Shown: positions 1-24,000 of the stretch, in pieces | Position numbering within the stretch: the stretch's first letter is position 1 | Layout: every line of letters starts with the position of its first letter | Source of the DNA: Saccharolobus islandicus Y.N.15.51 | GTDB taxonomy: Archaea > Thermoproteota > Thermoprotei_A > Sulfolobales > Sulfolobaceae | Direction of reading: 5' to 3' | NCBI RefSeq assembly: GCF_000022485.1 | Contig: NC_012623.1 | Location: 2,580,674-2,604,673 of the forward strand | DNA: 24,000 nucleotides | Made by a program: the position numbers and the translations under genes | The notes under the pieces: model-generated | Databases searched by the model: none | What the model was told of the DNA's origin: nothing | What the model saw: the letters and a program-made list of their open reading frames with translations, nothing else

Positions 1-695
1 ACAGGTGAGGCTAAAGGATTATAATAGTCATTATCATCCTTAACATACTGCTTATTGTACCATAAAATTCTCTCATAGGTTAGGAAATATCCATCACCGT
101 AATTATATATTGAGGGGGAGGAATCTAACATGTTAACTACAGGGTATATTAAAACTTGATACTTCACAATATTATCCTTATTATCTCTATTAAGAATACT
201 AACTACTGCAGACAAATTGCCTCCTGCACTATCACCGGCAACTGCAATTTTTGACGTGTCTATTGATAACTTTCCTCCATTATTAGCCAACCACTTAACA
301 ACGTCATAAGCTTCATAAACTTGTGTAGGGAATTTGTGTTCTGGAGCTAATCTATAATCCACTGAAACTACTATCGTATTTGATAATTTCGAAATTAGCC
401 TACATACACTATCATGAGTATCTAAGTTCCCATAAACGAAACCTCCTCCATGATAATACACTACAGCGGGTAGGTTTTCCTTTAGGCTTGGAAAATAGAG
501 TCTAATTTTTATATCCCCATTACTCCCTGAAATAGTCATATTACGGATATCATTCAGTTCAACTTTCTCTTTATTAAATAAATTGACAAAAAGTTCATTT
601 CTGACTTTTCTGAACTCTTGTGGTGTTAGAGGAGTTGTAGGTAATAACGAATTTATTTTAGTTAGGAGATCTTTAACTTGAGGATCAAGTGGCAT
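1..695 (-). CDS. Carboxylesterase/lipase, hormone-sensitive-lipase (alpha/beta-hydrolase fold-3) family; 3' end lies outside the window
   Basis: Hand translation of the minus strand from the ATG at 695-693 gives MPLDPQVKDLLTKINSLLPTTPLTPQEF... It contains the HSL oxyanion motif YYHGGGFVYG and the nucleophile-elbow motif GDSAGGNL (about 205-240). The frame stays open to position 1. Confidence 0.85.
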   Translation of the reverse strand, partial: MPLDPQVKDLLTKINSLLPTTPLTPQEFRKVRNELFVNLFNKEKVELNDIRNMTISGSNGDIKIRLYFPSLKENLPAVVYYHGGGFVYGNLDTHDSVCRLISKLSNTIVVSVDYRLAPEHKFPTQVYEAYDVVKWLANNGGKLSIDTSKIAVAGDSAGGNLSAVVSILNRDNKDNIVKYQVLIYPVVNMLDSSPSIYNYGDGYFLTYERILWYNKQYVKDDNDYYNPLASP

Positions 696-728
696 GTTAT
701 AATAAATATGTTGAATTAAAATAAATAT

Positions 729-1673
729 TTAGCTGAAGAATTTTTTCGGATTCTCCTTGAATATTATATCTATAACCTCCTCACTCACTCCATTTTTCTT
801 TAAGAACGGTATGGTATCCTCAAATATTAGTGCCATACTCCATCTTGGAGCGAGTTTAGGTTTAAGCTCTGGTCTAGCAGTCCCCCAGTCAATTGTGCAA
901 CAATAGTCATGTGAAATCATTATCCTATCAGAGTAACCATCCTTGATTAGTTTCAATGTTGTTTCATTTCTCTTATCAACTGGTAAGAACAAATCTAAAC
1001 CATATCTATCTAATCCGATAAAGGATCCCTTATCTGCTATCTTCTTTATATAATCCGTATTATCAGTGTCCCCCAAATGTCCTATTAATATCTTTCCTGG
1101 ATCAACACCTTCTTCCATTAATATTCTCTGTTCTTCTAATCCAGTGTTATTGTGAGCATTAGAATGCGTAATTATAGGTACTTTAGCTTCCTTATGGGTT
1201 ATAGCTGCTGCTCTTATTACCTTCTCTACATCTTTAGTAATGCCTGGCTCGTCTGCAGCTATCTTTACGAAGCCAGCCTTATTGGAAGTAGCCTGTATTC
1301 CCTCTTTTATATCGTGAATAAATAGGTCAGCTATCTCATCAATTGACCTATTTAAGAAATAGAAAGGTAAGTCAACGTATATGTAAATCCCCGTCCCTGC
1401 TACCAAATTTATCCCAGTGTCCTTAACTACCTTTTCCATAAATCTAATGTCCCTTCCCAATCCCATTACTGTAGGATCCACTATAGTCTTTACTCCAAAT
1501 TGTATAGCCCTTTTAACCTCATTTACAGCGTTTCTTAACTCCTCATCTTCATTGTACAAATGAGGCCATTGATATCTGACTGCTTCACTAAAAACTCTTA
1601 AATGTTCATGAATCAGCGTAAATCCCATATCCTCAGCTTCTATTGGCTCTTTCCCAACTAATGGTATTCTCAT
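729..1673 (-). CDS. php: Phosphotriesterase-like lactonase (PLL, amidohydrolase fold; SsoPox/SisLac type)
   Basis: The 314-aa ORF is recognisably near-identical to the SsoPox sequence as I remember it (MRIPLVGK...GFTLIHEHL...ITHSNAHNNTG...ISHDYCCTIDWG...FKENPKKFFS). It has scattered substitutions typical of the S. islandicus orthologue. Confidence 0.95.
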   Translation of the reverse strand: MRIPLVGKEPIEAEDMGFTLIHEHLRVFSEAVRYQWPHLYNEDEELRNAVNEVKRAIQFGVKTIVDPTVMGLGRDIRFMEKVVKDTGINLVAGTGIYIYVDLPFYFLNRSIDEIADLFIHDIKEGIQATSNKAGFVKIAADEPGITKDVEKVIRAAAITHKEAKVPIITHSNAHNNTGLEEQRILMEEGVDPGKILIGHLGDTDNTDYIKKIADKGSFIGLDRYGLDLFLPVDKRNETTLKLIKDGYSDRIMISHDYCCTIDWGTARPELKPKLAPRWSMALIFEDTIPFLKKNGVSEEVIDIIFKENPKKFFS

Positions 1674-1752
1674 ATAATAGTTTATTTTTATCCATAATAG
1701 ATAAGCTTTTCTGTGAATAAAGGTTTATTAGTGTATATATCTAAATTTTTCT

Positions 1753-3435
1753 GTGAACCAAAGTATATTATCTGATAGACCATGGTTTAAATATTGGCCA
1801 CCTAAATTACCTAAGTCATTAGACTACCCAGAAGTTCCCCTATTCAATATTGTTGAGGTCTCCTCACAGAGGTATCCTAATAAGACTGCTATAATATATT
1901 ATGGTAATAGGATAACGTATAGGGAATTATGGGAAATTATACTTAGATTTTCAGCATTTCTACATAATGAACTTAAAGTGAGAAAAGGGGATCGAATAGC
2001 AGTATTTATGCCAAACTCAATACAATGGGTTATAGCGTATTTTGGAATTCTAAGAGCTAACGCGATATTGATTCCAATAAACCCATTATTGGCAGAAGAT
2101 GAGCTTAACTACATACTTAGGGACTCTGGTTCAGTTGGAGTAATAACTTTGTCCTCATATCTTAACAAGGTACTTAAAGCTAAAGAGAATACTCAAGTTA
2201 AATGGGTTATAGCAGGTAAGTTTAAGGACTATCTTCCAGAGAAACCAGAAATAAAGGTCCATCCATTGATGCAGAAAGAGCCAGAGTTAAGCGATGACGT
2301 GATTCCTTGGAAGGAAACTTTAAGAAACAATTATACTCCACCATCAGTTGAGGTAAGGGCTGAAGATATTGCCGTAATTCCCTATACTTCGGGCACAACT
2401 GGAGTTCCAAAGGGTTGTATTCATACGCATTCAACCATATGGCCTACGATCTTGGGTTCAGTTATCTGGAATACGTTAGCGCCTTCTGCAGTAACCTTAT
2501 CGTCGTTACCAGTATTTCACGTGACTGGTTTCGTTCATAGCTTAAACGCTCCATTATATATTGGGAGTACGATAGTTTTACTGACTATTTGGGATAGGGA
2601 GGCAGCCCTAGATGCGATAGAGAAGTATAAGGTCACCCATTGGACTAACATATCCACCATGGTTGTAGATTTGTTAGCTACACCAGGCGTAGAAAAGAGG
2701 AATTTGAGCTCGCTAATGCTGGTAGGTGGAGGAGGTGCTCCCATGCCTGAGGCTGTTGCTAGAAAGTTAAAGGAGTTAACTGGGTTAGATTATATTGAGG
2801 GTTACGGATTAACTGAAACCATGTCTCAAACCCATGTTAATCCTCCACAGAGACCTAAGTTACAGTGTTTAGGGATTCCACATTTTGGAGTTGACGCTTT
2901 AATAATCGATCCATCCACTGGTGAAGTGCTTCCACCTAATAGGGAAGGGGAAATAATAGTTAGGTGCCCTAGTTTATTTAAGGGTTATTGGAATAATGAG
3001 GAAGAAACTAGGAAGTCATTCATAACTGTTAATGGTTTAGAATATTTCAGAACTGGAGATCTTGGATATATGGATGAGGAAGGATATTTCTTTATCCTCG
3101 ATAGAATAAAGAGAATGATAAATAGAGCGGGATATAAGGTATGGCCAACTAAGGTAGAAAACAAACTATATCAGCATCCGGCAGTTTTAGAAGCGTGTGT
3201 AGTTGCTACACCAGATCCGAGAACTAATGAGGAAGTTAAGGCGTATATAGTATTAAAACCAGAATATAAGGGGAAGATAAGTGCAGAAGAAATAAGGGAA
3301 TGGTGTAAACAACACATGAGCGCTTATGAATATCCCAGGGTTATAGAATTTGTAGATTCATTACCAAAGAGTGGATCAGGTAAAATATTGTGGAGGATAC
3401 TTCAAGAGAAAGAGAAAGGAATCAGTAACAAATAA
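1753..3435 (+). CDS. AMP-dependent acyl-CoA synthetase/ligase (fatty-acid--CoA ligase-like)
   Basis: 560-aa ORF with a GTG start. It carries the AMP-binding signature IPYTSGTTGVPKG, a YGLTE motif, TGDLGYMDEEGYFFILDRIK and a C-terminal SGKILWR. It is divergent from the lactonase across a 79-bp AT-rich spacer. Confidence 0.9.
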   Translation: MNQSILSDRPWFKYWPPKLPKSLDYPEVPLFNIVEVSSQRYPNKTAIIYYGNRITYRELWEIILRFSAFLHNELKVRKGDRIAVFMPNSIQWVIAYFGILRANAILIPINPLLAEDELNYILRDSGSVGVITLSSYLNKVLKAKENTQVKWVIAGKFKDYLPEKPEIKVHPLMQKEPELSDDVIPWKETLRNNYTPPSVEVRAEDIAVIPYTSGTTGVPKGCIHTHSTIWPTILGSVIWNTLAPSAVTLSSLPVFHVTGFVHSLNAPLYIGSTIVLLTIWDREAALDAIEKYKVTHWTNISTMVVDLLATPGVEKRNLSSLMLVGGGGAPMPEAVARKLKELTGLDYIEGYGLTETMSQTHVNPPQRPKLQCLGIPHFGVDALIIDPSTGEVLPPNREGEIIVRCPSLFKGYWNNEEETRKSFITVNGLEYFRTGDLGYMDEEGYFFILDRIKRMINRAGYKVWPTKVENKLYQHPAVLEACVVATPDPRTNEEVKAYIVLKPEYKGKISAEEIREWCKQHMSAYEYPRVIEFVDSLPKSGSGKILWRILQEKEKGISNK

Positions 3436-3491
3436 GCTAATGAGAAGTTAGAGATTTTTTTACTAATACGAAGAATATTAATTACAATAGA

Positions 3492-3935
3492 TCATGATAA
3501 TTTTGAAGAAATACAGTTTATTATATGGCTTATATTGGGCTCGGCTATTCTTCTAATGTTGTCCTCCCCTAAAAGTTTAGATAACATTCCAAGATCTACC
3601 CTGGCAAACCAACTCACTCTAGTAATTTCCTCACCTTCCTCTAATCCCATGACGATATTAAACTTTATTCCAACCCCAGCAGATCTACCGTTACCGTTTA
3701 TCTCTACACTAGTCTCTTTTTCAAGGATATTTGCAGTTATTAAGGCAGTTAATGTGCTCATATGGGGTATTTTCATTTGCGACACATCTAGCTTGAAATT
3801 CGCTTTAAATGCATTATTCATTACCTCATAGCTCTGTAATCCAGGGAGGCATTCTGCAAACTGCTTAGGATTAGTTAAGAATTCCTTAGCTGCGTTTATC
3901 TTTTTCTTTACCTCAAAAATTCCCTTAAAATCCAT
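3492..3935 (-). CDS. CoxG-like SRPBCC-fold protein, probable membrane-association partner of the adjacent G3P dehydrogenase
   Basis: 147-aa ORF whose start lies 3 nt downstream of the stop of the upstream dehydrogenase gene. Its size and sequence style match CoxG/SRPBCC proteins. The same G3PDH-CoxG pairing is described for Sulfolobus acidocaldarius, from my recollection of the literature. Confidence 0.65.
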   Translation of the reverse strand: MDFKGIFEVKKKINAAKEFLTNPKQFAECLPGLQSYEVMNNAFKANFKLDVSQMKIPHMSTLTALITANILEKETSVEINGNGRSAGVGIKFNIVMGLEEGEEITRVSWFARVDLGMLSKLLGEDNIRRIAEPNISHIINCISSKLS

Positions 3936-3938
3936 TTC

Positions 3939-5237
3939 CTATATCCTCCCCCTAGAAATTAGTGATAAAAAAATATATAGTGAACTTAAATACCTTTCCT
4001 CATCTAAGGATCCTTTCCTATCTAAAATACTCTTCACCACCGCTTTAGGTATCCCAATCCTTTCAGCGTAATCCAACAGATTAATATCTAGAGGGCTAAT
4101 CAGCTTAGTCATTGCAGTTTTACTCACACTCTTTATGCCTAGCTTAGAAGAGACTAAATCAGCTACTCTTTCTCCAACTAGTCTACCAGTTGTAAACTTA
4201 CCACCAATTACGGATACTAATCCTCTTAACCCATTTTCTTTTTCGTGATCAATTAATCTAAAATCCCTAGTAGCCTCTCTTGCAGAGACATCAATTCTAA
4301 TTAAAGGTCTTATGGAGGCATAAGATCTAACTACCTTCATTTCCTTTAATTTTGGTATTAGGTAAGCTCCCTCACTTACTAACATATTAATATCTTCATC
4401 TGACATGGTGAAGTTGTCTGGATCCTCAATAATTGTAGCTGTAGTTCCTAGAATTGACGAATCAGCGTATGGTACAATTATGTCTCCATCAGAGGGCGGT
4501 CTCAATCTATTAATAACCATGTTGTTAACCCTTTGGGCAAAGACTGTCATAATTCCCGCAGTTGGCATTATTGGTATTTCCTCTAAACCAGCCATCCTTA
4601 TAATTTTGAAGGACCAGGGTCCTGCTGTATTAACTATAAAGTCAGATTTTATCACGTTAGTAGTATTGTTTATTTTGTCGAAAACCTTAACTCCCTTAAC
4701 ACTATCTTTATCCCTTATAAACTCTACTACCTCATTATACGTTAAAATCTTAGCTCCGTTTAACGATGCTGTAACTGCGACGCTAGCCATTAGGTCGTAA
4801 CCATAAACTACTTTGTCGGGAACCCAAATCGCCAGCTTTGTATCCCTATTAATAAAGGGTTCACTCTGTAACAACTCATTAACGTCCACGACTTTATGTT
4901 CGATTCCAACTTCTTTTAACGCTTTCATGAAAGTTTCAGAGAATTGTAGGTCATCGTTAGTAATGCCAAGAAATACTCCACCAGTATCTTTCACTGCATG
5001 AGGAGCAATTTTCGATATTATCTTATTCTCTTGAATACACTCCTTAGCGGATTCTGGATCAGATACCGCATATCTAGCCCCACTATGAAGAAGCCCGTGA
5101 AATTTTCCGGAAGTTCCAGAACCTATATCGCTTCTTTCTACCAGTATTATGTCAATTCCTCTTAACGCTAAATCTAAGGCAGTAAATAAACCGCTGATTC
5201 CTCCTCCAATTACTGTTACTGTAGATTTAATCTCCAT
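3939..5237 (-). CDS. FAD-dependent glycerol-3-phosphate dehydrogenase (short GlpA/GlpD-like)
   Basis: 432-aa ORF with an N-terminal Rossmann FAD motif, VIGGGISGLFTALDLALRGIDIILVER, followed by SGKFHGLLHSGARY. It is divergent from glpK across a 182-bp spacer. Confidence 0.85.
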   Translation of the reverse strand: MEIKSTVTVIGGGISGLFTALDLALRGIDIILVERSDIGSGTSGKFHGLLHSGARYAVSDPESAKECIQENKIISKIAPHAVKDTGGVFLGITNDDLQFSETFMKALKEVGIEHKVVDVNELLQSEPFINRDTKLAIWVPDKVVYGYDLMASVAVTASLNGAKILTYNEVVEFIRDKDSVKGVKVFDKINNTTNVIKSDFIVNTAGPWSFKIIRMAGLEEIPIMPTAGIMTVFAQRVNNMVINRLRPPSDGDIIVPYADSSILGTTATIIEDPDNFTMSDEDINMLVSEGAYLIPKLKEMKVVRSYASIRPLIRIDVSAREATRDFRLIDHEKENGLRGLVSVIGGKFTTGRLVGERVADLVSSKLGIKSVSKTAMTKLISPLDINLLDYAERIGIPKAVVKSILDRKGSLDEERYLSSLYIFLSLISRGRI

Positions 5238-5419
5238 AGTAATGTGTTACGAACCTAGCATTAAAAATGTTGATATTGGTAACTCGCTTATAGATATATC
5301 ACTTGTAAATTTTGTTTTTTAAAATGTATCTAGTAATCAATATTACTTAGATATAAATCCAAATATCTTCCTAAAATGATCTAAAAGAGTTAAATATTAG
5401 TTAAACAAATAATTTTATT

Positions 5420-6016
5420 GTGCCTAATAGCTTCATCTTTGCAATAGATGAGGGAACAACAAGTGCTAGGGCAATAATCTACAATCAAGATTTAGAAATA
5501 GTAGGAATAGGTCAACACGAGTTCCCTCAGCATTATCCACAACCAGGGTATGTTGAACATAACCCCCATGAGATATGGAATTCACAAATGCTGGCCATAA
5601 AGGAGGCGATGGAAAAGGCAAAGATTGAGGGCAAGCAGATTACCGGAATTGGAGTGACCAATCAGAGGGAGACTATAATACTGTGGGATGTAAAAAGTGG
5701 AAAGCCAATTTACAATGCAATAGTTTGGCAAGATAGAAGAACTTCACATACAACAGATTGGCTAAAGTCAAATTACTTTAGGATGATTAAGGATAAAACG
5801 GGGCTAGTTCCAGACCCTTATTTTAGCGCATCCAAGATAAAGTGGATATTGGATAACGTTCCTAATGCAAGGGAAAAGGCTGAAAGAGGAGAAATAAAGT
5901 TTGGAACTGTAGATACGTATCTAATATGGAAATTAACTAATGGGAAAGTTCACATAACTGATTATTCAAACGCCTCAAGAACCGTGTTATTTAATGAATC
6001 CTATCTGTTTCGTTAA
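5420..6016 (+). pseudogene. glpK: Glycerol kinase, N-terminal fragment only (about 192 of about 500 codons), then 6 unrelated codons and a stop
   Basis: GTG start. [15 protein letters not shown]...[13 protein letters not shown]...IVWQDRRT...[11 protein letters not shown]...[13 protein letters not shown]...TDYSNASRT are canonical FGGY/GlpK N-domain motifs. Similarity ends at about 5995 (..VLFN|ESYLFR*). There the sequence becomes the 3' end of a convergent MFS gene. Confidence 0.85.
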
Positions 6017-7022
6017 TATTGGAAAGTAAAATACGCCAAGTACTGATGCAACTCTACTAATTTCAGTAGCAAATCCTTGTCCAACCGCCCTAACTGGAGT
6101 TGGATATAGTTCAGTTGGATAAAATAATGTTACTGCTCCTGACCATTGTTCAAAGGCTACGAACAACATGAAATATGGTACTAATATTCCTCCAGTGACC
6201 TTATAAACTCCTCCTAGATAAAGTAATAGCGTCATGAAACCTAATCCAACTAGAAGTACCATTCTTCTTCATAAAGAGTCAACAAGGAGATCAGCAATAA
6301 TATATCCTAAAATGGAAGCTCCAGCGATAGCCTGAGTCCCCAGTACTGCCTCATATTTAGATGGAAATGCAAATTCTTCAGGTAAAGCTGGATAATACAG
6401 ACCATCCCATAAGCGGCAACATCAAATAGGAATCAAACACTAGTTACAAAAAGTGTAATCTTTAGTAGTTTTCCCTTAAATAAATCGGCTACACCTCTAT
6501 TATCTGCAATTTCCCAGAACTTTGTTGAACTTTTCATCTCGAGATTGTTATTGGGAGTTGGAATAGGTGGAGATTTCCCATAAGTAGCATATTAATGTCT
6601 GAACTTTCACCTTCAAGATCTAGGGGAAGATATTTGACTGGGTCCGTAGCAATGTATTGGGTTGGTGTTGCAATTTCCGGAATCGTAACGTTATTTTTAT
6701 TGCCTATCGGAAATTACTTCTGGAGATGTATTTTTAATTGGGTTTATGCCAAAAACTAAGAAGAAAAGATCGAGATCAATTATCTTATTTCTACCCATCT
6801 TATCTGATAACCATCCAAATAATATGGAGCCTGGTATCATACCAATCAACGATGCAGCTAACAATAAACTATACTGGGCAGTTGTTAAGGAGATCTGTTT
6901 ATATATTACCGTAACCGCAAATGATATTGCGTTTAAATCGTAACCGTCTAGTAAAAACCTGCTGAAGCTACTATGAACGTTTTAATCCTTGTTGAAAGTT
7001 GAATATTATCGAAGTAGCTCAT
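5987..7022 (-). pseudogene. MFS-family transporter, heavily decayed (frameshifts, two in-frame TGA codons, one inverted internal segment, missing pieces)
   Basis: - N-terminus from the ATG at 7022: MSYFDNIQLSTRIKTFIVASAGF, then a frameshift in a T-run, then LLDGYDLNAISFAV...GWLSDKMGRNK.
- C-terminal half, 6540 down to 5987: [56 protein letters not shown]...[15 protein letters not shown].
- TGA sits where W and the G of the D-x-x-G-R-R motif are expected. Confidence 0.8.
6541..6745 (+). other. Internal MFS segment (TM4-TM6 region) lying in inverted orientation relative to the rest of the pseudogene
   Basis: The plus strand reads [13 protein letters not shown], then a 1-nt frameshift, then [49 protein letters not shown]. 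These are MFS motifs on the strand opposite the flanking N- and C-terminal pieces. The left breakpoint sits in the 10-bp palindrome atctcgagat (6536-6545). Confidence 0.6.
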
Positions 7023-7073
7023 TGCAATTATCTCATTATTTTATAAATAAAAGTGTTTCTACGTGAAAAAGGT

Positions 7074-7946
7074 TCACTTGGAGAGATATTTCCAAGATAG
7101 TACTATACCGATTGTAGATAATATTAATGCGAATAATCCTAGATAAAGGAAGTCTAGGCCAAGATTAGTGCTTATTCCTAGCAATAATCCTCTTGCAACA
7201 CCATTGGAATACGTTAATGGATTAATGTATGCTACTGGCTTTAACCAGTACGGCATTGATTTCACTGGATAGAATGCGTTGCTGGTAAAGAGTAATGGTA
7301 GGTTTAATAAATTCATTATTGCCATTTGGGACTCCCAACTTATGACTCTCAGTGCCAGCATTAGGAATAGTGAAGATAATCCGAAAGCCATGAGAAACAA
7401 TGCAGCGTAAACTCCTAGGAAGTCAAGAGGGTTAATTCCAGGATAGAAGGTCATTCCTAACAATATAGCTACTGCAAGGACAATCGTAGCTTGCACTAGT
7501 GACCTTATTACAGCAGATAACACTTTACCTATTATTATATTCCCTCTGGCTACAGGAGTAGTTAGAATTCTATCTAGTACTCCCAATCTTCTGTCCCAAA
7601 CTATAGACATACCGCTCTGCATCGATGTGAATAGCACTATGAAGGATAGCATTCCAGCCGCTAGGAAGGAGAAGTAATCACTAGTCCCGAAGGTCTGTTT
7701 AAGTATTTCTAAACCTATTTGATCTAACACTTGCTTTGGTATTGTTAGGCCAGGGATGTTATAGGAGGTCCCAGTAAAGATGCTACCTAGATTCATCGCT
7801 TTACCGAATATTCCTATCCAGAATATTGGCTGTATTAATGAAAGGAGAAGTATCACTGGAGCCTTATACCACTTCTTCAATTCTCTAGATGCTAAAGTCC
7901 ACAAACCGTGAAAAACGGAATAGTTATTTTTTTCCTCCTCTATCAT
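7074..7946 (-). CDS. ABC-2 type transporter permease
   Basis: 290-aa polytopic hydrophobic ORF with about 6 TM segments. It overlaps the upstream ATPase gene by 4 nt, indicating translational coupling. Confidence 0.85.
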   Translation of the reverse strand: MIEEEKNNYSVFHGLWTLASRELKKWYKAPVILLLSLIQPIFWIGIFGKAMNLGSIFTGTSYNIPGLTIPKQVLDQIGLEILKQTFGTSDYFSFLAAGMLSFIVLFTSMQSGMSIVWDRRLGVLDRILTTPVARGNIIIGKVLSAVIRSLVQATIVLAVAILLGMTFYPGINPLDFLGVYAALFLMAFGLSSLFLMLALRVISWESQMAIMNLLNLPLLFTSNAFYPVKSMPYWLKPVAYINPLTYSNGVARGLLLGISTNLGLDFLYLGLFALILSTIGIVLSWKYLSK

Positions 7947-8941
7947 GTTCTCGCCCTCCTCATAGTTCTTCTAAATGCGAACATTTCTTGTGCGCTAGCA
8001 TCTTCATCTCTCAGCCTCTTTCCAGTGAACTCCATATATACCTCATCCATTGTTGGTTCAGTAATTGACATTCTACTAACCTTAATACCATTTTTAACTA
8101 AAGACTCTAGGATCTCTGGAGCTTTCTCCTCACCATTCCTAACCTTAATTCTAATACCATCATTTGCTTTCTTTACATTTAATATTCCATCTATTGAGGA
8201 AACTACCTTAATTGCCAATTCGTCATTATTGGTCTGGAGTGAAACTAAATCCCCACCAATCTTCTCTTTTAACTCCTTGGGGCTTCCTATTGCTAAAATC
8301 TTTCCCTTATCAATAATTGCAATTCTATCCCCGTACATGTCAGCCTCCTCTAAATAGTGCGTGGTAACAAATATTGTCATCTTATATTCCTCCTTTAGCT
8401 TCATTATGTATTGCCATATTGCAGCCCTAGTTTGCGCGTCTAAACCTAACGTTGGCTCATCTAAGAACAGTATTCTAGGTCTACTTATTAGTGACATAGC
8501 AATTTCCAATCTCCTCCTCATACCTCCAGAATACGTTTCAACTTTTCTCTTAGCAGCATAAGTTAACTCAACCATTTCAAGTAACTCCTTAGATCTCTCC
8601 TCTGCTACTTTCTTTGGTATTCCGTAAAGTCCTGCCATCATCATCATGTTTTCCCAACCAGTCAAATCCTCATCCGCAGTGTATTCTTGTGGTACTACGC
8701 CTATTGATTGTCTAACATGTGCGGGCTGTTTTATTACATCATATCCATTAACAGTTGCAGTTCCTTCAGACGGTGTTAATACAGTAGTTAACATTTTTAT
8801 TGTGGTTGACTTCCCAGCCCCATTAGGACCTAGAAAGCCAAATATTTCACCCTCATATACTTCAAAATTAATGTGATCAACCGCAACGGACTTTCCAAAT
8901 CTCTTAGTCAGATTTATAGCTTTTATCGCGAGATTACGCAC
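7943..8941 (-). CDS. ABC transporter ATP-binding protein (DrrA/ABC-2 exporter type)
   Basis: 332-aa ORF with Walker A GPNGAGKST, signature YSGGMRRR, Walker B ILFLDEPTLGLD and an H-loop TTHYLEEA. Confidence 0.92.
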   Translation of the reverse strand: MRNLAIKAINLTKRFGKSVAVDHINFEVYEGEIFGFLGPNGAGKSTTIKMLTTVLTPSEGTATVNGYDVIKQPAHVRQSIGVVPQEYTADEDLTGWENMMMMAGLYGIPKKVAEERSKELLEMVELTYAAKRKVETYSGGMRRRLEIAMSLISRPRILFLDEPTLGLDAQTRAAIWQYIMKLKEEYKMTIFVTTHYLEEADMYGDRIAIIDKGKILAIGSPKELKEKIGGDLVSLQTNNDELAIKVVSSIDGILNVKKANDGIRIKVRNGEEKAPEILESLVKNGIKVSRMSITEPTMDEVYMEFTGKRLRDEDASAQEMFAFRRTMRRART

Positions 8942-9380
8942 CTTTAACGACCTCCTCTATTTCCTTTACCGCGTTCAAGATCCTCTCTTTATATTCAAAG
9001 AGTTTATTCTTTTCGACTTCCTTAAAGAATTGCGCTAGTCCTTCTAGTTCTTGTATAGAATCTTCAATGCTATTTATCTGCTTAATGGGTAAGATCTCCT
9101 TAATCTCCTCTATTCCTTTAACAGTGATCTTGTATTTGCCATCAGAAGTTCTCTCTATTGTTCCTTCTTCTACCATTTTATTAAGAAGTGGATATATTGA
9201 ACCAGGAGAAGGTTTCCAAAAGCCCCAGCTCATTTTGTTAATATCATCGATAATGTCAATGCCTCTTTTTGGAGATTGCCATAGTAGCCAAAGGGTCATT
9301 AATCTTAATCTTCCTTTTTGTCTTACTATTAACTCACTCATACTATCAGAATCGATAGTAATAAATTTAAAGTTACCCAA
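8934..9380 (-). CDS. PadR-family transcriptional regulator (first gene of the PadR-ABC operon); likely true start is M14 at 9341
   Basis: The winged-helix PadR pattern is present: LMTLWLLWQSPKRGIDII...PSPGSIYPLLNKMVEEGTIER. It overlaps the ABC ATPase gene by 8 nt. A TATA-like tttaaattta (minus strand, about 9362-9371) lies about 30 nt upstream of the ATG at 9341. That favours a leaderless transcript starting there. Confidence 0.8.
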   Translation of the reverse strand: MGNFKFITIDSDSMSELIVRQKGRLRLMTLWLLWQSPKRGIDIIDDINKMSWGFWKPSPGSIYPLLNKMVEEGTIERTSDGKYKITVKGIEEIKEILPIKQINSIEDSIQELEGLAQFFKEVEKNKLFEYKERILNAVKEIEEVVKGA

Positions 9381-9400
9381 TTATCGGTATCGATAGTAAT
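9351..9400 (-). promoter_or_regulatory. Putative PadR promoter/operator: two perfect 12-bp direct repeats flanking a TATA-like box
   Basis: atcgatagtaat occurs at 9351-9362 and again at 9389-9400. The TATA-like taaatttaaa lies between them. A 7-bp-arm palindrome caaccct-ct-agggttg sits just upstream at 9406-9421. Confidence 0.4.
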
Positions 9401-9745
9401 CATTGCAACCCTCTAGGGTTGTCTTAATAATCTTTAATTAGTAAATTCTAAATTTACTATTTTGTATCATTTTCTGTTTTTCTTTTGTTTATAACTTTTA
9501 TCAGAATATGGTAAATTCTATATACGCTGTTTGTAGAGAATCAAGATTATATGATAAACTATTTTGCTAAAAGCGAATTAGATTTGGAGACTAAAAAATC
9601 AAATTCCTTATTAGTTTACGTTGTGTATTCTTAAAGAAAGATTCTGTAATATTAATCTTCATAAGGTTGGTTTTGAAATTGGATTCTTCTTAACCTAAAA
9701 AGTATTCTAGATAAACTTTAATAGCATGGGTACCCAGGAGTACCC

Positions 9746-9932
9746 ATAAAATTCATCTTCGGTAAACCAGTTGATGAACCTTTTGATAGGGAAAACGAGA
9801 TAAGGCAACTAGTTGAAATGGCAAATAGAAGGCAACCAACTACAATAATCGGTGTGAGAAGGATAGGAAAGACTTCGGTAATATTGAAAGGTTTAAAAAT
9901 GGTTGAGACTCCAAAAGTCTATCTCTCTGCAG
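9746..9932 (+). pseudogene. N-terminal fragment of an archaeal AAA-type ATPase (Arch_ATPase-like), truncated by the IS at 9933 and lacking an in-frame start
   Basis: The reading is IKFIFGKPVDEPFDRENEIRQLVEMANRRQPTTIIGVRRIGKTSVILKGL..., with a Walker-A-like GVRRIGKTS. The frame runs straight into the IS terminal repeat at 9933. The only upstream ATG (9726) is out of frame. Confidence 0.55.
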
Positions 9933-10027
9933 TGCTTTGTGGGCTATTTCAATTTATTTCATAAGCATGATATGATACATTAAGAATTTTTTAGTGATTA
10001 CTATTTATTTCAACGTTATTCGCAAGC

Positions 10028-10138
10028 TCACACCCTAATACCCGGAGCTCTACCAACTAAAGAATTAGCCAAGTGGACCATCCACGCGTAAGCCCAGAAC
10101 TTGAGCTTAGCCTCAACCACTTGCCCTAAAAAACTCCT
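10028..10138 (-). pseudogene. Detached C-terminal tail of the ISC1058-like transposase
   Basis: The minus strand reads (R)SFLGQVVEAKLKFWAYAWMVHLANSLVGRAPGIRV*. Joining at the shared agg codon restores a continuous frame with ...FGESVRATR at 12751 and upward. Confidence 0.75.
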
Positions 10139-10433
10139 ACGGGGCAATCCACGCAAAACAAGAGAACGAATAAAACCAAGTATTACAAGAGAAAAGGAAA
10201 TAAACAAGTAAGGAGAAAAACAACATAAGCTCATAGAAAACATGGGGATAAAACCCCATCTACAAGGCTAGCTGTGAAGCCCCTAGAACGATCTAACAAG
10301 AGGGGATAAAAACCCCCGAGTAGGAGGTTGTAACAAAATACTCTAGGGGCTGAAACACTTAACACTATGCAAAGAAAACAAGGTATTATGAGAACAAAAA
10401 ATATCTCGAGAAACGCGTAATACACAAGCATGG
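10139..10433 (+). ncRNA. Candidate IS110 bridge-RNA-type structured non-coding region (5' arm of the element)
   Basis: - The region has no credible ORF.
- A perfect 10-bp long-range helix pairs agcccctaga (10278-10287) with tctaggggct (10342-10351).
- Two related hairpins are present: atgggg-ataaaa-ccccat (10242-10259) and gggg-ataaaaa-cccc (10302-10316).
- ctacaagg (10260-10267) equals the minus-strand target sequence spanning the insertion point. Confidence 0.3.
10425..10433. repeat. Left copy of the 9-bp target-site duplication (caagcatgg) of the IS1-family insertion
   Basis: It is identical to 11559-11567 and contains a copy of the IS110 recombinase start codon. Confidence 0.85.
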
Positions 10434-10478
10434 GGAGTGTTCTTATGCAGTCATCTTATTCGAGAACTTATAGTAAAA

Positions 10479-11429
10479 TTATATCAGAGTTTCTCTAATA
10501 TTCTGTACTCCCCTCAAGTAAGCCTCGTTCAAGGGAGTCTTCTCCCTTGAATAAATTACTGGATACATGACATTAAGTAAGGCAAGACTATAATCAACCA
10601 TTCTCTCACTCCTATTGACAGCCCTAGTGTCCCTAGCCAACCTAGCCAAATGAGCCCTACAGTAAGAGTTATAACTCTCAACCGTATAAGTGTACTTCTT
10701 ACTTGCAACGTGATTGTCAAGGACTTGATAAACAGAGTAATCATCAGTGTAATTAACCTCACTCTTAGGCAGAGAATTCAAGAGAAAACTAAAAGTCTTA
10801 TAATCCCTATCACCCGTAGTAAAGAAGGGTAAACCATCAGCTAAGGCATTCCAAATCCACAAGTTCTCCCTCTTGGAACCATGCCTAACCCTAAGGTAAG
10901 TCCAACTCTCGTCAAATACCGTGACTTTTGCGGTAAAGCTTTTTAGTTGCTCTTGTAGGACTAATAAATTAACGTATGCCACTATTCCTTTTCTCTTTAT
11001 CAGACTGTAAACTGTAGTTAAAGGTTTTCCCTCAACTTTAGCTATTCCCCTCATGCTCATCCTATTCAAGTACTCCTTCAAGATCCTCTCCTTTTGCTCC
11101 CTACTCATCCTACGACTATTAGCATCGTAGAAAGTCCTTCTGCAGACATTACACTTGTACTTTGTCTTACCTCTTGATGAACCATTCTTGATCACCTTGT
11201 CCGACTTACAAGATGGACAGTTTGGCCTAATCTCCCTCCTCTTCCTTACACCCAATTTCCTAGTGTAGTAATAAATTGTTGATGGCGGTATTCCAAGCTT
11301 AGTTATTGGCACTCCCAACAAGTATGCAGCTATTGCCATTGAGATCCTTTCTAGATCGTGTTTTCTAGGCTTAACCTTTAAATTCTCTAAAATCAATACT
11401 ATTAATTGTGTGAGGGTGACGAGGTCCAT
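10479..11429 (-). CDS. IS1-family transposase (single fused ORF, apparently intact)
   Basis: 316 aa. It has an InsA-like zinc finger, CPSCKSDKVIKNGSSRGKTKYKCNVCRRTF, and then an HTH region. The InsB-like catalytic part reads DESWTYL...WIWNAL...TDDYSVY...TVESYNSYCRAHLARLARDTRAVNRSERM, which compares with IS1 IERHNLNLRQHLARLGRK. Confidence 0.85.
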   Translation of the reverse strand: MDLVTLTQLIVLILENLKVKPRKHDLERISMAIAAYLLGVPITKLGIPPSTIYYYTRKLGVRKRREIRPNCPSCKSDKVIKNGSSRGKTKYKCNVCRRTFYDANSRRMSREQKERILKEYLNRMSMRGIAKVEGKPLTTVYSLIKRKGIVAYVNLLVLQEQLKSFTAKVTVFDESWTYLRVRHGSKRENLWIWNALADGLPFFTTGDRDYKTFSFLLNSLPKSEVNYTDDYSVYQVLDNHVASKKYTYTVESYNSYCRAHLARLARDTRAVNRSERMVDYSLALLNVMYPVIYSREKTPLNEAYLRGVQNIRETLI

Positions 11430-11467
11430 TCTCGTCTCCCCTATACAATCTCGTCACCCTCACACAA
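11406..11467 (-). promoter_or_regulatory. Perfect 18-bp inverted repeat enclosing the IS1-family transposase start codon
   Basis: ttgtgtgagggtgacgag (11406-11423) is the exact reverse complement of ctcgtcaccctcacacaa (11450-11467). The ATG (11429-11427) lies in the 26-nt loop. One arm encodes residues 2-8 (DLVTLTQ). Confidence 0.5.
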
Positions 11468-11558
11468 GAAGTTTTCTCACGAAGACTTATAATCTTAACA
11501 TATATTTAATATTTTTACTATTCAATATCGAATAAGATGACTGCATGAGAACACCCCC

Positions 11559-11567
11559 CAAGCATGG
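11559..11567. repeat. Right copy of the 9-bp target-site duplication (caagcatgg) of the IS1-family insertion
   Basis: It is identical to 10425-10433 and includes the ATG (11564-11566) of the IS110 recombinase. Confidence 0.85.
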
Positions 11568-12723
11568 AATTAAAAGTTACAAACAAGGCCTTCGCAATTG
11601 ATATTTCACAAAGCAAACTAACAGCAGCAAAGGGAGAACTAGTAGTAGAACAAGAAAAATCAGCAGTATACGTCAAGGAGGTAAAGGAATTCAACCACGA
11701 CAACGAGGGAATAGAGGAACTAATTAAATTCCTAGGAGAATATAAGGAAGGAATAATAGAGGCAACTGGAATATATTACTTCTACCTACACGAAAAACTA
11801 ACGGAAAAAGGATACAAGGTAACAGTAATAAACCCACTACACCTAACAGAAATACTAGGGAAAAAGACAGACAAACTCGACGCACAAAGGTTACTAGTAG
11901 CACACATGACCGGAGTAATCAAGGGATCATACATACCAACAGGAGAAATAATGGAGCTAAGAGAACTAACGAGATATAGGGAAAGCTTAGTAGAGAAGAC
12001 AACACAAGTAAAGAACGAGATAAGGAAAATATTAGAATTCGCGGGATATAAAATACAACCATTCGACAAGAAGGGAAGAAAACTACTTGAAAAGCTAGTA
12101 AAGGGGGAGGGACTAAGCAAGGAAGAGAAGGAGGAACTAAAAGAAAAACTAGGGAGAAACTTAAACGACGCGGAAAACTAGCGTTAAAACAATTAGTTGA
12201 ACTGTTAAAAAACTTGGAGAAAATGATTAAGGAGGTTGAGGATATGATAATTTCCAAGATTCCAAAACCAGTAATTGAGTTGAGTAAGATCCCCGGGATT
12301 GGTTTGATTAGTGCTGCAACTATTTACGCTGAGTTCGGTGATGTTTCCCGTTTTTCCAGTTCTAAGGCTGCTAGGGCTTATGCAAGCTTTGCACCCAAAA
12401 CTAAGCAGAGTGGTGATAGCGAGTCTCACTCCGGTATGATTAGGGGTAATAAGTATTTGCGTAGAGCTCTCTACTTGGTTGCCAAGGTTGCTAGGGGTCT
12501 TGAGCCTTTTAAAGGGTATTATGAGAGGCTTATTGCTAGGGGGAAGAGTGTTACTCAAGCTACTTGTGCTCTTGCCGGAAAGCTTGCAAGCATTTGTTAT
12601 CATGTTATAAAGGACGGTGTTTACAAGGGAGTTGTCAAGAAGAGTTTTAGGATTCCTAGGGGTAAGGAAGTTAATGTCAAGGACTTCGACGTGGGAGACG
12701 CGCTAGACTCGTTATCCCCATAG
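11564..12723 (+). pseudogene. IS110-family DEDD recombinase/transposase, split into two frames (11564-12181 and 12142/12214-12723)
   Basis: The N-domain reads AFAIDISQSKL...IEATGIYYFYLHEKL...VINPLHL...KKTDKLDAQ (DEDD/RuvC-like). The C-domain reads LSKIPGIGLISAATIYAEFGDVSRFSSSKAARAYASFAPKTKQSGDSESHSGMIRGNKYLRRALY (Transposase_20). The frames overlap at 12142-12181, and a -1 shift is needed to join them. Confidence 0.85.
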
Positions 12724-12750
12724 GTTTGTTAGAGGCGTCAGCATGTAGTG

Positions 12751-13538
12751 CCTTGTAGCCCTAACAGATTCCCCAAAAGTACGCTTCACAGCAGAGAATA
12801 AGGACTCAATCCTCCACCTAACACCGTAACCCCTCTCCTCCCTCCAACGATTATAACCCAACCTCTTGAACTCCCTTACAGCCTTTCTCCTAGCAGGATG
12901 ACCGCGTCTAGTGGAGGCGTTCTCCCTAGGTGGAACAACAACCTCAACCCCAGTCTTGTAAACCTCATTAGCATCATAAGCTTTATCTCCATAAAACTTC
13001 TTGACCTTCTTTCCCTTATCTTGTAAATCCTTAACCGTCTTAACTGCAGTCTGAACCTCGTTGCTGGTTACTTCAGCGTTTATTACGTTGAATTGGTCCT
13101 TATCCATTACTATTTCGATCTTGAGGAATTTTGAGTCCTTGGTTTTTCCCCATTTTGCAATTGTCCTCCCTTGTTTGTGCTTATTCCCGTTGCGTCTGCT
13201 ATTACTTCAAGTTGGTCATTTGCCTCTGGGAATTTTATGTTCATGTTTCTTACTCTTTCCCATATTGTTGAGTAGTCTAGGCTTGTTGGGATGATTTTCA
13301 GTCTTTCTAATGCTCTCAATACTCCTTCTATGGCCCTATAAGGTAGGAACAAGTGCAGGAACGCTAGGAAGTCGTTGAACTCCTTTGGCGCCTTGTAGGT
13401 TTTCTTGGCATTCCTATTCTCTTCTGCTAGTAATTCCCACCAGTGTTGGAAGACGTAGAAGGGGAACATTAGCTCGTATCTAGTTATAACGTTCTCGTCG
13501 TACTTGCTCCAATCCCTCTTGTACTTACTCTTTCCCAT
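12751..13538 (-). pseudogene. ISC1058-like IS5-family transposase, N-terminal and central parts (frameshifted at about 13160 and truncated by the IS110 insertion at 12750/12751)
   Basis: - The ORFs 13538-13110 and 13107-12712 carry the IS5-type motifs YGDKAYDANEVY and RWRIESLFSAVKRTFGE.
- Compared with copy 2 (23930-23990), copy 1 lacks 7 nt (ggacaat[acattat]agc... versus ggacaattgc...). That deletion splits the ORF.
- The last 13 codons of the track ORF (12750-12712) are IS110 sequence. Confidence 0.8.
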
Positions 13539-13600
13539 GAGTAATACTCGGTATAATTATTTATAAATTTTTGTATAATTCTGAAGTAACCCACAAAGCA

Positions 13601-13955
13601 GGAATTTACTGTTATCAATTCCCGGATAGTTAGCAGCTATTAGATAACGAACAGAGTTATTGCTAACCTTTTTCAGAATTAACCCATTATATGCTACGAT
13701 TATACTTCCATTATTATTTTCATAAGCAAGAATCTTTTTCCCATCCAAGCTATAATATGTAGATATTCCAGTAATGTTTGAAAAAATTTGTTGAGGCTCC
13801 AGAGATACATTATAACTAAGAATTGTATGAGAATTTGGATTTATTGTATACATTGTTACTAACTTTAGTGATAAGTTATAAATAAAAATGTAAATAATAT
13901 AATATGTAATATTATCATGTATAACCTTGTATTCTAGAAAGACCGGAGTCATCAA
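13601..13955 (-). pseudogene. Hypothetical (possibly secreted, sequon-rich) protein gene, 3'-truncated by the IS end at 13600; likely start is the ATG at 13853
   Basis: The ORF 13557-13955 reads from unique DNA into the IS terminal repeat and stops there. The upstream 34 codons are AT-rich and promoter-like (tttttatttata about 30 nt before the ATG at 13853). Several N-x-S/T sequons are present. I recognise no family. Confidence 0.35.
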
Positions 13956-14027
13956 ACATTACTCGGTAACAGTTACTTAAAAAATAGCCTAAAGTCATGT
14001 AGACTGGTAGTCGAAAATCAGAGAGAG

Positions 14028-14038
14028 GTTTTTAAAAG
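14028..14038 (+). promoter_or_regulatory. Putative TATA box of the arlB promoter
   Basis: gtttttaaaag lies about 40 nt upstream of the arlB ATG (14075). An 11-bp palindrome, gtaacagttac, at 13966-13976 is a possible regulator site. Confidence 0.35.
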
Positions 14039-14074
14039 TGTTCTAAGAAAGGGATTTCAGCAAGTGACCTAAAA

Positions 14075-14995
14075 ATGAACACCAAAAAAATGTTAAAAGA
14101 ATACAATAAAAAAGTGAAAAGAAAAGGATTAGCTGGATTAGACACAGCAATAATATTGATAGCATTCATAATAACTGCATCAGTGTTAGCTTACGTAGCC
14201 ATAAATATGGGATTATTTGTGACACAAAAAGCCAAATCCACTATAGATAAAGGAGAAGAGACAGCGTCAACAGCATTAACGTTATCGGGCTCTGTGCTAT
14301 ACGCTGTTAACTATCCATCAAATACGCGAAGTTATTGGATATACTTCACAGTATCTCCCAGTTCTGGAGTATCCAGCGTGGAATTGTCACCTAGTACTAC
14401 AGCTATTTCATTTACCGCCTCTGTTGAAGGGATATCATATTCAAATATATATAAATACACCTTATTAACAGTATCACCATCTGAACTAGCAAATCAAGTA
14501 TACGCGAATGGACAATATCTAGATCTGGTTAACCAGCAGACAAATGCAGGTCAAACATACGTATATTACCCAAATCCCTACTATGCCTTACTAGCGCTTA
14601 ACTATACTTTGTCGAAAATAGATAAAGTATCTCCATCCCCCTTATACATTACTACTACAACTCCCTCTTCAGCAACTCAAACATATCCATTCCTAGCGCA
14701 TGATAACATGTTTACTTTCACTCTAAATATTAGCGGCACATTAGTAACTTACTATGCGTTTGTTAATCAAACATTTGCATTTACTTATCCAGTCGCTGGA
14801 GATCCGTTAATAGGTAGTGCAATTGCCCCCGCTGGATCAGTAATCGGAGTAATGATCTTGTTTGGGCCAGATTTAGGAAGTCATGTATTTCAATATCAGA
14901 CAATAACAATACAAATCACACCTAACATAGGGTCCCCTCTCACAATATCTGAATACGTGTATCAACCAGAAGGCAGTGTATCGGTAATAGGGTGA
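14075..14995 (+). CDS. arlB: Archaellin (archaellum filament protein)
   Basis: 306 aa. It has a class III (type IV pilin-like) signal peptide, ...KRKGLAGLDTAIILIAFIITASVLAYVAINMGLF, followed by a sequon-rich, Ser/Thr-rich domain. It is the first gene of the arl cluster. Confidence 0.93.
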   Translation: MNTKKMLKEYNKKVKRKGLAGLDTAIILIAFIITASVLAYVAINMGLFVTQKAKSTIDKGEETASTALTLSGSVLYAVNYPSNTRSYWIYFTVSPSSGVSSVELSPSTTAISFTASVEGISYSNIYKYTLLTVSPSELANQVYANGQYLDLVNQQTNAGQTYVYYPNPYYALLALNYTLSKIDKVSPSPLYITTTTPSSATQTYPFLAHDNMFTFTLNISGTLVTYYAFVNQTFAFTYPVAGDPLIGSAIAPAGSVIGVMILFGPDLGSHVFQYQTITIQITPNIGSPLTISEYVYQPEGSVSVIG

Positions 14996-15035
14996 GATCA
15001 GAGTGCAAAAAATAGGTAATAAAAAGGTATCATTC

Positions 15036-15042
15036 TTTTTTT
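15036..15042 (+). terminator. T7 tract between arlB and arlX, a possible partial archaeal terminator
   Basis: A ttttttt run lies 41 nt after the arlB stop. Archaeal termination uses oligo-T, and differential arlB versus downstream expression is known in Sulfolobus. Confidence 0.3.
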
Positions 15043-15071
15043 CCCACTTTATAACATTCATGAGGTGAAGA

Positions 15072-15833
15072 ATGATAAATTTAAACTTACTTGAATTGGA
15101 ACAACTAATGGAATCTCCCCTATTTATTTTACTGATTAGCATAAGCATACCCTTGGCAGCATTCTTTATATCCTTTTTTAAGATAGTATTTCCACGAATA
15201 ACTAGGCCTAAGAATACACAACCACCACAAACTGCTTCTACTACACAACAAAATCAGCAACAACAGCAAATTACGACCAATTCTAGCAAGGAGATTGAAG
15301 AGCTTCTTAAGAACCTAATAAATAGAATGGATAAATATCAAAGTGATCTGGTAAATGTTCTAAATGGGTCTATGGAAGATTTAAAGCAAACCTTACAGAA
15401 ATTAAATTCTTCAATTGAAGATGCAGTGTTATCTCTAAAATCCGCTCAGGCTGATTCATCATCACCTTTCAATATCATATCAGAACGGTCTAAAGGCGAA
15501 CAGAGGCCAGAGGGTAATAAAGAATTAAAGGCTGTAGCTGAAATTGTTGGAACATCCAACATAGATTTGAGTACCTTCATCAGAAATTGTGTATTATTGG
15601 AGATTTTGGATTATGATGATTCTAAGTTGACAGCTTTATATGAATTAGGCTACATCTCTGCAGATGATATGTTTATTGTGAACAAGGTGCAATCTTATAT
15701 TAGGACTAATAATGGAAAGATAAGAGCAAAAGATTTAGCCGATATTGCTATGAATGTAGCTGAAAGTTACTCCTCAGTAACTGCAGAAATGAAAAAGTAT
15801 CTATTGGTATTGGAGGTAGGGAAGAATGGCTAG
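15072..15833 (+). CDS. arlX: Crenarchaeal archaellum motor scaffold protein ArlX (FlaX)
   Basis: 253 aa with an N-terminal TM helix, a Q-rich linker and then coiled-coil-like sequence. Its position between arlB and arlG is as in Sulfolobus. Confidence 0.85.
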   Translation: MINLNLLELEQLMESPLFILLISISIPLAAFFISFFKIVFPRITRPKNTQPPQTASTTQQNQQQQQITTNSSKEIEELLKNLINRMDKYQSDLVNVLNGSMEDLKQTLQKLNSSIEDAVLSLKSAQADSSSPFNIISERSKGEQRPEGNKELKAVAEIVGTSNIDLSTFIRNCVLLEILDYDDSKLTALYELGYISADDMFIVNKVQSYIRTNNGKIRAKDLADIAMNVAESYSSVTAEMKKYLLVLEVGKNG

Positions 15834-16293
15834 CGAAGTGATTAGCGAGACAATAATGTTAATCGTAGCAGTCACATTAGTAGGAGTAGTTGCGGGATCG
15901 GTTTTTTCTGTAGTGTCATCCATATCTACTAACATGGTATCATATAGTATATTACAATCGCAAAAATTGGTTACTGATCTTCAAATAGATTATGCTACAA
16001 ATGCCAGTTCTACAACTGTAATAGTATACTTACATAATATAGGAGAGTCAACAATTTTTAACTTGAAAAATAGTGTATTGTACTTCGGCCCGCAAGGAAA
16101 TCTACAACAGATAGGATATAACTCTTCTAGTACATTACCCTATTGGGTTGTTAATACTAATACATTATACCCTGGTTCTGTAGCTAAAATTATCATCTAT
16201 TTATCCTCACCCTTATCTACTACGCAGTATTATACTGTTCAGTTAGTTACCCCTAATGGATACTCAGTAAGCTATACATTTGAGGCGAGTTAG
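15826..16293 (+). CDS. arlG: Archaellum stator/S-layer-interacting protein ArlG (FlaG)
   Basis: 155 aa with an N-terminal TM helix plus a beta-rich domain. It overlaps arlX by 8 nt and sits in the conserved operon position. Confidence 0.85.
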   Translation: MASEVISETIMLIVAVTLVGVVAGSVFSVVSSISTNMVSYSILQSQKLVTDLQIDYATNASSTTVIVYLHNIGESTIFNLKNSVLYFGPQGNLQQIGYNSSSTLPYWVVNTNTLYPGSVAKIIIYLSSPLSTTQYYTVQLVTPNGYSVSYTFEAS

Positions 16294-16295
16294 GT

Positions 16296-16784
16296 ATGGG
16301 AGTTTCACAAGTAATAGCATATGTGCTATTATTTTTCATTACAATCTCGCTAGGATTAATTGCTTTAGGGGCATATATAAAAAGTCAGCAATTCTTATTA
16401 CATGCGGAATATATGAGGCAAAATATGGATCTAAATCAACTCAACACTAGAATATTTATAAAGAGTGTAGCGATAAATAGTTATCTATTATATATAACAA
16501 TAACTAATAATGGATCTACAGTATTATATGATTTTAAGGATTTCGCAATAATTATCAAATATTATGCAAACGTAAGTAACGTATCTACTCTTATAATTTC
16601 TAATTACAACTACTCTACTAGCTTAGGCACATATAAGTGGGTCTCAAATACCGTTCTAATTAATCCAAACATGGTAGGCACCTTTATAGCTGATTTACCA
16701 TATCCTCCATACCCTAATACTGAGGCGACTGTAGTTGTTGTATCTAATTATGGACCGGAAGCAATATGGAGGGGTGTACTGTGA
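16296..16784 (+). CDS. arlF: Archaellum stator protein ArlF (FlaF)
   Basis: 162 aa with an N-terminal TM helix plus a beta-sandwich-like domain, in the conserved operon position. Confidence 0.85.
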   Translation: MGVSQVIAYVLLFFITISLGLIALGAYIKSQQFLLHAEYMRQNMDLNQLNTRIFIKSVAINSYLLYITITNNGSTVLYDFKDFAIIIKYYANVSNVSTLIISNYNYSTSLGTYKWVSNTVLINPNMVGTFIADLPYPPYPNTEATVVVVSNYGPEAIWRGVL

Positions 16785-17470
16785 TAATAAAGACTGGAAA
16801 TGAAGATTTAGATAGAAGATTATCTGGTATACCATTCCCTGCACTGATTATGATTGAGGGAGATCATGGAACTGGTAAAAGCGTTCTATCTGCACAATTT
16901 TGTTATGGACTACTAATAGGTGGGAAAAAGGGTTATGTAATAACTACAGAACAAACTAGCAAAGATTATTTGAAAAAGATGAAAGATGTAAAGATAAATC
17001 TGATACCATTTTTCTTAAAAGGTGTCTTGGGAATTGCCCCTTTAAATACGAATAGATTTAATTGGAATTCGACATTAGCGAATAAAATACTTGAAGTTAT
17101 CATAGACTTTATAAAAAAGAGGAAGAACATGGACTTCGTTATTATTGATAGTTTGTCAATAGTAGCAACGTTCGCAGAAATAAAACAAATCTTACAATTT
17201 ATGAAAGATGCTAGAGTGTTAGTTGATCTAGGAAAGCTTATATTATTTACCGTCCACCCAGATGTGTTTAATGAGGAACTAAAGAGTAGAATCACAAGTA
17301 TAGTTGACGTTTATTTTAAACTTTCTGCAACAAGCATAGGGGGAAGAAGAATAAAGGTCCTAGAGAGAATTAAAACAATAGGTGGTATACAAGGAGCTGA
17401 TGCTATTTCATTTGATATAGATCCTGCTCTAGGAGTTAAAGTCGTACCACTCTCCCTATCGAGGGCTTAA
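16781..17470 (+). CDS. arlH: Archaellum RecA/KaiC-like ATP-binding protein ArlH (FlaH)
   Basis: Walker A GDHGTGKS is present. The track ORF starts at the ATG at 16766. The GTG at 16781 forms a GTGA start/stop overlap with arlF and gives [14 protein letters not shown], which matches the usual ArlH N-terminus. Confidence 0.88.
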
Positions 17471-17472
17471 CC

Positions 17473-19014
17473 ATGAGCTTCATAGAAGATTACTTATCTA
17501 GATTCACGGAAAAACCAGTAATTATCGATGACCCAAATAAACTGAAAGGTAGTAAGAATTATAATGCAATTTATAAGGTCGATAAATATATTTACATCCA
17601 TGTTCAGAGTACAAAGGCAGAAGATGGTTATAACCAATATACAGTGATTGAACCACCAAGACCAAAACCTAAAGAAATAGAAGAAATAGAAGAGAAATTC
17701 GCAAAAGCCATTAGTAATGTGGAACCACCAATTGCTGTTGAAGAAAAGGAGATACTTATGCGGAAAGCTTTAGATAAAATACTAAGCAAGATAAGAATAT
17801 CCGTACCAAAGGAATACGCAATATATCATTTTATAAGAGATAAATTGTATTTAAGCATATTAGAACCGTTAATTAGGGATCCATTTATCGAGGATATATC
17901 GATTCCAGGCTTAGGTCACATTTACATTATGCATAAGGTATTTGGTCCTATGAGAACCTCATTGTTAATCGAGAACGAAGAGGAACTTGATAATCTAATT
18001 ATTTCTTTAAGTGAGAAAACATATAGACCAGTATCTCATAACAGACCAATAATTGATGCAAGCTTACCAGATGGATCAAGAGTAAACTTCGTTTATGGAA
18101 TTGATATAAGTAGAAGAGGTTCTAATTTGACTGTAAGAAAATTCAGTAAAATACCAATTAGTGTAACTCAATTGATCTCATTCGGTACCTTGTCCCCACT
18201 TCTAGCAGCGTATATATGGATGATGTTAGACGAGGGTATGAACTTGTTCGTATGTGGAGAGACTGCATCCGGAAAAACAACTACACTTAATGCAATTACC
18301 GCTTTCATTCCTCCTAATTTAAAAATAGTAACAATAGAAGATACACCGGAACTTACGGTACCTCATTCAAATTGGGTAGCAGAAGTGACTAGAGAAACAG
18401 GCGGTGAGGGAAGTGTAAAGTTATTCGACTTACTTAAAGCCGCTTTAAGGCAAAGACCTAATTATATTCTAGTCGGAGAAATTAGAGATAGAGAAGGTAA
18501 TGTAGCATTCCAAGCAATGCAAACTGGACATTCAGTTATGGCTACCTTTCATGCAGCAAATATAAGAACACTTGTTCAAAGGCTTACTGGTTATCCTATA
18601 GAAGTACCTAAAAGTTATATTAATAACCTTAACATAGCACTATTTCAGACTGCATTATATGATAAAAAGGGCAATTTGATAAGAAGAGTAGTGGAAGTTG
18701 ATGAAATAATAGATATAGATCCTGTTACTAATGACGTAGTCTATATACCAGCATTTACATATGATCCTGCAGAAGATAAGATAATTTTTGCTGGAAGAGG
18801 AGCTTCTTATCTTGTAGAAAATAAGGTTGCAATTAAAAGAGGAATCGAACGTAAAAATATAGGAATTCTTTATGACGAATTAAACTTAAGAGCTGAGTTT
18901 CTAAAAATACTTATAAGTAAAAAAATTTTTAATTATTTTGACGTATGGAATCAAATATTAAGGACTAGACAATTTGGTATAGAAGAGGAGATAAGATATG
19001 CCAAGAATATTTAG
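17473..19014 (+). CDS. arlI: Archaellum assembly/motor ATPase ArlI (FlaI), type II/IV secretion ATPase superfamily
   Basis: 513 aa with Walker [10 protein letters not shown], Walker B/Asp box ..[12 protein letters not shown] and a His box [11 protein letters not shown]. Confidence 0.95.
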
Positions 19015-20419
19015 TATAAAAAATGAAGTAGACTCTAAATATATTTTTATGTTAGCTTTTATGCTTGCGTTATTTTCCTCGGGGGTGCCTCCAGAAATCG
19101 TTATATTGCATTTAAGTAGGGAGGACACCTTTGAACCATATACCAAAGTTTTCAAAAAAATAAGAAATTTAGTTTCTGGGTATAGATATAAATTCTCATC
19201 TGCAATAACCTACAGCATAAAGAACCTCAACATTAGATACTTGAAAGAATTCTTAATAAGATTATCACAAGCAGTAAATTTTGGTGATGACATGATAGAG
19301 TCCTTGTCAAGAGAAATTGATTTTACATTATCTGAATACAATGCTTATTCTGCTAGGTTAATAGAATCAATGAATAATTTTCTTACAATCTATGCTACAT
19401 TAAATAGCTCCCTTACCTTTTTAGTAGCTGACATTACAATTTTATCATTAATTTATAGTGGAGGAACTACTCTAATAACACAGCTTACTATCTTATCCTT
19501 AGCACTTCTAGGAAATTTAACATTAGTTATGTATCTCTTATATAGACCAGAAAATTACATTAGGTACAACGTTATAGATAAACTTCTTCTGACATTAGCA
19601 ATATCTCTTTCAATAATATTTTCAATAATATATACTTCATATATAGTTTTAATGGTAACTGGTATAGTTCTATTAGGAGTTGGTCTTAGGTATAGAATAT
19701 ATGAAAATAAGATTAATAGAATAGAGAGGCATTTCTTACTTTTTATTAGGTACTTTTCGAGAAATTATGCGATAGTAAGCAACTTAAAAGAGTCTCTGAT
19801 GGCAGTACTAAGGGGGGATTTAGGAGACGTAAAACCTTTAATCAAAAGATCGCTAAATAGATTAAACTTCGGCATCAATAAGGAAAAAATATTTAGATTG
19901 ATAGGAGATGAAAGCGGAAGCGTATTGGTGAGCATATTAAGCAAAGTACTATATGAAACGATAAGTATGGGAGGAAATGTCATGATAATTGGAGAGATTC
20001 TAAGTAAGATAGGTGATTCGGTTCTGAACATAAGATCTAGAAAAGAGCAAAATGGAAGAGCTTTTGAAACATCAATATATGCACTGCAAACAGCTTCAGC
20101 AGGGGTATCTGCTGCACTAATATCGATAGTTGGTATGCTAAATAATATATTTTCAACCCAGAACGTATCTACAGTATTTAGTTTCTCTGAAGTTAATATT
20201 GATATGATATCACGAATATTTCTAATTATATTATTAATATTGAGCTTCACTAATGGAATTGCGATTACATTGGCATATGGCAAATCGCTTTATGTTAGTC
20301 TATATTTTATTGGAATACTGATAATATTAAGCTCAATAAGCTATCATATAGTTCTCATATTAACCGGAAACATATTTAAGGAGTTGGTATCGCCATCGGG
20401 TTTATTACAAACAACTTGA
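18998..20419 (+). CDS. arlJ: Archaellum polytopic membrane platform protein ArlJ (FlaJ)
   Basis: 473 aa with multiple TM segments and two cytoplasmic T2SS-F-like domains. It overlaps arlI by 17 nt and is the last gene of the cluster. Confidence 0.9.
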
Positions 20420-20718
20420 CGGATCGGTATTAACCATATCATATATTTACCTAAAATTACTTTAATGATACCGAATATTACGCCAGTTATGCTTTATAAT
20501 AAGTGTACAAGTCATTAGCTGCATTGTAATCAGAGAGTTATATATTTCACAATGAGAATTATTTAATTTCAGGTAGATACCTGATAAAGAAACATTCTAA
20601 GATTGATTTATCCAAAATGTATTTTCATTGCAATACAATCTATAAAGTTCTTTAGTTATAGCAGCAATTAATACAGTATTAGAGACTATAACACTATGTC
20701 AATTTTTTTAGATATCCC

Positions 20719-21618
20719 CTAATGAACTTTTCTTCTAAAAACTAAACCTTTTTGAGTTATATTATACTCGATATTCTCTAACCCTAGGAGTATTGACCTC
20801 ACAACAACGGAATTTAGCAACATATTAGCTGGTATTAAATCTTGCTTTAACTTAACCACAATTTCCTCCACTGTAAACTCACTGTTTGACAGTAGATCTA
20901 GGATTTTTCCTATTAACTTTTGAGCATAAGTAATATTACTCTCTAAAATCGAGACCATTTTATTCTTGTTAGTGTAAACTGGACCATGACTTATTACTAT
21001 GTTATCAACACTCTTTGCCAATTCTTTAACTTTATCCAACGATTCTAGAGCAGTCCAGAAATCAGTATAAAAGGGAACTGAGAAACTCTCTAGTACTTTC
21101 TCACCAAAAAACGCATCTCCCGCATATAGAACATTATGAACAATATAACCGCTATGACCTGGTGTATGTCCTGGCAATTTTACCACTTCAATCTCTGAAT
21201 TTCGAATCTCATTATTCAAAGAATCGAGATTCTCTTTTACGTAATCAAATATGAAGATTTCGGAATCCTTCGAACTACATCCATAAATCATTGCTCTTCT
21301 TCCCATTAGAGTTAATGACCAATAGTCCTCCTTAGGGAGATATCTTATTTTAGCATCCTTCTTCAATAAACCAGCTATATGATCGGCATGGCCATGAGTA
21401 GCTAATTGAACTTCAGCATTCAGATCTAGGGAGGAGTTCTTTCCTCCCAGATCTATCACAACTCTATTATCGTAAATCAACGTATTTGGACTCCCAGTCA
21501 TAACCGTAATGTTCTTTGTGAGTTTCACAGTTGGCATAACTTGACTAACGAAGTCTGTGATATTTAACTTTTCGCAAAAGATTAATACATGCGTTTGTAT
21601 ATTAATCAAATATGTCAA
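20719..21618 (-). CDS. MBL-fold metallo-hydrolase with a C-terminal helical (wHTH-like) extension; probable start is the ATG at 21537
   Basis: The metallo-beta-lactamase motifs are THGHADH (HxHxDH), PGHTPGH, AGDAFF and SHGP. The first 27 codons of the track ORF overlap the divergent radical SAM gene and look non-coding. MPTVKLTK at 21537 is the more plausible start. Confidence 0.85.
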   Translation of the reverse strand: MTYLINIQTHVLIFCEKLNITDFVSQVMPTVKLTKNITVMTGSPNTLIYDNRVVIDLGGKNSSLDLNAEVQLATHGHADHIAGLLKKDAKIRYLPKEDYWSLTLMGRRAMIYGCSSKDSEIFIFDYVKENLDSLNNEIRNSEIEVVKLPGHTPGHSGYIVHNVLYAGDAFFGEKVLESFSVPFYTDFWTALESLDKVKELAKSVDNIVISHGPVYTNKNKMVSILESNITYAQKLIGKILDLLSNSEFTVEEIVVKLKQDLIPANMLLNSVVVRSILLGLENIEYNITQKGLVFRRKVH

Positions 21619-22646
21619 CTTTAAAACCTATGATAGTAGGCAACGTGAAAAGGGCACTTCTGGGGGTTGGAGTTAGAAAATTACCTCTGATTGCAGGGCA
21701 CAAGTTGTTATATACGTGCAACTTAAGATGCAGAATGTGCCCTTTTTGGAGAAGGAAAGACGAAAAATTACTATCTTTAGAAGAAGAGGTTTTAATGTTG
21801 AAATCATTAGAAAGAGCGGGAGTTCTTTTCATGGGGTTTGAGGGTGGAGAACCGTTACTGAGAAGAGATTTAGAGCAAATATTAGAGGAGTCTTACAAGA
21901 GATTCTATACTTCATTAGTTACAAATGGATGGCTCCTTAAAGATAGGGTCAAGAGTATAAGTGAAAATCTAGATTACTTATTTGTATCTATAGATGGAAT
22001 AGACGAAGTACATGATAAAATTAGGGGAATTTCAGGCGCCTTTGAAAGGGCTGTAGAAGGTATAAAAGAGGCTAGGAAGTACTTACCAGTAGCGATTAGC
22101 TTTACAATAACTAGAGAAAATATGGATCAAGTTAAGGATGTAATTGAGCTTGCACGAAAACTTAATGTTAATATTAGTATACAAGTTGAGTACGACTATT
22201 CTACCGCTGAGAAATTAAGTCCGGATAAGAGGAGACTTTACGATACATTAAGGCTAATAATTGAGCTTAAGAAGAGGGGCTATCCCATAGTTGAATCTGT
22301 AGATTACTTTGAGGCAATAGTTAACTCATGGTATAATAAGATGCCATGGAAATGCAAACCTTGGTTGACCATTAATATTGACCCACAAGGTAGAATCATA
22401 CTCCCTTGCTACGTGCTAAATGAGTATAGTGGAACTGATAAAGCCTGGGAGGTTAATATAGTTAAATTATGGAATACTTATCCTTGGGAGAAATATGAGA
22501 ATTGTAACGCTTGTGCTCTTGCTTGTTATTTAGAGCCTTCACTGTTTAGCTGGTCAAATGGAAAAATGGTAAAAGAGAAAATAATAGATAACATGGCAAG
22601 CTATCTTTATAACGCTATTCCTGTCAAATTTTTATTATCAAGATAA
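21612..22646 (+). CDS. Radical SAM enzyme with a SPASM/twitch-like C-terminal cysteine domain
   Basis: - The radical SAM cluster motif CNLRCRMC (CxxxCxxC) sits near the N-terminus, with GGEPLL as the SAM-binding motif.
- The C-terminal auxiliary-cluster-like cysteines are CKPWLTINIDPQGRIILPC (C-x12-G-x5-C) and CNACALAC (CxxCxxxC). Confidence 0.85.
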   Translation: MSTLKPMIVGNVKRALLGVGVRKLPLIAGHKLLYTCNLRCRMCPFWRRKDEKLLSLEEEVLMLKSLERAGVLFMGFEGGEPLLRRDLEQILEESYKRFYTSLVTNGWLLKDRVKSISENLDYLFVSIDGIDEVHDKIRGISGAFERAVEGIKEARKYLPVAISFTITRENMDQVKDVIELARKLNVNISIQVEYDYSTAEKLSPDKRRLYDTLRLIIELKKRGYPIVESVDYFEAIVNSWYNKMPWKCKPWLTINIDPQGRIILPCYVLNEYSGTDKAWEVNIVKLWNTYPWEKYENCNACALACYLEPSLFSWSNGKMVKEKIIDNMASYLYNAIPVKFLLSR

Positions 22647-22663
22647 ACAATATATATTAAAAA

Positions 22664-22828
22664 ATGTTCTGCTATAGGTTAGTAGTAGTAGACGATAGGT
22701 ACTTCATGTATATTTACGATGGAGATAAGATAATCGGATTAATACCATTAGACAAAAACCAGTCCACTTCCATGGATAAAGTAAAACAATACGAGGAGAG
22801 ATTTGGATGGAAGCAGTGTGTTAATTAA
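22664..22828 (+). CDS. Unannotated 54-codon ORF immediately downstream of the radical SAM gene (hypothetical small protein or peptide)
   Basis: Hand translation gives MFCYRLVVVDDRYFMYIYDGDKIIGLIPLDKNQSTSMDKVKQYEERFGWKQCVN*. The ORF starts 17 nt after the radical SAM stop, is below the 60-aa track threshold, and has AT-rich TATA-like sequence about 27-35 nt upstream. I recognise no homology. Confidence 0.3.
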   Translation: MFCYRLVVVDDRYFMYIYDGDKIIGLIPLDKNQSTSMDKVKQYEERFGWKQCVN

Positions 22829-23382
22829 CTTCCAGTATTAGAAGCTTTACGTTATAAATTGATAAGTAATAATCTACTATAAATATAGTAGCTTAACCAC
22901 TGTCAAAAAACTGGTCTTGAGTACATTAACAAACCTCATTTGAATTAAGACCGATGATCACTAAAGATATTTAGATAAATACGTTGATGAAACACTATAT
23001 ATAATGAATACGTATACCAAACTAGGTCATCGCAAGTTCAGATTGATATAGCTTACAGTAATCTATTCGTAATATTTCTTGGTGTTTTCTGGATATTATG
23101 TACTAAATTTTGATTTATAATCTATTTTTATATAATATATTGGATTATTCGTGCTAATAACTTGAATTTCAATTGACTTTATAAACAAGGATAACAACTA
23201 CCAGGTCTATCCAATTATCACTCTATTTTGAATTAGGTCCTCGTCATCCATTTTTCTCCTTATAACGGTAGATATCACTTATTAACGTGATAAGGATAAA
23301 GTTCTATGCGTTAACTCCCATATTAGAATTGACTAAGGTTGTAAAATATTATCTGGTTGGAACCTTGAGGTAGTTATGAACG

Positions 23383-23391
23383 CGTATATTA
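23383..23391. repeat. Left copy of the 9-bp target-site duplication (cgtatatta) of the MITE
   Basis: It is identical to 23521-23529. Confidence 0.8.
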
Positions 23392-23520
23392 TGCTTTGTG
23401 AATTAGTTCAATTTTTATCTGAGTTAACGTGGAACTTACTTTTAAATCGACGTTCGATTTTAAATTTAAGAAAAATTGATGAGCTTAACATCTTAGAAAA
23501 TTGAAGTATTCAACAAAGCA
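23392..23520. mobile_element. 129-bp MITE with ISC1058-type termini (SM3-like non-autonomous element)
   Basis: It starts tgctttgtgaattagttcaa and ends ttgaagtattcaacaaagca, which are inverted repeats sharing the tgctttgt terminus of the ISC1058-like elements. It has no coding capacity and is flanked by a perfect 9-bp direct repeat, cgtatatta. Confidence 0.8.
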
Positions 23521-23529
23521 CGTATATTA
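23521..23529. repeat. Right copy of the MITE 9-bp duplication; also the only spacer between the MITE and IS copy 2
   Basis: cgtatatta is followed directly by the IS terminal repeat at 23530. Confidence 0.8.
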
Positions 23530-24000
23530 TGCTTTGTGGGCTACTTCAGAATTATACAAAAATTTATAAATAATTATACCGAGTATTACCCATGGGAAAG
23601 AGTAAGTACAAGAGGGATTGGCACAAGTACGACGAGAACGTTATAACGAGATATACCCTAATGTTCCCCTTCTACGTCTTCGAACACTGGTTTACTAGCA
23701 GAGGAGAATAGGCATGCCAAGAAAACCTACAAGGCACCAAAGGAGTTCAACGAATTCCTCCTCCACATCTTCCTACCTTATATAGAAGGAGTATTGAGAG
23801 CACTAGAAAGACTGAAAATCATCAAGCCTAGACTACTCAACAATATGGGAAAGAGTAAGAAACATGGACATAAAATTCCCAGAGGCAAATGACCAACTAG
23901 AAGCAGACGCAACGGGAATAAGCACAAACAAAGGAGGACAATACATTATAGCAAAATGGGGAAAAACCAAGGACTCAAAATTCCTCAAGATCGAAATAGT
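23530..24000 (+). mobile_element. ISC1058-like IS5-family element, copy 2, degenerate and continuing beyond the window
   Basis: Its left end, tgctttgtgggctacttcagaattatacaaaaatttataaataattataccgagtattac, is nearly identical to the reverse complement of 13540-13600. It is oriented opposite to copy 1. Confidence 0.85.
23592..24000 (+). pseudogene. ISC1058-like transposase, copy 2, disrupted by multiple small deletions
   Basis: It reads MGKSKYKRDWHKYDENVITRYTLMFPFYVFEHW and then loses 5 nt relative to copy 1, giving a premature TAG at about 23708. Further 5-6-nt deletions relative to copy 1 follow. It retains the 7 nt that copy 1 lacks near 23950. Confidence 0.8.

Follow-up and report, generated by a model that had tools for sequence, protein, structure and literature searches.

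The window analysed here, a stretch of 24,000 nucleotides from Saccharolobus islandicus Y.N.15.51, carries an IS110-family element with a long non-coding arm upstream of its recombinase gene. Bridge RNAs were defined in bacterial IS110 elements, and an earlier note on this DNA proposed that the present arm encodes such an RNA. In this work, we examine whether the arm has the anatomy of a bridge RNA gene, and which DNA its loops would recognise. We will argue that positions 10224-10350 of the window are very probably the bridge RNA gene of an ISSto4/ISC1491-type IS110 element of Sulfolobaceae. The proposal is supported by the IS110-group RNA anatomy of the arm, by the covariation of its loops with the insertion-site flanks, and by the IS110 recombinase that accompanies it.

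Bridge RNA as a kind is already known, while the RNA in the Sulfolobales elements appears, judged from its sequence, to be new relative to the published models and to have gone undetected there. A search of Rfam 15 gave chance matches only, at both gathering and permissive thresholds, and in Supplementary Table 5 of Durrant et al. the entry 'Detected Bridge RNA End' is empty for ISSto4, ISC1190, ISC1228, ISC1229 and ISSto5 (PMC11208160). Literature searches on ISC1491 and on bridge RNA in Sulfolobus, archaea and thermophiles returned no earlier description, and neither expression nor biochemical studies of these elements turned up. As a separate matter of annotation, NCBI already labels the S. 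islandicus and S. shibatae homologues 'RNA-guided transposase'.

Boundaries of the element and state of the copy

The element sits in the transposase gene of another insertion sequence and has itself received an IS1-type insertion. The parts of this nested arrangement are as follows (related loci are referred to by L numbers).

10134-10135, plus strand: left CT core copy, target-derived; the empty site L068 reads AAAAAACTTGTAG, the occupied site AAAAAACT followed by CCTACGGGG
10136-10433, plus strand: non-coding arm at the left end of the ISSto4/ISC1491-type IS110 element, as far as the IS1-type insertion; the arms of L001-L018 and L060-L067 align along its length, boundary from the empty site
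10434-11558, minus strand: nested IS1-type insertion sequence with transposase ORF 10479-11429; Pfam DDE_Tnp_IS1, inverted ends and duplication
11564-12723, plus strand: gene for a DEDD/Ser recombinase of the IS110 family, with a frameshifting 1-nt deletion near 12170-12176; Pfam PF01548 and PF02371
12724-12751, plus strand: right end of the element with invariant motif TTGTTAGAGGCG (12726-12737) and terminus GCATGTAGTGC; conserved in all relatives with the right end recovered
12752-12753, plus strand: right CT core copy, from the sequence and empty site L068
12754-13538, minus strand: host ISC1058-family (IS5-type) transposase gene, the target, with its other part at about 10028-10133; Pfam DDE_Tnp_1 and DDE_Tnp_1_5

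The boundaries are set by uninterrupted target sites. None was present among the first 67 loci, and L068, an uninterrupted ISC1058-family copy (CCTAAAAAACTTGTAGCCC), supplied one; a second lies at 10675-76 of the window itself. In both, the short core CT occurs once, and it flanks the inserted element on both sides. The earlier note had taken the core to be CCT, had begun the left arm at 10139, and had reconstructed the target as gctacaagg/agt. The empty site L068 instead reads gctacaag/tttttt and gives CT as the duplicated core; the left arm therefore begins at 10136 (CCTACGGGG), 3 nt from the position proposed before. Another option considered was a CCT core with the preceding conserved CT as the footprint of a handshake guide, and this was discarded, since the empty sites show that CT is the core and CCT the first three bases of the element. 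When the flanks are joined, the host ISC1058-family transposase regains the reading frame of its intact homologues.

The arm was previously described as free of ORFs, which is correct for long ones but not for short minus-strand ORFs of 40-71 aa, which overlap it. The 3' arm is indeed short, at 27-28 nt. The arm (10136-10429) lies upstream of the IS110-family recombinase ORF, whose start is the duplicated ATG, and this is the layout of a bridge-RNA element. The frameshift reported for this ORF results from the loss of 1 nt from an A-run near 12170, and addition of one A yields an ORF of 386 aa. The recombinase matches the IS621 structure 8wt6 (E 7.6e-19) and ISCro4 9t56 (E 1.2e-16). After repair of the frameshift and alignment with 8wt6, IEATG, KTDKLDA and QSG fall on the IS621 motifs, with an AID motif in the N-terminal part. 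Its identity to the nearest bacterial relatives is ~30%.

The IS1-type element has landed on the start codon, as the earlier note had it, and places 1134 bp between the two ATG copies; its 9-bp duplication CAAGCATGG is found at 10425-10433 and 11559-11567. Because the promoter and start are split from an ORF that is also frameshifted, this copy makes no recombinase and is dead. The proposed RNA gene and both ends are intact, and the copy could at most be mobile in trans.

Predicted fold of the RNA and its proposed target guides

For the comparison of arms, 22 distinct sequences from Sulfolobaceae genomes and metagenomes were aligned with MAFFT; in S. tokodaii str. 7, a copy is located at BA000023.2 830606-834166. 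A protein search of genome contigs yielded 3 loci only, a pattern search of viral contigs gave no match, and the upstream sequence of L015 (53% identity) is too short to align. The features of the RNA that bear on target recognition are the following.

10198-10205, plus strand: candidate archaeal TATA-like box AAATAAAC, ~26 nt 5' of the first stem; AAATAA is unchanged at this position in every arm aligned, even the divergent L013 and L016
10224-10276, plus strand: target-binding module, basal stem CAUA(A)GCU with AGCUGUG, two loops and a hairpin; RNAalifold consensus
10234-10241, plus strand: left target guide UAGAAAAC, sense of left flank TAAAAAA plus core C, with one G·T wobble; a hypervariable column block
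10244-10257, plus strand: hairpin GGGG-AUAAAA-CCCC between the two target guides; four G-C pairs invariant in 21/22 sequences
10260-10266, plus strand: right target guide CUACA plus core complement AG, the reverse complement of CT+TGTAG; 7/7 to empty site L068
10267-10268, plus strand: candidate handshake guide GC; its complement is the donor GC just before the core (12750-12751), whereas the target has AA; from the sequence and L068, the concept taken from IS621 (PMC11208158)
10279-10350, plus strand: donor-binding module, basal stem GCCCCUAG with CUAGGGGC, two loops and a hairpin; RNAalifold, nearly invariant in the family

On the plus strand, 10224-10350 is predicted to fold into two modules, each made of a stem, an internal loop and a hairpin. 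The region has a minimum free energy of -47 kcal/mol (z = -6.1 against 200 shuffles), and the RNAalifold consensus of the 22 sequences holds 26 pairs with 97.9% of cells paired. A covariance model gives a single 180-bit match within the window, at 10209-10359. The structural elements pointed out earlier are all present: the perfect 10-bp helix of AGCCCCUAGA (10278-10287) with UCUAGGGGCU (10342-10351), the hairpin that it encloses, GGGG-AUAAAAA-CCCC(C) at 10302-10317, and the upstream twin hairpin (AU)GGGG-AUAAAA-CCCC(AU) at 10242-10259. According to the modelled fold, the 10-bp helix would be the basal stem of the donor-binding module and not a feature of the target loop. No oligo-T terminator is found 3' of the RNA. 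A kink-turn reading of GUGAAG...CUGA was ruled out, as a C-stem is missing.

In the alignment, two hypervariable blocks flank the first hairpin, the remainder is at least 90% conserved, and the stems are almost invariant. The closing pair of the target module changes from C-G to U-A in 7/22 sequences. Covariation in the stems is weak, with 2 compensatory pairs that probably represent one event each, an effective sequence number of 1.29, and most pairs never varying. The variation that matters here is that of the two loops, which track the insertion-site flanks in independent copies among the 22 distinct relatives.

In the window copy, the left guide matches the left target at 7/8 positions plus the G·T wobble. 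Under the CT core, the apparent gap between left guide and core is gone and most of the variation in left-guide register is thus reduced; the register still differs by 1 nt between sublineages. On the right side, the 8-mer singled out in the earlier note, CTACAAGG, is present at 10260-10267, but only 7/8 of its bases match the target before insertion (CT+TGTAG); the eighth, G10267, matches a base supplied by the right end of the element. The concern expressed there that this match might be fortuitous is answered by the family, in which it is one case of a general correlation between guides and flanks. Many copies are decayed and their flanks shuffled by recombination between copies, so that the insertion events behind the following scores are not fully independent: left guides match left flanks at 162/232 positions against 121.6±6.1 in permutations (0/20,000 reach this value), and right guides match right flanks at 56/70 against 28.9±4.1 (0/100,000).

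Among the clean and independent cases, L067 of S. caldissimus, with guides GUUAUAAC and UGGAG, scores 8/8 on the left (9/9 when extended), and its right side gives 4/5 and a wobble. Left matches of 8/8 are also seen in L012, L056 and L020, and right matches of 5/5 in L013, L017, L023 and L034. Mismatched flanks occur in several copies, namely L010/L011, L038, L041 and the right side of L064. L004/L005 and L065, which have the same right flank and different left ones, go back to two S. tokodaii copies that recombined with each other, and the same cause is assumed for L017/L018 and L010/L011, which likewise share a right flank and differ on the left.

It is important to consider whether the arm could be a promoter and 5' untranslated leader only, with the likeness of loops and flanks arising by chance or by shared ancestry in the same repeated host element. 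The low covariation of the stems would agree with this, and the window copy, L001, L030, L035, L032 and L043 do share an ISC1058-family target and are not independent. At least 10 distinct guide pairs, however, fit ten unrelated flanks in different species, and when matches are permuted by guide class the observed 91 still exceeds 69.3±4.6 in every case (0/20,000). Furthermore, the flank is copied in direct orientation by the left guide but in inverted orientation by the right one, a pattern that RNA pairing with opposite strands predicts and shared ancestry does not. We therefore regard this explanation as very improbable.

A further alternative is that the variable segments act as DNA, that is, as copies of the target within the element, which the recombinase would bring into register with the target duplex. 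The data do not directly discriminate between RNA and DNA. The segments, however, lie in single-stranded loops of a strong sense-strand fold (z = -6.1, as above), their plan is that of IS621, whose RNA is visible in cryo-EM structures, and the recombinase is homologous to the IS621 enzyme. We find this scheme exceedingly improbable.

With the arm read as a bridge RNA gene, a mechanism can be outlined. The RNA would be transcribed, perhaps under the control of the conserved AAATAA box that lies 26 nt upstream, and would assemble with the recombinase, the assembly and the chemistry being presumed here. Both modules would follow the same plan of basal stem, 5' loop, GGGG/CCCC hairpin and 3' loop. 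The 5' loop of the target module, having the sense of the left target, would pair with the bottom strand, and the 3' loop, as the reverse complement of core and right target, with the opposite one. Once strands have been exchanged, the GC after the right target guide could serve as a handshake guide by pairing with the donor strand that comes in. In the donor module, GUAGG-AG of the 3' loop would pair with the core CT and the element's first five bases CCTAC. Strand exchange between the circular form of the element and its target would then take place at CT, carried out by a tetramer of the DEDD/Ser recombinase in the way shown for IS621; the junction predicted for the circle is GCATGTAGTGC-CT-CCTACGGGG.

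Two unoccupied sites within the IS1-type element fit the guides of relatives.

10666-10681, plus strand: unoccupied sibling target GAGTTATAA CT CTCAA; the flanks of L067 align to window 10567-10676 and 10675-10786 and overlap by exactly CT
11164-11177, plus strand: second unoccupied sibling target GTCTTAC CT CTTGA; the left flank of L044 ends there, and the guides of L029 match (GUCAUACC 7/8, UCAAG 5/5)

The correspondence of guides and flanks explains why Sulfolobaceae IS110 elements insert into other insertion sequences.

Recognition of the element's own ends

We now consider the donor side, for which the relevant features are these.

10136-10140, plus strand: right-donor half-site CCTAC, the element's first bases; complementary to GUAGG at 10320-10324, with CCCAC and GUGGG in S. 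tokodaii
10287-10301, plus strand: donor-module 5' loop AACGAUCUAACAAGA, lacking the left donor guide that would be expected at this place; its UCUAACAA shows complementarity with the right-end motif TTGTTAGA
10302-10317, plus strand: donor-module hairpin GGGG-AUAAAAA-CCCC(C); RNAalifold consensus
10320-10326, plus strand: right donor guide GUAGG plus core complement AG, the reverse complement of CT+CCTAC (10134-10140); read from the sequence

The right donor guide is accompanied by a compensating change in S. tokodaii, where GUGGG in the guide goes with CCCAC at the left terminus. For the left donor guide, nothing like the right-end terminus GUAGUGCC is found in loop 10287-10301 or in the rest of the arm, and neither exact and wobble-aware ungapped scans nor gapped local alignment of both donor-module loops with the right end gave anything above shuffles. 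A 7/10 match at CAAGUAUUAC was rejected as a left donor guide, being at the estimated chance level and without covariation.

A possible reading, though on the unlikely side, is that guidance by the RNA is confined to target choice and the right half of the donor, as for a minimal guide similar to seekRNA. The recombinase or a host protein would then recognise the right end of the element by its invariant motif TGTTAGAGGCG, or UCUAACAA in the donor-module 5' loop would pair with TTGTTAGA, 20-27 nt from the core, and the second module would not be a full donor-binding loop of the IS621 style. Consistent with this, no guide in the arm is identical to the right-end terminus, and the right ends all share an invariant TGTTAGAGGC, even in L013 and L015 at 53% identity. 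The complementarity between loop and motif extends over 8 nt, a length reached by 28/5000 shuffles, and 'half-match' recombination has been reported for IS621 (bioRxiv 10.64898/2026.08.31.748434). On the other hand, the top-strand polarity and the distance from the core are unlike every solved bridge complex, and both partners are invariant, which leaves no covariation to compare. In a sublineage with a 6-nt deletion that lacks CGAUCU (L067, L020), guides and flanks nevertheless agree; the 8-nt pairing is therefore dispensable, and the UCUAACAA/TTGTTAGA contact was dropped as a required step.

Returning to the bridge RNA with two binding modules, we also put forward, as a tentative idea that we consider rather unlikely, that the Sulfolobaceae IS110 bridge RNA represents a structurally distinct archaeal lineage without the canonical left donor guide. 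The right end would be read otherwise, by the invariant subterminal TTGTTAGAGGCG with the donor-module 5' loop or by protein alone, and the system would operate at 75-80 °C on target guides of 7-8 bp and half the donor guides.

Comparison with known bridge and guide RNAs

If the proposed RNA proves to work, it would be direct evidence that RNA-guided recombination takes place in hyperthermophilic archaea, and a thermostable bridge system would be at hand. As a resource, the analysis assigns the guides base by base and supplies a covariance model together with ~16 guide pairs that have been reprogrammed in nature, each with its targets, and with predicted empty targets. E. coli genomes contain the sequence used for comparison, which we take to be that of the IS621 RNA, at 100% identity.

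The IS621 layout is left target guide, hairpin, right target guide and handshake guide (PMC11208160, PMC11208158). Like the IS621 bridge RNA, the Sulfolobaceae RNA lies in the long left non-coding end, 5' of the DEDD/Ser recombinase gene, and is predicted to consist of two pseudo-symmetric modules. Module 1 in both contains the left target and core in top-strand sense, a hairpin, the reverse complement of core and right target, and two handshake bases, while the 3' loop of module 2 is the reverse complement of core and right donor; the core is CT and the guides are of 7-9 nt (PMC11208160, PMC11208158). There is, however, no detectable sequence similarity. The Sulfolobaceae RNA lacks the 5' stem-loop, its hairpins are short GGGG/CCCC ones, its left target guide pairs with the first core base only in most sublineages, and its donor-module 3' loop has a 16-nt extension. 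A left donor guide, present in IS621, is not found in it, and the host is a thermoacidophilic archaeon.

The seekRNAs of IS1111/IS110-type elements (Siddiquee et al. 2024, PMC11187229) are similar in that short segments of non-coding-region RNA match both target strands, that relatives are naturally reprogrammed, and that the ends are hard to set without an empty site. They differ in that the IS1111-type RNAs lie downstream of the gene, with the strand matches in the opposite order and with long subterminal inverted repeats, whereas the arrangement here is the upstream IS110 type. ISCro4 (PDB 9t56) and other engineered bridge recombinases (IS622, bioRxiv 10.1101/2025.05.14.653916) have homologous enzymes (E 1.2e-16 to 9t56), but those are bacterial.

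Finally, archaeal box C/D sRNAs with Nop5 have been proposed as relatives of IS110 systems (Vaysset et al., bioRxiv 10.1101/2024.06.21.599552). They too are bipartite guide RNAs with two guide-bearing loops, and GUGAAG...CUGA around the basal helix of module 2 faintly recalls the C and D boxes. The guides described here, in contrast, match DNA flanks and not rRNA, the terminal C-stem needed for a kink-turn is missing, and the partner protein keeps the DEDD/Ser catalytic residues. If true, the present assignment would add an archaeal data point to the proposed link between the IS110 recombinase and the Nop5 / box C/D RNP.

Limits of the element and state of the locus

The left non-coding arm considered here belongs to an IS110 element of the ISSto4/ISC1491 type, whose limits can be set from two empty sites. 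One is the uninterrupted ISC1058-family copy L068, where the DNA reads CCTAAAAAACTTGTAGCCC; intact transposases of this family read ...SVRATSFLGQ..., one residue shorter than the first reconstruction of the joined target. The other is the window's own IS1-type element, to which both flanks of L067 (an insertion in S. caldissimus) align, at 10567-10676 and 10675-10786, with an overlap of exactly CT. The two sites establish CT as the core and place the element at 10136 (CCTACGGGG) to 12751. They rule out the CCT core suggested in the earlier note, whose core and start at 10139 were three bases off. The insert measures 2618 bp with the nested IS1-type element and ca 1483 bp without it, one core copy being counted. 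The left terminus carries one or two copies of CCT (or CCT+CCC), varying between element copies (L004 vs L064, the S. tokodaii copy B; L032, a minus-strand copy, vs window 10136; L013; L019) and even within one host target (CTCCT vs CTCCTCCT), which could reflect slippage or be a footprint of repeated recombination.

The recombinase ORF is broken near 12170, and adding one A to an A-run gives a 386-aa protein with both IS110 Pfam domains. The repaired protein matches the solved enzymes IS621 (E 7.6e-19) and ISCro4 (E 1.2e-16), and its motifs IEATG, KTDKLDA and QSG can be aligned to the sequence of IS621. A transposase of IS1 type (Pfam DDE_Tnp_IS1) is encoded by the interrupting element, which is bounded by a 9-bp duplication, CAAGCATGG (10425-10433 and 11559-11567). 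Since the recombinase ATG lies inside this duplication, there are two ATG copies, 1134 bp apart, and the proposed uncoupling of the RNA from a frameshifted recombinase by insertion at its start codon is borne out. The host ISC1058-family transposase is also split, by a frameshift or stop, into ORFs at 13110-13538 and 12754-13107 (minus strand), so that all three nested elements at the locus are inactive. The IS110 copy in the window is a dead relic that sits within an ISC1058-family element and is in turn broken by one of IS1 type.

Two unoccupied sibling IS110 target sites lie within this IS1-type element, at 10666-10681 and 11164-11177. The first corresponds exactly to the empty site of L067; the second is used by the related copy L044 and fits the L029 guides. 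Nesting thus goes both ways, with IS1-type in IS110-type here and IS110-type in IS1-type elsewhere.

Predicted fold of the left arm

The recombinase protein falls in a compact clade (Sulfurisphaera tokodaii ISSto4, Saccharolobus solfataricus ISC1491, S. islandicus, S. shibatae, S. caldissimus, Sulfolobus tengchongensis, Acidianus and Stygiolobus); outside it, the nearest relatives are bacterial (ca 30% identity). Arms were gathered by exact-protein look-ups and by scanning metagenome contigs with the conserved motif GCTGTGAMGCCCCTAGAA, ca 27 of the 41 matches to which were true arms. The 22 distinct RNA regions aligned are 86% identical overall, with a hypervariable block to either side of the first hairpin. 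The structural details of the earlier note were all found in the window sequence:

10242-10259 (+), twin hairpin of the first module
10260-10267 (+), 8-mer CTACAAGG
10278-10287 with 10342-10351 (+), 10-bp helix
10302-10317 (+), hairpin GGGG-AUAAAAA-CCCC inside the 10-bp helix

Folding of the RNA region is much stronger than that of shuffled sequences (minimum free energy −47 kcal/mol, z = −6.1), and the RNAalifold consensus of the 22 regions has two modules built alike. In the first, CAUA(A)GCY/RGCUGUG is the basal stem, followed by a 5' loop, the hairpin GGGG-AUAAAA-CCCC and a 3' loop; in the second, GCCCCUAG/CUAGGGGC is the basal stem, and a hairpin of GGGG/CCCC stands between a 5' loop and a longer 3' loop. 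There is little variation in the stems: 97.9% of cells are paired and both sides change in only two pairs, so that covariation speaks neither for nor against the fold. A covariance model built from the alignment has a single match in the window (10209-10359, 180 bits). The second basal helix is flanked by GUGAAG (10273-10278) and CUGA (10350-10354), which faintly resemble box C and box D and could form tandem G·A pairs. A kink-turn was rejected, as the terminal stem is absent; in L013 the 3' GA is missing.

An AAATAA box is invariant in the aligned arms, 26 nt upstream of the first stem, and a second A/T-rich box, AAAAAATAT (ca 10398-10406), lies ca 27 nt before the ATG; the IS1-type element is inserted between the latter and the recombinase ORF. 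No oligo-T terminator is present 3' of the RNA. Read against what is generally known of Sulfolobus promoters and leaderless mRNAs, the two boxes suggest that RNA and recombinase may be transcribed separately.

Guides and flanks

For each copy, the 5 nt preceding the conserved AGG of the 3' loop were scored against the 5 nt past the right end, and the 8 nt ending two bases short of the hairpin against the left flank. On the right, 56 of 70 positions match (permuted mean 28.9 ± 4.1; 0/100,000 permutations as high). On the left the count is 162 of 232 (121.6 ± 6.1; 0/20,000), or 91 when taken by guide class (69.3 ± 4.6; 0/20,000). The loops thus covary with the flanking target on both sides, as the earlier note had asked to be checked, and unrelated sites are matched by unrelated guide pairs.

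Guide and flank pairs in individual copies
L067: left guide AGUUAUAAC, flank AGTTATAAC; right guide UGGAG, flank CTCTA (one G·T wobble)
L012: left guide UGUCCUCC, flank TGTCCTCC
L056: left guide UAGAGAAC, flank TAGAGAAC
L020: left guide UAAUAAAC, flank TAATAAAC
L017: right guide UCACG, flank CGTGA
L013: right guide GUACA, flank TGTAC
L023: right guide CUAUA, flank TATAG
L034: right guide CAAGG, flank CCTTG
ISC1491: right guide CUAAU, flank ATTAA

The flank is copied directly in the left guide and inverted in the right one, exactly as predicted by the bridge-RNA rule, under which the 5' side base-pairs to the bottom strand and the 3' side to the top one (PMC11208160; PMC11208158). Guides and flanks disagree in L010/L011, L038, L041 and, on the right, in tokodaii copy B. 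Decay has affected many of the copies, and most Sulfolobus IS110 copies are described as decaying remnants (PMC10883916). The assignments in the window are:

10234-10241, left target guide UAGAAAAC, matching TAAAAAA + core C with one G·T wobble
10260-10266, right target guide and core, CUACA + AG, reverse complement of CT + TGTAG
10267-10268, candidate handshake position, GC, matching donor GC at 12750-51 (target AA)
10320-10326, right donor guide and core, GUAGG + AG, reverse complement of CT + CCTAC

The 8-mer match to the target noted earlier therefore stands for 10260-10266, while 10267 fits the donor instead. In IS621, handshake bases pair with non-cognate DNA once strands are exchanged (PMC11208158). 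In S. tokodaii the left terminus is CCCAC and the loop GUGGG, i.e. one compensatory change between donor and guide.

As to a left donor guide, nothing resembling GUAGUGCC occurs anywhere in the arm, and the donor-module 5' loop AACGAUCUAACAAGA, its expected seat, is invariant. Within this loop, UCUAACAA (10292-10299) is complementary to TTGTTAGA of the right end, 20-27 nt from the core, an 8-nt complementarity reached by 28 of 5000 loop shuffles. The right-end motif TTGTTAGAGGCG (12726-12737) is invariant in all relatives whose right end was recovered, 53%-identity elements included. In the sublineage that lacks loop CGAUCU (L067, L020), the guides nonetheless match the flanks.

Several other copies have unusual structures. 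Compared with L004 and L064, the metagenome contigs L005 and L065 have mixed flanks (left from S. tokodaii copy B and right from copy A, or vice versa), which points to recombination of the two copies with each other and thereby to rearrangement of the chromosome; in L017/L018 and L010/L011, likewise, a common right flank goes with different left flanks. In L020 and L054 a lone left-terminus fragment, CTCCTCCTACGGGC, ca 20 nt upstream of the complete copy, may be left over from an earlier insertion or from partial recombination. In L044 the first bases of the element (CCTACGGG) are joined straight to the second module, the target-binding module being wholly deleted. The S. islandicus copies L010, L011 and L014 have intact recombinase genes (382-386 aa), a right end that stops after GTTTGTTAG and guides at odds with their flanks; the next gene downstream is a fragment on the opposite strand, with a Transposase_20 domain, in L010 and L011, and a DDE_Tnp_2 transposase gene in L014. 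In the metagenome copies L041, L046, L047, L055, L052 and L044 another sequence (…ATATATAGGAACACATGATTGACACCCGTAAATTC…) takes the place of the recombinase start after the arm, probably a further nested insertion.

Relation to known bridge RNAs

No Rfam 15 family matches the RNA region, and full-text literature searches turned up no report of a Sulfolobales bridge RNA. The ISfinder table of Durrant et al. (PMC11208160) has no entry under 'Detected Bridge RNA End' for ISSto4, ISC1190, ISC1228, ISC1229 and ISSto5. Vaysset et al. (bioRxiv 10.1101/2024.06.21.599552) catalogue 662 archaeal IS110 recombinases, whose RNAs are undescribed in the available passages of that preprint. Some clade proteins (S. 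islandicus and S. shibatae homologues) carry the NCBI label 'IS110 family RNA-guided transposase', so a guide RNA was already expected.

Judged from sequence comparison, the region at 10224-10350 (+) is very probably a genuine bridge RNA, one that had not been described before; its target-binding loop is clear, and it has a right donor guide and a CT core. The bridge RNA interpretation of the earlier note is supported, with core and start corrected, by guides that track the flanks across copies and by a right donor guide that complements the left terminus. The layout was compared with that of the IS621 RNA, whose sequence is present at 100% identity in E. coli genomes. In IS621 the left donor guide repeats the last bases of the element; in the arm analysed here nothing of the kind was found. 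The CT core is the same in both.
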